DNA of 64,000 bases, taken from contig JAWBYA010000006.1 of the NCBI GenBank assembly GCA_038867615.1, positions 33,562 through 97,561 of the forward strand, given 5' to 3'. The notes under the pieces are model-generated. The model had not been told where the DNA came from. It did no database searches and worked only from the letters and a program-made list of their open reading frames with translations. A program made the translations under genes and the position numbers. Below are positions 1 through 64,000 of the stretch, in pieces; position 1 is the stretch's first letter, and each line of letters opens with the position of its first letter. Source of the stretch: Sulfolobales archaeon. Its GTDB lineage: Archaea; Thermoproteota; Thermoprotei_A; Sulfolobales; AG1.

Positions 1-67
1 CCCTCGAGCTGTTGAGGAGGATATCTTATAGCCTCTAGACTCTTTAATAAGGATATATGGATGCTGG

Positions 68-1897
68 GTGAATCATATTATGGGTATAGCACCAATGCTA
101 TTTGAAACACTTTCAGAGACTTTCGAGAGGCTTGAGACCACGTCAAGCAGGATCCAGATGACAGCGATACTCACGGAGCTCTTCAAAAAAGCAGATCCTG
201 AGGATATAGATAAGGTTGTATATCTACTCCAAGGAGAGCTATGGCCCCAGTGGAAGGGAGAGCCTGAGATAGGTGTGGGGGAGAAGCTCCTGATCAAGGC
301 CCTCTCCCTAGCATTAGCAACACCGGAATCGGAGGTTGAGAAGCTATATAAAAGACTAGGCGATCTGGGAAGGGCTGCTGAGCAGCTCAAGGCTTCTAAG
401 AAAACCCCCACAGGAGGTCTTATAGCTTTCATGGGTGGGCAGACTAGAAAGCTAAGCGTATCTGAGGTTTATAACTCTTTGGCGAGGGTTGCAAGGCTTG
501 TTGGCGAGGGTTCTAGGGATCTTAAGATAAAGATCCTTGTCTCCTTATTACAAGACGCATCGCCTAAAGAGGCTAAGTATATCGTGAGACTTGTTGAGGG
601 TAATCTAAGGCTGGGTGTGGGGGATGCAACGATAATGGATGCTCTTGCCCAGGCTTTTGGTGGGAGCGATGCTGCTAGACCTATTGTTGAGAGAGCCTAT
701 AACCTAAGGGCTGATCTTGGGAATATAGCGAAAATCCTTGCTAAAGAGGGTATAGAGGCTCTCAAGAAGATCTCCCCGGAGGTTGGTATACCTATCAGAC
801 CAATGCTTGCCGAGAGGCTTGACAACGCGAGAGAGATCCTTGAGAAGGTTGGTGGGAGAGGTGTTGCTGAGTATAAATATGATGGTGAGAGGGCCCAGAT
901 CCATAAGAAGGGAGACACAATCCAGATCTTCTCGAGAAGGCTTGAAAACATAACCCACCAATACCCCGACGTCGTGGAGATGGCTAGGAAGCATATAAAA
1001 GCTAGGGAGGCGATCGTTGAGGGAGAGATAGTAGCAATAGACCCCGAGACGGGGGAGATGAGACCCTTCCAAGAGCTAATGCATAGGAAGAGGAAGCATG
1101 ATGTGAGCGATATTGCTAAGAAATACCCAGTCGTTGTAAAGCTCTTCGACGCTCTCTACGTAGATGGCGAGGATCTTACAGATAAGCCTTTCACCGTTAG
1201 GAGAGAGATCCTCGAGAAGATAGTTGAACAAGGGCCTAGCTTCTCAATAGCCAGCTACATGGTAGTAGAGGATCCAGAAGATCTCGATAGATTCTTCCTA
1301 AAAGCTATAGAGGATGGGTGCGAAGGAGTAGTGGTTAAGGCAATCCACCAAAAAGCAGTCTACCAGGCTGGTGCGAGAGGCTGGCTCTGGATCAAGTACA
1401 AGAGGGATTATAAGAGCGAGATGATAGATAGCGTGGATCTCGTTGTCGTTGGAGCGTTCTATGGGAGAGGGAGGAGGGCTGGCTTGTTCGGAACAGTACT
1501 CCTAGCAGCCTATGATCCGGAGAAGGATGTGTTCAAAACGGTATGCAAGGTTGGTACAGGATTCACAGACCAGGATCTAGCTGAGATGAACAAGATGCTC
1601 CAACCACTAATAATAAAGCATAGGCACCCAAGAGTAGTATCGGATATAGAGCCAGATGTATGGATAGTCCCCCAACTCGTAATGGAGGTAATAGGAGCAG
1701 AGCTAACACTCTCACCCCTCCACACATGCTGCAAAGACGCAGCAAGACAGGGGGCAGGGATCTCGATAAGATTCCCGAGATTCATTAGATGGAGAATGGA
1801 TAAAAAACCAGAAGACGCCACCACAGAGAAAGAGCTCCTCGAAATGTATATAAGGCAGATGAAGAAGATCGAAGAAACAGAAGCCCCAGCCCCGTAG
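68..1897 (+). CDS. lig: ATP-dependent DNA ligase
   Basis: Adenylation motif EYKYDGERAQ, EGVVVK, WIKYKRDY and C-terminal SIRFPRF, typical of archaeal DNA ligase. The true start may be a later ATG (80 or 95). Confidence 0.97.
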   Translation: MNHIMGIAPMLFETLSETFERLETTSSRIQMTAILTELFKKADPEDIDKVVYLLQGELWPQWKGEPEIGVGEKLLIKALSLALATPESEVEKLYKRLGDLGRAAEQLKASKKTPTGGLIAFMGGQTRKLSVSEVYNSLARVARLVGEGSRDLKIKILVSLLQDASPKEAKYIVRLVEGNLRLGVGDATIMDALAQAFGGSDAARPIVERAYNLRADLGNIAKILAKEGIEALKKISPEVGIPIRPMLAERLDNAREILEKVGGRGVAEYKYDGERAQIHKKGDTIQIFSRRLENITHQYPDVVEMARKHIKAREAIVEGEIVAIDPETGEMRPFQELMHRKRKHDVSDIAKKYPVVVKLFDALYVDGEDLTDKPFTVRREILEKIVEQGPSFSIASYMVVEDPEDLDRFFLKAIEDGCEGVVVKAIHQKAVYQAGARGWLWIKYKRDYKSEMIDSVDLVVVGAFYGRGRRAGLFGTVLLAAYDPEKDVFKTVCKVGTGFTDQDLAEMNKMLQPLIIKHRHPRVVSDIEPDVWIVPQLVMEVIGAELTLSPLHTCCKDAARQGAGISIRFPRFIRWRMDKKPEDATTEKELLEMYIRQMKKIEETEAPAP

Positions 1898-2143
1898 CAT
1901 CTCAACTCCACACGAGATCTTGGGTATCGATAATAACAAGCATGAAGATCCTCAGAGCCGCCTGTATCTATTACAAACCCTAACACCAATTACCTACCCA
2001 TAGAATCGTTAGAAGATCTCTACCTACGATCTTATATGGGATACATAACAGGGATTCTAGCTTGGATCTATGGTTATCTTCACAGCTCAATAGCTATCTC
2101 GATACTTATTTTTATCCTTGGGCTCATATATTGTGAGGCATAG

Positions 2144-2932
2144 GTGTTGGCTGAATCTGTTGCCAAGTCGATTATCGAGAGCGTCCTGGCAGAATATGTT
2201 AAACGTATCGTTGAGAAGGCCTCCAAAGGTAAGAGGCTGAGCGACTGGGAGGTTGGGATACTTATGATAGACTATACCAGATCCATTATGAATGAGAGGA
2301 TAAGTAGTGTTGAGAAAAGCCTAAGCGAAAGAATTAATAACGTTGAGAAAGGTCTTAATGAAAGAATTAACAACATAGAGAAAAACCTCAGCGAAAGGAT
2401 CAACAACGTTGAAAAAAGCCTCAACGAAAGGATTGACAATGTTGAGAAAAACCTAAATGAAAGGATCAATAGTGTTGAAAAAAGCTTAAGTGAGAGAATC
2501 AGCAGTATTGAAAAAAGCCTTACAGATAGAATTGACAGCATCGAGAAAAGCCTCAACGAAAGGATCAACAACGTTGAAAAAAGCCTCAACGAAAGGATTG
2601 ACAATGTTGAGAAAGATCTTGGCGAAAGGATTAATAACGTTGAGAAAAGTCTTACAGATAGAATCAGTAATACCGAGAAAAACCTTAATGAAAGGATTAA
2701 TAACGTTGAGAAAAGTCTTAATGAGAGAATCAATAGTGTTGAAGAAAGCTTGGGTGAGAGGATTGATAACAGAGACAAGCTGGTGGCAGAGAAGATAGAG
2801 AGTATAAATGCAAGGCTTAAAAAGGTGGAGGATGATATAGACTATATTAAGAGGAGCCTTGATAGCCTGAGGGATAATGTGATAAATGTTCTTGTAGCAG
2901 AGCTTAAGAGGAGGATGGAGAAAGAGGTCTGA
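2144..2932 (+). CDS. PaREP15-like coiled-coil protein with expanded 11-aa repeats
   Basis: N-terminus LAEYVKRIVEKASKGKRLSDWEVGILM is shared with the paralogue at 17404-18015 and is followed by about 14 (L)NERINNVEKS units. Confidence 0.8.
   Translation: MLAESVAKSIIESVLAEYVKRIVEKASKGKRLSDWEVGILMIDYTRSIMNERISSVEKSLSERINNVEKGLNERINNIEKNLSERINNVEKSLNERIDNVEKNLNERINSVEKSLSERISSIEKSLTDRIDSIEKSLNERINNVEKSLNERIDNVEKDLGERINNVEKSLTDRISNTEKNLNERINNVEKSLNERINSVEESLGERIDNRDKLVAEKIESINARLKKVEDDIDYIKRSLDSLRDNVINVLVAELKRRMEKEV
2288..2782 (+). repeat. Intragenic 33-bp tandem repeat (about 14-15 degenerate units)
   Basis: Units of the form ctNaaYgaRagRatYaaYaaYgttgaRaaRagY. A 48-nt block (aacaacgttgaaaaaagcctcaacgaaaggattgacaatgttgagaaa) occurs identically near 2402 and 2567. 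Confidence 0.9.
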
Positions 2933-2954
2933 GGATTCCAAGGGTCAGGCTAGG

Positions 2955-4253
2955 TTAGGAGATCTCTATAGGCTCGAGTGATGAGAATTTGCTGAATAGT
3001 CTGAAGTGCTCTCTTAGATCGCCGTAAACCACTACTGTGTGGTTGCCTAGGGCTTTGTCTATGATATCCCTTACCTTGCCATTAACCTTCACCTCGATCT
3101 GTGTTCTGCAGAGGTCTTTTCTCCCGAGATCTCCGTTCACGATAACCCCTGTTCCGAAGAATATTTTGTCGAGATCCTTGCCACCTATCCTTGCGAACGT
3201 GACTGTCTCGCCTTCTCTCATCTTACCCCTTATAGCTACTGTTCTATCTGTCTCGTAGTATGAGAGGAGCACGGATGCCTTGGGATCTATCATTGATATT
3301 GGTACTGTGCAGTGGGAGAACACGGCTGTATTGGCACTCTCATTGATCCTTGTTATGTTAGCCATAAACGATGCCCTCCCAACCATGCGGTGTATTATTA
3401 GCTTTGTTATCACAGCATCATGCTCACCCTCATAGTCCGAGGGGATTCCGTCATCGCTTAGAAGGGCTACTCCTAGATACGGGCCCCAATCCCTGAGGGA
3501 GAGGTCAAGCATGTCTCTGGCCTCAACGGCTGCTGAGGATATAGAGTATTTCTTAACAAGCTCCCTCATACCTATATATAGCCTCACGGCTTTCTCAAGA
3601 TCATCGTCACTCCTATCCACCTTCCCAAAGGTGTTTTTAAGCCATGCAATCTTCTCACCAACCTCTCTAGCATCTGCTTTCAAGGCTATATCGAACATCT
3701 CCTCCCACCTGATCTTAACCATCTCAAGCCCAAGCCTTTTCCTCAGGGTCTCTGGTGACCTTCTAATCAGGAGCCATGGCTCCTGCTCACCGATCTGGGC
3801 AAACCTCGATCCTGGGAGCGTTACAAAAGCCCTTAGAACGCTGAGGAATGGCGAGATCTTTTCACCAACCTCTGGTACATCGCCATAGCTAACACCAACA
3901 TCCACACCATCGTATCTCAGGGCTGCAACAGCTTCTCTAACAGATGCTAGAGAATTATGACCAGGGTGAGCATACACCAAAAGGGGTTTCCCAAACTCCC
4001 TACCAATCCTATAGATCATCCTATCAGTACCCCCGCTCCACACAACAATAACCCCTCCATCAACCCAATCCCTATACCTGCGTGCCATAAGCTCGGCATG
4101 ATCAGCGCTTGTCACCAGGGGTGCAAACTCGAAGTGATCTCCTATAGATGAGAGCCTCGTCTTAACCTCCTCATACATCTCTTCAGCATATCTTCTCTGG
4201 ACATCCGAGAGGGGGGATGCAACCATAAATACAGCTATCCGCATGGCAAACAC
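2955..4253 (-). CDS. L-fucose/L-arabinose isomerase-like protein
   Basis: DYEGEHD, FSHCTVP, CRTQIEV and LGNHTVVVYGD match the C-terminal motifs of FucI-like isomerases. Confidence 0.75.
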   Translation of the reverse strand: MFAMRIAVFMVASPLSDVQRRYAEEMYEEVKTRLSSIGDHFEFAPLVTSADHAELMARRYRDWVDGGVIVVWSGGTDRMIYRIGREFGKPLLVYAHPGHNSLASVREAVAALRYDGVDVGVSYGDVPEVGEKISPFLSVLRAFVTLPGSRFAQIGEQEPWLLIRRSPETLRKRLGLEMVKIRWEEMFDIALKADAREVGEKIAWLKNTFGKVDRSDDDLEKAVRLYIGMRELVKKYSISSAAVEARDMLDLSLRDWGPYLGVALLSDDGIPSDYEGEHDAVITKLIIHRMVGRASFMANITRINESANTAVFSHCTVPISMIDPKASVLLSYYETDRTVAIRGKMREGETVTFARIGGKDLDKIFFGTGVIVNGDLGRKDLCRTQIEVKVNGKVRDIIDKALGNHTVVVYGDLREHFRLFSKFSSLEPIEIS

Positions 4254-4509
4254 CCCAGGTTATATTATCACAAATCTTATTAAACCTTCCTATAGAGAAC
4301 CCTGCCTATCTGTCCCAAACATGGCTTAACGTTCTTTTACTATAGCTTATACCTAGTCATAGGTTTCTCTTTATCCTTGGATATGGAGAAAAGCAATGGA
4401 TATCAATAAATATTAAGGGATAAGTGGCGAGCATGGGTTATGGTGTGGTTTTAGTATAATAAGGCTTGTTGTTTTCAAAAATCTATTGTTTAGATAGGGT
4501 CGTGGGAAA

Positions 4510-5841
4510 CTACCTGCTTCTGATAAGAGCTATGGCTCCGGCTATGAGGCCTATGACTGCGAGGCCTAGTGCTGCGTAGATCATGTTAAGGCTTCCAGAG
4601 ATCTTTGAGTCGAGGCTGCTAACACTATTGCTGAGATCGCTGCTCAGGCTATTCACTCTACTCTCAAGACTAGATACTCTGTTGGAGACATCGTTGATCC
4701 TGGATCCCAGCTGGTTTGCCTGAGAGCTGAGCTGTCCTGACAGCTGTGAGATCTTTGAATCGAGATCCTTTATCATAGACATCGCGTTTGATAGGCTTGT
4801 CTCTAGATCCCTCATCCTTTTCTCCGTCGATGCAACATATTTAAGCTCACCCATATACCCGGTTGCCCAGAGAACCATGTTTCTAACAAACCTGGGGCCG
4901 TCGAGCATAACACCATAATACTGGGCAGTTATCCCTGGCTGGTAGTCACCAATAGGGCTTTCAGACGATACTATTATTGTCGCGTTCTTGATTACCTGCA
5001 CAGCAACCATCGGGAATGATCCTGTGTCGCCAGCGCTATAAGCCTGGCCCAGAAGACCCCTGGGCGGGGCTGTGTTCTCAACAATCTTACCGTTCGGCGA
5101 TGACCATACTATAACACTTATACCTTGCGGAACATTGTCAGGCTTTATAGCGCTCCACGAGCCTGTAGCTAGATCTCTATATGCAACAACCCCTGGACCG
5201 TGCATCAATATCTTCTCAGCCCCGAAGCCTAGGAAGGAGAGACCCTGAGGCGGTTTGATCAACGCGACAACCCTATATGGTGCCTGAGCGTTTGACACAG
5301 GATCCTCTACCGAAGCATAGTCCAGGGCTAGATTGCTCCCCAGGGCCTCGAGGATCTTATTAACAATCGCTATAGAGGTCTCTCCAGGGGGATAATCACT
5401 ATCTCCAGCGACCCATAAGGCTCTACCGCGAGTCTCTAGATAGCTCTTTATAGCCTGTATCTCCTCCGCTGTGAACTCCTTAGTGGGCTGGGGTATTATG
5501 AGGAGATCTGTTAGGAGTGATGTGAGTGTAACGGTCTTCCCATCGGGTGTTGTCATCTTATCAAGGGTTCCTATAAGGTATCCCGATATAAGGCTCCTAG
5601 CTACTGGGTCGAGCTTTGCTAGATCCTTCTCCGATGATAGAAGCACATAGACCTCGCCATCATATAGAGTTTTAACAAGTATATCGAGACCCTTCGGCGA
5701 CTCACCATGGGCTAGGTCTACAACAACTACATACCCAACAGCTGATCTAGCTGGCAGAGCTCCATAGATCGAGAATGCGGCAGCGGCTAGAGCAAGGATC
5801 AGGGTTAGCGATAAAGCTAACCTGAAACTGCTTCTCACCAC
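4510..5841 (-). CDS. Surface-anchored GldG/DUF4350-like protein with coiled-coil stalk
   Basis: Signal peptide, DLAHGE, LWVAGDSDY, a heptad coiled coil and a C-terminal TM helix. Confidence 0.6.
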   Translation of the reverse strand: MVRSSFRLALSLTLILALAAAAFSIYGALPARSAVGYVVVVDLAHGESPKGLDILVKTLYDGEVYVLLSSEKDLAKLDPVARSLISGYLIGTLDKMTTPDGKTVTLTSLLTDLLIIPQPTKEFTAEEIQAIKSYLETRGRALWVAGDSDYPPGETSIAIVNKILEALGSNLALDYASVEDPVSNAQAPYRVVALIKPPQGLSFLGFGAEKILMHGPGVVAYRDLATGSWSAIKPDNVPQGISVIVWSSPNGKIVENTAPPRGLLGQAYSAGDTGSFPMVAVQVIKNATIIVSSESPIGDYQPGITAQYYGVMLDGPRFVRNMVLWATGYMGELKYVASTEKRMRDLETSLSNAMSMIKDLDSKISQLSGQLSSQANQLGSRINDVSNRVSSLESRVNSLSSDLSNSVSSLDSKISGSLNMIYAALGLAVIGLIAGAIALIRSR

Positions 5842-6004
5842 CTATAACACCCCCAGAAATATTTGTTAAACAGAATATAAATACAATGCATCCTTTACAC
5901 AAAATCATGAAATACCACACATTATCTATAAAAAACAATTTATTATCCTAATCCATGCTACCAAGCTCCGCAAAGCCTGCCTTCTCATAGCTAGTTGGTT
6001 ATCC

Positions 6005-7597
6005 TCACATGCTCGCTAGGATTTTTAGGAGCTCTTGATACCTGCTCTCAGCAGCCTTGGCTATTGCAGCCCTGTAGGTATCTATAAGGTTCTGATCCTT
6101 GAGCAAAATGCTATTGATCCTCTGGGCGTTCTCCTTAGTAAACACTATCTTCTGACCACTCACCGGGTCTGTGAATTCAAGCAGACCGCCTATATATTTG
6201 CTAGCAAGCTCTTGGAACTTCTCCCTCGTTATAGTCTTATCCCTCAGCAGCTTTGCCACAAGGGCTTGCCATGCTAGCTTGAAGCTAGGCGGATCCACGA
6301 AGGCTCCGTCGAAATAGACCTGCATAGCTACCTCATAGCTCAATGCCTCGTCATCGCTGAAGTTGATGCTTCTAAGGCTTAACGTCTGCTGGTAAGAATT
6401 TCTCAGATCAGGTCTCTTAGCACCCTCGGGCGTGTCGAAAACCTTGGGGTTGGCTGGCATCCTGTTTATACTGGGGTCAAGCCATATCTTCTGACCCTCT
6501 GGCGAGAGAACCCAGGCTATGAATGCCTGTGCAGCCTCTCTGTATTTTGTGTTATAGGCCATCGCTATAGGATCCCCATTGATCACTGTAGCCCCTTCTG
6601 GCACAATATATCTTGTAGCTGGGTTCTGATTCATAGCTGTATAGCCGTAGAAATCTATAGTGAGGGCTGCGGCCACCTCGCCATTTATCACAGCATTCCT
6701 GGCATCCTCACTCCCAGGCTTTATATCAGAGTTAGCTGCTATGTATGCCAGCACCTCCCACCCCTTCTCCCAGCCATAGGCTTGGAGTATTATTTCAGCC
6801 ATCCTTGTTGTTGAGGTGCTCCTACTAAGCTGTGCAATAGCTACCGAGGGTTTCTTATATGTATAGAGTGTTGTTCCATACTCAGGCTTACCGAGATCCT
6901 CCCAAGTGCTTGGTACGGGGAGGTTGAACTGCTTTATAACATCGTTGTTTATAGTGATCCCGAAGGAGGATATAGCAGCAGCAATCCAGTAGATCTTACC
7001 ATCGCTCCCTATCCTCTTCATAGGACTCCCACCAATCCTGTCAGGTATATCCCTAGCAACACTGAGGACAAGGTCAGAGTCTAGAGGAGCGAGAAGGTTA
7101 TTGATATAAAGACTATCAAACAGCGTGGGACCCCCGCCCCACAGAACATCAGCACTCCCCCTCCTTATGAACTCAGGCCAGACAGCAGCATCTATAACCA
7201 CTGTCCTTATATCAACTACACCGTATCTCTTAGCAAGATCGCTCTTAAGAAAAGCATTCCTAGCCATATCGAGAATATTTGTCGGATGCCTCGAAAGGAT
7301 CCTCAGAACTATACCCTGCGGAGCCTGAGCAGTAGTCTGGGGAGTAGGTGTGGTGGTAACCCCAACCACTGTAGTCTGGGGGGTTGTCTGTTGATACGTC
7401 TGCGTAGCAGTCGTAGGCGGTGTTGTGATCGTATATGTAGGTGTCGGGGTAGTCTGAACAGGGGCAGCCGGCCCCCTCGGCATCAGCACAGCAACGGCCC
7501 CGAGCACTGCGGCGATAACGATCACTATTACCGAGATAGCCATGGTTTTTGAGAGAGCATATCTATAGCCCACAGATGGTACCCAATATCTGCTCAC
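6005..7597 (-). CDS. ABC transporter substrate-binding protein (Fe3+/PgtC-like class)
   Basis: N-terminal TM, Thr-rich linker, DVLWGGG, TWEDL, INGDPIA and FIAWVLSPEGQ. Confidence 0.85.
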   Translation of the reverse strand: MSRYWVPSVGYRYALSKTMAISVIVIVIAAVLGAVAVLMPRGPAAPVQTTPTPTYTITTPPTTATQTYQQTTPQTTVVGVTTTPTPQTTAQAPQGIVLRILSRHPTNILDMARNAFLKSDLAKRYGVVDIRTVVIDAAVWPEFIRRGSADVLWGGGPTLFDSLYINNLLAPLDSDLVLSVARDIPDRIGGSPMKRIGSDGKIYWIAAAISSFGITINNDVIKQFNLPVPSTWEDLGKPEYGTTLYTYKKPSVAIAQLSRSTSTTRMAEIILQAYGWEKGWEVLAYIAANSDIKPGSEDARNAVINGEVAAALTIDFYGYTAMNQNPATRYIVPEGATVINGDPIAMAYNTKYREAAQAFIAWVLSPEGQKIWLDPSINRMPANPKVFDTPEGAKRPDLRNSYQQTLSLRSINFSDDEALSYEVAMQVYFDGAFVDPPSFKLAWQALVAKLLRDKTITREKFQELASKYIGGLLEFTDPVSGQKIVFTKENAQRINSILLKDQNLIDTYRAAIAKAAESRYQELLKILASM

Positions 7598-7778
7598 CTA
7601 CAAAGGTAAAAATGCCACGCATATGGAGCCTCTCACCTATAAACACATACCAGGTAATACTAATGCTCGGCCATGCAGAGCGGCTCAGCATCATCATAGC
7701 ACTAGAAACCCTATTTAGCTCACCATAGGTTATGTAATATATTATCTCAACCGCCCTAACTATTGCGGGGAGGTTTCC

Positions 7779-9923
7779 ATGGAGAGATCTAGGTTTTACC
7801 TGTTATTGCTCAGCATATTAATAACGCTCTCCATACTCTCAGGAGCCTACCAGGCATCGTCTCAGCTGTCTGGGGGTCTAGAGATCATTGATCCGAGCTA
7901 CTCCGTCGCCCAGATCCTCAAGCCAGGCTCGTGGTTCTCTGCAGAGCTGAGGGGACCGCCGGGATCTATTGATGAGGCAAGCCTTTCAGCCTATCTAGCA
8001 TGCTCTATAGAGGGGAGGATCTCTAATATAAGCTTAACAATATCAGGATATATGAGGGATGGTAATAAGTATATCATTAACCTCTCAACCCCGCTGATAA
8101 GCATTCCACAGGGGTCTATGTATCCATGCAGCCTTGTCATCAACAACAAAGGCTCGCAGCTCATCAGCGAGAGGAGTGTTTATCTATATAACAAGAGCCT
8201 CACAAGACTCGGGATAATGCACATATCCGATGTTCATATGCTGCTACCAACACCCCTGGGGACAGCATTCCAGACCCTCACTTCCGCGGTTTTCCTAGCC
8301 AACGCTCTAAGCGATGTCGACATAGTTATCAACACAGGCGATACCTCAGACAGGCCGGGGGATACAGAGCTCTATAGATACTATAAAGCAGGTGTCAGGA
8401 CGCTGCTCAAACCCCTCCTAGCTGCTCCAGGGAACCATGATGGCTCGGGGATAAGCCCGGATCTATTCTCCTCGGTATACGAGCCCAGTGTTGGTAAGAT
8501 AACATGGTATAGGAGGATAGAGGGCTATCTAATAATAGGTCTAGACACATCATCAACAGGCGTTATAGATAAGTCACAGCTAGCATTTCTCGAGAACGTC
8601 CTGAGAAGCAATATCGATGCCAAAACAAAGATCATCGTGTTCCACCACCCAGTATTCAGGGCAAGCGCTAGGGGGACTTATATAGACCAGCCCCTCGCAA
8701 GTGTACCGAGCAACCTCTTCTACGCATCATGGGCAAACGCTGAGGATATAGCGAGGGAGTTCCTCAGGATCGTTGATGTCTATAACGTCTCGGCAGTCCT
8801 TGCTGGGCATGTGCATCAAGACTCCATAGTAATCTATAAGAACAAAACCATATTCATAACCACAGGAACCCTGGGAGGACCTAGATCCGAGTATAACGCC
8901 TTCAGACTGATAGACGCCTATAGCAATGGGACGGTCATACCAAGACTAGCCCCTCGCACCAACCTTGAGACCATGATGAATAGCTATAACGTGGAGAAGG
9001 CTGTGATAAGATACTGGCAGGGAGAGCTCTACTCAGGCGTCTTTATAAACATCTCAAGAGACATCGGACTCTCGATAAGCAACCTGGATATCTATGTAGA
9101 GGCTCCCAAGAAGGGTGACGTGGTTATAGAGAGAATCACATACGATGATGGAAAGAGGCAAAACATAGACCAGCTATCCAGGATAGAGATCCTGGGCGAG
9201 GATGGAGGCATAAGAACCCTATATATGGTTAGAATACCAGCCCAGGAGATCCATAGACCCCAGGGCATAGTGGTGAGGGATAAAAACATGGATATCTTCG
9301 CAAAACCCTCTATAATAGATATATCTATAAACCCACCCAGACCGAGACCCAATCTAGATCCGATCATAACCAGCATAAAAGTCTCCAGCGGCTCCACCTA
9401 TGTATATAGGGTTGAGACCAAGCTTGTTATCACCATGAGGAGTGGGAGCTCTATAGAGATCTATGGAGAAGCCCTCCCAAGCTGGGATTACAGCTCATAC
9501 CAGATCATATTCGATAAGGTAGACGCGGTTACAGCAAACCTCGTAGTAAAAGCATATGATCTCTATGGAAACACGGACGAGAAGACAATAACCATAAGGT
9601 TCAGAGAACCAACCACAACGCCAGTAACAACACCTACACCTATAACAACAACCACAACAGTAACAACAGCAAAGCCAGAGGTCACGCAATCACCAACAAT
9701 AACAGTAACAACACAGTACGGAGGGATAACACAAACAACAACATATCAAGAGCAAACAACCCCCACAACCACGAGAGCAACAGAAGCCCCGACAACCACT
9801 ACAGCTAGACAGGAAGCCCAGGCTGGGTGGAGCTCGATAACCACAGCGGTTATAGTGCTTGTAGCAGCAGTGGTTCTGATCGTGGCTCTTGTGATTAACA
9901 TGAGGAGTAGGGCTAGGAGCTGA
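7779..9923 (+). CDS. Membrane-anchored extracellular metallophosphoesterase
   Basis: Calcineurin-like motifs SDVH, TGD, PGNHD, FHHP and GHVH, plus signal peptide, Thr-rich linker and C-terminal TM. Confidence 0.88.
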   Translation: MERSRFYLLLLSILITLSILSGAYQASSQLSGGLEIIDPSYSVAQILKPGSWFSAELRGPPGSIDEASLSAYLACSIEGRISNISLTISGYMRDGNKYIINLSTPLISIPQGSMYPCSLVINNKGSQLISERSVYLYNKSLTRLGIMHISDVHMLLPTPLGTAFQTLTSAVFLANALSDVDIVINTGDTSDRPGDTELYRYYKAGVRTLLKPLLAAPGNHDGSGISPDLFSSVYEPSVGKITWYRRIEGYLIIGLDTSSTGVIDKSQLAFLENVLRSNIDAKTKIIVFHHPVFRASARGTYIDQPLASVPSNLFYASWANAEDIAREFLRIVDVYNVSAVLAGHVHQDSIVIYKNKTIFITTGTLGGPRSEYNAFRLIDAYSNGTVIPRLAPRTNLETMMNSYNVEKAVIRYWQGELYSGVFINISRDIGLSISNLDIYVEAPKKGDVVIERITYDDGKRQNIDQLSRIEILGEDGGIRTLYMVRIPAQEIHRPQGIVVRDKNMDIFAKPSIIDISINPPRPRPNLDPIITSIKVSSGSTYVYRVETKLVITMRSGSSIEIYGEALPSWDYSSYQIIFDKVDAVTANLVVKAYDLYGNTDEKTITIRFREPTTTPVTTPTPITTTTTVTTAKPEVTQSPTITVTTQYGGITQTTTYQEQTTPTTTRATEAPTTTTARQEAQAGWSSITTAVIVLVAAVVLIVALVINMRSRARS

Positions 9924-10099
9924 GGAGCAATACGCCGCTATAATGAGGAAAACAGTTCATCTTTAAAAGAAGCGTTTTTAACCCTCAAAGCCTGTTGGGT
10001 TCTTTAAAGCCCTCTAAATAGCGTTGAAAACGCTGAGAAGAGCTGCAAAGACCTCTATAATATTAACGCTTCAAACCCACTATGCAGGGGTAGGGGCGT

Positions 10100-11890
10100 T
10101 TGCTTAGAAGAGAGCCCCTAGTACTCTCACAGCTTGTTTTCGCCTATATATTCTACATAGCCTTCCTGATAATCCCGATCTCATATGTGCTCTTCATGGC
10201 CTTTAAAGCCGATATAGGTAGCCTGCTCGTCAACCCCAAATACATCTCGCTAGGAGTGCCTCAGGAGCCTATAGCCCAGTATGTTAGACCCGATGGTAAG
10301 GTGATCTTTATAGTGAGGGGTTTCAACTATGGGATAATACCTAACTCGCTATTAATAGCAACCATAACAACGATCATAACCCTCTTAATCGGGTTAGCAG
10401 TAGCCCTCCTAATCTCTAGATATGACTTCCCCCTCAAAGGGCTCTTGAGGTTCATCCTCTACATACCAATGATCCCCGCACCCTTTATAAACGCCTTCGT
10501 AGCCTTCAAACTCTTCGACCCGGTTTACGGGCTCATACCATGGCTCATGGTAGATGCCCTAGGCCTCCCATGGGGGATCGGGTTCCAAGAGATGGCTGGT
10601 GTTATCCTAGCCCAGGTCATGGCCCTATACCCCATAGCCTATATCAATATAAGCGCCTCCATGCTCTCCCAAGACCCCTCGGCTGAGGAGCAGGCTGAGA
10701 ATCTTGGTAGCAGGGGTTTCAGGCTTTTCAGGACAGTGACCCTCCCGCTATCAACCCCTGGTATTGTTGCCGCTGCATCCACGATCTTTATATTAAGTCT
10801 AGAAGATCTCGGAGGCCCTATAGCCTTCAAGTTCAGGAGCACGATATCCTACGAGATCTTCTCATCCTTCAGGAGCGAGGCGGCTGCAGGCTATATAAGC
10901 CCCCTCACAGCCTTCCTAGGATTTCTCCTCCTAGTCATAGCCCTCTCTGTATTTATAACGGTCAGGGAGATCTCGTCTAGAAAGCAATACGTATTCATAT
11001 CCAGGGGAGGAGGCGGTTATAATAGGTTCAAAAAGCTCGGCTGGAAAGGGCTTTTAGCAGTATATCTACTAGCATTCCCCTTCGCGATCTTCACATCCCT
11101 CCCACAAGCAGGGGTAGTTATATTCGCACTAGCCGGTCCGGCATGGCTTAGAAGCCCTCTTCCCCAGGAGATCAGCTTGGGACATCTCATAGAGATGTTC
11201 CAAGACCCCGTAGCAATGAGGGCTCTCCACAACTCCCTGCTATACTCACTAACAGCCCTCGTATTCATGATAGTTCTCTCAGTATCGATAGCATATGCAG
11301 CCCAGAGGTTTAGAAACCCTTACACACTAGCCATAGACTCGATAGCGATGAGCTCTCTATCAATACCTGGTCTCGTGATAGCCCTGGGTTATCTATACTA
11401 CTTCATGGATCTATCATCTATACTAGGGTTCAACTACCTCGACAGCGTTGAAGCTATAGCAGCATCGATAATCATAGCCTATAGTGTTAGAAAAGCCCCA
11501 TTCATATTAAGGGCAGCCTATTCAGGGATCCAGCAGATCCCTGTGAGCCTTGAAGAGGCTGCGTCAAACCTAGGCTCGGGGAGGGCTAGGATTATAGCAG
11601 GTATCACGCTACCCCTAGCAAGGCTAAGCATAGCCGGGGGCTCCCTACTAAGCTGGGTCTATGCATTCAGCGAGACAAGCGTCTCGGTAACGCTTGGTGG
11701 ATTAGCAGGTGTTGGGATGAACCACGCAGCACCAATCACATTCATCATGGGCGACTATATATTGGGAAGGGTGCAGGCGATAGCTGTTGTAGCATCGCTC
11801 GGGGTTATTCTAATGATGGTTGAGGTGATAGCGATAAGCATTGCAAGCTACCTAACAAAACAGAGACTCGCGGTGATCAGCATAACATAG
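10100..11890 (+). CDS. ABC transporter permease (two-domain, FbpB/ThiP-like)
   Basis: Two EAA loops (AEEQAENLGS and LEEAASNLGS) and many TM helices. Confidence 0.9.
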   Translation: MLRREPLVLSQLVFAYIFYIAFLIIPISYVLFMAFKADIGSLLVNPKYISLGVPQEPIAQYVRPDGKVIFIVRGFNYGIIPNSLLIATITTIITLLIGLAVALLISRYDFPLKGLLRFILYIPMIPAPFINAFVAFKLFDPVYGLIPWLMVDALGLPWGIGFQEMAGVILAQVMALYPIAYINISASMLSQDPSAEEQAENLGSRGFRLFRTVTLPLSTPGIVAAASTIFILSLEDLGGPIAFKFRSTISYEIFSSFRSEAAAGYISPLTAFLGFLLLVIALSVFITVREISSRKQYVFISRGGGGYNRFKKLGWKGLLAVYLLAFPFAIFTSLPQAGVVIFALAGPAWLRSPLPQEISLGHLIEMFQDPVAMRALHNSLLYSLTALVFMIVLSVSIAYAAQRFRNPYTLAIDSIAMSSLSIPGLVIALGYLYYFMDLSSILGFNYLDSVEAIAASIIIAYSVRKAPFILRAAYSGIQQIPVSLEEAASNLGSGRARIIAGITLPLARLSIAGGSLLSWVYAFSETSVSVTLGGLAGVGMNHAAPITFIMGDYILGRVQAIAVVASLGVILMMVEVIAISIASYLTKQRLAVISIT

Positions 11891-12028
11891 ATTGATTCTA
11901 AGCTGTTACAGCATAGTCCATGAGGCTTAGGCTTGGTTATTGGTTTTCAGCTTGATACTAACAGATCGTTAGTATCGATCGTGAGCTAGCCTTTTAAGAC
12001 ACGGAACGCCGTTGATCATGGTGAGGAT

Positions 12029-12850
12029 ATGAGATCTATAGCTATTGTGGTGTTGCTAGCCGCTGTCTCTATAGCTATTCTAATCCCTAGCATGGCTGTT
12101 GCACAAGCAATGTGGGGCGGCTGGGGCTTTATGATGAACACAGCATATAGCGGCTACTCCAAGGCTGCGTCATCCTATGGCGGAATGATGGGAGGAATGG
12201 GCGGTATGATGGGTGTAGGAAGTTGGAGCGGCTATATGGGCAGGATGATCAATGCCAACGGTATGATGAACACCAACTACACAGAGATCACGATCACCGG
12301 GATCTTCCTGGTAAGCGAGGATATAGAGGATATGGAGCACATGGCCATCCTAGACTCCAATGGAAAGAGATACGCACTAATCCTACCATCAGAGGAGTGG
12401 GTTCTCAGAGGTCCTAACGGATCTACAACTAAGATAGATCTCGAGGATCTTAGGGAAAGGTTAAACGCAACCAAGGTCACAATCAAAGGGATCTATATAG
12501 GAAGTATGGAGGATATGATGAACAGAATGATGGGCATGATGCATGGAATGATGGGAGGTATGGGAGGAATGATGGGAGGCTACGGAGCTCCAATGTGCCA
12601 TTCAACACAAACCATGGGGACAGGATCTGCAGGGATGCCAATGATGCCAATGGGTATGGGGATGCACGGCATGGGAGGAATGATGGGAGGCGGAATGATG
12701 GGACAAGGAATGCAAGGAATGCGTGGCAATAGCGATGAACACGACGAGGATCACGACCACATGGAGGCATGCATGAACCTAATGACACTACCCCACGTAG
12801 TAGTCACAGAGATAAAGTTCAACGAATACACAGCAACACCATATAAATAA
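12029..12850 (+). CDS. Exported Met/Gly/His-rich hypothetical protein
   Basis: Signal peptide, about 46 Met in 273 aa (GMMGGM repeats) and an HDEDHDH patch. Confidence 0.8.
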   Translation: MRSIAIVVLLAAVSIAILIPSMAVAQAMWGGWGFMMNTAYSGYSKAASSYGGMMGGMGGMMGVGSWSGYMGRMINANGMMNTNYTEITITGIFLVSEDIEDMEHMAILDSNGKRYALILPSEEWVLRGPNGSTTKIDLEDLRERLNATKVTIKGIYIGSMEDMMNRMMGMMHGMMGGMGGMMGGYGAPMCHSTQTMGTGSAGMPMMPMGMGMHGMGGMMGGGMMGQGMQGMRGNSDEHDEDHDHMEACMNLMTLPHVVVTEIKFNEYTATPYK

Positions 12851-13302
12851 AAAATAATCGAAGTGTAAACATAAAAATAATTTTTTATAAGTATCAATAA
12901 AAATAGATGTTTTTACACTCTATAAATGGTGTGGGTATCTCAACCCACACTTAGCTCAAATCACTGTTTATTAGACGCAGAACTCCTCAAGATCATGCCC
13001 ACAAACCTATAGGGATCTTTATTATTGTTGCTCAAGCTGTCTCTCATGTTTTACCATGAATATCTTGTCCGCTTCTTTCTCCTGGCAGCTGTGTTGCTAT
13101 CGAGATAAGCTTATCATGTGTATATGTATCCTTATTCGACTGTTGATAGGTGTAAAAGTCCTTAAAAGCTCTTCCCAAACTAGCAGGTTCTCCATAGATC
13201 TTGGCCATTTCGTGTTGGGGGGTTGCTTTATAGAGCATGATACGATGTATAGATCTATGTTATGACTTTATCTGGATATATTAGTTCTCATCTATAAATT
13301 AT

Positions 13303-13872
13303 TTGGAGTTGTTTTTGTCCCTCACGCTGCCCGGGCCTCTGGATCTTCCATTGCTGGTTTTCGAGATCTTCTCTCTAGCACTGATCCTGAGGATCTGTGT
13401 GAGCCTTTACAGGGTTTCTAGGTATGCTTTCGACGATAGATCTTTATTGCTCTTCACAGGCTTCCTACTCCTCTCACTATCCCTACTCCTCTCCGTTGTT
13501 TCTATTTTTATAGATGATCTCTTCATCTTCTCATCCCTCGTACTATTCTCGATCTACGCCTCCCTCGCCGGATACATATCGATCCTCTCAGCAAGATTCC
13601 TCGGAGAACCCGTGCTACTACTCATAGTCCCGTTAGCACAATACTACCTCTACGGAGAACTAGCATCAATGATACTCTCAACAACGATAGCCCTGGGATC
13701 TAGGTCTAGGCTTGTATTAACAGGCTTTCTCTTGCTATCATTATCACACCTCCTAAGACTCCTCTCCATGAGCATTGCACAGCCACTCCTCATCCTCCTA
13801 CTACCGGCGGCAGAACTACTCAGAGTCGCCGGTTTCCTCGCACTATCCATCGGAATCGGTGGTGCTAAGTGA
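13303..13872 (+). CDS. Polytopic membrane protein, function unknown
   Basis: About 6-7 hydrophobic segments; overlaps the next gene by 4 nt (GTGA). Confidence 0.7.
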   Translation: MELFLSLTLPGPLDLPLLVFEIFSLALILRICVSLYRVSRYAFDDRSLLLFTGFLLLSLSLLLSVVSIFIDDLFIFSSLVLFSIYASLAGYISILSARFLGEPVLLLIVPLAQYYLYGELASMILSTTIALGSRSRLVLTGFLLLSLSHLLRLLSMSIAQPLLILLLPAAELLRVAGFLALSIGIGGAK

Positions 13873-14144
13873 AGAAAAGATCGAGGGCAAGGATTGTCTA
13901 TGATATCCTCAACCACCTAGCATTCAGAGGCTCAACAACAATCACAGGAGTAAGCTACATAGCCAGAATGCCCTATGACAGAGCCGAAGAGCTAGTGATG
14001 GATCTTGAAAAGAGGGGGCTGGTTAGGATTACAAAAACAGAGAGCGGCAGAATAGTATCTATAACAGATAAAGGGCTGAAAGCCCTAGAGGATCTCGAGA
14101 AAGCTATAAAGATCCTTGAGAAGCTAGGTCTAGACACCACATAG
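13869..14144 (+). CDS. Winged-helix DNA-binding protein (HTH_45-like)
   Basis: KRSRARIVYDIL ... ARMPYDRA ... ITDKGLKALE pattern of small archaeal wHTH regulators. Confidence 0.85.
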   Translation: MKKRSRARIVYDILNHLAFRGSTTITGVSYIARMPYDRAEELVMDLEKRGLVRITKTESGRIVSITDKGLKALEDLEKAIKILEKLGLDTT

Positions 14145-14304
14145 ATAGATCAACGCTAACAGCATATCCACTCCCACGGGATCTCCCGTAGATCTATGTG
14201 AATGCATCCGAAGAATCATCAAACATCCGGGTTAGAAATCCTTGAGAGTTGCGGTGATACCTTATAATAAAAATTATTATAGCAGTATTTTGGTAGGTGA
14301 TGAT

Positions 14305-14658
14305 ATGGTTGCTAAATATTACCTAAGCATCTAAGAAATACCTAGGAGAAGCTCAAGTCTTCATTCTCAAGGGCGATTATATTCAGGCGAGTGGGAAGCT
14401 TTGGGGCGCTGCTGCCGAGATCTTTAAGGCTGTTGGTGCTTTGAGGAGAGTTGAAATGAAAACCCATGCGGACCTTTTCCGTTATGTTGCGAAGCTAAGA
14501 GAAGAACTCAACGATCCAGAGCTTATAACGCTATTCCATGTAACTAATACCCTACACCAGAACTTCTACGAGGAAAACCAGCCCTCGAATTCGTCATAAG
14601 CGGGGCTGAAGCAATAAAACAGCTGGCAGCAAAGCTCGAGAGACTAAACCGGCAATAA
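14305..14658 (+). pseudogene. PaREP1 (HEPN-like) pseudogene with two frameshifts
   Basis: Manual translation: MVAKYYL, then a frameshift, then KKYLGEAQVFILKGDYIQASGKLWGAAAEIFKA...LHQNFYEE, then a frameshift, then LEFVISGAEAIKQLAAKLERLNRQ*. GGTGA SD lies upstream of ATG 14305. Confidence 0.8.
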
Positions 14659-14838
14659 GTCTCCGCCATTATCCGGTAATTATTATAGCTATTCGACAAC
14701 GTTTATTGGCTAGTATTGGCTAGAGATCTCCTAATGGCGATTTATAGGTTCTCAGGGTATCTCCTAGTTGGTGCGAGCTTTTATGGCTGGGGGTGTTAGG
14801 GGTCGCTGGGGCTGAGGCTTATCGCTATAATCCTGGCT

Positions 14839-15957
14839 TTGGATACCCTTGCATCGGCAGCATACTACACAGCGTCGAGGGCTTATGTTAGGGATGTTTT
14901 GGGCGGGGTTGAGGCTTATAGGTATATTGTTATGCTAGTTGCTGCTGAAACTATACCTGTTATTGTGGTTGTGGCTTTGGGGATTCTAGGCGGGGTTTAT
15001 GGGAAGCGCAGAGTAGCTGCAGCCATTAGCAGTTTAAGGGCGTTCTTCTATCCCTTGATAGTCCTTGTAGATCCTAAGCTTATCGTCATCCCCGTTTTCA
15101 TCGGGAGCGTGTTTGTATATATGTTCTTCATCAACGCATTAGGAGCCTTACTAGAGTCTGCTCGAGGCTCTGCCAGAACCTATGCCGATGTGACGCTTGT
15201 TTTCCCTATATCTTGGGGCATCGGCCCTCTAATCCCCGGAGTTCTTGAACCCGTAGGAGGCTATGTGATGGTGTTCACGGTCACGGGCTTTCTAGCAGGT
15301 CTCTCATCGATACTCTTAGCGATAGCCTCAAAGGCTGAGGATGATGGTGTTTCAGAGTATCCCAATATCATGGCGTCTTTCAAACTCTTGGGATCCCAGC
15401 TTATACTAGCGCTTCTAGCCGCAGGGGCTGGGTTGAATCTTTTCTGGAATATTATGAGCATTAAACTCTACGAGACTTCTGGGAGCCTTATCCTCTTCGG
15501 CTTGATAGGGGGGACATTAAGTACGTTACTCTCAATAGCTGCACGTCGACTAGCCGGGATGATAGCAGACAGGATCGAGCCTATAAAAATGCTTGCAATA
15601 GTCTACGCTATATATGCGGTCTACGGGCTAATCATGTACAAGCTAGAGGGACTACCATTCATGATACTCTGGCTCACACCCCTCTACCCGTTCAGAGAGG
15701 TATCCCAAACCATGACTATAAGCAGAGCACTGCCGAGAGAAGCCCAAACAACTGCGGCAAGCATAGTAACTCTAACATACAGCCTACCATCAATAACATA
15801 CCCTATACTATACTTCATAGGTATCGGCATCGCCGAAGCTACAGTCATATACACGGTAGCCTTGATATTATCATCAGTACTCATCGGCAGGCTAGCTATA
15901 CGCACCGGCAGGAGATCTGAACAGCTACTGCATAAAACCCGAGATGTTGGGGCTTAA
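14839..15957 (+). CDS. MFS transporter
   Basis: About 12 TM segments with GILGGVYGKRR and GMIADRIE loop motifs. The first TM extends upstream in frame to CTG 14806/14812. Confidence 0.8.
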   Translation: MDTLASAAYYTASRAYVRDVLGGVEAYRYIVMLVAAETIPVIVVVALGILGGVYGKRRVAAAISSLRAFFYPLIVLVDPKLIVIPVFIGSVFVYMFFINALGALLESARGSARTYADVTLVFPISWGIGPLIPGVLEPVGGYVMVFTVTGFLAGLSSILLAIASKAEDDGVSEYPNIMASFKLLGSQLILALLAAGAGLNLFWNIMSIKLYETSGSLILFGLIGGTLSTLLSIAARRLAGMIADRIEPIKMLAIVYAIYAVYGLIMYKLEGLPFMILWLTPLYPFREVSQTMTISRALPREAQTTAASIVTLTYSLPSITYPILYFIGIGIAEATVIYTVALILSSVLIGRLAIRTGRRSEQLLHKTRDVGA

Positions 15958-16067
15958 CGACCATAAACAGTAATCCCGTGTTTCAACTATTGTGGGGGCT
16001 TGCCAGTTTCAAAGATCGCTAAAATGTATATCTTTTAACCCTGCTAGCAGTTTTATATTAGACAGTT

Positions 16068-17369
16068 ATGGGAGTCTATAGTGATTTCGAGAGACTCTGG
16101 ATCTGGGAGTCTCTTGGTGATAGGCTTGAGTGGTATCTAGGGGTCTCTGTAAATAGGTATCCCGCTAAATACCTCATAGCCAAGAGGATTGGGATCCCTG
16201 CAAGGGGTTTCGATGAGATCGGATCTATTGATAAGGGGTTTGAGATCTATAAGAGATACACAGAGGATTTCCTAAAACTCTGGAGGGATGTGAGGAATGG
16301 CGAGGATATATCCAGGCTCGAGGTTCCGAGATATAGTCTCCTAGACCTTGCCAGGGATCTTGTGAGGGCTATTGTTAGAAAATGCATCTTCTGCAGGTGG
16401 AAGTGCGGCGTCGATAGGGCTGAGGGTAAGAAGCTGGGAGCCTGTATGCTCACAACAGAGAGTAGGGTTGGTTCTTACTTCCACCACTTCGGTGAGGAGC
16501 TTGTTTTCAGAGGAACCCACGGCTCTGGTACTATATTCTTCACCTCCTGCAACATGAGATGCCTCTTCTGCCAGAACGGGGATATATCGAGGGATAGGTT
16601 TAACGGGATCCCCTACACACCGAGGGAGCTTGCCCAGATAGCATTCCTCCTAAGGATAGAGGGGTGTCATAATATAAACTGGGTTGGGGGCGAGCCCACG
16701 ATCCACCTCCACTCGATCGTTGAGGCTATATGGTACCTGGCTAAAGAGGGGTTCGGGCTGATGCCCAGAGGATCTGAGCTGGACAAGATCCTCTTGACAA
16801 AGGCTGATGCATATATACCATACCCCATGGATAAGAGGTTCGCGTTATATAAGGGGGAGTTCAACGCACCAATGCTCTTCAACACAAACATGTTCCTATC
16901 AGAGGAATCGATGATCCTCCTAAGACCCCTAATAGACATATGGCTCCCAGACTTCAAATTCGGCCCAGGGAGATGCTCAATAAGACTATCAAGAACACCA
17001 TGGTACTTCGAAACAGCAGCGAAGAACCATAAAATGCTCTACGAATGGGGAGAGAACATGGTTATAAGACACCTAGTAATGCCAAACCACATAGAGTGCT
17101 GCACAAAACCAGTGCTAGAATGGATAGCCAAAAACATACCAGGAACACCCGTAAACATAATGGATCAATACAGACCGGAATCATACGCAGACCCACACTC
17201 ACCCCACTTCGATCCAGACGCCCACGACATAGCTAGAAGACCGACCAGAGAAGAGATAATAAAGGCATGGACATACGCAGGAGAACTAGGACTCAACTAC
17301 CGAGAGATCACATTCGAGAAAAAACTATCAAAAAGAGCAATAGAAGGCCTCAAAGCCCTGATCCAGTAA
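16068..17369 (+). CDS. Radical SAM protein, PflX-like
   Basis: CNMRCLFC motif, GSGTIFF, GGEPT, LPDFKFG, RHLVMPNH and NIMDQYRP. Confidence 0.92.
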   Translation: MGVYSDFERLWIWESLGDRLEWYLGVSVNRYPAKYLIAKRIGIPARGFDEIGSIDKGFEIYKRYTEDFLKLWRDVRNGEDISRLEVPRYSLLDLARDLVRAIVRKCIFCRWKCGVDRAEGKKLGACMLTTESRVGSYFHHFGEELVFRGTHGSGTIFFTSCNMRCLFCQNGDISRDRFNGIPYTPRELAQIAFLLRIEGCHNINWVGGEPTIHLHSIVEAIWYLAKEGFGLMPRGSELDKILLTKADAYIPYPMDKRFALYKGEFNAPMLFNTNMFLSEESMILLRPLIDIWLPDFKFGPGRCSIRLSRTPWYFETAAKNHKMLYEWGENMVIRHLVMPNHIECCTKPVLEWIAKNIPGTPVNIMDQYRPESYADPHSPHFDPDAHDIARRPTREEIIKAWTYAGELGLNYREITFEKKLSKRAIEGLKALIQ

Positions 17370-17403
17370 ACCTATACGCATAAGTGAAACCTGTAACAAC
17401 CTA

Positions 17404-18015
17404 CTAAGCCTTCTCCCCAGCCGGTGCTTTCGCCGGAGCTACCCTCTCGAGTAGGAGTTTTATTATATCGTTTCTAATACTATCCATGCTTGTCTTAACA
17501 TACCTCATATCAGCCTCTATAGCATCCATTCTCCTCTCTAAACCATCCATCCTGATCTTCATAGCCTCTGTGAGGGCATTCATAGCCCTCTCAACACTCT
17601 CTATCCGTGTGTTTAAGTTCCTATCCAAGCTCTCTATCCGTGCATTAAGATCTTTTTCAACACTTTCTATTCTCGCATTCAAGCTTTTCTCTAGGCTCTC
17701 TATTCTTGAGCTAAGGTTTCTCTCGATACTCTCTATCCTCATATTTAAACTCTTATCCATGCTATCCATTCTTCTCTCCATATCATCCATTCTCTTCTCC
17801 ACAGCATCTATTCTTTTCTCTATTATAGCGCTCATCTTTGTTTCAAGAGCCTCCATCCTAGCCTCAAGGGATCTCCTCATAGCATCCATAAATAAGAACC
17901 CTACCTCCCAGTCGCTCAGCTTCTCACCCTTCATAGCCTTATCAACGATCCTCTTACCATACTCGGCAAGAATGCTGGCAACTATATCAGCGCCTATAGA
18001 TGTAACATGTCCCAT
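17404..18015 (-). CDS. PaREP15-like coiled-coil protein
   Basis: ILAEYGKRIVDKAMKGEKLSDWEVGFL plus LNARIESVEKS-type 11-aa repeats. Start moved to ATG 18015 to match the paralogue. Confidence 0.8.
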   Translation of the reverse strand: MGHVTSIGADIVASILAEYGKRIVDKAMKGEKLSDWEVGFLFMDAMRRSLEARMEALETKMSAIIEKRIDAVEKRMDDMERRMDSMDKSLNMRIESIERNLSSRIESLEKSLNARIESVEKDLNARIESLDRNLNTRIESVERAMNALTEAMKIRMDGLERRMDAIEADMRYVKTSMDSIRNDIIKLLLERVAPAKAPAGEKA

Positions 18016-18138
18016 GAAACATCTGTATACTAATAAGCTAGAAAGTAAATAAAGCCTCCCAATAATATGAGATCCTTTCAAGAACTCCATACAACAAATT
18101 CCATATACACCGTATTTTGGAATGAACTAGGGAATGTT

Positions 18139-20748
18139 TTAACTTTTTTCTTCTTTTTCTACTTCTATCTGTGATTGGTTAATAGCTTCTTCTATTTTCT
18201 CTTTATATTCTTCTGGTTTCAGTCCTCCTCCCCTGGCTAAGATATCAACTTTTACAGTTACTTCTTCAAATTTTGTTTTAAGAAAGTTAGTCATCTTCAC
18301 TACATCCGAGAGTTTCCCGGAGGGGACTTTCAGTACTAGGTGTACAAAGCTGTATTCCTTAGTTTTTCTTATTCTTAGATCCTTTTCCTTTAACTCTAGC
18401 TCTTTTTCTAAAGCATCTTTTTGCTTGTCAATTAACTTATTCCATGGTATTCTCTTCTTTATCTCCTCAAGCTCTTCTACGCTTGTTGCTTTTCTTATTT
18501 CATCGACGAAAACCTGTAGATCTGTTTCAGCGACACATAATTCTGGCCGTATTAAGATGCTATCATCCGTAATCTCTGGGGTGAAATCGCTTTTGAAATG
18601 CTTGCAGACGGGCTTTTCGCCTTCTAGAACTCCGTATCCGAATCTACCTTCAGCCACACCTTTCTTCACACTTTCTTTGAAGATATCGTCTGAGATTATC
18701 CTCAACTCTCCTGGAGTATTGTAGAATGAGTTGAGCAGGCTTTTCACGTTAATATAATCCCTCCCTTTGAGATATTTCTCTCCCAGAAAGCTTGGATCAA
18801 TCTTAGTTGCTATCTTCTCCCCAGCTAATCTCTCGAAAACTTCGTTATCTAAAGCTGTTTGTGCGCCTATAACGGGTATCCCCATGTCTATCTCTTCTAA
18901 GCCTTCTCTTGAGGGAAGATATAGCGTTCTATACAGTTCTCTTACTTTCTTCACAACATCCCTCCTTAAGGAAGCTATTTTTTCACTTACCTCCTTTTTC
19001 TGGGATTCTGTTAAAGCAAGCAGCTCGTCTTTTTGTATAGCTTCCCATGCGATCTTTCTCCTTAAGAAGTCGTCAAAGCCCATTCTCTCAGAACTTCTTG
19101 GGCACAAGAAGATCAAGGTATTTCTATGAACCCTCGGATTTTCTCCATAATTCTCGATAATGCTTTTACAGAATTCCTTATCATCGTTCTGAAGAATTAC
19201 TAATTTAAGCTTCTTCGTATCTGGAACATCCTTTGTATTCTTTGGCCAAAGGTAAACCTCAAAATATCTTTTTGAAAAGAGGTTGGAGAGTATTTTCTCC
19301 TCTTCCTCTCTTACCTCCTCATCCGTTATATTCTCCATTTTTGTGATTACAATGCGGTTGAGGTTCGGTTGATCGCTGAAGAAAAGCTTCCCATCGGACT
19401 GTAAATAGAAGAGTCTCTCTTTTAATTTCGATATAACTTCGATAATTACACTGCTCGGCACCCCTATTTCAGAGCATGTGAGCTTCACGTCAGCTATCGT
19501 TGCTCCTCTCTCCACACCTCCTGAGAACGAGTAAAGGAAGATGGTGGTTGCCACTCTTGTCCCAAAGCGATAAGCTAAGTAGGCCTTTCCAAGATCTGCG
19601 TCAACCCTCCTCGCCCCAGCATCACTGCCAGTAATATCAGAAGCTAAAACACTATCGTATTGCGAGCCGATATGTTTTATCAACTCCCTCCTTATCTCGT
19701 CATTTGCTAGATCGAAATCCCCTAGCCTGATAAAAGGCACTTTAGACTCCTTAAGAGAATGAACAACTAGAGAGAGAAGTCTTAGAACACCCCTAGTCCT
19801 CTGAAAGGTGGGGAAAGAACCCCACCTAGTATAGAGAACCTCGATCACCTCTGGCTGGAAGGGATAGCTTTTCAAGAACCTCTTTTTATACTCCGACCTC
19901 TCTAGACCCCTTGGCAGTAGTCCCTCCCTTTCCGCATAATCTAAAAACTCATCGATTACCTTCTCAGCCTCCTTCTCATCAACACTGCTGAAAAGCCTAG
20001 CCCTTATTACTGAAGCCACCTCCTCATCTTTTACTGGTGCGTAAACCTTCTCCATTCTACCTGCAACTTTCTGTAGTTGTTGGAAAAGCATCTCAGCACT
20101 CTCATCATAACGCTCTAGCAGACTCGATGGCAAGGTTAAAACCAAAAGGCATTTATCAAGGGAACTAACAGCCCTAGTTAATTCATGCATGAAAACAAGA
20201 ACCTGGGCTGCCAAATTAGACTCGCCAACCCTTATTCCAGCAGCCTTCGTAGTATATGTTAAGATCTCATCCATCAAGATTAAAACCGGCTGATGCTTTT
20301 CAAGCAGATCTCTCAGCTTCTCAGTCCCCGGCGGTACTTGCCCTTCAAACTTCTCCACCCTACCCGTTAGTTGTCTTTCGATCTCACCCCATATGGTTTG
20401 CTCCTTAGGATCTAAAGCTGTACCGTCTAAAACAACAACATTAACCCCCCAAGACCTAGCCTTATGGTACAACGCGATTAATGAATGGGTTTTCCCACCA
20501 CCAAAAGGTGTTTGCAGCTGGATTACAGGATCGCCACCCAAACCCTTAAGCCTCTTTTCAGCAACGCTTAGTAAATTCCTTATTCCCTCAGTAAGATAGG
20601 TCTTCCTGAAGAAGGTATCCGGATCCCGGTAATCTTCAGGCCCCCTTCCTTTAAAAACCTCCCAGAGATCGGCTGCGAAAACATCTTCAGTAAGCCTCCC
20701 CTCAATGATATCTATATGCGGAATGGCTATAGAAGTAAATGGTTTCAT
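18139..20748 (-). CDS. DUF499 family AAA+ ATPase
   Basis: FAADL, Walker A TPFGGGKTH, Walker B LILMDE, SYPFQP and FQRTRGVLR. Confidence 0.92.
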   Translation of the reverse strand: MKPFTSIAIPHIDIIEGRLTEDVFAADLWEVFKGRGPEDYRDPDTFFRKTYLTEGIRNLLSVAEKRLKGLGGDPVIQLQTPFGGGKTHSLIALYHKARSWGVNVVVLDGTALDPKEQTIWGEIERQLTGRVEKFEGQVPPGTEKLRDLLEKHQPVLILMDEILTYTTKAAGIRVGESNLAAQVLVFMHELTRAVSSLDKCLLVLTLPSSLLERYDESAEMLFQQLQKVAGRMEKVYAPVKDEEVASVIRARLFSSVDEKEAEKVIDEFLDYAEREGLLPRGLERSEYKKRFLKSYPFQPEVIEVLYTRWGSFPTFQRTRGVLRLLSLVVHSLKESKVPFIRLGDFDLANDEIRRELIKHIGSQYDSVLASDITGSDAGARRVDADLGKAYLAYRFGTRVATTIFLYSFSGGVERGATIADVKLTCSEIGVPSSVIIEVISKLKERLFYLQSDGKLFFSDQPNLNRIVITKMENITDEEVREEEEKILSNLFSKRYFEVYLWPKNTKDVPDTKKLKLVILQNDDKEFCKSIIENYGENPRVHRNTLIFLCPRSSERMGFDDFLRRKIAWEAIQKDELLALTESQKKEVSEKIASLRRDVVKKVRELYRTLYLPSREGLEEIDMGIPVIGAQTALDNEVFERLAGEKIATKIDPSFLGEKYLKGRDYINVKSLLNSFYNTPGELRIISDDIFKESVKKGVAEGRFGYGVLEGEKPVCKHFKSDFTPEITDDSILIRPELCVAETDLQVFVDEIRKATSVEELEEIKKRIPWNKLIDKQKDALEKELELKEKDLRIRKTKEYSFVHLVLKVPSGKLSDVVKMTNFLKTKFEEVTVKVDILARGGGLKPEEYKEKIEEAINQSQIEVEKEEKS

Positions 20749-20753
20749 ATGGG

Positions 20754-23471
20754 CTACCTCATATAATCAAGTAACTTTCTTTGTTTATAAATATGTTGCT
20801 CGGAACCGATCTCAGATATGATCTTCTCTTTCCCAGATAAAAATCCATCCAAGAGCTTCTTCTCCTTGCTTTCAGGAGGCAATGTCTCAGAGATTGCCTG
20901 AGCAACCCTATAGAATACATCCCTCATACCCCATCCAGTTTCAACAAGCACATTCTTTAATTCCTCACTCTTCCCCTCTCTCCATAATATGAGGACACGG
21001 TGCAACACATCTATGAGTTCATTGGTCTTTATTTCATCAAGCCTTCTATCCTGAGGACCTAAAACTCTTATGAACTCTTTCTCCTTCCTGATAAAACCTC
21101 TATTCCATTCAGAAGCTAGATCAACCCCGACTCCTTGAGCAAGCTTTCTCGCATCATCGAAATGAACGACCTGCTCCCCATAAGTCCATCTCCAGAGAAT
21201 ATAAAACTTCGTTAAAGGTGAAAGCTCCCCAGCAATTCCATTATGAAGCACTTGCCTAACAACATAATCTGTAACTATAGACCTCACAAACTCCAATAAT
21301 TTATCTGCTTTCACAACATTACCTTCAAGATCCTTAACCTCTTTATACCTTCCAAAAACCTCTATAGCAGATCCTATCGCAGCAATGAAATAATCCGCAC
21401 CAGAAATCCCCTCTTTCCACAGCCTTTCAAGCTTCTCATAAAGCCTCTTCCTGATCTCCTCCTTTACCTCATTATACCACCCAACATCCTCCTTCGGAGC
21501 CTTGTGAGCCACAAAGTAAATAGAGGAAGCTAAAGCTGCAGACTCCCTAGCCCTTAATCTAGCTTGCATCTCAGTATGTATAGGCCATGAAGCCGTAATA
21601 ACAAGACCAGATTCTAACAAAGAATTTATCAAAGCCTCCCAACCAGAAGTAGATTTATGAGTATAAACTATTGTTGCCACACCATTCGGCTTCAACACCC
21701 TATAAATTTCCTTGAAAGCCTTCTTTAAACCTTCTTCAAAATACCGCTTAGCCTCCTCCCATGTCCTGTTAATTGTATAAGCAACGATCTCCTCTGATTT
21801 AGGAGTTAAAGGTGTGGCGAACAAATCCGGATATAAATCTCCAATACTTCTTTTAAGCCAAACATAGAAGAAATCAGACAAGTAGGAATAAGGAACATTA
21901 TCGTAATATGGAGGATCTGTAAAGACTGCATCAAAGTAGTTATCTGGATAGGGAAGAGAGGTAGCAGAAAATTGGGATACTGCAGCTGGAAAATTATTTA
22001 TTCTAGAAACATTATCAATTACTCTTAAAATCTGTCTATGCATGCTTTCAAAAGTACCACTTAACACGGGTGAAAATAAATTCAACTCTCCATAATCCCA
22101 CATCATTGGCAAAGCTTGTCTAGCAAAGGTATTTGGTATAAACTCCCATTGAGGATGCCACTTGCAAATAGTACTTTCGAAATCTGCCATCCTGCTAACG
22201 ATCAATCCTAAATAACTTACTACTGCCTTTGCATATTCTTTATCGTATCCTTCCTCGATCATCTTTTGGTAAGCTATTCTCACTTTTTCTGTGAATGTTA
22301 TTAGAGCGAGTTTCTGACGAGAGTTGAAAAGATCGCCGTAGGTATTTAGACCAAAATTTCTAACAGAGAACGCTCTTTCAGCCCCTTTTCCTTTGCCCTC
22401 TGGTGTAGGTTCATCAGGTATAGGATCTATTCCCCATTCTTCCATCAACTTGGCCCTCTTTTCTTCAAGGTATTCCTCTGCCTCTCTATATGCTTCTAAA
22501 TCTTTTTCTGTTGCAATTCTATAGAATTTTCCCTTAGTTTTTGGGTTATAGAGAACTACTGCTATCATTCTTTGTCCTGCTTTTCCTTGTTGGAATAGTC
22601 TTCTCACGGTTTTGTCGTCGATCATAGTGCCACATACCAAGCATCGTGCTTTTGCCCCTTTTACGGTTCCTTTTGATGGATCGAAATCTTCAGGGAAAGG
22701 TTTCTCTTGTCCGACTATTTCGAACTCTATCCTTCCGTCTTTGATGTATGGTTTTAAAGCTATTTTTCTATTGCTCTTTTTTGCGAGCCAGAATTGTCTC
22801 ATTAGGGGAATTTGTGCTCCGCAATTTGGATTTTGACATGGAATAGCTCTCGCCCAGATATAGCCGACGGGTATTGATCCGTCTTCATCTTTGGGATAAA
22901 ATCTTTCAAGTTCCTTCTTTGCTTCATTGAGAACCCATTCTCCCCATTTTTTAACATCTTCGAGTAGAGGGTTCTTTCTTGTTTTAAGCCAGCCTTCTTT
23001 CGCTTTTTCTAGGTTTCCGTATTTCTGTGGATACTCCAGTGTGCACTTTAAAATCAGGACAGCAACAGGGTTATACTCGCCCGCATAGGTTTCTAGGCCA
23101 AGCCTTAAACACTCAAGCGGTATAGAGCCTCCGCCTGCGAATGGATCTAGAACCTTAAGGGTTTTCCCACCGTTTGCTTCTAAAATATCTTTTCTCGCCT
23201 TATCAATAATTACAGAGTTTAAAGAGTTCTCCCACTTCGAGAGCTCTATTATGAACCGCTTCTTTCTCTCATACTCTGAATCATCTTTTGGAGCCGGAAT
23301 TAGAGCTGCATAGCTAGTTGCTCTAGAAGCTGCTAGGGGTCTTCTAGCCCACCAAATGTGGAGGGTAGAGATATGTCCATGCCTGATATTTTTCTCTCTA
23401 ACAGATTCCCTGCTTACCTCCTTTATCGGAAAACCAACATCGATAAATCTTTTTTGAACCATAATACTCAC
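20754..23471 (-). CDS. DUF1156 adenine DNA methyltransferase with Zn ribbon
   Basis: LHIWWARRPL, motif I DPFAGGGS, CQNPNC...CLVC and motif IV TDPPYY. Confidence 0.93.
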   Translation of the reverse strand: MSIMVQKRFIDVGFPIKEVSRESVREKNIRHGHISTLHIWWARRPLAASRATSYAALIPAPKDDSEYERKKRFIIELSKWENSLNSVIIDKARKDILEANGGKTLKVLDPFAGGGSIPLECLRLGLETYAGEYNPVAVLILKCTLEYPQKYGNLEKAKEGWLKTRKNPLLEDVKKWGEWVLNEAKKELERFYPKDEDGSIPVGYIWARAIPCQNPNCGAQIPLMRQFWLAKKSNRKIALKPYIKDGRIEFEIVGQEKPFPEDFDPSKGTVKGAKARCLVCGTMIDDKTVRRLFQQGKAGQRMIAVVLYNPKTKGKFYRIATEKDLEAYREAEEYLEEKRAKLMEEWGIDPIPDEPTPEGKGKGAERAFSVRNFGLNTYGDLFNSRQKLALITFTEKVRIAYQKMIEEGYDKEYAKAVVSYLGLIVSRMADFESTICKWHPQWEFIPNTFARQALPMMWDYGELNLFSPVLSGTFESMHRQILRVIDNVSRINNFPAAVSQFSATSLPYPDNYFDAVFTDPPYYDNVPYSYLSDFFYVWLKRSIGDLYPDLFATPLTPKSEEIVAYTINRTWEEAKRYFEEGLKKAFKEIYRVLKPNGVATIVYTHKSTSGWEALINSLLESGLVITASWPIHTEMQARLRARESAALASSIYFVAHKAPKEDVGWYNEVKEEIRKRLYEKLERLWKEGISGADYFIAAIGSAIEVFGRYKEVKDLEGNVVKADKLLEFVRSIVTDYVVRQVLHNGIAGELSPLTKFYILWRWTYGEQVVHFDDARKLAQGVGVDLASEWNRGFIRKEKEFIRVLGPQDRRLDEIKTNELIDVLHRVLILWREGKSEELKNVLVETGWGMRDVFYRVAQAISETLPPESKEKKLLDGFLSGKEKIISEIGSEQHIYKQRKLLDYMR

Positions 23472-24070
23472 CTCGGTATCTTTAAAATCACCTTGAGAAC
23501 ATTCCTCCTCCGCCTGACTTCTTCTTTATAAAGAAGGGGATTTAGCTTTTTCCTGCAATACCCTGGTAGAGAGTTTAAGGTGATATCAGCTTCATATTGA
23601 TAGGACGTTGAAAAGGGAGAGAAGAACTCGAACTTCCTATTTTCGTAAAACTTAGTTGCAAGATATACGAGTGGAAGATCGAAGCCCTCGATCAGCTCGC
23701 TAATCGTTCTAACATAACCCTCTATGATTCTATTTTCAAGCTCCGCAGCGAAAATATGCCATAAAACCAAGCTATCAAATCCAAATAAGCCGAAAGATAA
23801 AGCCTGTTCAAGGCCCCTATATGGATTTCCTTTAACATTCTTGAAATACTCCACCTCCGCTCCGACAAGCAAAACCTCTCCGGAATCAAGGAATACAAAA
23901 ATCAAATCAACCTCTTGACGGGGAGGTAGTTCGCCTTCCCACCAGCTTGACCATATATCTTTAAACCGCTTTGTTGCTAAATTCACTTTCGCAAAAACCT
24001 TCTTTAATGTTAGAGGCTTCTTTTCCTCAAAGAGGTTCTTTAACAGATCTAGAAGTTGTTTTTCATCCAT
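23468..24070 (-). CDS. Hypothetical protein, possible PD-(D/E)XK-fold
   Basis: EVDLIF...GAEVEYF...GLEQALSF resembles a D...ExK nuclease signature with K replaced by E. It overlaps the methylase start. Confidence 0.6.
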   Translation of the reverse strand: MDEKQLLDLLKNLFEEKKPLTLKKVFAKVNLATKRFKDIWSSWWEGELPPRQEVDLIFVFLDSGEVLLVGAEVEYFKNVKGNPYRGLEQALSFGLFGFDSLVLWHIFAAELENRIIEGYVRTISELIEGFDLPLVYLATKFYENRKFEFFSPFSTSYQYEADITLNSLPGYCRKKLNPLLYKEEVRRRRNVLKVILKIPR

Positions 24071-24081
24071 CTCTTTTAGAT

Positions 24082-27000
24082 CTATGCTCTCACCCCCTTA
24101 TTGATTAGCTCATCTAATGGGATTAAGAATCTTACAACCTCTATTCTCTCTTCATACTTCAAATTCTCAGCAGGGTTGTTTATGATTATCAGTTCGGGTT
24201 TTTTAGCTGCATTAAGAACAACGTATAACCAATACTGCTCTTTGAATCTTCTAGCCTTGAACCACTCATTCTGAGTCAAAGCTACAGGGCCTATACCAGC
24301 TCTTGCCTTCACTTCGATATACCTTATCTCATTTTTCCCTCTAGATCTTATGTCAAAACCTAGATTCTCTTTTGAAACATCTTCGGGCTCTCTACCTTGT
24401 CTCCTCTCGTATTCCATAGCTATCTGCATACCGATCCTCTCAACCTCTTCGTCCGAAACCATCTCAGGGGCTTTAATCACGGGTTTAACATAGATCGCAC
24501 CTACGAATCTAGGCATCGAGATCGTTAAAGAAGTCTCCTTATCGATCTCTAGTTTTAAGTTTCTCAAGGCCTCCTCATACCGTTTCTTCCTCTCCTCCTT
24601 ATTCCTTATTGCTATCTCTACCTTTTCTCCTCTGGCTTGCCTCTCATAGAGTTCTGCGAGATCAGCGTCCAGCTCGCTTATAAGATATTGTAGAGATCTA
24701 ACACCATACCTTTTCTTAACCTCAGCCTGTCTCGATCGCTCTAAAAGAATTTCTCCTTTGTATCTTTCTGCTATCCTAATCACATTCTTTTCTACTTCCT
24801 CCTTCGACCTAACGGGTTTCTCAACATTTATACCACCCTTCTCCTTAGACGGAACTAGATCCCATATTATTGCAGGGTTAACCTCTTGTAAGTTTTCACC
24901 ATTATCATAGACTGTAATGAGCTTTTTACCCGCCACCTCCCCTTTTCCATCCCTAACTTCTACCTCGAAGAACCAGAGAATCCCATTATATCTCCCAGAA
25001 GGATCCTCAAAAACCGCTCCTCTCCTGAGTTTATGAGAGAAATTCTTCTCTATCCACTCAAGCAGGGCTTCGAGGAGCGGGTGGCCAAAAGAAATGAACT
25101 CCGCATCAGGGTTTTTGAAGGCTAATTCTTTATCGAACGTTACCTTCGGGTACTCCTTCAACACTATTCCATATTTGTTCTTAAAGTTAACATCGTCTGC
25201 CAACTTTCTTATTTCATAAGGTACAGACTCTATCGCGAGGAAACCATCTTTACGCACTCTGAACTTTCCACCAGCAAGCTCCATTGCTTTTTTAAAGAAT
25301 TCTTCCACATATTCAGGTATCAACCTATATTCTTTCGCTTTTTCAGCCATTTCCCTAATCCTTGTATAATCAATATGCCTTGTCGCTAAGCTTTCGCCAA
25401 GAGCTTCTTTGATTTTTCGAATGTAATTTTCATCGATTTTAACATCCAGCTCTTTAATTATCTCGTCAATGCTCCGCGTATTCGCAACAGCCTCTAGGAT
25501 TAACTGGTACAGGTTTTTGCCATAGAATATATCTCCAATCACGTCAAAGACTTTATCGCTTCCCAGAGCCCTTCTTATTTCATCGAGCTTGTCAAGGAGC
25601 TTTATCAGGACTTTCCCTTCCCTAGTGTTCTCAGCTACAAGGTTAAAGACATAAACATCTTTCTGCTGCCCATACCTATGGATCCTTCCCATCCTTTGCT
25701 CAAGCCTATTAGGATTCCATGGTATATCGTAATTGATCATTAAATGACAGAACTGCAGGTTGATACCTTCGCCGCCCGCTTCTGTAGACACCATAATCTG
25801 CGTCTTATCTCTAAAAATCTTCTCTGCACGTATTCTCTCTTCAAGGCTCATCCCGCCATGCATATAATTAACCAAGTAACCCCAGCTTTGTAATTTCTTC
25901 ACCAAATACTCCATGGTATCCTTGGATTCAGTGAAAATCAGGATCTTCTCATTCCCACCGATCTCCCTTATCTTCTTAAAGCCCTCTTCGATAGCCTTTT
26001 TTAGCTCCTGAAGCTTAACCTCACATTCCTCTCTAATAATCTCCTCAGCTTTTTTGATCAAGTTATCGATGGTCTCAATTTCCCTTCTTAACTCCTGCTT
26101 GTTCGCAGCAATACTTACCGTCTCCCACCTTTTTTCATGCTCCCATCTCTCCTTCTCTTCGTAATCCTCAACCTCCTCTAAATCAACTTCTATCTCCTCT
26201 TTGGGAAGCTCGGATTTCTCTAATAGCTCTTCCAAACGCTGCTTTCTCCTTTTAAGGGATTTCAGCAACGCATAGGTGCTCGAAGCCATTCTGCGTTGTA
26301 GTATTAGTAATGCAAAAGCTATATTCCTTCTCCTTTTCTCCTGTATCCTTTCTAACGCAAGGTTATACTGTGTGATCACGTATTTCGATAATTCGTTATA
26401 GAGCTCTGTCTCCTTATCCGAGAGGATGAACTTTATAGTTTTAGGATAGCGATTCGTAAAAATCGGCCTGCCTTCAAAATCCCGTAAGTCCTCTTTCATT
26501 CTCCTAATGAATAAAGGGTTGTCTTTGTTCTTCAAAGATTCATATATCAAATCGGTTGTTGCGAAAAACCCAGGACTTAGAAGGTCTAGGAAAAGCCTGA
26601 AGTTCTCAGGATCTCCCTTATGTGGGGTAGCCGTAAGAAAGAGAAGATTAGATGCATTCCTCGATAATACCTCACCAAGCTTATATCTTTCAGTCTTTGA
26701 GATTTTATCACCATATTTATATGCCGCCATCTTATGGGCTTCATCTACTATCACTAAGTCCCAATCAACATTCTGAAGAGAAAGCAATATATCATCCTGT
26801 TTCGCAAAATCCATCGATGTGATAACCTGGTTCTCCCTCTCCCACGGGTTTTCCCCATAATGTGCATAGAAAGAACTTCTGTCAATTATCGTAAAATGTT
26901 CGTGAAACTTTTCCTTCAGCTCTCTCAACCACTGATCCTTGAGATGACCGGGAACAACTATCAAAGTGCGATTAACAACACCTCTAAGTTTAAGCTCCTT

Positions 27001-27420
27001 ATGAACAAGCCCTGCCATGATTGTCTTACCAGCTCCCGGATCGTCTGCTAAAAGGAACCTAACCTTCGGCAATTTAAGAATATACCCATAAACCGCCTCT
27101 ATCTGAAATGGGAGAGGATCTATTTTTGATACATTCATTGCTAAAAGAGGGTCGAACAATGATGCAAACCTATACCTTTCAGCCTCAATCGCTAAAAAAG
27201 CCTCTTCTGAAGGGGTTGAGAAATCTAATGAAACATCTTCCACCTCCAGCTTTTCATAATCGCTCTTCGATATCAATTGATCTACGAATCTTCGAGAATG
27301 AAGAGTAACCCCAATAACACGGACATATTCATCTATCTCCTCGATCTTCTTGACTTCTATTGGTTCAGGCCAGAGAGGTCCCTTAACAATCGACCCCTCC
27401 TTAATTATTTGATGCATCAT
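24082..27420 (-). CDS. SNF2-family helicase with C-terminal DUF3883 nuclease domain
   Basis: LLADDPGAGKT, DEAH, TATPH, QRMGRIHRYGQ and C-terminal GFDIRS...IEVKAR. Start placed at ATG 27420 after a GTGAGG SD. Confidence 0.93.
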   Translation of the reverse strand: MMHQIIKEGSIVKGPLWPEPIEVKKIEEIDEYVRVIGVTLHSRRFVDQLISKSDYEKLEVEDVSLDFSTPSEEAFLAIEAERYRFASLFDPLLAMNVSKIDPLPFQIEAVYGYILKLPKVRFLLADDPGAGKTIMAGLVHKELKLRGVVNRTLIVVPGHLKDQWLRELKEKFHEHFTIIDRSSFYAHYGENPWERENQVITSMDFAKQDDILLSLQNVDWDLVIVDEAHKMAAYKYGDKISKTERYKLGEVLSRNASNLLFLTATPHKGDPENFRLFLDLLSPGFFATTDLIYESLKNKDNPLFIRRMKEDLRDFEGRPIFTNRYPKTIKFILSDKETELYNELSKYVITQYNLALERIQEKRRRNIAFALLILQRRMASSTYALLKSLKRRKQRLEELLEKSELPKEEIEVDLEEVEDYEEKERWEHEKRWETVSIAANKQELRREIETIDNLIKKAEEIIREECEVKLQELKKAIEEGFKKIREIGGNEKILIFTESKDTMEYLVKKLQSWGYLVNYMHGGMSLEERIRAEKIFRDKTQIMVSTEAGGEGINLQFCHLMINYDIPWNPNRLEQRMGRIHRYGQQKDVYVFNLVAENTREGKVLIKLLDKLDEIRRALGSDKVFDVIGDIFYGKNLYQLILEAVANTRSIDEIIKELDVKIDENYIRKIKEALGESLATRHIDYTRIREMAEKAKEYRLIPEYVEEFFKKAMELAGGKFRVRKDGFLAIESVPYEIRKLADDVNFKNKYGIVLKEYPKVTFDKELAFKNPDAEFISFGHPLLEALLEWIEKNFSHKLRRGAVFEDPSGRYNGILWFFEVEVRDGKGEVAGKKLITVYDNGENLQEVNPAIIWDLVPSKEKGGINVEKPVRSKEEVEKNVIRIAERYKGEILLERSRQAEVKKRYGVRSLQYLISELDADLAELYERQARGEKVEIAIRNKEERKKRYEEALRNLKLEIDKETSLTISMPRFVGAIYVKPVIKAPEMVSDEEVERIGMQIAMEYERRQGREPEDVSKENLGFDIRSRGKNEIRYIEVKARAGIGPVALTQNEWFKARRFKEQYWLYVVLNAAKKPELIIINNPAENLKYEERIEVVRFLIPLDELINKGVRA

Positions 27421-27498
27421 TTTCCTCACTCTATAATAACATGAGGATAATATATCATTAATTATTATCAATAAATTAACAACAAAAATCTTTACCAA

Positions 27499-27543
27499 AG
27501 CAGACTTGCAGAGATTCGAGCCCTAGACCGCCGACTTAGAAGG
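27499..27543 (-). repeat. Degenerate direct repeat of the tRNA-Arg 3' half (att-site relic)
   Basis: 34/45 nt identical to 30377-30421, ungapped, running from the anticodon loop to the 3' end. Confidence 0.8.
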
Positions 27544-28696
27544 AGTATTTTAAGCCTCAGTCTATATGAGACTATAAACCAGTTGGATTAGGATGTTGTA
27601 TAGCAGGGGAAAGCGTTATGTGAAGGCATATTTCGCAATAAACATGGATGCTTAGGGGTTATAGGTTATTAAAGGTATATATAGCTAGAAGGTTAGATCG
27701 GCTATAACCAGTGATAGCTCTAATTAGGGGTTCTGCGGAGCTGTTTCTTACTTAGAGGTCTTTCCATTTTGTGGTTAGTGTGGCGGCTAGGATGAAGATT
27801 GCTGATAGGGTTGCTAGTATTATGAATGGTGTTAGTGCTGCTTCTGGTTTTTGGAGGATGAGGGTTTGTCTTAATCCTTCGCTGAAGTAGTAGAGGGGTA
27901 GTGTTTGGGCGATTTGCTGCATATATCCTGGCATGATTTCTAGGGGCCAGAAGGAGCCGGATAGGAACATCATTGGGAAGGCTATTGTGTTGCCTAGTGC
28001 TGTGGCAGCCTCTACATCTTTAACCAGTCCTCCTAGGAATACTCCCATGCTGCAGAAAGCAATAGAGCCTAGGAGGATTAGGAGTATTGCATATATGTCT
28101 GGGATTGCTTTGATCCCAAAGACAGCCCAGCCCAGGGCTATCATGACCGTCATTAGCATTAATGCTAGTAATGCCTGCACCAATATGTTACCCAGTATCC
28201 ATGTCGGCTTTGAGAGTGGTGTTGCAATCAGTCTCTTCAGAACACCAGTCCTCCTGTATTCCGAGATGTTGGATGTAACCCCTATCAACCCGTTGGTCAT
28301 GATGAAGGCAGCAATATAGCCTGGCAGATAGTAGTCAACAGCCTTAAGTCCTCGCACCTTGACAGCCTCCTGCTCGAGGGAGATGATAGGTGAGGCGCCT
28401 ATCATCCTCTCACCAAACTTAGCAGCTATGTTATCTATAACCCCCCTTATGATCGGGGCAGCCTGGTCGGCAGGGCTGGTTAGAAGGATAAGCCGTGCTG
28501 GTTTAGCTTCAAGGCTTATATTAGCCCTCTCTATCCAAGAGACCCCTTGCTCTAGATACTGGCGCTGAGACTCATTCATATACTGACCAAACCTCTCTAG
28601 AATAAGCTTCATCATACCGAAAGACACCTGGAACCTGACAGCCATATCCGCCTGGATCAGGCTCTTCTCAAAACCCTCAGGTATTATGAGAACACG

Positions 28697-29049
28697 CCAT
28701 AGCCAGCTGTTTCAGGTTTCATGATGGTTTATAGGGGTTGATATTAAACCCGAGTTCTGCAGTAATGGAACATTATATAAGCTCTGAAATATTTATGGAT
28801 ACCCGCCCAACAATGAGGGTAGAGATAGAGACCCAAGTGGGCGGGTTAAAGGTAAAGAGATCCAGGATGTGGGGGTTTCCCCACAGCAGTGAACCAGAGC
28901 AATGCAATGAAGGGGAGCTGTGGGCTGGGGTCACCCCGAACGGGTGGAGGCCAGTGATAAGGGCTCCAATGAAAGGAGCCCTGAGGCCTATGAAGCCAAG
29001 GGCTGAGCGGTTGGTATTTTTATATCAACCGCTATGAAGCCCGAACCCC
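28697..29049 (+). mobile_element. IS607-like non-autonomous element (MITE), copy A, 353 bp
   Basis: Ends CCATAGCCAGCTGTTTC... and ...GCTATGAAGCCCGAACCCC. Near-colinear with 62183-62528, with a CC core at both junctions. Confidence 0.88.
28801..29049 (+). ncRNA. Predicted structured RNA (omega-RNA/reRNA-like) inside MITE copy A
   Basis: TTATATAA at 28773-28780. Stems at 28801-09/28838-46, 28880-87/28917-24, 28961-67/28975-81 and 29007-13/29026-32, with equivalents in copy D. Confidence 0.5.
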
Positions 29050-29352
29050 TGCTCTGAAAACCCGCACCACGTGTCATATATTCTTGAGCATCGATCCCAG
29101 GATCTATCTCTTTTACATTGAACACACTCTGGTTAAGCAGATCTATGAACACCTTTGAGAGCGCCGTGGGCTCGCCATCTGGCTGGCGATCTAGATTCTG
29201 CACCTCCAGCGTGTAGGAAACCTGCTGCTCACCACCAAACACGGTTCCAAAGATGAGCAGAAGCATTGCTGGGAAGAGGAAGCTGAAGAAAACACCAGTC
29301 CTGCTCCTCAACCAGTTCTTGAGAAGCATCTCCACCAGAACCAACAACCCCT

Positions 29353-30294
29353 TCACGCCAGATCACCCGTCTCAGTCAACCTAGCACCCGTTAGCCTTAG
29401 AAAAGCTTCCTCCAACCCGCCATGGGTCATCTCAGCACCGCCAGTATAGCCTGACTCGTAGAGCTTTGAAAGAATCGAAGCCGCTTCCTGGTGCGATAGA
29501 CCACTAACTATAACCCTACCCTCAGGAGTCCTGATCCACTCATAACCCATCCTAGATAGTGTTTCCTCCACATTCTGGCTAGAACCCGATAGGATAAGGC
29601 GGACACCTCTGCTCTCTCTCCGTATTAATCCTTCTACACTATCGAGAGCAACGATCTTACCTTTAAGCATGATAGCTACCCTATCGCTAAGCCTCTCAGC
29701 CTCCTCTAGATAGTGTGTCGTGAGAACCACAGTCTTCCCATAACGCTTAAGAGACTGGATAAACCTCCAAGTCTCCCTCCTAGCATATACATCAAGCCCT
29801 GTTGTGGGCTCGTCCAGAAACACCAACTCAGGATCGCTGACAAGAGCCATGGCTATACCAACACGCCTCTTAAGGCCTCCAGAGAGCTTCATATAGAGCC
29901 TCTTACGATACTCCCACAACCCGAGCTCCTCGAGAAGCCTCTTGAGATCGGGTTTCACACCATATATCGCAGCGATAAGCCTCACATTCTCCTCAACAGT
30001 AAGCCTATCAATAGCATTGAACTCCTGCGGCATCACACCAATGAGGCGCTTGATCTTCCTAACCTGACCCTCATCCCTAACATCATAACCAAACACACGC
30101 ACCTCGCCCGAGGTAGCGGATCTGAGGCAAGCGATTATCTCCACAGTTGTTGTCTTCCCCGCACCATTATGGCCTAGGAGTGAAAAGACCTCCCCCTGCT
30201 TAACGCTGAAACTCACATTATCCACAGCCAACAGGTTTCCATATCTTTTTGTAAGCTGATGAACCTCGATAACATCTCTAGTCATTGTAACCAT
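29353..30294 (-). CDS. ABC-2 (drug exporter type) ATP-binding protein
   Basis: GHNGAGKTT, LSGG, FLDEPT and TTHY. Confidence 0.95.
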   Translation of the reverse strand: MVTMTRDVIEVHQLTKRYGNLLAVDNVSFSVKQGEVFSLLGHNGAGKTTTVEIIACLRSATSGEVRVFGYDVRDEGQVRKIKRLIGVMPQEFNAIDRLTVEENVRLIAAIYGVKPDLKRLLEELGLWEYRKRLYMKLSGGLKRRVGIAMALVSDPELVFLDEPTTGLDVYARRETWRFIQSLKRYGKTVVLTTHYLEEAERLSDRVAIMLKGKIVALDSVEGLIRRESRGVRLILSGSSQNVEETLSRMGYEWIRTPEGRVIVSGLSHQEAASILSKLYESGYTGGAEMTHGGLEEAFLRLTGARLTETGDLA

Positions 30295-30378
30295 CCATCT
30301 TTTAATAACCTATAACAACACGAGGGTAATATATCGATATAGGGAGGTAATGGGGGTTAGGAGCTCTGGATGTTGTAG

Positions 30379-30453
<75 letters not shown>

Positions 30454-30500
30454 TATCATATCTACTTAATAAGAGGTATTAAGCTTCTCACCACAAGGCT

Positions 30501-30537
30501 TTTTAACCTCGGCTAAAATTTTTAGAAGAGGCTAAAA
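30501..30537 (+). promoter_or_regulatory. Two tandem DtxR/MntR-type operator palindromes upstream of mntH
   Basis: TTTTAACCTCGGCTAAAA (30501-18) and TTTTAGAAGAGGCTAAAA (30520-37), close to TTTTAG-N6-CTAAAA. Confidence 0.65.
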
Positions 30538-31784
30538 TGGGTGGGAGGATAAGCATACTGAGGGCTAGCGTGATCCTAGGGCCTGCTACTGTTGTTTCTG
30601 TCGCCTATATAGATCCGGGTAATTTTGGGAGCAACATTGCTGCTGGCTCTAAATACGGGCTTAATCTTCTCTGGGTTGTCTGGGTTGCGGGGCTTCTCGC
30701 GATTCTCTTCCAATACCTCTCGGGGAAGATTGGGATAGCTACCTCTAGATCCACAGTGGATCTTGTTTCAAGCGCTATAAGGGAGAGGCTCTCAGGCCCG
30801 AGTAGAAGTGCTACCCTCGCGCTCTACTTCTCCTCACTAATAGCAGTTATCCTGGCAACCGACATGGCTGAGTTCCTCGGCATAGTCCTCGGATTATCCT
30901 TTCTCCTAGGACTACCTATTGAGATCGCGATCTGGATCTCTGTGGTTGATGTACTCATACTCATGATGATAACAGACAGGAGGCTTGGTTTCGAGACACT
31001 CATAGGATCCCTCGTAGGTGTGGTTGGTATCAGCTTTCTCTACGAACTGGCGATCGTTGGCATAGATCCCAGAGAGATCCTTGTGTCAAGCGTGATGCCC
31101 AGGGAATTTGGGGGCGAGCACACACTCCTAGCGATAAGCATTATAGGAGCCACAGTAATGCCCCACGCCCTGATCCTCCACCCATACCTAACAGCCGAGA
31201 AGTGGGGAACTGCGAGGAGCAATGAGAAGCTAAAGAGACATATGCTAGAAACAATAGCCTATCTATCCATAGCAAGCGTTATGAACGCAGCAATACAGAT
31301 CATGGCTTACTATGCATTCTATAGAAACGGGTACCACGATGTAGACATGGATATAGCCCACGCAATACTCGAGCCCCTCTACGGATCACTATCAGCCATG
31401 GTATTCGCCACAGCCATGCTAGCCTCAGGAATCTCCTCCTCGATGGTCAGCGTCCTCGCCGGGCAGAAGGTGGTTGAGAGCCTCGTGGGGAAGAGGCTTG
31501 AGGCGTGGAGGCTCAGGCTAATGGTTAGGCTGGCAAACATGATCCCACTAGCCATAGCGATCCACGCTGGTGTCAAGCCAATAGAGGTGCTAGTATACTC
31601 ACAAGCAGTGCTCTCACTAGCGCTCCCCGTGATAATAATACCAACGACGATCTATGCTAGGAGAAAGAGCACCATGGGCAGCATGGTTAACAGCAGAGTA
31701 ATAGACATAGCCGCGATAGTAGGAGCAATAGTAATAGTTACATTCAACCTCGGCTTCATAGTATCAAGCCTGCTAAACCTATGA
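30537..31784 (+). CDS. mntH: NRAMP family Mn2+/Fe2+ transporter
   Basis: YIDPGNF and GATVMPHAL signature motifs. Confidence 0.93.
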   Translation: MGGRISILRASVILGPATVVSVAYIDPGNFGSNIAAGSKYGLNLLWVVWVAGLLAILFQYLSGKIGIATSRSTVDLVSSAIRERLSGPSRSATLALYFSSLIAVILATDMAEFLGIVLGLSFLLGLPIEIAIWISVVDVLILMMITDRRLGFETLIGSLVGVVGISFLYELAIVGIDPREILVSSVMPREFGGEHTLLAISIIGATVMPHALILHPYLTAEKWGTARSNEKLKRHMLETIAYLSIASVMNAAIQIMAYYAFYRNGYHDVDMDIAHAILEPLYGSLSAMVFATAMLASGISSSMVSVLAGQKVVESLVGKRLEAWRLRLMVRLANMIPLAIAIHAGVKPIEVLVYSQAVLSLALPVIIIPTTIYARRKSTMGSMVNSRVIDIAAIVGAIVIVTFNLGFIVSSLLNL

Positions 31785-31936
31785 TCCAGGTATTACTGGT
31801 ATTACCGAGAGATTGGGCGGGGCAGAGCCCCTAACAATAATCAAAGATCCTCAGCAGATCCCTCATACAAGGAACAACCATGAGGGGATATATGCTTATA
31901 CCCTTCCCAATAATATCATCATAATAGGGGTCAGGG

Positions 31937-34639
31937 CTGCCACAAGATCCTATTTTACCTATCGAGCAAGACGACGAGAAGATCCTGGGGCTCTTAAGAC
32001 CATACATAGCTAGGTGGTTCCGCCAAAAATACGGATCACCAACACCGCCCCAGAGAATGGCCATACCCAGGATAAAAGCCGGAGAGAACGTACTCATCTC
32101 AAGCCCCACAGGAACTGGAAAAACACTCGCAGCCTTTCTAGCCATAATAGACACGCTCTACGAGCTATGGGATCAGGGGAGGCTGGAGAACTCGATCTAT
32201 GCCCTCTACGTATCACCCCTAAGGGCTCTCAACAACGATATTAGGAGAAACCTTCTCGAACCCATAAGAGAGATCAACGAGATCCTTAGGAGCGAGGGTA
32301 GAGAGCCCCCGCACATAAGAATAGCTGTCAGAACCAGCGACACACCACCGCATGAGAAGCAGAAAATGCTTCGAGAACCTCCCCACATACTGATCACAAC
32401 GCCAGAGAGCCTTGCCATAGCGATCACAGCACCGAAGTTTAGGGAGGTTATGAGATCGATTAGATGGGTCATTATAGACGAGATCCACGAGCTAGCATCG
32501 AGCAAGAGAGGCTCACACCTAATGCTCAGCATAGAGAGGCTTGTAGAGCTCTTGGAAAGAGAGCCCCAGAGGATAGGCTTATCAGCAACGATCTATCCCC
32601 TAGAGGTTGTGGCACAATTCCTAGTAGGCTTTGATAACGAGGGAAAGCCTAGGAAATGCTCGATCGTTGATGCCAGGTTCGCAAAACCCATAGATATAAG
32701 GGTTATATGCCCAGCCATAGATCTCATAAGGGCTCCTGCGGATGAGATTAACAACTCTATCTACAACACACTAGCAGATCTTATCAAGAGGTATAGAACA
32801 ACCCTTATCTTCACAAACACAAGGCACTCGACAGAGAAGGTTGTGTATAGGCTTAAAAAGATCTTTGAGAAGGATCCAGAGATAAAGATAGAGGAGATAG
32901 AAGCCCATCACAGCAGCCTCTCAAGAGAAGTGAGACTAGATGTCGAGGAGAGGCTAAAGAGGGGAGAGCTGAGAGTAGTTGTATCATCAACAAGCCTAGA
33001 GCTAGGGATAGATATAGGCTATATAGATGTCGTAGCCCTCCTATCAAGCCCAAAGAGCGTCACAAGACTCCTCCAGAGAGTGGGAAGAGCGGGACACCAT
33101 ATTAGACAGATAAGCCTGGGCAGACTAGTAGTGGTCGATAGAGACGATCTCGTCGAGTGCACGGTCCTCGCAAAAGCAGCCATGGAGAGAAAGCTAGACA
33201 GAGTTAGAATCCCCATGAAACCCCTTGACGTGCTAGCACAACACATCGTGGGAATGTCCCTCGAGAAGAAATGGAGAGTAGAAGACATGTTCAGGGTTAT
33301 AAGGAGAGCCTATCCATACAAGGATCTCGACTTCGAGACATTCCAAACAGTGCTCAGATACCTCTCAGGAGGCTACGAGATAGATAGGTACGCCAAGGTC
33401 TATTCAAAGATCTGGATGGAGGACGGGATGGTTGGGAGGAAGAGGAGTGCGAGGATGATCTACTACCTCAACACAGGAGCAATACCAGACGAGGCTAAGA
33501 TAAGAGTAATAGCCGAGGGTAAAGGTTATGTGGGAGATCTGGACGAGGGCTTCGCAGAGATCCTCGAGCCAGAAGATATATTCGTGCTAGGTGGCAAGAC
33601 ATACAAGGTTCTCAGAACAGACGGGGACAGGATCTATGTGAAACCTGCTGAGGGTATGAGACCCACAGTCCCGAGCTGGTTCTCAGAAATGCTCCCACTA
33701 GCCTTCGACTCAGCACTAGAGGTGGGTAGGTTTAGGAGAATAATCGCAGAGGATCTCTCGAAACACCTCGAAGACCCCACACCGGTTGTCAAGAAGCTCG
33801 TGGAGGAGTATATGTTGGAGGAACATGCTGCGATAAATATAGTGAACTACTTCCTAGAACATCTATACTACACCGGATGGATAATGCCCTCAGACAAGCT
33901 CATCATGATCGAGCACTGGATAGATCCAGAGGCTAACACAGAGCACATAATATTCCACACCCTCTTCGGAAGAAGGGTTAACGATGTGCTCTCAAGAGCC
34001 TACGCCCACTTCCTCAGCGAGATAGTTGATGAGAATATAAGGATCACTGTAACGGATAACGGCTTCATGCTCTCACTCCCAAGTGTTGTTGGTATTAGTA
34101 ACAAGGATTTAGAGAAGATCCTATACTCAGTAACCCCAGAGAACCTTGACGAGGTGCTGAGAAAGGTTATTAGAAGGACAGAGATGTTTAAGAAGAGGTT
34201 TAGACATGTGGCTGAGAGGAGCTTCATGATCTTGAAGAGGTTCAGGGGTAGGGATATAAGCCTCCAGAGCAGGCAGATCAATGCAGAGACCCTCATAAGG
34301 ATCGTGGAGGAGATGGAGAGATTCCCCGTGATAGAGGAGACATATAGAGAGATCCTTGAGGACTACATGGATATAGAGAATGCAAGGCTCGTAATAAAGA
34401 AGATCCTTGGTGGAGAGATAGAGGTTAAGATCTATAGGAACCCGGAGGGTTCGAGAGCACCATCACCACTAGCCCACTCAATAGTAGCTGCAGGGATAAG
34501 CGATGTAGTGCTTATGGAGGATAAGAGAAAGATCCTTGCGAAGCTGCATGAGAACATAATAAGCGCATTGATCGAGAGGGGCATAGTGCTGAGAAGCACA
34601 CCATCGCCTCAGAAAATATATGTCAAGCATACTAACTAG
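31937..34639 (+). CDS. lhr: Lhr-family ATP-dependent helicase
   Basis: PTGTGKT, DEIH, GLSAT, SLELGID and QRVGRAGH. The conserved WF...TPPQ segment lies upstream of ATG 32057, so the start is inferred at CTG 31937. Confidence 0.9.
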   Translation: MPQDPILPIEQDDEKILGLLRPYIARWFRQKYGSPTPPQRMAIPRIKAGENVLISSPTGTGKTLAAFLAIIDTLYELWDQGRLENSIYALYVSPLRALNNDIRRNLLEPIREINEILRSEGREPPHIRIAVRTSDTPPHEKQKMLREPPHILITTPESLAIAITAPKFREVMRSIRWVIIDEIHELASSKRGSHLMLSIERLVELLEREPQRIGLSATIYPLEVVAQFLVGFDNEGKPRKCSIVDARFAKPIDIRVICPAIDLIRAPADEINNSIYNTLADLIKRYRTTLIFTNTRHSTEKVVYRLKKIFEKDPEIKIEEIEAHHSSLSREVRLDVEERLKRGELRVVVSSTSLELGIDIGYIDVVALLSSPKSVTRLLQRVGRAGHHIRQISLGRLVVVDRDDLVECTVLAKAAMERKLDRVRIPMKPLDVLAQHIVGMSLEKKWRVEDMFRVIRRAYPYKDLDFETFQTVLRYLSGGYEIDRYAKVYSKIWMEDGMVGRKRSARMIYYLNTGAIPDEAKIRVIAEGKGYVGDLDEGFAEILEPEDIFVLGGKTYKVLRTDGDRIYVKPAEGMRPTVPSWFSEMLPLAFDSALEVGRFRRIIAEDLSKHLEDPTPVVKKLVEEYMLEEHAAINIVNYFLEHLYYTGWIMPSDKLIMIEHWIDPEANTEHIIFHTLFGRRVNDVLSRAYAHFLSEIVDENIRITVTDNGFMLSLPSVVGISNKDLEKILYSVTPENLDEVLRKVIRRTEMFKKRFRHVAERSFMILKRFRGRDISLQSRQINAETLIRIVEEMERFPVIEETYREILEDYMDIENARLVIKKILGGEIEVKIYRNPEGSRAPSPLAHSIVAAGISDVVLMEDKRKILAKLHENIISALIERGIVLRSTPSPQKIYVKHTN

Positions 34640-34650
34640 GGGTTGAGAAA

Positions 34651-35031
34651 ATGCCAAGAGCTTCTGAGAGACTCCTAATAGCAAGATCCCTGGTGCATAT
34701 AAGCACCTCCATGTCGAGGATCAGGTTCCTCCTAACAATAATAGATAGAAGGGCATCACTCCTAAGAGAGAGAGGCCTCAGCAACATGGCGAAAGAGCTG
34801 GAGGAGCAGAAGAGGGTACTTGAAAAAACCCTAGCAGAGCTAGAAGCAGTGTCGGAGAGACTTAAAACAATCATGAGCCTCGGGGTAGCCTACAGCGACC
34901 TCATATCGATAGCAACAACGATAAAGGATCTCAGGAGCGTTATGAGAAACATAAACCCAGAGATCTCAGCAAGCCTTGCAGAAGCAGTATCCCACATAGA
35001 GGAAGCAGCAAGAACAATCTCAACCAGCTAG
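34651..35031 (+). CDS. Short CdvB/ESCRT-III (Snf7)-like protein
   Basis: LEAVSERLKTIMSLG...IKDLRSVMRNINPEISASL resembles the CdvB core pattern LE.V.LRLETV..LG...VMPEIS.EL. Confidence 0.6.
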   Translation: MPRASERLLIARSLVHISTSMSRIRFLLTIIDRRASLLRERGLSNMAKELEEQKRVLEKTLAELEAVSERLKTIMSLGVAYSDLISIATTIKDLRSVMRNINPEISASLAEAVSHIEEAARTISTS

Positions 35032-35156
35032 CCCACTATATCTTGGAAAACCACACGATCTTCCCCACAACCTTGAAGATCCCATAGGTCTAGCGTCTCC
35101 TCACAGCAGCCATGATTAATAGCTGGGAATACACGTATAAGCCACTACGAGAATGC

Positions 35157-36197
35157 TTAGAACCCCGTCTTCTCGATCGCCTTTCTATAAACAGGATCCT
35201 GTATCTCGAGCCTCCTAAGAATCCCGAGCTTCTCTAACTTGAGTATAGCCATCTCGACAGCCGCTATACGCATCTCTGCCCCAAACCTTGCTAGATAGTC
35301 CTGGATATCCCTCACCCCCCTTATACCCTGGGATATAGCCTTTAGAATAAGGATCTTTGTCTCGCCAAGCTCCTCAAGCTCCTTCACAGCTATCCCCACA
35401 GCCTCCTCCACAATGCTCTCAAAACTCTTCCCAGAGAGATAGCTTCTCCCAAAATATACAAGCCAGCCCGGTATTCCTTCGAAGAAATCAGCAGCATCCT
35501 CAGCCTCCCTGGGCGTCTTTAACCCCTGCTCCTTAAACCCCTTTGAGAGGAGCTCGAGCGACTGTTCCCTGCCGAGCTTCTCGACCCCGAGTTCGTATGG
35601 TTTTCTCCCATATAGTGGTGATGATCTCTCGTTTAAACCCAAGAGCTCGTGGATTGCTATGCTGCTAGGGGCTGCTAGTATGAAGGAGACGTTCTCGATG
35701 TTATCGAGCGAGTATGATATGAGCATTCTAAGCTGCCTCGAGACAGGGGATACTATGTTCTCGGCATTATCTATAGCCACAACAAGTCTATCGACCTTCT
35801 TGCTGATCTCGCTGATAATGTTCCCAAGCCACAGGGGGCCGAGGGATCTGCTATCAATCCTAACAACAACCCCCCGGCTTCTCCTAACAACCTCCACACC
35901 TTTCAAGTCGCTGATTATTTTTGAGAGCCTTTGGAAACCGTCTTCGAGGGCTTTTGCAAAGCTCGCCTCAAGATCTTTTGGCTTAGCCGCCCTCTCAGGC
36001 TCTAGGCATATGCCCCTAACCTCGCTTGTGAATGTTCTGAGAATGCTTGTCTTACCAATCCTCTTGATCCCGTGGACCAGGATTAAACCCTCCCCCTTAT
36101 CAATAGCCCTGTGGAGCTCCTCAAGCTCCGAAGATCTCCCCAGAAGCTCTTCCCTAGAGCTCTTAGGCCATGGGTCAAATATCGCTATAGCGACCAC
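35157..36197 (-). CDS. Archaeal ATPase (ATPase_2 family)
   Basis: FDPWPK, Walker A GIKRIGKT, degenerate Walker B AIDNAE, SPLYGR and GIPGWL. Confidence 0.8.
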   Translation of the reverse strand: MVAIAIFDPWPKSSREELLGRSSELEELHRAIDKGEGLILVHGIKRIGKTSILRTFTSEVRGICLEPERAAKPKDLEASFAKALEDGFQRLSKIISDLKGVEVVRRSRGVVVRIDSRSLGPLWLGNIISEISKKVDRLVVAIDNAENIVSPVSRQLRMLISYSLDNIENVSFILAAPSSIAIHELLGLNERSSPLYGRKPYELGVEKLGREQSLELLSKGFKEQGLKTPREAEDAADFFEGIPGWLVYFGRSYLSGKSFESIVEEAVGIAVKELEELGETKILILKAISQGIRGVRDIQDYLARFGAEMRIAAVEMAILKLEKLGILRRLEIQDPVYRKAIEKTGF

Positions 36198-36881
36198 CAG
36201 CTATTTACTCTGGGAGGGATATATAGGCTCGGAGAGTGGGTAGAGATCTACAGGGGTATTGGTGCAGCGATCCTTGCTGCTGGTGAGTCGAAACGCATGG
36301 GGAAGCCTAAACAGCTCCTCGAACTATGCAGCGAGAAGATCGTTAGAATCGTTGCGAAGAAAGTATTACAGATAGGCTTTGAAAAAGTAGTCATAGTGCT
36401 GGGACACAGGGCGTGGGAGATTGCAGAGCTGTTGAGGGATCTCGAGAACCTAGAGGTGGTGGTTAATAATAGATATATGGATGGGATGAGCACAAGCCTG
36501 AAAGAGGGTGTGAGAGCCCTTGGGAGTGGTTTAAAAGCATATATGATCGTGCTCGCGGACCAGCCCTTCGTTAAGATCGATACTATGAGGAGGATTGTTG
36601 AGGAATATGTTAGAAGATCTAGTATGGGCGAAGAACCCCTAATGGTTATCCCCAGATATATGGGGCAGAGGGGTAACCCTGTTCTTATATCCTCAGCACT
36701 TTCAAGCGATATAATGATGCTCTCAGGAGATATGGGTGCGAGGGTGCTGATCCAGAGGTATGGGGATCGCGTCCTCTATATAGATGTGGAGGATCCTGGC
36801 ATCTTGATCGATATAGACTATCCAGAAGATCTGGAGAGGGTGAGAGAGATCTACAGAGATCCGTGTTTAACCAGCGGGTAA
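36111..36881 (+). CDS. MocA-like nucleotidyltransferase
   Basis: ILAAGESKRMG..KQLL, LADQP, GNPV and DIDYPED. The real start is probably near 36210-36246, since the ORF start overlaps the divergent gene. Confidence 0.85.
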   Translation: MELLKLRRSPQKLFPRALRPWVKYRYSDHQLFTLGGIYRLGEWVEIYRGIGAAILAAGESKRMGKPKQLLELCSEKIVRIVAKKVLQIGFEKVVIVLGHRAWEIAELLRDLENLEVVVNNRYMDGMSTSLKEGVRALGSGLKAYMIVLADQPFVKIDTMRRIVEEYVRRSSMGEEPLMVIPRYMGQRGNPVLISSALSSDIMMLSGDMGARVLIQRYGDRVLYIDVEDPGILIDIDYPEDLERVREIYRDPCLTSG

Positions 36882-36946
36882 AACCAGACCTAGCTATGGC
36901 TGGGAGGAGTATAATATCTCTCTCCAATAAATATCTCGGGGGTTTA

Positions 36947-38020
36947 ATGCTTAGAGCAGTGATCGTTGATCTGGGGGGATCTCCCCACTATATGGTTAAG
37001 GAGATCCATGAGGAGCCATCAATACTAAAGACCCTCTGGGATTCCCAGAGGGATCATATCCTGAAGATCTCGTCCAAGATATCTAGATCCAACAGGATCT
37101 ATCTCGTGGGAAGCGGATCCTCCTACAACGCCTGCCTGGTTTTTCACAACGCACTAGCGATCCATGGCAACACACCCTCACTACCAATCGTATCGGGAGA
37201 GTATAGACTATACAGGAGTATTGTTTCGAGAGGAGATACAGTCATAGCAGTTAGCCAGAGCGGCTATACAGGAGACACTGTGGCAGCTGCAAAGATGGCT
37301 AGGGAATCAGGAGCCCTTGTAGTTGGTGTGACAAACAACCCCGAAAGCCCTTTGGCAAGGATCTCGGATGAGGTTATAAACATAATGGCTGGGAGGGAGG
37401 AGGCTGTGACAGCTACTAAGACATTCACAGCACAGCTATACGCACTATTACTCCTAGCAGCCGGTGTATCAAGCGATTCTGGGCAGGAGTTACTGAGAGA
37501 TCTAGAGAAGATCCCAAAGATATTGCTAGCATCGATATCAAGCCTAGAACCCATAGCTAGAAGAATAGCCTCCGATATCTATAGATACCAGAACGCCTTC
37601 ACACTAGGCGAGGGTGTTGGCTACGCAGTTGCTAGAGAGGCAGCGCTAAAGCTTAAAGAAGCCTCCGGGATCCATGCAGAGTCTATCCAGACAAGCGAGG
37701 CTAGACACGGACCGAAAGCGATCCTCAACAAGGGCTTCACAGTATATATAAACATATTCTCCGAGGATGATGGGAAACCAGCCTCACAGCTCGTTAAAGA
37801 GGTAGGAGACAGCGGGGCCCATATATACATAGTATCGCCCATCGAGCCTGGGGAAGGGATCCTGAGCGTCTCGAAGGAGACGATAAAGATCCCGTCTCTT
37901 GAGACAGCAGCAATATCGATCATAGCCACGTCTTTCTACCAGCTCCTCTCATACTACATAGCAGTAGCAAGACTACTAGACCCAGACACTCCGAGGATGT
38001 TAACAAAGGTGGTTGTATAG
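36947..38020 (+). CDS. SIS-domain sugar-phosphate isomerase/deaminase (GlmS C-terminal-like)
   Basis: MVKEIHEEP, GSGSS, SQSG.T, ATKTF, EAALKLKE, HGP and PRMLTKVV. No glutaminase domain. Confidence 0.9.
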   Translation: MLRAVIVDLGGSPHYMVKEIHEEPSILKTLWDSQRDHILKISSKISRSNRIYLVGSGSSYNACLVFHNALAIHGNTPSLPIVSGEYRLYRSIVSRGDTVIAVSQSGYTGDTVAAAKMARESGALVVGVTNNPESPLARISDEVINIMAGREEAVTATKTFTAQLYALLLLAAGVSSDSGQELLRDLEKIPKILLASISSLEPIARRIASDIYRYQNAFTLGEGVGYAVAREAALKLKEASGIHAESIQTSEARHGPKAILNKGFTVYINIFSEDDGKPASQLVKEVGDSGAHIYIVSPIEPGEGILSVSKETIKIPSLETAAISIIATSFYQLLSYYIAVARLLDPDTPRMLTKVVV

Positions 38021-38078
38021 CCCACCGCGGCGAGATATGGTTACAAGATCTTTGAAAATTCTGGGAGAATATAGGATC

Positions 38079-38429
38079 TCACGGGGATCTCTGGCCAGCC
38101 TCAGCAGAAACCGGCTCGCGGAGCCACTTCTCGCCCCAGGCCCTCAGGGCTTTTATAACGGGCTTAAGATCCCTCCCAGCATCTGTTAACGCATAGTAAT
38201 GCCTCTTACCATCACAAACCCTCTCAACCAAGCCCGCCTTCCTAAGCTCCTTAAGCGCTTTCGACAACGTCCTACTACTTATCCCAGGCATGCTCTCCAT
38301 AAGCTCTCTAAACGTCTTTGGATTCGACATGAGCCTCTCAATAATAACAAGCCTCCAAGGCCTGCCAAGAATCCTCCATGCCTTTATTACAGGGCACTCC
38401 TGCAAGAGATCCCTAATTATTCTTAGCAA
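38079..38429 (-). CDS. HxlR-family transcriptional regulator
   Basis: CPV...W, ISSRTLSKALKEL, YALT..G and WG. Confidence 0.9.
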   Translation of the reverse strand: MLRIIRDLLQECPVIKAWRILGRPWRLVIIERLMSNPKTFRELMESMPGISSRTLSKALKELRKAGLVERVCDGKRHYYALTDAGRDLKPVIKALRAWGEKWLREPVSAEAGQRSP

Positions 38430-38827
38430 GATCGGTAATAAATAGATAGAAAGTCATAACACAATAACGATATAGACGGTATACCGAGCTACTTTAGCAA
38501 CAAGACCTTCCCAACCTAGTAGATATTAATATCTCCTAACAGTATAGAAGCCTCCAATCATAAAAACAGAGGATCGCTTTGAGCCTCCATCCTAGCATAT
38601 AGATAGATACCTCTATAACTCATCAGCATTATTAAACATAACAAACCCCCATACCCAAGTGCTTGGTATCATAAGCAGTAACTAGCATGGCTTAGGATAT
38701 GCTCTCATTGCAAGAGGTTCTAGATCTCAGGTATTGCTAGCTATGGTGTGAGGGTTTGTGTTCATAGATCTCTTTTAGAGGCATTAGGCGAGAAGCAGGT
38801 GTTGTTTTTACATATATTGTTTTTCGT

Positions 38828-40048
38828 ATGTTATCTCATGGTGGTTGTATGGATTTCTCGTTAACAGAGGATCAGGAGCTTCTTGTTAAGGCTTCGAGGG
38901 AGTATCTAGCAAAGGAGGTTGCGCCTAGGTATAGGGAGATAGAGCATCACGGGATAGTTACTAAGGATCTTTTTAGGGGTCTCGCATCCCAGGGGATCTT
39001 GACTCCAAATATTTCCCAGGATTATGGGGGTCCGGGGCTTTCGTGGTTAACTGCTGCCCTGATCATGAGGGAGGTTGGTTACTATGATCCTGGGATGAGC
39101 CTTGCTGTATATATCGTTGTTAACAATATATGGTCCAAGATGATCGAGGTCTACGGCTCCAGAGATCTTAAGGAAGAAGTTATACCCCTCGTTGCTAGGG
39201 GTGAGAGGTTTCTCGGAATAGCCTCTACAGAACCCCATGGTGGGAGCGATGTCGCCAATATAAAGACCCTCGCGTCGAGGGAGGGCGACGGCTATGTGGT
39301 CAATGGCGAGAAGGTCTATATAAGCGGTGTGAAGGAGGCTAGAGAATGGGGCGGGGGTTACTTCCTCCTAGCCAAGACAAAGCCTGAAAGAAGCCACACA
39401 GCGATATCAGCCTTCTATCTCCCAATAGATGCTGAGGGCGTTGAGGTAGGGCTGTTCGAAACCATGGGGAGGATCGGGATAAGCACTGGATCCCTTGTAT
39501 TGAGGGGCGTAAAGATACCCAAGAGATACCTCATAGGCGAGGAGGGAAGAGGGTTTATATACGCCACAGAGGGCTTCACAAGAGCCAGGGTTCTCATAGG
39601 AGCCGCAGCCATAGGATCGGCTATGAGGGTTTTCGACGAGGTTGTCGAGTATGTCAAGAATAGAGAGACTTTCGGCTGGCCCCTAGCTAGATACGAGGCT
39701 ATACAGTTCAGGCTAGCAGAGATATGGGCTGAGCTCGAAGCAGCATGGAACCTAGTGCTACGAGCAGCATGGACACTGGATCTCTATTCAGAGAACAAGG
39801 CATCAAGATCCGAGGCATTCAAATTCAGCGCCGCTACAAAATACCTTGCAGTGGAGAGGAGCTTCAAATCAATAGTAGATCTCACCCAGATGCTAGGAGC
39901 CCTGGGATATACTAGAGAATCTATAGCTGAGTCAGCCTTAAGAGGAGTATTCAGCTATATGGCCGGCGCAGAGGGAGCCCCCAATATAATGAAAATGATA
40001 ATAGCCAGAGAGATCCTCGGAAAAGAATATAGACCAACACCACTATAG
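38828..40048 (+). CDS. Acyl-CoA dehydrogenase
   Basis: TEPHGGSD, NGEKVYIS, RETFG, LGALGY and EGAPNIMK. Confidence 0.93.
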   Translation: MLSHGGCMDFSLTEDQELLVKASREYLAKEVAPRYREIEHHGIVTKDLFRGLASQGILTPNISQDYGGPGLSWLTAALIMREVGYYDPGMSLAVYIVVNNIWSKMIEVYGSRDLKEEVIPLVARGERFLGIASTEPHGGSDVANIKTLASREGDGYVVNGEKVYISGVKEAREWGGGYFLLAKTKPERSHTAISAFYLPIDAEGVEVGLFETMGRIGISTGSLVLRGVKIPKRYLIGEEGRGFIYATEGFTRARVLIGAAAIGSAMRVFDEVVEYVKNRETFGWPLARYEAIQFRLAEIWAELEAAWNLVLRAAWTLDLYSENKASRSEAFKFSAATKYLAVERSFKSIVDLTQMLGALGYTRESIAESALRGVFSYMAGAEGAPNIMKMIIAREILGKEYRPTPL

Positions 40049-40064
40049 ATCCCATATCCCAGCT

Positions 40065-40324
40065 GAGGTTCGGGCTTCATAGCAGTTGATTTTTACCAAC
40101 AGCTCTTCCCTTGACTTCCTCGACCTCCACTCATCCAGAGAAACCCCAACCCACAGCACCACATAGCACCGCACCGGCCCATCCACTCGGATCTCTATCT
40201 CTACTCTCATCGTTGGGCGGGCATCCCCATAGAATAATAGAGCCTATAAGCATGATGTTATTGCAGAACCGCGAGTTTAATACCAATCCATAACCATCCT
40301 CAAACCCGAAACAGCTGGCTACGG
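40065..40324 (-). mobile_element. IS607-like MITE, copy B, 260 bp, diverged and internally deleted
   Basis: Reverse complement starts CCGTAGCCAGCTGTTTCGGGTTTG and ends ATCAACTGCTATGAAGCCCGAACCTC. Confidence 0.85.
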
Positions 40325-40357
40325 CACGTTTTTAATCTCTCCCCGCGTGAGGATCTT

Positions 40358-40453
40358 TTATATCTCTTCAAGACCTCTTCTTATCTCCTCCTCCAGAGCT
40401 CTCCTGATCACCTGGCTCACATTAATTCTATACCTCTTGATCTTCTCATGCAG
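40358..40453 (-). pseudogene. Fragment of a CcdA/VapB-type RHH antitoxin
   Basis: Manual translation LHEKIKRYRINVSQVIRRALEEEIRRGLEEI*, with no start codon or N-terminal strand. Confidence 0.6.
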
Positions 40454-40650
40454 CTATCAATATACATTTTCTGTGGAACATGATTGATATTTAATAAGAT
40501 CGAAATACGTCTCTGAATCATGCTTGTAATAGCTATTATAAATAGATGTCAACAAACATCTTAGGGACGAACAGCGGTATAGCTACTGGATCTGTTGGCT
40601 TGCGAGAGCTGAAAAGTCCTAGATCTGATTGTGAGGCAGGAACTATGAGA

Positions 40651-41589
40651 TCAAGCTGTTCTCTGAACACTCATAGCCTCTACCAGCTGTTTCCTAAGGG
40701 TTAGCAGTCTCTTAAGGGCTTCTGACTTAACCCTCCTCCAATCCTCGCCGTTAGGGACGCCTAGCTTTACAATAACTATTACGTGTTCCTTATCAGACTG
40801 CTCGTTTAGATACGGGCCCGATACTATCTCAAAGCCTTGTAGAGCACTCCTAACCCTGTCCTCGATCTCGGCTGGGTTTATTGATTGTAATGGTAACTCC
40901 ACCCTCACATTGATCGTCTCTTTTTTAGAGAACTCTGGAGTGTAATCAACGATCGCTGAGCTCATGAGCATCATGTTAGGTATCTTGAGCTCTCTACCCT
41001 CATCAGTAACCATCTTGGCGTAGAAGAAGTTCATATCCACAATAACTCCCTTAAAGCCTGTCTCTACAAAATCCACGGAGAAGAACTTATATGCTGGGAG
41101 AACAGGCACTACGTAGGGTATGCTGGTGCTCAGGATCCTTACTCTACTCCCTATCTCAACCATCCTTGTGCTCATTATAAGGATCCCTGCGAAGAAGTTG
41201 CTAAGCACGGGCTGGAGAGCTATACCGAGTACAAGCCCTGTGACAACACCTCCGGCGAGGAGCCCCGATAGATCGGCTCCTGCCATGGCGACTACGGCTA
41301 ATACCGCTATGAGATAACCACTAATCTTGATCAAAGTAGCTATCTGGTAAGCCTTAGCACCTACTAGCTGTGAGAGTCTAACCCTTATAGTAGATGCTAT
41401 AGCATATGTTATCCATATAATACCCAGAGCGGTTGCTACCGCCCTTATAGCATAGTAGACATTAGGCGGGATCTCGGTGGAGGGGAAAACCCTGGATATT
41501 ATTTCATGCATGTTGAAGGCTATTGCTATTATTATAGCTACTGCTATAGTTACATATATGATCCTCTTCAACAGAGCACCACCTAGCAA
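40651..41589 (-). CDS. Small-conductance mechanosensitive channel family protein
   Basis: LGIALQPVLSNFFAG, IGSRV and IPN motifs of the MscS family. Confidence 0.88.
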   Translation of the reverse strand: MLGGALLKRIIYVTIAVAIIIAIAFNMHEIISRVFPSTEIPPNVYYAIRAVATALGIIWITYAIASTIRVRLSQLVGAKAYQIATLIKISGYLIAVLAVVAMAGADLSGLLAGGVVTGLVLGIALQPVLSNFFAGILIMSTRMVEIGSRVRILSTSIPYVVPVLPAYKFFSVDFVETGFKGVIVDMNFFYAKMVTDEGRELKIPNMMLMSSAIVDYTPEFSKKETINVRVELPLQSINPAEIEDRVRSALQGFEIVSGPYLNEQSDKEHVIVIVKLGVPNGEDWRRVKSEALKRLLTLRKQLVEAMSVQRTA

Positions 41590-41674
41590 TAGATGTATAG
41601 AAGGTTTTTAAACGTGCCATTAAGTAGAAGGATCTATATTCTAAGGGATAATCGCCCGCTAGCACATAGCTCTT

Positions 41675-42688
41675 ATGGGGATTATGGTAAAGATCCTTGG
41701 GATCGAGTCGACCGCACACACAATAGGAGTAGGGATCGCTATCGACGAGAAACCATATATAATTGCCAACGAGAGAGCATCCTACATCCCCGAGAAAGGA
41801 GGGATCCATCCGAGGGAGTCATCGAGATTCCTAGCCGAGAAAGCCCCCGAGGTTCTCGCAAGAGCCCTTAGAGCCGCATCAACATCGATCGATGATATGG
41901 ATGGGATAGCAATAGCCCTCGGACCGGGGTTGGGTCCAAGCCTGAGGGTTGGTGCAACAATAGCTAGAGCACTAGCCCTGCGCTATAAGAAACCCCTGAT
42001 CCCCGTAAACCACGGCGTAGCCCACATAGAGATCGGGCTTATAACGACAGGGGCTAGGGATCCCGTTGTAGTCTACCTCTCAGGAGGGAACACAGCTGTT
42101 ATAGCCCACCATAGCGGTAGGTATAGGGTTTTTGGAGAGACCCTCGATATAGCTTTGGGTAACCTTCTAGACACATTTGCAAGAGAGGCTGGTCTGGGTC
42201 CCCCGTATGTTGTTAACGGGCTCCACGTAGTTGATCGATGTGCTGAGGGGGGCTCGAAATTCATAGAAGATATGCCCTACGTAGTTAAGGGCCAGGATCT
42301 ATCGTTCGCAGGATTGCTCACAGCATCGCTAAGGGCTATCAAGAGGGGTGCAAGGCTTGGGGATATATGCCTAACCCTTAGAGAGATAGCCTACTCAATG
42401 GTGGTTGAGGTTACGGAGAGATGTGTATCCCATACGAGGAAGAGAGAGATCCTTGTTGTTGGTGGTGTTGCGGCAAGCCCCTATCTGAGGGATAAGATGG
42501 GGTGGGCTGCGAAACACCATAGGGCGGATCTCTATATAGTCCCCCCGGAATATGCTGGGGATAACGGGGCTATGATAGCATGGACAGGGCTATTGGCATA
42601 TAAACACGGTGTCTCGATACCGGTTGGGGAGAGCTATATAAAGCCTAGATGGAGGGTTGATGAGGTAGATACTCCTTGGAGGATCTAG
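41675..42688 (+). CDS. kae1: KEOPS t6A transferase Kae1
   Basis: GIESTAHT, VNHGVAHIE, SGGNT, GETLDIA and DNGAMIA. Confidence 0.96.
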   Translation: MGIMVKILGIESTAHTIGVGIAIDEKPYIIANERASYIPEKGGIHPRESSRFLAEKAPEVLARALRAASTSIDDMDGIAIALGPGLGPSLRVGATIARALALRYKKPLIPVNHGVAHIEIGLITTGARDPVVVYLSGGNTAVIAHHSGRYRVFGETLDIALGNLLDTFAREAGLGPPYVVNGLHVVDRCAEGGSKFIEDMPYVVKGQDLSFAGLLTASLRAIKRGARLGDICLTLREIAYSMVVEVTERCVSHTRKREILVVGGVAASPYLRDKMGWAAKHHRADLYIVPPEYAGDNGAMIAWTGLLAYKHGVSIPVGESYIKPRWRVDEVDTPWRI

Positions 42689-43347
42689 TAGAGATCCACA
42701 GAGGAGCGGAGGCTATAATATATATGGGGAGCTATCTAGGGATCAGGGCTATATATAAGTATAGACCCTCGAAGCAATACAGACCAGAGATCCTTGATAA
42801 ACGGATAAGGAGGCTTAGAACGATCAACGAGGCGAGGATAATGACAAGGCTAAGGCTTCTAGGAGCCCCGATCCCGGCTATCCTAGATGTAGATCCCGAC
42901 TCAGCCTTGATAGTTATGGAGTATATCCCTGGAAAGCTCTTGAGAGACACGCTGATCAGCGGGGGATCTTTGGGTCTATGTAGAAGGGCTGGAGAGATCC
43001 TTGGCATCATCCACTCAGGAGGGGTCTATCACGGGGATCCTACGATATCTAACTATATAGTAGATGATAACGGGGATCTCTGGATAATAGATTTCGGCCT
43101 AGCCGACTATACAAACGACCCCGAGGACCTCGCTGTAGATCTACATCTGCTCTATAGATCCATAGAGACACTCCCACTAAAATCCATAGATAAGATAGAG
43201 GAGGAGGTCTATAAAGGCTACGAATCAGTCGTGGGAAGCGAGAGGGGTAGAGAGATCCTGGAGAGGGTGAGGAGCATCAGGCTCAGGGGAAGATATGTAG
43301 CTGAGAGGAGGGCTAAAGCAGTATGGCTCACAGACCAGGAAGACTGA
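42676..43347 (+). CDS. bud32: KEOPS kinase Bud32
   Basis: RGAEA, HGDPTISN, IDFGL and RGRYV; overlaps kae1. Confidence 0.94.
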   Translation: MEDLVEIHRGAEAIIYMGSYLGIRAIYKYRPSKQYRPEILDKRIRRLRTINEARIMTRLRLLGAPIPAILDVDPDSALIVMEYIPGKLLRDTLISGGSLGLCRRAGEILGIIHSGGVYHGDPTISNYIVDDNGDLWIIDFGLADYTNDPEDLAVDLHLLYRSIETLPLKSIDKIEEEVYKGYESVVGSERGREILERVRSIRLRGRYVAERRAKAVWLTDQED

Positions 43348-43931
43348 GGATCCTCTTAGTAACGGGTAATAGGAATAAAGCTAGAGAGATAGAAGAGATC
43401 CTTGCCCAGAGCTTCCCAGGAGCCTTTGAGGTAGAAATAAGCGGTGATATAGAGAAGCTCGAGATACAGTCCGAAGATCTTGCAGAGATAGCCTTAACAG
43501 CGCTGCGAAGCGCTCTCAAGATGATAGATAGAGGCAAGTGGGACTCAGTAGTCGTGGAGGACTCGGGACTATTCATAGAAGCCCTCAAAGGCTTCCCAGG
43601 ACCCTACTCGAGCTATGTGCTTAGAAAGATAGGCTTAGAGGGTATATTAAAGCTCATGGAGGGTGAGAGCAATAGAAGAGCATGCTATAGAGCCGCTGTA
43701 GCCTACACAATAGATAATGAGACGAGAATTGCTGAGGGCGAGGTGTGTGGTGTAATTGCAGAGAAGCCCAGAGGATCCGGGGGTTTTGGGTACGACCCCA
43801 TATTTATCCCAGAGGGGTATGGGGAAACCTTCGCACAGCTTGGAGAGGGTTTAAAGAACAGGATAAGCCATAGGGCGATAGCTATTCGGAAGGCTGCACA
43901 GGATCTCCTGAGCTCTATTAAGAGACACTAA
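43323..43931 (+). CDS. rdgB: Non-canonical purine NTP pyrophosphatase (Ham1 family)
   Basis: TGN..K, EDSGL, FPGPYS, GFGYDPIF and KNRISHR. Confidence 0.95.
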   Translation: MAHRPGRLRILLVTGNRNKAREIEEILAQSFPGAFEVEISGDIEKLEIQSEDLAEIALTALRSALKMIDRGKWDSVVVEDSGLFIEALKGFPGPYSSYVLRKIGLEGILKLMEGESNRRACYRAAVAYTIDNETRIAEGEVCGVIAEKPRGSGGFGYDPIFIPEGYGETFAQLGEGLKNRISHRAIAIRKAAQDLLSSIKRH

Positions 43932-43994
43932 ATAGAGATCGTTTCTAGACCTTGGAAACACATAGCGGGACACGTTATAAGTTATATAAAATGT

Positions 43995-44015
43995 TATATA
44001 CCGCTGTGGTATATA
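43995..44015. promoter_or_regulatory. Perfect inverted repeat upstream of the ZIP transporter
   Basis: TATATACC-gctgt-GGTATATA, just downstream of TTATATAAAA. Confidence 0.5.
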
Positions 44016-44037
44016 CATATATGGTTGTAATTATGGG

Positions 44038-44847
44038 GTGTGTCTTATGAACTGGCAGCCCAACATTTTACCCCTCGTTTTTGGACTTATAGCGGGTTTA
44101 ACAGTATATATCGGTGCTATAACCCTCTACAGGGCTAGAAAAACACTATCAACCAGAGGAATAGGTTTTCTCCAAGCCCTTGCAGGCGGTATACTGGGCT
44201 ACCTAGCATTAGAGACAGGACACGCAGCTTCAGAATATATCGAGGAGCTGGCTAAACCAGCAACATTCGTGGAATTCATAGTAGCCTCTGTGGTAACGAC
44301 GATAGCTTTTCTAGCAACCTATCTATCCCTGGCAAGTGTTGAGAATAACATGAAGAGGGGTAAAACACCCTCCCTAGGGATCTATACGGGGTATGTTGTC
44401 GCACTAGCCCTCGGGATCCATAATGTTGGCGAGGGGTTCGCAATAGCAGCCTCACTACTAGCAGGAGCCCTAGCCTCAGCAATACTATTCACCATAGGGT
44501 TCGCGATACACAACGCTACCGAGGGATTCGCAATAGTAGGACCCCTGCTAGGCGAGGCGAGACAGCAAGTAGACCACACAGCCCTCTTAGGCTTATCAAT
44601 GCTAGCAGGACTCCCCACAGTCCTTGGATCCGCTGTTTTCTACACAGGCATAGGCTCTGAACTCTTCCTAGCCACTCTAAATACCATTGCGACAGCCTCT
44701 ATAGTCTATGCAATGCTCCACGTAAACCTCTCAGCCCTGGGCAGGCTGGGCGGTGTCTCGAGCCCCCTATTCTGGACAGCAATAACCCTAGGCGTTGTGG
44801 TAGCCTTCTCAACCGAGTCAGTAGCCCTCTTTGCACTTACTGGATAA
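44038..44847 (+). CDS. ZIP family divalent metal transporter
   Basis: IHNVGEG and IHNATEG motifs. Confidence 0.88.
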   Translation: MCLMNWQPNILPLVFGLIAGLTVYIGAITLYRARKTLSTRGIGFLQALAGGILGYLALETGHAASEYIEELAKPATFVEFIVASVVTTIAFLATYLSLASVENNMKRGKTPSLGIYTGYVVALALGIHNVGEGFAIAASLLAGALASAILFTIGFAIHNATEGFAIVGPLLGEARQQVDHTALLGLSMLAGLPTVLGSAVFYTGIGSELFLATLNTIATASIVYAMLHVNLSALGRLGGVSSPLFWTAITLGVVVAFSTESVALFALTG

Positions 44848-44859
44848 CAATAGCCCGGG

Positions 44860-45792
44860 CTAGCTACTACCTAGTTTTTTAAGAACCTCCTCAAGCCTTG
44901 GGAGCCCTTCTTGAGCACCCCTCCTAGAGATCTTTATCGATGCACATATAGAGCCAAGCCTGACAGAATCTACTATAGACATGCCAGAGGCTACGCCGTA
45001 GGAGTAGCATGCTGTGAAAGCATCCCCAGCACCTGTTGTATCAACAACCCTCTCGGGCTTCGCAGCGGGGATCATCGAGACTCGATCCATACCCCTGCTA
45101 TAGAGGGCAGCACCATGTTCCCCCAGCGTTATCACGACGTTTTCAACGCCCATCCTAACAAGCTCTCTCGCCGCATCCTCGATCTCTTCCTCCAGCTGTC
45201 CTCTAGGCTCTCTCCCAAGGATCCTGAAGATCTCTGTCCTGTTAGGTATGATCGTGTGGGTTCTTTTCAAAACATCCTCAGGGATCTTCTTAGCAGGCGC
45301 CGGGGTCAGGATAAACTTGGCACCAAGCTCCTCGGAAACCCTGGAGACCCTCTCAACAGTCTCCATCGGGATCTCTAGCTGTGCGAGTACAGCGTCAACC
45401 TTACCAATAGATCTCAGAGACTCCTCAGCCTCTATAGGGCTTAGAAGCTTGTTAGCCCCGGGAGCCACAGAGATCATTGTATTCCCTTCCCTATTGACTA
45501 GTATGAAAGCAGTACCAGTATGGATCGCCCTCTCCCTCCTAACATGATCCACATTAACACCGTTCCTCCTGAGATTCTCTATAGCCATATCCCCAAGACT
45601 ATCCATCCCAACCTTGCCGACCATATATACCTTACAGCCAAGCCTAGAGAGCCCTACAGCCTGGTTAGCACCCTTACCCCCAAAATGGATCTCATACACA
45701 CCATCACTAACAGTCTCATCAACCCTCGGAAACCTCTCCAAATAGATCACAAAATCAACATTGATACTACCAACAACAGCAACTACAGCCAT
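44860..45792 (-). CDS. rbsK: Ribokinase
   Basis: GSINVD, GGKGANQA, QLEIP and DTTGAGD. Confidence 0.9.
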   Translation of the reverse strand: MAVVAVVGSINVDFVIYLERFPRVDETVSDGVYEIHFGGKGANQAVGLSRLGCKVYMVGKVGMDSLGDMAIENLRRNGVNVDHVRRERAIHTGTAFILVNREGNTMISVAPGANKLLSPIEAEESLRSIGKVDAVLAQLEIPMETVERVSRVSEELGAKFILTPAPAKKIPEDVLKRTHTIIPNRTEIFRILGREPRGQLEEEIEDAARELVRMGVENVVITLGEHGAALYSRGMDRVSMIPAAKPERVVDTTGAGDAFTACYSYGVASGMSIVDSVRLGSICASIKISRRGAQEGLPRLEEVLKKLGSS

Positions 45793-45894
45793 AGTATCAC
45801 TACTACCACATGTTTCAAGAAGCAGGGATATTTAAAATAAGATAATGGTATTGACAGGGCTTTTCGAAACCATTTCTCGTAGCTCTTATCTATG

Positions 45895-46025
45895 CCGTAG
45901 CCAGCCGTTCCGGGTTTCATGATAATTTATAAGAACTGACATTAAACCCGTAGTTCTGCAATAATGGAACATAGTATAAGCCCTGCTATTCTATTAGGAA
46001 TCAATAGCTATGAAACCCAAACCCC
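45895..46025 (+). mobile_element. IS607-like MITE, copy C, 131 bp (ends only)
   Basis: CCGTAGCCAGCCGTTCCGGGTTTCATGA ... GCTATGAAACCCAAACCCC. The central structured part is missing, and the last C is the G of the glgP TAG stop. Confidence 0.85.
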
Positions 46026-47548
46026 TATGAGAGGTATCTATACTCTCTAAACATTCTCACCGAGTTTGACGAGATTGTGAAGCTTTTGAGAGCGTTTATC
46101 GAGACCTCTAGATAAGCCTCGGGATCTTTATCGATGAGCTCCAGGATCTTGAGGAACTTAGCCCTGAGATCCCGGTAGTCCTCCTCATCAACCGCAGAGA
46201 CTCTTGCTGTGTTTTCATATATATTTATGAAGTCAACGAGCTCTAAGCCGAAGAACCAGCCGTTGAAGCCATCTATTATTGTCTCGAGAGTCCCGCCGTC
46301 TCTCGATGAGAGTGTTGGGACGCCGTTGATTCCTGCTTTCATATAGCTGGTTCCACATGCCTCCCAGCCTGAGAATGGTGTGAAGAGCAATAGATCTGAG
46401 CCGCTGAGTATGGCTCTAGCGATATCAAGGCTATAGTCATGTATATATACAACATTATCAAACTGCTCGTGGAGTTTTCTAAACCTAGCCATATACTCTC
46501 TACCCTCATGATCCTTTGGATGGGCTTTGCCGGCTAGAATAAATGTTGCGTTAACCTCCCTTCCAAGGTCTCTGATAAGCCTCTCAATAAGATATGGTCT
46601 CTTATACTTGGTGAGCCTTCTAGCCCACGCTATGATCGGGCCTTCTACCCTGACATCGGGTTTGCGGGATCTTATGAGGGATACTAGATCCTCCCTAGCC
46701 CTCCTCCTAGCAGGGGCTAGATCCTCTGGAGAGATCCTGCCAAGACCCTTGGAAGATACTAAGCCCTTTATAGCGCCGTGAACCCACCTCTCAAGATCAA
46801 CACCGTTCCTCACATAAGCTATCCTGTCAACAAACCGTGGGAATATTCTATGGAGCATCTCCCAATGCTTCCTAGAAACACCGAACCCCACTGGCACCTC
46901 TCTGAGCACTACATCCGTGATCCTCACAAGACCCGGGCTGGTGTCCACACCATACTCCCTCTCCAAAACCTCGTCAGGGATCATTGGATGCCCCCACGGG
47001 CCTGGTGTGTGGATCACCAGCCTGACCACTCCCTTAAGATCCTTGAGCTCTAGGGCTGCGAGCGATGCTATGCTCTCCTGAAGATCTATATATTTGATCC
47101 TCTCGAAACCGATCCTCTCCCTCATATACTGCGCAGATGATCTGGCGAAAACGATGTATTTAGCTATAGCCTGCTCAGGCGTCTCCTCGACATATAGCCT
47201 GCTAGCGATCCTAGATATATGCTCGGGATACTCTGGCTTGAGATATATAGCCCTTGCACTCCCCTTCTTAAACACAAGCGGCGCCACAAGGATCTCGCCA
47301 TATACCTTGCTGCTCACCACAAGCTCCTTCTCCCTCTCGAGGACGCTCTCGGCCTTCCTGATAATATCCTCCTGACCTCTTTCTATAAAAACACCATCCT
47401 TGTAATCGTAATCAACATACCCATTTCTATGGAACATTGTCATGGCATAGTACTCGATATCCAGCCTGGATGCTGTGTAGAACTTATCCCCCTCGAGAAC
47501 CCCGAGACCCCCGGCATATATCGGGATCTCGTCGAGCGCTATCTCCAT
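46025..47548 (-). CDS. glgP: Alpha-glucan (glycogen/maltodextrin) phosphorylase, short archaeal type
   Basis: YAGGLGVL, ARRLTKYKR, AGKAHP and the PLP motif EACGTSYMKA. Confidence 0.88.
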   Translation of the reverse strand: MEIALDEIPIYAGGLGVLEGDKFYTASRLDIEYYAMTMFHRNGYVDYDYKDGVFIERGQEDIIRKAESVLEREKELVVSSKVYGEILVAPLVFKKGSARAIYLKPEYPEHISRIASRLYVEETPEQAIAKYIVFARSSAQYMRERIGFERIKYIDLQESIASLAALELKDLKGVVRLVIHTPGPWGHPMIPDEVLEREYGVDTSPGLVRITDVVLREVPVGFGVSRKHWEMLHRIFPRFVDRIAYVRNGVDLERWVHGAIKGLVSSKGLGRISPEDLAPARRRAREDLVSLIRSRKPDVRVEGPIIAWARRLTKYKRPYLIERLIRDLGREVNATFILAGKAHPKDHEGREYMARFRKLHEQFDNVVYIHDYSLDIARAILSGSDLLLFTPFSGWEACGTSYMKAGINGVPTLSSRDGGTLETIIDGFNGWFFGLELVDFINIYENTARVSAVDEEDYRDLRAKFLKILELIDKDPEAYLEVSINALKSFTISSNSVRMFREYRYLS

Positions 47549-47687
47549 CGTAAGGCTTACTATGGCTATTTTTTACCACCACAGAGTATCTCTATGCTAC
47601 GCTGGTTTAAGGCTTGACGGTCGAGATCCATGGATCGTGATCCCGGACTATATATTCCCAGCCGTAGATAATATAGGAGGGGAGAGG

Positions 47688-49271
47688 TTGAGCTCTAAGA
47701 TCACATATGTAACACTAATAGCAGATGAAACGATACACCCAAAATACGAGGAAGCCCTAGCCCGTGTCGAGAAGGATCTTCTTGGTAAGAGATACCCCAT
47801 GTATATAGGTGGAAGGGAGATCTATAGCGAGAGAGGAGAGTTTGAGAAGAGAAGCCCCATAGATATAGATATAGTTGTGGGGAGGTTTCAAAAAGGATCC
47901 AGAGACCATGCTTTAGAGGCGATCAAGAACGCCCACGAGGCTTTTAAAGAGTGGGGCGAGAGCGATTGGAAGGAGAGAGTAAGGATCTTTAGAAAGATCG
48001 CTGACCTTCTGGAGAGAAGAGCATTCGACCTAGCCGCAGCAATAACCTATGAGGTCGGCAAGAACAGGCTTGAGGCCATAGCAGAGGTTTACGAGGCTAT
48101 AGATGCTATTAGATACTACACAGACCTCATGGAGAGGGAGAATGGGTATGTGAGGAGAATGATGCCAGGAGCACCTGGGGAGGAGACGTGGAGCATCCCT
48201 AGACCCTACGGGGTCTGGGTTGTTATATCTCCATTCAACTTCCCACTAATGCTTGCCAACGGGATGATGCTGGGAGCACTGCTAACAGGAAACACCGTTG
48301 TGTGGAAACCAACGAGCGAGGCCCCATTAACAGCAACCCTTCTACATAGCATCTATATAGACGGCGGCATCCCGCCAGGTGTTCTTAACCTCGTCACAGG
48401 ATCTGGGGAGGAGTTTGAGGATGTGTTTGTCTCCAACAAGCTTGTGGGCGGGATAGCCTTCACAGGGTCGAGGGATGTTGGTATGAGGCTCTACAGGAGA
48501 TTCACAACCGAGCAGCCCTACCCCAAGCCTATAGTGCTTGAGATGGGGAGTAAGAACCCAACGATAGTAACATCCAAGGCTGATCTGGACAAGGCTGTCG
48601 AGGGTACTGTGAGGGCCGCGTTTGGCTATGGAGGGCAGAAGTGCAGCGCGACATCGAGGCTCTATGTTGAGAAAAGCATCAAGGATGAGTTCGTGTCAAG
48701 GCTTGTTGAGAGGGTTAAGAGGATCGTTGTAGGCGATCCTAGAAAGAGAGAGGTCTTCCTAGGACCCGTTATAAATAGAAGGGCTCTTGAGAGCTTCAAG
48801 AGATATGTGGAAGATGCTGTAGCCTCTGGGGGTAGGATCCTGGTTGGAGGCAAGGTCCTCCAAGGAGGGATCTTCTCTAAAGGCTTCTATGTCGAGCCAA
48901 CGGTCATAGAAGGGGTTCCAGAGGATCACTATCTATGGAGGCAGGAGCTCTTCCTACCAATACTCCTGGTAAGCGAGTTCAGAACACTTGAAGAGGCTCT
49001 AGAGAAGGCTAACAATACCGAGTACGGGTTAACAGCAGGGATCTTTAGCGAGGATGAGAACGAGATCCAGTATTTCTTCAGCAAGATAGAGTTCGGCGTA
49101 ACCTATGCCAACAGGAGAGGAGGATCCACTACAGGAGCATGGCCAGGAGCCCAAACCTTTGTCGGTTGGAAAGCCAGTGGTGCAACTGGAAGGGGTGTTG
49201 GTGGTCCCTACTATCTGCTCAACTACTTCAGAGAACAGGCTAGAACAATAGTTAGAGAGACCAAGGGCTAG
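47688..49271 (+). CDS. Aldehyde dehydrogenase, P5C dehydrogenase-like
   Basis: SPFNFP, FTGS, LEMGSKN, GQKCSA and ELFLP. Start moved to TTG 47688 after a GGAGG-rich SD. Confidence 0.9.
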   Translation: MSSKITYVTLIADETIHPKYEEALARVEKDLLGKRYPMYIGGREIYSERGEFEKRSPIDIDIVVGRFQKGSRDHALEAIKNAHEAFKEWGESDWKERVRIFRKIADLLERRAFDLAAAITYEVGKNRLEAIAEVYEAIDAIRYYTDLMERENGYVRRMMPGAPGEETWSIPRPYGVWVVISPFNFPLMLANGMMLGALLTGNTVVWKPTSEAPLTATLLHSIYIDGGIPPGVLNLVTGSGEEFEDVFVSNKLVGGIAFTGSRDVGMRLYRRFTTEQPYPKPIVLEMGSKNPTIVTSKADLDKAVEGTVRAAFGYGGQKCSATSRLYVEKSIKDEFVSRLVERVKRIVVGDPRKREVFLGPVINRRALESFKRYVEDAVASGGRILVGGKVLQGGIFSKGFYVEPTVIEGVPEDHYLWRQELFLPILLVSEFRTLEEALEKANNTEYGLTAGIFSEDENEIQYFFSKIEFGVTYANRRGGSTTGAWPGAQTFVGWKASGATGRGVGGPYYLLNYFREQARTIVRETKG

Positions 49272-49296
49272 GGGTTAGGGCTTCACAGCTTTTGAT
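49271..49296 (-). mobile_element. Right-end remnant of the same MITE family (copy E)
   Basis: GGGGTTAGGGCTTCACAGCTTTTGAT matches the reverse complement of the copy D right end at 22/26 nt and starts on the G of the ALDH TAG stop. Confidence 0.6.
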
Positions 49297-49420
49297 CCCT
49301 CTATCCTCAGAGACCTTTTATCGAGCGTCTCATTAGCAATAGATCGTTTGGATCTCGTTTTAGGCATCCTGGTAAGCGATATATTCCTCTATAGGTACTA
49401 TATTACGGTGATCCTGGGAG

Positions 49421-50551
49421 CTGTCTGTAGGTGGGAGTTATAGGAAGGTTCTCCTGGCACTGAAGAAGGAGGATAAGAGATACCTAGGTGAGGCTCTATC
49501 CCTCCTAGCAACCCTGGGGATCGATGGTGTCGATACTATCTATGTTAAGAAGCCTAACCATAGGTATTATATACAGCAGAACCTTGTCGAGAAAATGGCT
49601 AGCGATGGCGATAAACCGGATCTAGTTGTGGTATATGATAAGCTGAAGCCGTGGCAGAGCTACAACCTAGCGAAGGATCTTGGGTGCGAGGTCTGGGATC
49701 TTGTAACACTCCTCCTAAAGATCTTCGAGATCCATGCTGGAACCAGGGAGGCTAAGCTCCAGATAGAGCTCACAGAGACGAGGCACAAGATACCCCTTGT
49801 TAAGGAGTATGTGAGAATGGCTAAGCTGGGGGAACAGGTTGGCTTCATGGGCCCGGGTGCGTATGGGTATGAGAGTCTCCTGAGATCCCTTAAGAGGAAG
49901 GAGGTTAGGATCAGCAGGGAGCTTGACGAGATAAAGAGGCGTAGAGAGAGGCTCGTGGTCTCGAGGAATAGGAGGGGCTATCCCCACATAGCGATCATAG
50001 GCTATACATGTGCGGGGAAAACAACCCTCTATAACACTCTAACAGGTGATGATAAGCCCACGGGTCCCCAGCCATTCAAAACCCTCATGCCTAAGAGCAG
50101 GGCTGGTGAAACACCCTGTGGGAGGATCATTTTCACAGACACCATAGGGTTTGTTAGGAAAATGCCCAGCGAGATTGTTGAGGTTTTCCACGCAGTGATC
50201 TCAGAGATCACAGCCGCCGACGGCCTTGTCTTCGTTATAGACGCCCTCGACCCGCCTGAGGAGGTTGTTGAGAAGGTTGAGGCCGCCCTAGAGATCCTCG
50301 AGAAGATCAACGCTAGGGATAAGCCCATGGTTGTAGCCCTCAACAAGATCGATGCTGCCAAGGGGGTTGAGGTTGAATGGCTTGCAGGGCTTGTGAGGGG
50401 GGTTATGGAGGCTAGGGGTTTTAGGCCGGGCTTTTTCAAGGCTATCTCGGCTTCCAAGAGGATCAATATAGATGATCTCTTAATAGCGGTTTGCTCCAGC
50501 ATAGGTATAAGCGATATATATGCCTCTACGAGGTTCCACGATCAAGTTTAA
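49421..50551 (+). CDS. hflX: GTPase HflX
   Basis: HAGTREAKLQIEL, GYTCAGKTT, DTIGF, NKID and ISA. The N-domain continues upstream in frame to CTG 49421. Confidence 0.9.
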   Translation: MSVGGSYRKVLLALKKEDKRYLGEALSLLATLGIDGVDTIYVKKPNHRYYIQQNLVEKMASDGDKPDLVVVYDKLKPWQSYNLAKDLGCEVWDLVTLLLKIFEIHAGTREAKLQIELTETRHKIPLVKEYVRMAKLGEQVGFMGPGAYGYESLLRSLKRKEVRISRELDEIKRRRERLVVSRNRRGYPHIAIIGYTCAGKTTLYNTLTGDDKPTGPQPFKTLMPKSRAGETPCGRIIFTDTIGFVRKMPSEIVEVFHAVISEITAADGLVFVIDALDPPEEVVEKVEAALEILEKINARDKPMVVALNKIDAAKGVEVEWLAGLVRGVMEARGFRPGFFKAISASKRINIDDLLIAVCSSIGISDIYASTRFHDQV

Positions 50552-50615
50552 AAAGGAATCCCACAGATCCTGGGGCATATTGAATATATAAGGCGGTATA
50601 TACATATGTTAGCCG

Positions 50616-50888
50616 GTGGGTTGGGTGGCGGAGGCATTCATATTGATAAACACGGAAATAGGTGGAGAGAACGAGGTTCTCAAAGCCCTTATGAATATAG
50701 AGGGTGTTGAGGAGGCATACGTCGTATATGGTGTATATGATATTGTTGCCAAGATAACAGCCCCCGATATAGAGACTCTGAAAAAGATCGTGTCAACAAA
50801 TATTAGGAAGATGCCTAAGGTAAAGTCAACACTCACAATGATGGTTGTTGAGGGTAGAAGGATCAATGTGACAGAGCCTGCTAAATAG
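50616..50888 (+). CDS. Lrp/AsnC ligand-binding-domain-only protein
   Basis: AFILIN...VYGVYDIVAK...IRKMPKVKSTLTM. Confidence 0.9.
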   Translation: MGWVAEAFILINTEIGGENEVLKALMNIEGVEEAYVVYGVYDIVAKITAPDIETLKKIVSTNIRKMPKVKSTLTMMVVEGRRINVTEPAK

Positions 50889-50939
50889 ATCCAAGCATCT
50901 ATATAAACCCTCCTAGGCATGATTTATTGAGGTGCTTGG

Positions 50940-51404
50940 GTGTCTGGAGAGCTATTAAAAGTAATCGATATAGAGGCCTATGTCAACTACTCAGACAGAT
51001 TTAACCCATACACAGTGCTACAATGCTCCCTAGAGGATGGAAGACTCTTCAACCTCTACCTAATACCCCTAGAGGTTGTGCTAGCAGTCAACAAGATCAA
51101 GGGCTATGGGTTTGAGAACGATAGAGAAACTCTCTTCGAAGTGCTAACAGTGTTTAACGAGATAGAGGTGCTTAGAAATAAGATTGAGAAGGTCGTTGTA
51201 GACGAGGTTGACGAGAACACGCATCTCTACACAGCTAAAATCTATATCAAGGGCGACGGGTTCACGGTTGCTAAAAGAATGATCCCGAGCCACGCGATCT
51301 TCCTAGCATATCTAGTAGGAGCACCAATATATATATTGAAAGAACTGGTAGATAAACAAGAACAGGATAGCAAAGAAACCGAAGAGGACAGCCTAGGGTT
51401 CTAA
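50940..51404 (+). CDS. Bifunctional nuclease (DUF151) family protein
   Basis: IEKVVVD...YTAKIY...IPSHAIFLA...PIYI pattern. Confidence 0.75.
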   Translation: MSGELLKVIDIEAYVNYSDRFNPYTVLQCSLEDGRLFNLYLIPLEVVLAVNKIKGYGFENDRETLFEVLTVFNEIEVLRNKIEKVVVDEVDENTHLYTAKIYIKGDGFTVAKRMIPSHAIFLAYLVGAPIYILKELVDKQEQDSKETEEDSLGF

Positions 51405-51700
51405 AAAGCATAACCCTAGGATTGCTATGTGTTCTCGAGAAACACTACGCCTAGTATCCTTAGGTTTATAACAGCTTCTATATCCCCTATCTATTGTTAA
51501 GACCCCGGATTCTGTTTTAGCACCCACCAGCCTGCCCATAGAGGCTGTTTCAGAGCGAGATATGTTTTGAGCCACTCCTAAGAGGTTGAGGGGCTTTTAT
51601 ATCTACTCTATCCTGAATCGCCAGCGGTAATGGAAACCAAGGAGAATCGATCCTGAGCGTCTCTTTATAAGCATTGGAGAAACATTATCTAGGAGGTAAA

Positions 51701-52144
51701 ATGCCGGGTAAGAAAGCCCCATCAGGCCTCTACGCAGCGAGGAAGCTTAGGAAAAAGAGACTCAAGCTCAGGTGGAGCCAGAGGGATTTCAGGGTAAGAA
51801 TGCTTAGGCTTAAAGAGAAATACGACCCCCTCGAAGGAGCCCCCATGGCCAGAGGGATCGTGCTTGAGAAGACAGGGATCGAGTCGAGGCAGCCCAACTC
51901 AGCCCTGAGAAAATGTGTAAGGGTTCAGCTGGTCAAGAACGGGAAGGTGGTTACAGCGTTCGTCCCAAAGGACGGCGGGATCACGTTTATAGACGAGCAC
52001 GATGAGGTAATAATAGCAGGGATCGGCGGTACTAGGGGTAAGTCAATGGGAGATCTCCCCGGGGTTAAGTATAAGGTTATAATGGTTAACGGTGTCTCCC
52101 TAGATGCTCTGCTAAAGGGTAAGAAGCAGAAGCCAACTAGATGA
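51701..52144 (+). CDS. rps12: 30S ribosomal protein S12 (uS12)
   Basis: MPGKKAPSG..., [17 protein letters not shown] and GDLPGV; AGGAGG SD before ATG 51701. Confidence 0.97.
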
Positions 52145-52366
52145 TAACGCAGACCCCGAGGATTTTGTTTAATTTTGTTTAGCTAGCTATATTATAGAAT
52201 TACTATATATATAATCTACCTAGGAGAGTAAAGGTCACGCTCCTTAACTCCCAACCACTCTATGATCTGTTATATAGATGCGATCCATATATAATTTTAT
52301 CTAATGCTAAATAAAATAACATACATATTTATAAGTATTCTAAGAATAGTATGTCTGGTGGGTTAA

Positions 52367-53206
52367 ATGGTAGTAAGTGAAAAGCAATCTCCAGTTGTAG
52401 ATCCTGAGTGGCTTGAGAAAAATCTAAATAATGTTAAGGTAATTGAGGTCGACTATGACCCTTCAACAGCATATAATATCGGGCATATACCAGGAGCCCT
52501 CCTGATCGATTGGAAGAAGGATCTCAACAAATATCCCGAGAGGGATATAATCGATAAAGAAGGCTTCGAAGCCCTCCTCTCAAGACTCGGAATCTCTAAC
52601 ACAGACACCGTGGTTCTGTATGGTGATTATAACAACTGGTTCGCAGCATTCGCCTACTGGGTTTTCAAGATCTATGGGCATGATGATGTAAAAATACTCA
52701 ACGGTGGTAGGAAGAAATGGATAGAGCTTGGAAAACCCCTCACCAAAGAAATACCCAAGCCAAGCCCAACAACCTATAGAGTCACTAAAGTCGACCTAAC
52801 CCTCAGAGCCTCTTTCCTAGACGTGCTTAAGAACCTCAGAAACCCCAGCGTAGTTCTGATAGATGTTAGGAGTCCCGCGGAGTATAAGGGGGAGATAACA
52901 GCCCCGCCAGAATATCCTAACGAGGCTGCCCAGAGGGCTGGGCATATACCAGGTGCTGTTAACATACCCTGGGCCCAGGCTGTGAGGGAGGATGGTACCT
53001 TCAAAAGCGTCGATGAGCTGAGAGCCCTTTACGAGAGTAGGGGTGTTACGAAGGATAAGGAGGTTATTGTCTACTGCAGAATAGGTGAGAGAGCGGCTCA
53101 CACGTTCTTTGTACTCAAAGAGATCCTAGGATACCCCAAGGTCAGAGTATATGATGGTAGCTGGAGCGAGTGGGGCAACATTGTGGGTGCGCCTATAGAG
53201 AAGTAA
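52367..53206 (+). CDS. Tandem-domain rhodanese / thiosulfate sulfurtransferase
   Basis: GHIPGA twice, active loop YCRIGER and YDGSWSEW. Confidence 0.95.
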   Translation: MVVSEKQSPVVDPEWLEKNLNNVKVIEVDYDPSTAYNIGHIPGALLIDWKKDLNKYPERDIIDKEGFEALLSRLGISNTDTVVLYGDYNNWFAAFAYWVFKIYGHDDVKILNGGRKKWIELGKPLTKEIPKPSPTTYRVTKVDLTLRASFLDVLKNLRNPSVVLIDVRSPAEYKGEITAPPEYPNEAAQRAGHIPGAVNIPWAQAVREDGTFKSVDELRALYESRGVTKDKEVIVYCRIGERAAHTFFVLKEILGYPKVRVYDGSWSEWGNIVGAPIEK

Positions 53207-53225
53207 AGAGGGGGAAGAGATCATC

Positions 53226-53474
53226 GTGGCAGGACTCAGAACAATAGATCTTGGAGATCTAAGCATACTCTGCGGTACATCAAGGCTTGGGGAGATAAGG
53301 AGAAGGGTGGTTGAAACCCTGAAACCTGGGGAAGAGGCTGTAGTGGTTACAAGGGATCCTGAGACTTGGTATGCGTTAACAAGCCTTGGTGATGAGCTTG
53401 GGTATGAGTTGATAGAGAGCTCTAAAGATCCTGAGGGAAGGTATCTGGTTAGGATAAGGATGAAAAACAGCTAA
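53226..53474 (+). CDS. Divergent TusA/SirA-like protein
   Basis: 82 aa; IDL....CG, LKPGEE.VVVTRDP, GYELI and YLVRIR. Lacks the canonical CPxP. Confidence 0.65.
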   Translation: MAGLRTIDLGDLSILCGTSRLGEIRRRVVETLKPGEEAVVVTRDPETWYALTSLGDELGYELIESSKDPEGRYLVRIRMKNS

Positions 53475-54296
53475 TCAAGACCTTGGAGGCCCTACCTCGA
53501 CTGGAAGATCTTTTCTAGAGGAGTACTCATAGAAAGACTCTGGGTAGAGCCTAACATCGCTAAGCCCCTTTATCTTCTTCAGAACAAGCCATGCAAGTGC
53601 TGCCCTCTCGCCTGAGGAGCAGTAGGTTATTATCCTCCTATTACCAGCAGCCCCAGCTATGCTTGATAGCCTCTCAACAGCCTCTCCATCTCCGAAGAGG
53701 GCTCTCAGAAAGACCATGGGGTCTATAAGAACCGAGCCTGGTATTCTTCCTGGCCTTGGTGTTGTCTGCATACTCCCAATATGTTCTTCATATGTTCTCA
53801 CATCTATGAGAACCGCTTGATCCTCGCCCCTAGCTATTCTAACCACCTCCTCGAGAGAAGATCTTATATCGCTCCTAATGATCGGTCTATACTCCTTAGG
53901 CTGGGGTTTCGTGACACCCCTCTCTAGGGGGAGCTTTCTCGCCTCCCACTCCTCCATCCCTCCCTTGAGGAGATAGATCTCCTCCTGCCCCATATACTCT
54001 AGATACCAATACGTATAGCAAGCTATCCCTATGCTTGTCCTATCATAGGCTATAACCACTCGATCCTCTCTTGAGAGACCATTCCTCCCAAGGATCTTTG
54101 CAATCTCGGAAGGATCCTTGGGCTTTGAGGGCATGCCTCTCTCATGCTCCGTGAAATCCCAGAAGTAGAGCCACAGGGCGCCTGGTATATGGGCTCTGGC
54201 GTATTTAGAGAAGGGTCTTATATCAACAACTACTAGAGAGCCCTCGCGGATCCCTCTAAGTGTCTCTTCAGCATCTCTGAAGATCCTCTGCACCAC
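53475..54296 (-). CDS. Tandem-domain rhodanese
   Basis: AHIPGA, GRIPGS and active loop YCSSGER. Confidence 0.9.
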   Translation of the reverse strand: MVQRIFRDAEETLRGIREGSLVVVDIRPFSKYARAHIPGALWLYFWDFTEHERGMPSKPKDPSEIAKILGRNGLSREDRVVIAYDRTSIGIACYTYWYLEYMGQEEIYLLKGGMEEWEARKLPLERGVTKPQPKEYRPIIRSDIRSSLEEVVRIARGEDQAVLIDVRTYEEHIGSMQTTPRPGRIPGSVLIDPMVFLRALFGDGEAVERLSSIAGAAGNRRIITYCSSGERAALAWLVLKKIKGLSDVRLYPESFYEYSSRKDLPVEVGPPRS

Positions 54297-55480
54297 TACC
54301 TCTCCCCATAGATCCTTCTCAGCTCTTCCGCAGCAATCCTCATAGATCTCAGCTTATTGAAAGCAGTCTTTGGAGTGTTTACAGGAGCCTCTGCGAAGGT
54401 GCCGAAACCGCAGTCAGGGTTTAGATAGATCTTCCCTGGATCCATGAACCTCAAGATCTTCTCAACCCTGGCAACAACCTCTGAGGGCTTCTCAACCTCA
54501 TCAGTCCTCGGATTAACAACACCGAAGCCAAGCTCCTTATCCCCTATATAGTCCCTCAGAGCCTCAACATCACCAGCCCTCGGAGTTGCGAACTCAAGCA
54601 CGAGCTGCTCAGCCTTGGTTTCAGCCAGGTAGGGCATTAGGGGTACATAGTCCCCCTTGAGAAGGGCATCCTCCCTCCTACTCCAATTACCCCTACACAC
54701 ATGGATCCCTACCTTTATGCCGGAGACCCCCTTTACAGCTTCATTTATAAGCTCTACAGCGAACTCGAGCTCCTCCCTCGGGTTCCTCCTGCTAAACAGT
54801 GCTGCACACATGAATGTCTGCTGCGATTGATCTGGTCCGTAAACCACCTCACTCAACACGGGCTCATCGAGCTGGACAAAGAATACACCTAGATCTCTCA
54901 GCGCTATTATCTCATCCCTCAGGATCCTGGCATACTCGTACCCAAGCTCCTCTCTAGATCTGTAGTGCTTATCACTTATCCCGGGAACCCAGCTGGATCT
55001 TGTGAGGAGATATGGCCCTGGAAGCGGGATCTTGATCAAAGCCCTAGTATGGTTCCTCAGGAAAGAAGCCTCATCCCTAGCAATACCCCTCGCCCCAACC
55101 TCCAGCCTCGAGGTTACAACAGGGTTTCTTATCGAAAACGCCGGGACATCGAGGCTTCTCAAAACAGTCTCAAACCTAGACTTATCGGGCACGAGATCGA
55201 CTATCTCCGCCACGGTTTTCAACTCAACACCACGGATCTTGTCGGCAACGAAGGAGTAGAAGTTATCCCTCCTCTGCTCACCATCACTAAGGATCTCAAC
55301 CCCAGCATCCTCTTGGTATTTAACGGCTAAGAGCACAGCCTCATCAGCTATCGAGTCAAACTCCTCCTGAGAGATCTTACCCTCCCTCTTAAGCCTCAAA
55401 GCCTCGAGAAGCCAGCGGGGTCTAGGCCAGCTTCCAACAACGGTTACAGGGAATAGGGGTAGCCTGGACAAGGATCTCAC
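54296..55480 (-). CDS. Single-domain cobalamin-independent methionine synthase (MetE core) family protein
   Basis: VGSWPRP, DGEQRR, QLDEP and Zn ligands HVCRGN and PDCGF. Confidence 0.88.
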   Translation of the reverse strand: MRSLSRLPLFPVTVVGSWPRPRWLLEALRLKREGKISQEEFDSIADEAVLLAVKYQEDAGVEILSDGEQRRDNFYSFVADKIRGVELKTVAEIVDLVPDKSRFETVLRSLDVPAFSIRNPVVTSRLEVGARGIARDEASFLRNHTRALIKIPLPGPYLLTRSSWVPGISDKHYRSREELGYEYARILRDEIIALRDLGVFFVQLDEPVLSEVVYGPDQSQQTFMCAALFSRRNPREELEFAVELINEAVKGVSGIKVGIHVCRGNWSRREDALLKGDYVPLMPYLAETKAEQLVLEFATPRAGDVEALRDYIGDKELGFGVVNPRTDEVEKPSEVVARVEKILRFMDPGKIYLNPDCGFGTFAEAPVNTPKTAFNKLRSMRIAAEELRRIYGER

Positions 55481-56007
55481 CTCACAACCTTTACCTCTGG
55501 TATTACCTCCACGTTCCTAGTAAGTGTGTTGCCAACGGGCGAGGTTCTCACGGTCTCCTCCCATATTTCTCTTACTGTCTTCTCATCGGCTTCCGCATCT
55601 ACATATGCCTTGGCATAGATCCTCTTATAGCCTGGATGCCCCTCACTCGATAATCCCAGGAAGACAAGGATATTGTCGATCTCACCCTCAAGCGCTATCT
55701 CCAGGTTCCTGATCCTCACACCCCTCTTTGTAGCGTTGAGAACAAAACCAGTTGCATAGCAAGCACCGAGGGCTGAGAGGACATATTCAACAGCATTAGG
55801 GCTTGAATCAGGACCCCCTAGCTCTGATGGTTCTGAGATTAGGAAGGAGTGGTTCCTAACATAGGATCTGAAGTTAAAGCCGGAGCCAAGCCATCTCACC
55901 CTAGCGCTCCACCTATTTATCTTCGAGACGAACTCTCTGTTCTCGCCTGCTTGTTTTAACAGCTCTCTCAGTTTCTCAACATCTATCCCATTGATCGTCT
56001 CCCCCAT
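55477..56007 (-). CDS. OsmC family protein (single Cys)
   Basis: EPSELGG, PNAVEYVLSALGAC; the second Cys is replaced by Ser (TSPV). Confidence 0.88.
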   Translation of the reverse strand: MGETINGIDVEKLRELLKQAGENREFVSKINRWSARVRWLGSGFNFRSYVRNHSFLISEPSELGGPDSSPNAVEYVLSALGACYATGFVLNATKRGVRIRNLEIALEGEIDNILVFLGLSSEGHPGYKRIYAKAYVDAEADEKTVREIWEETVRTSPVGNTLTRNVEVIPEVKVVR

Positions 56008-56164
56008 GCTATCGCCTCACACATATTATCTTATCTGGCTAATAAATAACCCATATATCTATTTTTATAATTATATCCGAGACATTGGATGTTTTATTTA
56101 CTATTATATTAAGTAAAACATGGCTCTTTTCTTATATTCCCTCTAATGATGTATTTTTAGAGAG

Positions 56165-56440
56165 GTGTACGGATTGGAAATAGGGGCTTCTGTCGACAAG
56201 CTTGGCGAGAAGCTATATAGACTCGATGCTCGAGGCTATATGTGCCCATACCCACAGATCTTCACCCTAAAGGCTATAGAGAGGATAGAGGATGGAGCTG
56301 TTCTAGAGGTTTTGATAGACAACCCGCTCAGCTGCGAGAATGTACCGGCTATTGCTAGGAAGAACGGGCATGAAGTCCTCTCGGTTGAAAAGATAGGTGA
56401 GGGTGAGTATAAAATCTCTATTAGGAAGAGGAGAGCTTAG
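56165..56440 (+). CDS. TusA/YedF family sulfur carrier
   Basis: LDARGYMCPYP and DNPLSCENVP. Confidence 0.92.
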   Translation: MYGLEIGASVDKLGEKLYRLDARGYMCPYPQIFTLKAIERIEDGAVLEVLIDNPLSCENVPAIARKNGHEVLSVEKIGEGEYKISIRKRRA

Positions 56441-57880
56441 ATGGAGAGGTATGAGGAGCTCTTTAAAGAGTTCTCAAGAAGGGTTGAGGAATACAGATCC
56501 CTCGGGATCAACCCCTTCTCCCTAGCAACTGGGTGTGCCGTTAAAGTAGATCTCGTGACAGTCCTCTATCCAGCTATTAGGAGCATTAAGGGGGAGCTTG
56601 AGAAGCTCGGCATGAGCATAGCCCCGAGAAGGGATGCAGATATCTTCCCAGGATCTATTGATGGTTTTAGATTGCATAGAGAGATCTATAGGAGTGAGGA
56701 GGACGTAGATCCTGAGAGGCTTGGAAAGATATCGCCCAGCAGGGCTATAGTGCTAGCCCAGGTTTATCAAAGGATAGCCGATAACCCGGACTCTCTAGCA
56801 AAGGTTGTTAGAAGCATATACTCCAGAGTAGCCCAGGCAAGTCCGGGCATCGTTATCGGTAAGGGGCACTCAATAGTTACAGCGGATCCGAAGGCTCAGT
56901 TCATGCTCTTCGACTACATAAAGGTTGAGAGGGGTGATGGAAAGCTAGTGGTTGGTAATAACGATACCATCCAGATCATAGATCCTGCAGAGGATCCTGG
57001 AAGCCCTAGACAAGCAGCAGTAGCGCTGGGAAACTCCCTCAACGACCTCTACACCCTCGGTGCTTGGAGGAATGCGATGATAGTGCCTGTTATAGACTCA
57101 CCCTCGAAGGAGCTTAGGAGGAGGATCGAGGATAGCATGAGGATCTACGCCGAGAGGGTAGGAGCCAGAATAATAGATGCCCCACAGCCCGAGGCCGGAG
57201 CACTCCTAATGGGGGCTACTGTTTTCGCCGAGACTGATAGAAAGCCCCCATTCTTCTACGACCATGTCTCGCCAGGCATGGAGCTCCTTGTGACAAGACC
57301 TATAGGAGAGCTTGCATCTATTAATGTTTATATGATGAGCATGCTTGATAGAGAGATAGCTGAGGAGCTTAAGAAAAGATCCGGCATAGATGTCGAGAAA
57401 CTCCTCGAGATAAAGAACAGGATCATAGACGCTATGGCTAGACCAAACATAGAGGTCGCAAGGATCATTGAGAAGAGACTCCCCCACCTAGACGAGGACT
57501 ACGACCCCGAGAGACATATAGCCGCGACAACAGATGTAACAGGCCCAGGGATCTATGTTATAAAAGAGCTGGCAGAACTCTCAAAAACCTCCATCAGAAT
57601 CGAGAAGATACCGCTACTCTCACCAGAGCTGAGCGAATTCGCAACAAGAAACTATATAATACCCAACGCAACCGCAGGAACGAATGGCGCTATAGTGATA
57701 ATAGCGAAGCCAAGGGTTATAGATGAGATCGAGGGAGAGCTTAGAGAGAAGGGCGAGGAGCCCATAAGGATCGGCAGGGTTATTGCCAAGGGAGAGACTA
57801 GGGTTGCAGCACCATCAACACTGAAAAAATATATCGCTGCAAAAGCATATCTAAAGGAGTTCGACCTCTATGAAGCGTAG
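56441..57880 (+). CDS. SelD-like (PurM-fold) putative sulfur-metabolism protein
   Basis: LATGCAVK (SelD Cys/Lys loop), NNDT, SLNDLY and TTDVTGPG. Confidence 0.85.
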   Translation: MERYEELFKEFSRRVEEYRSLGINPFSLATGCAVKVDLVTVLYPAIRSIKGELEKLGMSIAPRRDADIFPGSIDGFRLHREIYRSEEDVDPERLGKISPSRAIVLAQVYQRIADNPDSLAKVVRSIYSRVAQASPGIVIGKGHSIVTADPKAQFMLFDYIKVERGDGKLVVGNNDTIQIIDPAEDPGSPRQAAVALGNSLNDLYTLGAWRNAMIVPVIDSPSKELRRRIEDSMRIYAERVGARIIDAPQPEAGALLMGATVFAETDRKPPFFYDHVSPGMELLVTRPIGELASINVYMMSMLDREIAEELKKRSGIDVEKLLEIKNRIIDAMARPNIEVARIIEKRLPHLDEDYDPERHIAATTDVTGPGIYVIKELAELSKTSIRIEKIPLLSPELSEFATRNYIIPNATAGTNGAIVIIAKPRVIDEIEGELREKGEEPIRIGRVIAKGETRVAAPSTLKKYIAAKAYLKEFDLYEA

Positions 57881-58169
57881 GGCTGTCATAAGAATCTATG
57901 GAGAAGTCCAGGGCGTTGGCTATAGAAGCTGGACCTTGAGAAGGGCTAGAAGGCTCGGTCTAAAGGGTTTTGTGAGAAACGAACCCGACGGGAGTGTCCT
58001 CATAGTAGCAGAGGGGGATGAGGAAGCCTTATCAATGCTAGCAGAGGAGTGTAAAAAAGGCCCAGCCCTGGCTAGGGTTGAGAGGGTTGAGATCGAGTGG
58101 CAGGAATACAGAGGGGATTTCGAGGATTTCGAGATAGAGTATAGAGAATACGAGCTCCCGAGGGGGTAG
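57870..58169 (+). CDS. acyP: Acylphosphatase
   Basis: GEVQGVGYR, GFVRN..DGSV and GP. Confidence 0.93.
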   Translation: MKRRAVIRIYGEVQGVGYRSWTLRRARRLGLKGFVRNEPDGSVLIVAEGDEEALSMLAEECKKGPALARVERVEIEWQEYRGDFEDFEIEYREYELPRG

Positions 58170-58170
58170 G

Positions 58171-58410
58171 ATGGAGCAGAGGGAAATCGTCCTCGACACG
58201 AGAGGACAGCAATGCCCAAAACCATTCATAGAGCTCGTCAAAGCCTTCATGAAGCTTGAGGGGAGGGGGGTGATCAAGATATACACAGACGATGAAACAT
58301 GCATGAGCGTCATACCAGCCCACGCCGAGGAGGTGGGTTTCCAAGTAGTCTCTATGGATAGAGTGGAGAACTACATCGTGATCGTAGTAAAGATGGAGGG
58401 CGGACTATAA
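58171..58410 (+). CDS. TusA family sulfur carrier
   Basis: LDTRGQQCPKP motif. Confidence 0.88.
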   Translation: MEQREIVLDTRGQQCPKPFIELVKAFMKLEGRGVIKIYTDDETCMSVIPAHAEEVGFQVVSMDRVENYIVIVVKMEGGL

Positions 58411-58423
58411 ATCTCTACCCATA

Positions 58424-59176
58424 CTAACGCCTCACCAGCTTCTCAGGCTCGATAATCCTTATACCCAAGCTCCTTGCTATCCTTCTGAGCTCCCTAGGCT
58501 TTCTATCACCTATATAGTATGTTATGATATACCTAGCATCAACCTTCCTACCGGTAACCTTTTCATAGAGCTCAACCTTCCTCCTAAACACACTTAGATC
58601 TCCCCTGCTCACAGAAGATCTGATCTCAGCGACTGCGAGCTTTTCGTTTCTAACAATCACATCGAGATCCACCTGGCTTGGATAGCCATAGACATAACCC
58701 TCACCATCATAATAATCCCACCTCTCAACCCTATAGCCAAACCGCTCAAGAAACGCCCCAATACCTAGTCTAAAGGCACTCTCGCTAAAAACACCCCATC
58801 TAGCACCAAGGCTATCGAGCTTTCTACTAAGCTTCTCCTGACCCTCGTGTAGAGAAATAATCTCTTGCCACAGCTTAACCTGAACCTCACGTAAGAATAC
58901 AAGCTCTTGTAATAACTTGACTTGATCCTCTCTTATAGACTTAACCTCCTGTAGCAATTTAACGTGATCCTCGTATAGTGTTTTAATCGTCTTCAAGACC
59001 TGTTTCATTAGATCTAGGATCACGGCCTGGTTCTCAGCCACGGTTTTCACAGCGTCTATGAGGTTTTTCATGGACGACCGGAGATCTGTGATCCCTAGTA
59101 ACCCTATCACAGCTAACCTGAACGTCTCGTCCTCTTTCAAGAGCTTTAGGAGCTCTTCTCTCAAGCTTGCCATCAT
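58424..59176 (-). CDS. Coiled-coil plus PD-(D/E)XK-like (DUF3782-type) repetitive-family protein
   Basis: LLKEDETFR, EDQVKLLQE repeats, LGARWG..SE.AFR and VDLDV...AEIRSS. Confidence 0.75.
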   Translation of the reverse strand: MMASLREELLKLLKEDETFRLAVIGLLGITDLRSSMKNLIDAVKTVAENQAVILDLMKQVLKTIKTLYEDHVKLLQEVKSIREDQVKLLQELVFLREVQVKLWQEIISLHEGQEKLSRKLDSLGARWGVFSESAFRLGIGAFLERFGYRVERWDYYDGEGYVYGYPSQVDLDVIVRNEKLAVAEIRSSVSRGDLSVFRRKVELYEKVTGRKVDARYIITYYIGDRKPRELRRIARSLGIRIIEPEKLVRR

Positions 59177-59255
59177 CTATGGATTCGCACCGACGTATTA
59201 AAATCGATGGTTTTTTCTAGAATCGATATTTAATTATAACAAGTATATTTTATTC

Positions 59256-60437
59256 ATGGTGTTCTGCATGCTTCTCAACGGGGTAAGGGTGATCGAGATT
59301 GGGCATGCTGTTGCAGGCCCCACTGCTGGGCAAATGCTCGCGGATCTAGGTGCTGATGTTATAAAGATTGAGAGACCAGGCTCTGGGGATCATTTCAGAG
59401 ATCTTCCTGAGTTGGGGCCCTCGATCTTTGTTGATCTGAATAGGGGTAAGAGGAGTGTTGCGATAGATCTTGGGAAACCAAGGGGGCGTGAGATCTTCTT
59501 AAGGCTTGTGAGGATTTCTGATGTCGTGATCGATAATTTAGATTCGGCGGCTTCTAAGAAGCTTGGGATAGGTTATGAGGATCTCTCTAAAGAGAACCCA
59601 CGGATTATTTACTGCAAGATCTCGGGGTTTGGGGAGGGTCCTTATGAGCACATACCAGCCTATGATCCGATGCTCCAAGCCATATCAGGCATAATGTCCG
59701 TTACAGGCTTTCCCCCAGAGGGTTATGTGAGGGCTGGGTTCTCCCCTATAGATATGACGGGAGCTTTTCACTGCGTTATAGGGGTTTTAGCGGCTCTTTA
59801 TAGGAGGAGTATCACGGGCTCTGGATGCTATGTGGAGGCCTCTCTATTCGATTCCGCTGTCTATTATATGGGTTACTGGGCAACCTATTACGATCTATAT
59901 GGCCGCGATCCACAGCCCCTAGGGGCTACGCATATATATGCATCACCATACGGGCTTTTCAAGGTTCGGGATGGTTATGTATATATGGCTATTGTTAGCG
60001 ACACCCATTGGAGGAGCTTCTGCGAGGCTCTTGGTTTCACAGACCTCCTCCAGGATCCTAGGTATAGCACGAACAAGGGTCGTGTTGAGCATAAAAGCGA
60101 GCTTGAGGGCGAGATTGCAAAGAGGATCTCGGGGTATAGTGTGGGCGAGCTCCTAGAGATCCTAGCTCCAAGGAGAATCCCGATAGCCCCTATGTATAGG
60201 GTTAGCGGTCTTCTCAAAGATCCCCATGCGATATCGAGGGGGATTCTGGGTACTATTAAATGGGGTGATAAGGAGCTCAGGGTTGCTCTGAACCCTATAA
60301 GGGTTAATGGTGCTAGGTATAGCGCTAAAGGTGATCCACCAAGGCTTGGGGAGCATACCGTGGAGGTATTGAGAGGGCTTCTAGGACTCTCTGACAGGGA
60401 GATCGAGGATCTCAGGAGGGAGGGTGTTATAGCATGA
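59256..60437 (+). CDS. CaiB/BaiF family CoA-transferase
   Basis: LADLGADVIKIE, NRGKRS, AYD..LQA and PRLGEHT. Confidence 0.93.
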   Translation: MVFCMLLNGVRVIEIGHAVAGPTAGQMLADLGADVIKIERPGSGDHFRDLPELGPSIFVDLNRGKRSVAIDLGKPRGREIFLRLVRISDVVIDNLDSAASKKLGIGYEDLSKENPRIIYCKISGFGEGPYEHIPAYDPMLQAISGIMSVTGFPPEGYVRAGFSPIDMTGAFHCVIGVLAALYRRSITGSGCYVEASLFDSAVYYMGYWATYYDLYGRDPQPLGATHIYASPYGLFKVRDGYVYMAIVSDTHWRSFCEALGFTDLLQDPRYSTNKGRVEHKSELEGEIAKRISGYSVGELLEILAPRRIPIAPMYRVSGLLKDPHAISRGILGTIKWGDKELRVALNPIRVNGARYSAKGDPPRLGEHTVEVLRGLLGLSDREIEDLRREGVIA

Positions 60438-61630
60438 ACCAGGATCTATATCTAGACTACCACCACAGAGATCTTAAGGAGCACCAGAGACTATTGATCT
60501 CGAACATAAGGGCTCTTATGGAGAGGTATGACGATAAATACTGGCTAGAGGTCGATGCTGGCGAGAGGTTCCCGGAGGAGTTTGTTAGAGAATACCTCGA
60601 GCTAGGCTTAGCAGGCCTAATGATCCCCGAGGAGTATGGCGGAGCTGGCTATGGGGTTCAGGAGGCAGCCCTAGTAATGGAGGAGATCAGCGCGTGTGGA
60701 GGAACCGCATACCATGTAAGGGCTATGTACTACCCTATAGATATTATTGTTAAACACGGCTCTAAACAACTTAAGGAGAAATATCTCCCAGGGATAGCTA
60801 GGGGAGAGCTTAGGCTCTTCGCCTTCGCTGTAACAGAGCCTGAGGCTGGATCAGATACTGCTAGGATCTCTACCTATGCTAAGAGAGAGGGTGATAAGTA
60901 TATCATCAATGGCAGGAAGATCTTTATATCGAGGGTTAGGGAATCGGATCTCATGTTCCTCGTAGCAAGAACCTCACCATATAATCCTGAGAGGAGATAT
61001 GATGGGATAAGCCTATTCCTAGTAGATCTCAGGGAGGCTAGGGGTATAGAGGCCAGGAAGATCAAGGTCATGGCCCTAGGCCCTGTATACGAGCTAGCAA
61101 TAGAAAACCTAGAGGTTCCCGCAGAAAACCTCGTAGGAGAGGAGGGTAGGGGCTTTAGACACCTACTAGGAGCCCTCAACGCTGAGAGAATAGTAATCGC
61201 GGGAGAGCTCGTAGGGGCTACCAGGTATCTCTTAAAAAGAGCAGTTGAGTATGCTTCAAAAAGAATAGTATTTGGCAAACCGATCGGGAGTTACCAGGGC
61301 GTTCAGTTCCCCATATCAAGCACATACATAGAACTCCTAGCAGCAGACGAAATCCTACACAGAGCCGCAAAACTATACGACGAAGGAGCAGAGAGCAGGA
61401 TAGTAGGTCTATACACAAACGCAGCAAAATACTACGCAACCGAGGTAGCCTGGAAAGCTGCTAACACAGCCATGGATACATTCGGAGGCTATGGATACGC
61501 ATGGGAGACAGGGATAGAGAGAAAACTCAGAGAGATAAGACTATACAAAGTAGCCCCTATCAACCAAAACCTCATCCTAGCATATATAGGGCATAGCATA
61601 CTAGGACTCCCAAGATCCTATGAACCATAA
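60434..61630 (+). CDS. Acyl-CoA dehydrogenase
   Basis: TEPEAGSD, NGRKIFISR, FGKPIG and FGGYGY; overlaps the CoA-transferase (ATGA). Confidence 0.93.
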   Translation: MNQDLYLDYHHRDLKEHQRLLISNIRALMERYDDKYWLEVDAGERFPEEFVREYLELGLAGLMIPEEYGGAGYGVQEAALVMEEISACGGTAYHVRAMYYPIDIIVKHGSKQLKEKYLPGIARGELRLFAFAVTEPEAGSDTARISTYAKREGDKYIINGRKIFISRVRESDLMFLVARTSPYNPERRYDGISLFLVDLREARGIEARKIKVMALGPVYELAIENLEVPAENLVGEEGRGFRHLLGALNAERIVIAGELVGATRYLLKRAVEYASKRIVFGKPIGSYQGVQFPISSTYIELLAADEILHRAAKLYDEGAESRIVGLYTNAAKYYATEVAWKAANTAMDTFGGYGYAWETGIERKLREIRLYKVAPINQNLILAYIGHSILGLPRSYEP

Positions 61631-61689
61631 TCCTCAGGAAAACCCCACTAGCAAGAACCAAATCCGACACAGAGATATGACAATGAATA

Positions 61690-62025
61690 CTATCGATCTT
61701 TAGCGGGGCTTATCTTTATAAGTTTTGCTCTTCTCTTATATATATCAAGCAGATCCGCGGTTATCACATGGATCTCGAACGGATCTTTTATTCCCTCCTT
61801 CCAAAGGCTTGCGAGAACCTCTCCCGGACTGATCCTGGTTACTACTAAAACATCTTCGCTTGAAAGCAGATGCCTATTTTCCGCAACACTGCCGAATAGA
61901 TAAACCTCTGCATTAGGATCTAGCCTTGTAACTATCTCAACGATCTTTCCCAAATATTTATCCAGATTACTGAATATCTCAGCCCTACGTTTAGCCTCTT
62001 TCACCAAAAATTCTTCCCACGACAT
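61690..62025 (-). CDS. MNT minimal nucleotidyltransferase, probably inactivated
   Basis: VYLFGSV and PFEIHV, but SSEDVLVV replaces the usual SDIDVLVV. Confidence 0.8.
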   Translation of the reverse strand: MSWEEFLVKEAKRRAEIFSNLDKYLGKIVEIVTRLDPNAEVYLFGSVAENRHLLSSEDVLVVTRISPGEVLASLWKEGIKDPFEIHVITADLLDIYKRRAKLIKISPAKDR

Positions 62026-62735
62026 TCCTGATCTCCTCCACAGTTTCTCTCAACCTTCAACCTCCTCACGAGAATAATCCCTACCAATATACCTAGACGT
62101 GATATAAGCATCTTCCAACGAGCCTAACTCCACAGCATATCTTAACAAAAGCTCTCTAACATCTTCTCGCCCAGAGAGATCGCCGTAGCCAGCTGTTTCG
62201 GATTTCATGATGGTTTATAAGGATTGATATTAAACCCGTAGTTCTGCAGTAATGAACATTATATAAGCTCTTATATTTCACTGGGATGACCGCCCAACAA
62301 TGAGGGTAAAAATAAAGACCCGAGGGGCGGGTTAAATAAAAACCAGGATGTGGGGGTTTCCCCACAGCAATGAACTAGAGCAAAGCTATGAAGGGGAGCT
62401 GTGGGTTGGGGTCACCCCGAATGGGTGGAGGCCAATGATAAGGGCTCCAATGAAAGGAGCCCTGAGGCCTATGAAACCAAGGGAAGAGCGGTTGATATAA
62501 AAATCAACTGCTATGAAGCCCGAACCCCTATCAGCTCTAGGAGCCTCCTCACGCTATGTGTCCTTGGATAATCTGCTCCTAGTTTGAGGAGACATGCTTT
62601 TAGGTATAGCTGGATAGACTGCTCAAGACTGAGGACTGCGAGATCATAGAATCCACGATCAATCTGAATAATAGAGGTCTCGAAAAACCTCCTAGACCGC
62701 TCAAGCAGATATTCTGCCTCACCCCGCTTAGTCAA
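61991..62735 (-). pseudogene. HEPN-domain gene split by a MITE and frameshifted
   Basis: LEQSIQLYLKA...YPRTH...LLELI joins GDLSG...LEDAYITSRY after removing 344 bp. A further 1-nt frameshift lies near 62056. Confidence 0.88.
62183..62528 (+). mobile_element. IS607-like MITE, copy D, 346 bp
   Basis: CCGTAGCCAGCTGTTTC ... GCTATGAAGCCCGAACCCC, colinear with copy A, with TTATATAA at 62259-62266. Confidence 0.9.
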
Positions 62736-63203
62736 AATACTACTCCTCAACTCCTTAAGTAGATTGTTACAAACACATTTAAGTGTGAACATAGAATCAC
62801 TCAGACCGGTGGCTTGAGTATCTATGCCGGTAAGTCCGCGTAGAGAGTTTAAGATAAAATAAGCAAGAATAGAGGACTAATCTTAGATATCTGTAACAAT
62901 TTATTGGGCTTACTTATCATCATCATTTATAAGACTGATTGATGATTAAACTCAAATGTAGTCTTTTAACAAAGCAACCAGCTTTTAACCATCTGGATCT
63001 ATCTATTTTAAAACGGTTGATAAGGGTAAATTGGTTCTAAGCAAAAGAGCTTAATGATCATAGCCTGTTATAGCCTATTCTTAAAAGCCCTGGGCAGTGA
63101 TGGGATTAATGCTCCAAACTGCCTGGAGAGTGTTCCCACAGAGATCTAGAGATCCCTGTAGGTGAGGATCTTTGGAGAAAAAACTATTTTGTTTTTACCC
63201 TAA

Positions 63204-64000
63204 CTACTTTGTTGTCATAATTCTCCTTACCTGGAGGAGGGTTAGTAGTGTGAATATGAATGCTAGCAGTGCTAGCACTATAGCAATAGCTATCGGTGCC
63301 ATAAGCCCCCCAACACCTGCAGAAACACTATCAACCCTAACACCAAGATCCCTGCCAAGGGTATCAAGCCTAGAGCCAAAACCAGCTATTGATGACGACA
63401 ACCCATCCCTAACCAAACCCACCAAACCCCTAAGATCCGAAGACACAGAATCAAGCCTGCTAGATAGAGCATCAAACCTACCAGAAAGATCCCTAACACC
63501 AGTAGATAAACCACCTATATCCGTCCTCACACCACCTAGATCAGCCCTAATACCAGCCATAGCAACCCTGAGATCCTCAAGAACAGCAAGCCTCGTCCTC
63601 AGATCGTTCACACCCGACATAACACCAGCTATAGAGCTATTAAGACCAGACACACCACCCCTAAGATCACCAGCCACCCTATCAAGCTTCGACGATATAT
63701 CATCAAGAACCCCTACAGGCTCCACCCCAACCTGCAGAGGAGAAACACTCGGCGTGGAAGAACCAGCCGCAACACCTGGGAGCATAGACGCAACCCCGAT
63801 CTCCAGGGCTCTAGAACCACCAACAACACTAACCCCAAGAACAACCTCGTCAGATAGCTGCCTCTGATCCGCAAGACTCTTAACAGCAACAACACTAACA
63901 CTATAGTTACCAGGTGCTGGGAATGTATATGAGAACCTCAAACCAACAGTCTCACCACCAGGTATAGACACCCCTATAGCCTGCAACGATAACGGCGTGT
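63204..64000 (-). CDS. C-terminal part of a surface protein (Ig/CARDB-like domain, coiled stalk, TM anchor), 5' end outside the window
   Basis: FSYTFPAPGNYSVSV, a heptad repeat region and a terminal hydrophobic helix with a basic tail. Confidence 0.7.
   Translation of the reverse strand, partial: TPLSLQAIGVSIPGGETVGLRFSYTFPAPGNYSVSVVAVKSLADQRQLSDEVVLGVSVVGGSRALEIGVASMLPGVAAGSSTPSVSPLQVGVEPVGVLDDISSKLDRVAGDLRGGVSGLNSSIAGVMSGVNDLRTRLAVLEDLRVAMAGIRADLGGVRTDIGGLSTGVRDLSGRFDALSSRLDSVSSDLRGLVGLVRDGLSSSIAGFGSRLDTLGRDLGVRVDSVSAGVGGLMAPIAIAIVLALLAFIFTLLTLLQVRRIMTTK

Follow-up and report, generated by a model that had tools for sequence, protein, structure and literature searches.

What is the ~350-nt sequence that interrupts an ABC-2 permease gene in the window analyzed here (the whole 64,000-nt stretch of DNA from a Sulfolobales archaeon), and which type of transposase brought it there? 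A first-pass annotation had suggested an undescribed MITE family made up of non-autonomous IS607 derivatives, with copies at 28697-29049, 40065-40324 (minus), 45895-46025 and 62183-62528 and a remnant at 49271. All five were found with a profile HMM of the family or with a 19-mer from its right end:

28696..29049, plus strand: full-length mini-element of 354 nt including the left GCC (HMM positions 1-351, E 3.9e-116), antisense in the ABC-2 permease gene
28697-29047: mobile unit plus one CC, 351 nt; a metagenome contig joins 28696 to 29048
28696..28698, plus strand: left junction GCC, in which G is target DNA and CC is the crossover dinucleotide, present again at 29048-29049
40065..40325, minus strand: deletion derivative of 261 nt without HMM positions 153-197 and 256-291, right end GAACCTC
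45894..46025, plus strand: 132-nt derivative, in which the left 106 positions (45894-45999) are fused to the last ~26 nt, right tip at 46007-46025
49271..49289, minus strand: lone right-end remnant GCTGTGAAGCCCTAACCCC with 2 mismatches (0 expected by chance)
62182..62528, plus strand: full-length mini-element (HMM E 4.7e-120), antisense in the HEPN gene of a HEPN-nucleotidyltransferase pair

When all five sites were compared, a common start, (G)CC-RTAGCCAGCTGTTTCGGGTTTCATGATGGTTTATAAGG, and a common end, GCTATGAAGCCCGAACCCC, were apparent. Positions 28862-29017 match 62343-62498 at 93%, a 73-nt start is common to 28696, 45894 and 62182, with inverted matches to 40117-40226, and the window contains 5 occurrences of the right-end 19-mer when up to 3 mismatches are allowed, compared to 0.00 expected from 100 shuffles. 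At the site orthologous to the 132-nt derivative in a congener (G003, locus L062), a full-length copy is present.

The sequences belong to an IS607-type family of protein-less mini-elements of ~350 nt, with ~70 copies in the 2.22 Mb genome (an assembly of 28 contigs that is 94% complete). Of 19 aligned full-length copies from the genome, 17 went into an HMM, two divergent rows being left out, and an nhmmer search of the genome with this HMM gave 131 HSPs that correspond to 66 left and 69 right junctions. Pairing of the junctions yielded 48 complete elements, of which 46 were mini-elements (205-364 nt) and two were TnpB-only elements (1,567 and 1,650 bp) with ends identical in type to those of the mini-elements. 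Nineteen of the 46 mini-elements have no deletion of at least 15 nt, and the remaining ones are recurrent deletion types, each found at several loci, such as those without HMM positions 198-284 or ~165-255 (4 copies each). The first ~60 and the last ~60 positions are kept in all deletion types. Copies are 67-91% alike and no pair exceeds 91%; thus, no recent burst is visible. The family is also abundant in five genomes of the same genus, in which the right-end 16-mer (up to 2 mismatches) occurs 59, 30, 58, 21 and 7 times, with only 0-2 occurrences per genome for the reversed pattern used as a control. A distant DNA search of a phage collection with the family gave no match.

Both full-length copies in the window lie in genes whose two parts can be recognized on either side:

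27752..28695, minus strand: C-terminal part of the ABC-2 permease (from ORFs and the restored frame)
29050..29356, minus strand: N-terminal part of the ABC-2 permease (from ORFs and the restored frame)
62529..62792, minus strand: N-terminal fragment of the HEPN protein (…YPRTHSVRRLLELIG); ORF 62511-62792 runs into the element
62050..62181, minus strand: C-terminal fragment of the HEPN protein (DLSGREDV…); ORF 62050-62208 runs into the element

The annotation had proposed that removal of the element together with one CC would restore both genes. Taking out 351 nt (28697-29047) indeed leaves one open permease frame of 419 residues that contains SRRVLIIPEGF, and residues 10-387 of this restored protein align with 11-360 of a congener's 399-aa ABC-2 permease homologue. 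The HEPN gene is likewise split by the fourth copy, with its fragments flanking 62182-62528 and the nucleotidyltransferase gene adjoining. The site of this copy is empty in G003, as the two BLAST pieces at locus L059 meet at C6:95745/96088, where they overlap by 2 nt; the window genome (G000) and G003 carry independent insertions ~60 nt apart within this one HEPN gene. Across the genome, an ORF of at least 120 aa is restored across the junction in only 6 of the 48 elements, and in 5 of these the element lies antisense.

Where does the element begin and end? Each copy has the structure flank-G-CC-[RTAGCC...GAACC]-CC-flank, and in the 66 left junctions of the genome the three positions are G in 61, C in 60 and C in 57. 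A search of the five congeners for the permease orthologue gave only paralogues with 24-32% identity and an 83% remnant of 42 aa, and the empty allele of this site was therefore taken from metagenome contigs. A 3,551-nt contig in the hot-spring metagenome runs X9 and X10 joins window position 28696 to 29048, skipping exactly 351 nt with CC..CC ends, with 2 ambiguous letters and a single mismatch in 497 + 553 = 1,050 flank bases. X9 and X10 are possibly duplicate filings of a single data set, and the contig was therefore counted once. The empty allele reads ACACG-CC-TGCT and the filled one ACACG-CC-[ATAGCC...GAACC]-CC-TGCT. Since the empty site holds a single CC, nothing is duplicated beyond the 2-bp core. 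The CC core and the lack of any longer duplication, both of which had been proposed from the filled copies, are thereby confirmed. A conservative exchange at a CC core and a 2-bp duplication that always involves CC look the same on sequence alone.

The same boundary was found at other loci. We mapped the flanks of 64 mini-element loci from the congeners G002 and G003 onto the window genome, which provided 17 candidate empty sites, 14 of which gave alignments clear enough for counting. In all 14 orthologous pairs, deleting the element and 2 nt from the filled site yields the empty site, with C at position -2 in 14 and G at position -3 in 13. A single CC, as in the metagenome contig, is kept in 7 of the 14 empty sites. 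In the other seven, the second core base is not C (T in 5 and A in 2), while the filled alleles of those pairs have CC at both junctions all the same; the same orthologous pairs differ at 9-17% of other positions. The sample for this position is limited in size, and attention was drawn to the position only in hindsight. In a three-genome check made at seven of these sites, two empty alleles agreed on a non-C base at three sites (GCT/GCT, GCA/GCA and GCA/GCA), two empty alleles differed at three (GCT vs ACC, GCT vs GCC and ACC vs GCC), and both other genomes were filled at one.

A non-C second core base in half of the empty sites is not predicted by a strict exchange between identical cores and is unexplained. 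It is possible that the transposase can act despite a mismatched second core base, and a study on IS607-type IStrons reports non-matching products from donors with altered cores (bioRxiv 10.1101/2023.11.20.567912). It is also possible that some of the empty alleles are survivors of excision that carry a mutated target-adjacent motif (TAM), the motif for cleavage by TnpB. In the 10 best pairs, the right flank, which would be the guide target, was not more diverged than the left (9% and 7% at +1-10 and +11-20, compared to 10% and 9%), and this weakens the latter reading.

The many junctions also allowed the target motif to be defined. In the window the left flanks are cgCC, tgCC, tgCC and cgCC and a T follows the right end in 4 of 5 cases, just as annotated. 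The YGCC|T consensus that had been drawn from these five copies does not hold genome-wide, where the motif is approximately AAGCC followed by A or T. The base two before GCC is A in 35 of 66 left junctions, the base just before GCC is A in 33, T in 19, C in 12 and G in 2, and the base after the right end is T in 26, G in 17, A in 16 and C in 10 of 69. This logo replicates in 35 congener loci that are absent from the window genome (A in 21/35, A in 20/35, GCC, then T in 14 and A in 12 of 35). Position -3 differs between the two ends, being G in 61 of 66 left junctions vs C in 64 of 69 right ends, where the sequence reads ACCCC. A parallel difference is known from the clostridial IS607 IStron, for which the same study gives TGGG as target and TAM and TCGG as right end, with -3 separating self from non-self (bioRxiv 10.1101/2023.11.20.567912).

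The next question is which larger element the mini-elements come from. Three longer elements with the same ends serve as parents in the comparison:

C1:11134-12700: TnpB-only parent in the window genome with an intact TnpB of 457 aa; both ends as in the mini-elements
C1:50094-51743: TnpB-only parent in the window genome with a frameshifted TnpB; both ends as in the mini-elements
L010:2653-4610: full-length tnpA(serine)-tnpB element of 1,958 bp in a related archaeon, in the order left end, tnpA, tnpB, right end

The mini-element can be read as a series of segments collinear with the TnpB-only parent:

28699..28747, plus strand: left end, common to the TnpB-only and tnpA-tnpB parents, with motif A (TTTCAGGTTTCAT), a TTTATA stretch and motif B (GGTTGATAT); consensus 1-49 has 82-90% identity to the parent left end
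28772..28781, plus strand: TATA-box-like stretch ATTATATAAG, a putative promoter, collinear with a box 28 nt upstream of the tnpB ATG (L002:437-446); consensus 75-87 matches the parent ACATTATATAAG stretch holding ATTATATAAG at 13/13 nt, a collinear match that is weak alone (E 0.06)
28803..28846, plus strand: hairpin CCCGCCCA...TGGGCGGG, seen on folding, from the zinc-ribbon coding part of tnpB; consensus 109-155 (47 nt) has 79% identity to parent 1249-1295 (zinc-ribbon coding)
28862..29049, plus strand: last ~190 nt, ending GAACCCC, the presumed ωRNA scaffold, homologous to the tnpB 3' end plus the right end; consensus 166-351 has 91% identity to parent 1378-1567 (the last 190 nt)

The two ends are built differently. 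Motif A lies 14 nt from the left tip vs 4 nt from the right tip, the spacing between motifs A and B is 13 nt in the left end vs 1 nt in the right end, and a perfect hairpin, GCGGTTGATAT...ATATCAACCGC, is found ~20 nt from the right tip, while the left end has no matching hairpin. As the annotation had noted, the only inverted repeat is the offset subterminal TTCGGGYTTCAT and none is terminal; no complementarity exists between the tips GCCRTAGCC and GAACCCC. What remains of the designation MITE is that the elements are small, non-coding, present in many copies and derived by internal deletion (46 paired elements, collinear with the parent). Terminal inverted repeats and a true target duplication are both absent, which places the family outside the classical definition of a MITE.

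In other genomes, close relatives of this TnpB are encoded behind IS607-type transposases, and L010 is the cleanest case. The full-length element L010 is inserted in a hexapeptide-repeat gene, with the junctions aacGCC|CAAACGCAACTGTTTCGAGTTTCAT... and ...ATGAAACCCGAACCCC|T. In its TnpA, an HTH_17/MerR domain (residues 1-50) precedes a Resolvase domain (residues 56-188), and the score against the NCBIfam model for IS607 family transposases (NF033518; cut-off 110) is 224 bits. The TnpB of L010 is 71% identical to that of the window genome. The left ends of the full-length, TnpB-only and mini forms align over ~50 nt, and the right end is common to L010 and the TnpB-only elements L002, L003, L007 and L008, with the tnpB 3' end overlapping the right end. 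All longer elements with these ends encode either TnpB alone or a serine TnpA together with TnpB, and never a DDE enzyme.

The nearest relative that has a name is ISSis5, from plasmid pYN01 of Sulfolobus islandicus Y.N.15.51 (NC_012624.1), which encodes a TnpA 61% identical to that of L010, followed by TnpB. Its left junction, ...GCC|GTCGTCAACAGTTTC, with GT after GCC and AACAGTTTC near the tip, and its right end, ATGAAGCCCAAACCCC|, are of the same junction type as in the window family, and its 3' region contains a GTGCGGGTTTCCCCAC-type stretch as in the window family. ISSis5 differs from the window family in that it is autonomous, at ~1.9 kb, whereas the mini-elements, of 205-364 nt, have neither gene. 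The hosts differ as well, with ISSis5 in S. islandicus and the relatives of the window genome designated, for example, Desulfurococcaceae or Sulfolobales archaeon.

Our combined findings of a full element with the same ends and a serine TnpA, ISSis5-type junctions, empty alleles with a CC core and no Y1 transposase in the genome support the IS607-family origin that had been suggested for the copies. At the sequence level, the family passes every test for IS607 descent. It is thus very likely that the copies are protein-less deletion derivatives of an ISSis5-like insertion sequence of the IS607 family, which carried a serine recombinase tnpA and a tnpB. Literature searches for an IS607 MITE, a non-autonomous IS607 element, an archaeal TnpB miniature or an IS607 element of Desulfurococcaceae or Desulfurococcales brought up no such family; calling it undescribed rests on this absence from the searches, which is not proof.

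The annotation had suggested a search of the genome for a complete tnpA(serine)-tnpB parent. Such a parent exists in the related archaeon (L010), whereas the window genome holds TnpB-only elements and no TnpA. No IS607 transposase over the cut-off was found in its 94%-complete assembly, and a tblastn search of it with cognate TnpAs returned only a frameshifted remnant (C7:65739-65976). In the sole resolvase-domain protein of the genome (on C23), the catalytic domain comes first and the match to the IS607 model reaches 23.9 bits; with this score and its Hin-like domain order, this protein is not of the IS607 type. All five congeners do have IS607 transposases over the cut-off, which are 35-51% identical to the cognate TnpA. 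We rejected these as the cognate enzyme due to this low identity and to the absence of a matching left end beside them in the 11 loci scanned; one weak left-end match (L158) belongs to a neighboring TnpB-only element. Pieces of cognate-like TnpA (64-72%) were found only at contig ends in G005. The present copies in this assembly are therefore either immobile now or dependent on a transposase outside the assembly.

We turn to what the mini-elements may still encode. The ωRNA of TnpB elements is encoded at the 3' end of tnpB together with the right end. Location at the 3' end of the element is consistent with bioRxiv 10.1101/2023.11.20.567912 and with Meers et al. By homology to this part of the parents, the last ~190 nt of the mini-element are probably the ωRNA region. 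The region folds with -108.5 kcal/mol (z -5.1) and the opposite strand has z -5.8, so that folding energy does not discriminate between strands. RNAalifold with default settings gave almost no structure on 90 sequences, and a relaxed setting was used to obtain the consensus. Its 54 pairs were evaluated in 68 copies and parents aligned with MAFFT. In this alignment 87.9% of cells were paired, compared to 28-49% in slid controls. Furthermore, 26 of the 54 pairs had changed on both sides, compared to a mean of 16.9 after shuffling, and none of 500 shuffles reached this value, although such covariation figures tend to be inflated by kinship among the sequences and, in the parents, the region is partly coding. 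No Rfam family matched the mini-element (E up to 1). Deletions of at least 15 nt inside the presumed ωRNA are present in 23 of the 46 mini-elements, and these are recurrent types found at several loci. Since the deleted types have spread, the ωRNA scaffold is not needed for spread. As an alternative product of the region we considered a conserved peptide in the 50-codon frame of the TnpB tail. This was rejected: the frame is open in 51 of 104 copies, and its changes alter amino acids and track wobble pairs of the RNA.

How would such elements move? We suggest that a cognate serine transposase, acting in trans, would bind the subterminal TTCGGGYTTCAT and GRTTGATAT motifs, which are unequally spaced in the two ends, would excise the element as a circle with one CC, as deduced from characterized IS607 elements, and would reinsert the circle at A-A-G-CC-A/T sites. 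About 60 nt per end would be sufficient, whereby internally deleted forms could spread to several loci. Mobilization in trans by the cognate TnpA, as the annotation had proposed, is inferred here by analogy to known systems. For IS607, the literature describes a GG core, no duplication and motifs at unequal spacing (PMC6188088), and for the IStron it describes TGGG as target and TAM, TCGG as right end, minimal ends of 60 bp and a mini-IS moved in trans (bioRxiv 10.1101/2023.11.20.567912). With less confidence, we propose that the transcript of a full-length copy would end in a guide taken from the right flank and would load a TnpB encoded elsewhere in the genome, and that this complex would cut emptied donor sites that carry the AAGCC motif. 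With C rather than G at position -3, the right end of the element itself, ACCCC, departs from the target and would hence be spared from cleavage. In this way, the full-length form would probably also serve as a cassette of promoter and ωRNA. A further-reaching reading is that of a mobile cassette of which each copy expresses a guide from its own right flank, borrows the single intact TnpB in trans and polices its donor site; we regard this as somewhat unlikely.

Are the copies instead immobile fossils, with their presence and absence stemming from old events or from events in other strains that still carry the transposase, and with an RNA part that has no present function? This would fit the missing cognate TnpA in the assembly, the deletions in the RNA region of half of the copies, and the TnpB tail frame, which is open in only 51 of 104 copies, close to neutral decay by a rough estimate, with changes that alter amino acids. 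It would also fit the 67-91% likeness among copies. However, cut-and-paste movement leaves no near-identical paralogues, and the divergence of copies consequently does not date their insertion. Against this reading, populations with flanks one base apart in 1,050 differ in whether the ABC-permease site is filled, the HEPN gene was hit independently in G000 and G003, an intact cognate TnpB is kept and RNA pairing is maintained above the controls. We consider the fossil state a distinct possibility, if still a doubtful one.

Other routes of insertion fare far worse than the IS607 descent set out above. One is that the family consists of IS200/IS605-type PATEs, moved as single-stranded DNA by a Y1 (HUH) TnpA and inserted 3' of a short target motif. 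PATEs too would show no terminal inverted repeat and no long duplication, the perfect hairpin GCGGTTGATAT...ATATCAACCGC ~20 nt from the right tip would suit them, and the parents are TnpB elements, as with the ωRNA-carrying PATEs reported by Meers et al. Yet a Y1_Tnp search of the window genome found no match, while the same search, as a control, matched in 6 of 14 genomes; moreover, no counterpart of the hairpin is seen at the left end, the full-length relatives that share these ends encode a serine recombinase, and the same CC at both junctions, present once in the empty site, fits the pattern of IS607. Such an origin is very improbable. An equally slight chance attaches to a classical MITE mobilized by a DDE transposase whose 2-bp target duplication would always be CC. 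The CC on both sides and its single occurrence in the empty allele resemble such a duplication when only sequences are compared, but terminal inverted repeats are absent, longer elements with these ends never encode a DDE enzyme, and a true duplication would copy the target base, whereas 7 of the 14 empty sites have a base other than C in the second position even though both junctions are CC. Finally, splicing of the element from RNA as an intron, leaving the interrupted genes functional, could be read from the exact restoration of reading frames, from the ability of the two element ends to pair with each other and from the existence of IS607 IStrons with group I introns (bioRxiv 10.1101/2023.11.20.567912), but it has next to no chance of being right given that no intron or other Rfam family matched, that the element is antisense in 5 of the 6 cases in which an ORF of at least 120 aa is restored (including both window cases), that empty alleles exist at the DNA level and that the left part does not resemble a group I core, for which it is also too short.

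The descent from IS607 places the family among several known systems. According to published work, IS607, IS1535 and CboIStron share with it the lack of terminal inverted repeats and of target duplication, a fixed dinucleotide at both junctions and unequal motif spacing, as well as ends of ~60 bp that suffice, gene-less mini-IS moved in trans, a target motif that equals the TnpB TAM and a right end that differs at -3. The window family differs from these three in having CC on the sense strand as the core, not GG, and AAGCC rather than (G)GG or TGGG; it also has no group I intron, a far higher natural copy number and empty sites half of which are without the second core base. PATEs of the IS200/IS605 group, such as those of Geobacillus stearothermophilus, are similarly protein-less with their ends kept and, according to Meers et al., often carry an ωRNA that needs TnpB from elsewhere. 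Unlike the window family, which stems from a serine-recombinase element, PATEs are moved by Y1 enzymes as single strands and have hairpins at both ends. Another comparison is with SMN1 of Sulfolobus, whose original paper reportedly calls it a 'miniature non-inverted-repeat' element, without inverted repeats. In PMC3718332, SMN1 is presented as a ~320-bp element of crenarchaea, which relies on the transposase of a larger insertion sequence (ISC1733). If ISC1733 is of the IS607 type, SMN1 would be a direct precedent; it is likened to the window family here by description only. By analogy, the window family would work like the PATEs of IS605 and like the laboratory mini-IS of the IStron study.

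The family can thus be seen as a natural, high-copy case of what IS607 had displayed only with laboratory mini-elements: as ends of ~60 bp are enough, protein-less derivatives can colonize a genome. The 66 left and 69 right junctions, dozens more in congeners and more than 12 pairs of filled and empty sites form a data set on target choice by serine transposases, including an unexpected looseness at the second core base. The thermostable TnpB-ωRNA pair that the family predicts would use an AAGCC motif, in contrast to the T-rich ones of IS605 TnpBs, and may be of interest for genome editing. For the archaeon and its relatives, the family accounts for broken genes, including the ABC-2 permease and the HEPN toxin-like gene, and for many contig breaks in hot-spring metagenome bins. 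If the full-length mini-elements are indeed ωRNA cassettes, an RNA-guided drive would be retaining dozens of protein-less elements in this genome, with a hyperthermophilic TnpB that uses a G+C-rich AAGCC TAM, and the T or A with which the TAM ends in 7 of 14 empty sites would be either a scar of escape from cleavage or a sign that, for archaeal serine transposases, a match at the first core base is enough.

In 7 of 14 orthologous filled and empty sites, the second C of the GCC-embedded core, at which the main family of IS607-derived, protein-less mini-elements inserts, corresponded to T or A in the empty allele, despite which the filled alleles of these seven carried CC at both junctions. At one site, two empty genomes differed in the change found inside GCC, one reading GCT and the other ACC. 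Examples among the 14 sites, by position in G000 (the genome holding the window), are:
C3:92516, C1:611030, C1:33910, C5:87312, C1:387875 and C2:150760

Separate insertions have also struck the same gene in two genomes, the HEPN gene of the following pair:
Window 61690-62792, HEPN-nucleotidyltransferase gene pair, compared with locus L059 of the congener G003
The G000 gene carries a mini-element at window 62182, where the corresponding G003 site is empty, and the G003 gene has its own mini-element about 60 nt from the G000 insertion site.

Two mini-elements in the window contain open reading frames:
Window 28738-29037, 99 codons
Window 62348-62500, 50 codons
Both are vestiges of the C-terminal tail of TnpB (MWGFPHS...), whose frame was open in 51 of 104 copies, and no sign of protein-level constraint on it was seen in the 104 copies checked.

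A repeat search of the window also returned a tandem array with a period of 33 nt (2225-2829; 13 overlapping 209-nt copies, 60-81% alike), which could be a coding 11-residue repeat, and a pair of 78-nt inverted repeats (2180-2257 and 17899-17976) that are 77% complementary and 15.6 kb apart.

The full-length IS607 element of locus L010, a tnpA-tnpB relative with the same ends as the mini-elements, splits a hexapeptide-repeat (acetyltransferase-like) gene:
L010:2247-2663 and 4470-4835, opposite strand to the element, the two parts of the gene

The sole resolvase-domain gene of G000 encodes a 203-aa recombinase of the Hin/invertase type, with the contig ending about 150 bp away; an IS607-type tnpA is present as a remnant:
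C23:6595-7206 (L001:1480-2091), Hin/invertase-type recombinase gene, catalytic domain first and HTH last
C7:65739-65976, frameshifted tnpA remnant, 39-44% identical to the L010 TnpA
A main-family mini-element (C7:66950-67287) lies about 1 kb from this remnant, which also has a copy of a second family beside it. The region looks like a small mobile-element graveyard.

This second family, of about 340 nt and unrelated to the main one, gave 47 HSPs in a BLAST search of the G000 genome with L069:256-630. Examples, all outside the window, are:
C6:15223-15571
C7:67360-67734, the copy beside the C7 tnpA remnant
C1:10695-11037
At one end, the opening ~65 nt match sequence immediately 5' of the tnpB genes in loci L004 and L005, which belong to a different TnpB family from that of the main family; at the other, the final ~190 nt match these genes at their 3' end plus sequence beyond. 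The two mini-element families share one design, "left end plus tnpB 3' end".

Follow-up and report, generated by a model that had tools for sequence, protein, structure and literature searches.

Stand-alone ωRNAs are known to work in trans (Altae-Tran et al. 2021, after the summary in PMC10691335), and PATEs frequently code for an ωRNA (PMC10055086, the preprint of Meers et al. 2023). Among archaea, the PATEs of Haloquadratum walsbyi are described as producing no target duplication (PMC3119063); that study predates the ωRNA, and the part of its text considered here mentions neither a promoter nor an RNA for PATEs. The element described below lies in a 64,000-nt stretch of a Sulfolobales genome (the window). 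With the stand-alone ωRNAs and PATEs of IS200/IS605 (OMEGA) systems, as presented in these accounts, it shares a short, non-coding, multi-copy nature, ends in common with a tnpB element that the genome also carries, a putative ωRNA scaffold, a guide position just outside the right end and the need for a nuclease supplied in trans. It differs from them in its hyperthermophilic crenarchaeal host (with Desulfurococcaceae as the label on related records), in the fusion of a tnpB TATA/BRE promoter about 20 nt before the scaffold, in a K-turn-like motif within that scaffold and in that no cognate TnpA was found; it is known here from its sequence. Like the haloarchaeal PATEs, so far as they are described in PMC3119063, the element is archaeal, has no transposase gene, carries near-terminal palindromes, derives from IS605/IS1341-type elements by core deletion and is mobile despite few or no intact tnpA genes; the two nevertheless belong to different phyla and share no sequence similarity. 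The earlier note had ranked the locus as a candidate novel system. Since stand-alone ωRNAs or PATEs served in trans by TnpB/IscB are already in print (PMC10691335, PMC10055086), the element adds an example and no new kind of system, and the supplementary tables of published papers may already list similar archaeal stand-alone ωRNAs.

Copy A of the element is almost certainly a non-coding MITE/PATE derived from a tnpB insertion sequence (IS) and carrying its scaffold (Table 1). All the motifs listed in the earlier note were found at their places in the window. The element is wider than the note had it: the span given there was 28773–29070, and the repeat unit starts upstream of 28773, while 29050–29070 is unique flank outside it. 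By sequence comparison the parent is an IS1341-type, tnpB-only IS of the same genome (G000:C1:11134-12700), from which the MITE differs by internal deletions. MITE positions 1–49 match the left ends of the two IS copies at 75.5% and 83.7% identity, positions 106–153 match the zinc-ribbon region (C1:12381-12428) at 81.6%, and positions 167–354 match the tnpB 3′ end and adjoining right end at 87.4% over 190 nt (E = 8e-65); against the other IS copy this right-end region reaches 84.7%. Parent and MITE thus agree in both ends, in the TnpB tail and in a GCC target, whereas the TnpB body (some 335 codons) is present in the parent alone. Some 150 nt following the left end are missing too, as are 82 nt that lie in the IS between the first stem and the core, so that compatibility of the MITE scaffold with TnpB is assumed. 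The guess of an internal deletion that spared promoter and scaffold is borne out by the retained left end, tnpB TATA, zinc-ribbon-region hairpin, tnpB tail and right end; the accompanying statement that all protein coding was deleted does not hold, as two tnpB fragments remain as RNA scaffold. Recognition of a TnpB tail in translation was also correct: the + strand ORF 28738–29037 reads ...MWGFPHSSEPEQCNEGELWAGVTPNGWRPVIRAPMKGALRPMKPRAERL..., and the intact TnpB of the same genome ends ...KMWGFPHSNEPEEIYEGELWVGVTLNGWRPRIWAPMIGALRPMKPREERL.... A peptide product of this 99-aa ORF was considered and rejected, as it has no Pfam match and in-frame stops interrupt 25 of 43 tail-only matches.

Table 1. 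Features of the MITE family and its surroundings, in window positions.
Feature	Position	Strand	Basis or remark
Target trinucleotide GCC, candidate TAM core (HGCC)	28696..28698	+	paralogous empty sites and 41 left ends
MITE/PATE copy A, 351 nt	28699..29049	+	ends set by alignment of 18 full copies and by 41/37 end flanks
Left end common to tnpB IS	28699..28744	+	identity to two IS copies
TATA box TTATATAA, BRE-like GGAACA upstream	28773..28780	+	tnpB promoter retained
Stem-loop S1, ACCCGCCCA 28801-09 / TGGGCGGGT 28838-46	28801..28846	+	from tnpB zinc-ribbon coding part
Stem S2, CCCACAGC 28880-87 / GCTGTGGG 28917-24, 29-nt loop	28880..28924	+	alignment
Small hairpin S2b, UGGGG-UCA-CCCCG	28926..28938	+	92.7% paired
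K-turn-like hairpin: C-stem GGCC/GGCC, bulge AGU, GA...GA, then S3 GGGCUCC/GGAGCCC	28949..28988	+	
Right-end subterminal hairpin S4, GCGGTTG 29007-13 / CAACCGC 29026-32	29007..29032	+	two pairs covary, GC/CG swaps
Right-end tail ...TATGAAGCCCGAACCCC, last element bases	29033..29049	+	near-invariant in 37 right ends
Candidate guide flank TGCTCTGAAAACCCGC	29050..29065	+	by position only
ABC-2 permease, C-terminal part, split by MITE	27752..28645	-	ORF list
ABC-2 permease, N-terminal part, same gene	29050..29356	-	ORF 28988-29356 crosses flank into MITE
Copy B, decayed deletion variant of 261-nt class	40065..40322	-	
Copy C, minimal 129-nt variant	45897..46025	+	left end, degenerate TATA, right-end tail; no scaffold
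Copy D, full-length	62185..62528	+	covariance-model match 224.3 bits

Copy A is inserted directly 3′ of GCC inside an ABC-2 permease gene, the two halves of which, read by eye, rejoin in frame when the element is removed after GCC. Its right flank had no match in five same-genus genomes, and a 2-kb query around the copy matched only the ATPase gene in other genera; with no empty site for copy A, the exact junction is placed by frame logic and by the paralogous empty sites of another copy. Five such uninterrupted sites read ...CCAA-GCC-ATCC... (ACC in one of them), and the one occupied site compared reads ...CCAA-GCC-(element)-ATCT..., so that the insertion falls directly behind GCC; given the CCCC at the end of the element, a 2-nt CC target duplication is compatible with the junction as well. 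The three target positions are conserved across left ends (G in 38/41, C in 35/41 and C in 38/41), and the left ends of the tnpB IS copies also follow GCC. YGCC had been put forward as a candidate TAM; the base before GCC is A in 20, C in 10, T in 10 and G in 1 of 41 left ends, and the candidate motif becomes HGCC.

Four family copies, A to D, lie inside the window. A blastn search of the element against its own genome gave 112 HSPs, and the genome holds ~18 full copies plus deletion variants. A covariance model run on tnpB 3′ regions and MITEs, a check called for by the earlier note, gave similar scores to the MITEs and to the two tnpB 3′ ends (209–230 bits); it matches the genome 83 times, 25 of these being full-length at ≥147 bits. 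Two of the 25 full scaffolds are attached to tnpB (the genome has one intact and one broken cognate gene) and 23 stand alone. Such a distribution, together with the 13 of 24 end-paired elements that keep every feature, argues against a reading in which the MITE is an inert relic, that is, a deletion derivative mobilised via its ends whose promoter and scaffold were merely carried along in young copies with no RNA function. That reading is the less likely one, although it has points of its own: 10 of the 24 paired elements are deletion variants without one or more stems, several of which form repeated classes (S2, S3 or S1 being absent), so that the scaffold is not required for spread; copy C has no scaffold at all, and the TATA of copy B is degenerate. 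The use in trans of stand-alone ωRNAs in other systems, as summarised in PMC10691335, speaks against it.

The promoter attributed to the MITE proved to be that of tnpB. The 13-mer AACATTATATAAG (MITE positions 74–86), found twice in the window against 0.15 expected, matches at 13/13 positions a sequence 27 nt upstream of the tnpB ATG, and the TATA box within copy A lies 20 nt before the first stem. Across 18 copies the TATA is among the least variable segments (pi of 0.054 versus about 0.20 on either side), as are the S2 arms (pi of 0.034 versus about 0.20 nearby), which is not what an inert relic would lead one to expect. In archaea the transcription start site is expected 26/27 nt downstream of the TATA box, and by this rule we infer a start near 28801–28804. 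The conservation of the TATA and its orientation towards the right flank might alternatively reflect a mobile promoter that alters expression to the right of the insertion, copy A, antisense within the permease gene, then giving antisense RNA against the ABC transporter operon; with about 270 nt of structured RNA between promoter and flank, this is highly improbable.

Downstream of the promoter, the tnpB tail and right end would form a conserved structured RNA, the putative ωRNA scaffold of the IS family. Folded as RNA, 28800–29049 reaches −108.2 kcal/mol (z = −5.67), and 0 of 200 shuffles fold as well. The stems, previously noticed as kept despite loop divergence, covary in an alignment that combines tnpB 3′ ends and MITEs of several genomes (30 sequences): double changes occur at 13 pairs, in 50 cells, 92.7% of cells are paired, and the observed covariation score was reached by 0 of 500 shuffles, slid controls giving no more than 8 pairs and 11 cells. 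The MITE copies taken by themselves show no significant covariation (5 pairs versus 3.2 expected, a number reached by 74 of 500 shuffles, and the score by 85 of 500), a result that favours the inert relic and allows that the fold among MITE copies may persist only from their youth. The diversity of paired and unpaired columns, 0.110 versus 0.167, differs marginally (one-sided p = 0.053).

The individual helices differ in how they vary. S1 shows compensatory variants, with CCTGCCC/GGGCAGG in the IS, CCCGCCC/GGGCGGG in the MITE, CCTACCC/GGGTAGG at locus L022 and GAGCC/GGCTC in genome G008. S2 has 98.3% of its cells paired in the 30 sequences, with double changes at two pairs, and a family-C tnpB carries CCCAGGAGCC/GGCTCCTGGG in its place. 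Variation in S2b is one-sided only, mostly from G-C to G-U. A GUGGGG/CCCCAC hairpin competes with S2, and RNAalifold also returned two long-range helices, GGGG...CCCC(3′ end) and CGGGU...GCCCG, that are mostly invariant. No Rfam family was matched at E up to 10.

The hairpin that contains S3 (GGGCTCC at 28961–67 paired with GGAGCCC at 28975–81) is framed by AGTGATA (28953–59) and CTGA (28981–84), and is a candidate K-turn-like motif; a canonical K-turn has a stem, a 3-nt bulge, tandem G-A/A-G and a further stem. Both C-stem and S3 covary: column pair 93/137 is GC in 14 rows, AU in 6 and CG in 3, and column pair 109/122 is AU in 9, CG in 7, UA in 7 and UG in 3. Read by eye, the covarying S3 positions are synonymous third positions in tnpB genes (Ala GCT/GCC/GCA paired with Gly GGA/GGG/GGT). 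Of 30 rows, 25 show the bulge-GA / GA arrangement; AA replaces GA in four rows, and there are two further unpaired bases ahead of S3. The box C/D-like pair of the earlier note stands as a C-like/D-like pair closing a stem-loop in these 25 rows, not as a box C/D sRNA. It shares with the K-turn of archaeal box C/D sRNAs the C-like and D-like boxes and the tandem GA beside the closing helix, and differs from these RNAs in having no C′/D′ boxes, antisense guide or Rfam match, so that the resemblance is one of motif only. The covarying closing helix beside C-like GUGAUAA and D-like CUGA would be expected of an L7Ae-dependent small RNA, of box C/D or other type, that has no relation to TnpB, an origin that we consider extremely improbable: no C′/D′ pair is seen in the sequence, a stem-loop and no guide segment lies between the boxes, and in all homologues linked to tnpB the motif falls within the tnpB tail. 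No account of a K-turn in an ωRNA emerged from a literature search on TnpB and L7Ae.

The subterminal hairpin S4, 17 nt from the right tip, has a possible counterpart in the left end, where a small GGGTT/AACCC hairpin lies ~43 nt from the tip, and the two element ends are imperfect inverted copies of each other (both readings by eye). Subterminal hairpins are reported at IS200/IS605 ends (PMC10055086 and PMC3119063, in the parts considered), and the stems might accordingly be single-stranded DNA hairpins for a transposase, transposition signals rather than RNA structure. We regard this as highly improbable. S4 alone is subterminal; S1, S2, S2b and the K-turn-like hairpin lie 60–250 nt inside, within the tnpB 3′ end where ωRNAs are located, and variants without internal stems still spread. 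In addition, G-U pairs exceed A-C (67 versus 31 cells, 22 versus 13 pairs), which weakly fits folding of + strand RNA.

A nuclease able to use such a scaffold would be provided by the single intact cognate TnpB gene of the genome. Its product P0001 (457 aa) matches the TnpB/Cas12f TNB domain PF07282 (E = 7.9e-14) and solved TnpB/Cas12f chains, and D207, E287 and D363 together with four Cys (C4 zinc ribbon) are invariant in seven homologues; L018 was left out of the protein alignment because the stretch contains stops. The Y1 transposase PF01797 had no match in the own genome (94% complete). Among 21 related genomes three gave a match, and at no such locus are both MITE ends present; L065 and L066 show no similarity to the MITE and L067 only a 20-nt minus-strand match. 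Two other candidates were set aside: an IS605-like element of a same-genus genome, which carries a Y1 TnpA, has no ends in common with the MITE, and the single PF00239 gene has the layout of a resolvase/invertase and not that of an IS607 TnpA.

As anticipated, the sequence that follows ...GAACCCC, where a guide would start, is unrelated between copies. The flank of copy A, TGCTCTGAAAACCCGC, matches only its own site in the genome, and no candidate guide of the 37 matches the genome in full a second time behind a GCC; the best remaining matches reach 17/17, following GGC, and 18/20, following CTA. Archaeal RNA polymerase terminates at T tracts. A T5 tract occupies 29017–29021 in the S4 loop, upstream of the guide and in copy A alone among the 18 aligned copies, and the transcript of copy A may thus end before the guide, a point on the side of the inert relic. 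No sequencing run listed as containing the sequence is recorded as RNA. Over 27700–30300, two metatranscriptomes gave 0 reads and one gave 5 partial reads from relatives, and one run of uncertain kind contained three contig pieces from other copies over the same interval; none of these serves as RNA evidence.

Taken as a whole, a tnpB-IS-derived MITE with a putative RNA function as an ωRNA scaffold with guide is the reading we favour and consider fairly probable. What the sequences show is the homology to the IS, the ends of the element, its target, the identity of the promoter and structural covariation across lineages. The retained promoter would start an RNA at about 28801–28804, which would cross the ~248-nt scaffold and exit the right end into the flank, acquiring a copy-specific guide of 16–20 nt. 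The single intact cognate TnpB (457 aa) would bind this RNA in trans. Once an excision had left the site vacant (HGCC followed by the flank), the complex would cleave it, and the MITE would then be regained by recombination with a sister copy. The scaffold would on this account be a selfish retention device common to about 23 stand-alone loci, and not a guide repertoire serving the host; the earlier note had spoken of a dispersed guide-RNA repertoire. Decidedly more speculative, and doubtful at present, is the fuller proposal that a K-turn in the TnpB guide RNA recruits L7Ae as a third nuclease subunit, that the MITEs are self-transcribed cassettes on a captured tnpB promoter, that one TnpB guards at least 20 loci and that IS1341-type elements are mobilised by an unknown route with no recognisable TnpA.

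For the family, the locus is a clean example from nature of a guide-RNA scaffold that has multiplied about 23-fold relative to the nuclease gene, with that gene's own archaeal promoter on each stand-alone copy, in a lineage of very high growth temperature. It is a further example of IS1341-type spread without a findable TnpA, a puzzle already raised for haloarchaea in the account of their PATEs (PMC3119063). The MITE scaffold also offers a candidate K-turn in an ωRNA, and with its TnpB it makes up a compact, probably thermostable candidate TnpB/ωRNA pair with a G+C-rich candidate TAM.

The MITE copies descend from a tnpB-only, IS1341-type insertion sequence (IS) of the same genome (2.22 Mb in 28 contigs; the window is C6:33562–97561). 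Region-by-region alignment to this parent at C1:11134–12700 matches MITE positions 1–49 to the IS left end (75.5% identity; 83.7% against a second, broken IS copy), 74–86 to AACATTATATAAG, located 27 nt before the ATG of tnpB (13/13), 106–153 to the zinc-ribbon coding region (81.6%) and 167–354 to the tnpB 3′ end plus the right end (87.4% over 190 nt, E = 8e-65). The last match supplies the homology to the 3′ end of tnpB on which the earlier note had made its proposal depend. Taken together, the four alignments show that the IS left end is followed in the MITE by the promoter of tnpB, a zinc-ribbon hairpin (stem S1), a short linker and, last, the tail of tnpB together with the right end. Missing compared with the IS are about 150 nt after the left end, the body of tnpB, and 82 nt that separate S1 from the core. 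A public locus from a Thermoproteota metagenome-assembled genome (L022) carries a degraded tnpB in which hardly anything separates the zinc-ribbon hairpin from the tail scaffold; this layout resembles that of the MITE, which may have arisen through a deletion intermediate of this sort.

Boundaries were set by repeat finding, a blastn search of the genome that gave 112 HSPs, and an alignment that included 18 full copies together with their flanks. The coordinates in the earlier note clip the unit on its left side and overshoot it on its right; all motifs named there were recovered in place, and the peptide quoted there is the translation of a plus-strand frame. The window holds four copies, and a conserved GCC lies directly 5′ of the element. 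Copy A interrupts an ABC-2 permease gene of a minus-strand transporter operon. Its right flank (29050–29650, the N-terminal part of the permease and the 3′ end of the ATPase gene) has no DNA match in five same-genus genomes. Just upstream of the operon lies an ORF of 1,138 aa that looks, from its sequence, like a helicase of the SNF2 family carrying a long extension at its C-terminus. Elsewhere in the window, a tandem array (period 33 nt, 12.5 copies, 72% matches) seems to encode a protein repeat of 11 residues and not to be a CRISPR array.

Features of copy A, its relatives and neighbouring loci in the window
Feature	Position	Strand	Basis
Copy A	28699–29049 (351 nt)	+	repeat finding, blastn, alignment
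TATA motif TTATATAA	28773–28780	+	sequence inspection
S1	28801–28809/28838–28846	+	sequence inspection
S2	28880–28887/28917–28924	+	sequence inspection
S3	28961–28967/28975–28981	+	sequence inspection
S4 (right-end subterminal hairpin)	29007–29013/29026–29032	+	sequence inspection
AGTGATA	28953–28959	+	sequence inspection
CTGA	28981–28984	+	sequence inspection
ORF of quoted peptide	28738–29037	+	translation
Decayed copy, 261-nt class	40065–40322	-	
Minimal 129-nt copy	45897–46025	+	
Copy D	62185–62528	+	
ABC-2 permease, split	27752–29356	-	
Permease ORF halves	27752–28645; 28988–29356	-	
ABC-2 ATPase gene	29353–30294	-	
1,138-aa ORF	24082–27498	-	
Tandem array	2291–2771		

Five places in the genome match PF07282, the TnpB zinc-ribbon domain, and two of them (C1:12309–12488 and C1:51361–51540) overlap MITE blast matches. 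The former sits in a 460-codon open frame that yields, from its ATG, a TnpB of 457 aa (P0001; E = 7.9e-14 against PF07282, with weak matches to solved TnpB/Cas12f chains). Its C-terminus, ...KMWGFPHSNEPEEIYEGELWVGVTLNGWRPRIWAPMIGALRPMKPREERLISFDINRYEARTPP, is the very peptide that the earlier note had likened to TnpB tails. An alignment of 7 homologues shows no variation at the four cysteines of the zinc ribbon or at D207, E287 and D363, which TnpB motifs suggest are the RuvC triad, and the nuclease looks intact from sequence. Searching the genome with P0001 returned a single intact copy, another interrupted by stop codons, and a second TnpB family, 43% identical, at C6:23953–25287. The frame of this second family (C6:23920–25305, locus L011) is open over 462 codons about 8 kb before the window start; its tail is different, and its right end, which again closes with ...TATGAGACCCAAACCCC, carries equivalent stems of different sequence. 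In-frame stops in 25 of the 43 tail-only matches to P0001 rule out that the MITE tail is kept as a peptide. The parental tnpB frame (C1:11373–12746; L009 474–1847), like those of L010 and L011, is stop-free inside the element and reads through the right end to a stop in the flank, 43 nt out in one copy and immediate in another, so that each insertion gives TnpB a different C-terminal extension.

Target choice was read from 41 left and 37 right ends. Similarity between copies ceases after ...TATGAAGCCCGAACCCC, and the bases before R-TAGCCAGCTG at left ends are G (38), C (35) and C (38 of 41). GCC also precedes both IS copies. The copy at C1:235505–235854 (minus strand) lies within another repeat family, of which five uninterrupted paralogues read ...CTCCAA-GCC-ATCC... 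(ACC in one) and the occupied site ...CTCCAA-GCC-[element]-ATCT.... Comparison of empty and occupied sites thus identifies GCC as target sequence, with insertion immediately 3′ of it; since the element ends in CCCC, a 2-nt CC target duplication is also compatible with these sites. This repeat family has at least six copies, about 75–85% alike (including C1:536015, 114480, 233010, 239250 and 485540), and those not hit by the MITE serve as empty-site controls. The base preceding GCC is A in 20, C in 10, T in 10 and G in 1 of the left ends, and the position two before GCC is A in 21/41; the TAM proposed earlier, YGCC, gives way to HGCC as the inferred candidate. Each end repeats the other imperfectly in inverted orientation, the left tip being farther from its palindrome, an asymmetry that passages of PMC3119063 describe for IS605-type elements and PATEs. 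No Y1 transposase (PF01797) was matched in the genome, which is 94% complete. Three of 21 related genomes have such a match, and no locus among the three carries the pair of MITE ends (two without MITE similarity, one with only a 20-nt minus-strand match). The sole PF00239 gene (C23:6589–7203, near a contig end), a serine recombinase of the resolvase/invertase type, was rejected as an IS607 TnpA, its N-terminal catalytic domain and C-terminal HTH being the layout of a resolvase.

The promoter is retained, as had been proposed: TTATATAA with upstream GGAACA is the tnpB promoter's own sequence (13/13 match), and the TATA segment is among the least variable over the 18 copies (pi 0.054 versus 0.20 on both sides). 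A reading of the element as a mobile promoter fits this retention and is given low probability. Because archaeal TATA boxes are centred near -26/-27, transcription would start at about 28801–28804, where S1 begins, and the RNA would comprise about 248 nt of scaffold followed by the guide. Copy A, alone among the 18, has a T5 tract in its S4 loop (29017–29021). Archaeal RNA polymerase is able to terminate at such tracts, and may do so here before the guide.

The fold of 28800–29049 reaches -108.2 kcal/mol (z = -5.67; equalled by 0/200 shuffles). To assess its conservation, stand-alone copies and the 3′ ends of tnpB genes were gathered from this genome, from related genomes and from 31 public loci found with P0001. 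A hand-picked alignment of blast hits (30 rows over the core, leaving out near-identical MITE copies and the family-C row L011) was scored for S2, S3, S4, a small hairpin, a 4-bp closing helix and two long-range helices. Pairing holds in 92.7% of 1,152 cells (33–53% for slid partners); 13 pairs changed on both sides (shuffle mean 7.9, reached by 1/500; slid 2–8), as did 50 cells (shuffle mean 17.2, reached by 0/500; slid at most 11). The strongest column pairs read AU 9, CG 7, UA 7 and UG 3 in S3 and GC 14, AU 6 and CG 3 in the closing helix, with GC/CG swaps in S4; S1 has compensated variants too. Within tnpB genes, the S3 swaps fall at synonymous third positions (Ala GCT/GCC/GCA with Gly GGA/GGG/GGT), which we read from the alignments as constraint on the tail both as protein and as RNA. 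That the stems are instead ssDNA signals has low probability; palindromic ends are in keeping with it, and the excess of G–U over A–C (67 versus 31 cells, 22 versus 13 pairs) weakly favours folding of the plus-strand transcript.

The notion of a conserved RNA fold stands across lineages but not among the MITE copies alone. In a 19-row alignment of the latter, covariation did not exceed shuffles (5 pairs against 3.2 expected, reached by 74/500; score reached by 85/500), and diversity of paired versus unpaired columns differed only marginally (0.110 versus 0.167, p = 0.053). Both results weigh against selection on the MITEs themselves and suit the main rival explanation, that the copies are inert relics; the low variation of the TATA segment speaks against that rival.

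AGTGATA and CTGA, previously proposed as a K-turn-like pair, lie in an internal loop of asymmetric shape, flanked on one side by the covarying closing helix (GGCC/GGCC) and on the other by S3: a 3-nt bulge is followed by GA, and the facing GA directly adjoins the closing helix. The bulge-GA/GA arrangement occurs in 25/30 rows, AA in four, and two extra unpaired bases precede S3. Set against the K-turn consensus, the loop looks like a K-turn; its binding by L7Ae is conjecture. The same boxes could suggest a C/D sRNA, a reading of low probability that was rejected: no C′/D′ pair was seen, a stem-loop occupies the would-be guide space and an Rfam search of the element gave zero matches at E up to 10.

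When 21 genomes were searched with a covariance model built on the core, eight matched at E ≤ 1e-5, among them all five of the same genus and two of five in a sister genus. This genome accounts for 83 matches. The listed ones include 25 that cover the model from end to end with scores of at least 147 bits, and of these only two are tnpB 3′ ends. Both ends were detected in 24 elements: the broken IS, 13 with every feature and 10 deletion variants, each without one or more stems. Several variants fall in repeated classes, indicating that the scaffold is unnecessary for spread.

The system is not novel in concept, although the earlier note put it forward as the best candidate for a novel one. Passages of PMC10691335, citing Altae-Tran et al. 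2021, report mobilised, effector-less stand-alone ωRNAs in genomes with OMEGA loci and their working in trans; according to parts of PMC10055086, PATEs often encode ωRNAs that need action in trans; and the Haloquadratum PATEs in sections of PMC3119063 resemble the present elements in being archaeal, derived from IS1341-type elements and, in one case, retaining C-terminal coding sequence. The idea of a stand-alone trans-acting ωRNA is thus known. Neither this family nor a K-turn in an ωRNA was found described in literature searches on TnpB, MITEs/PATEs, archaeal IS605/IS1341 and L7Ae. None of the candidate guides matches a further genomic site next to GCC, so nothing points to a repertoire for host-level targeting. 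Homology, ends, target and cross-lineage structure are established here, and the elements are best read as stand-alone ωRNA elements resembling PATEs. An RNA of scaffold plus flank would be driven by the tnpB promoter they captured; using it in trans, the single intact TnpB would cleave the vacant site (HGCC plus flank) following excision; recombination would then restore the MITE copy, the role that portions of PMC10055086 present as shown for bacterial IS605-family TnpB.
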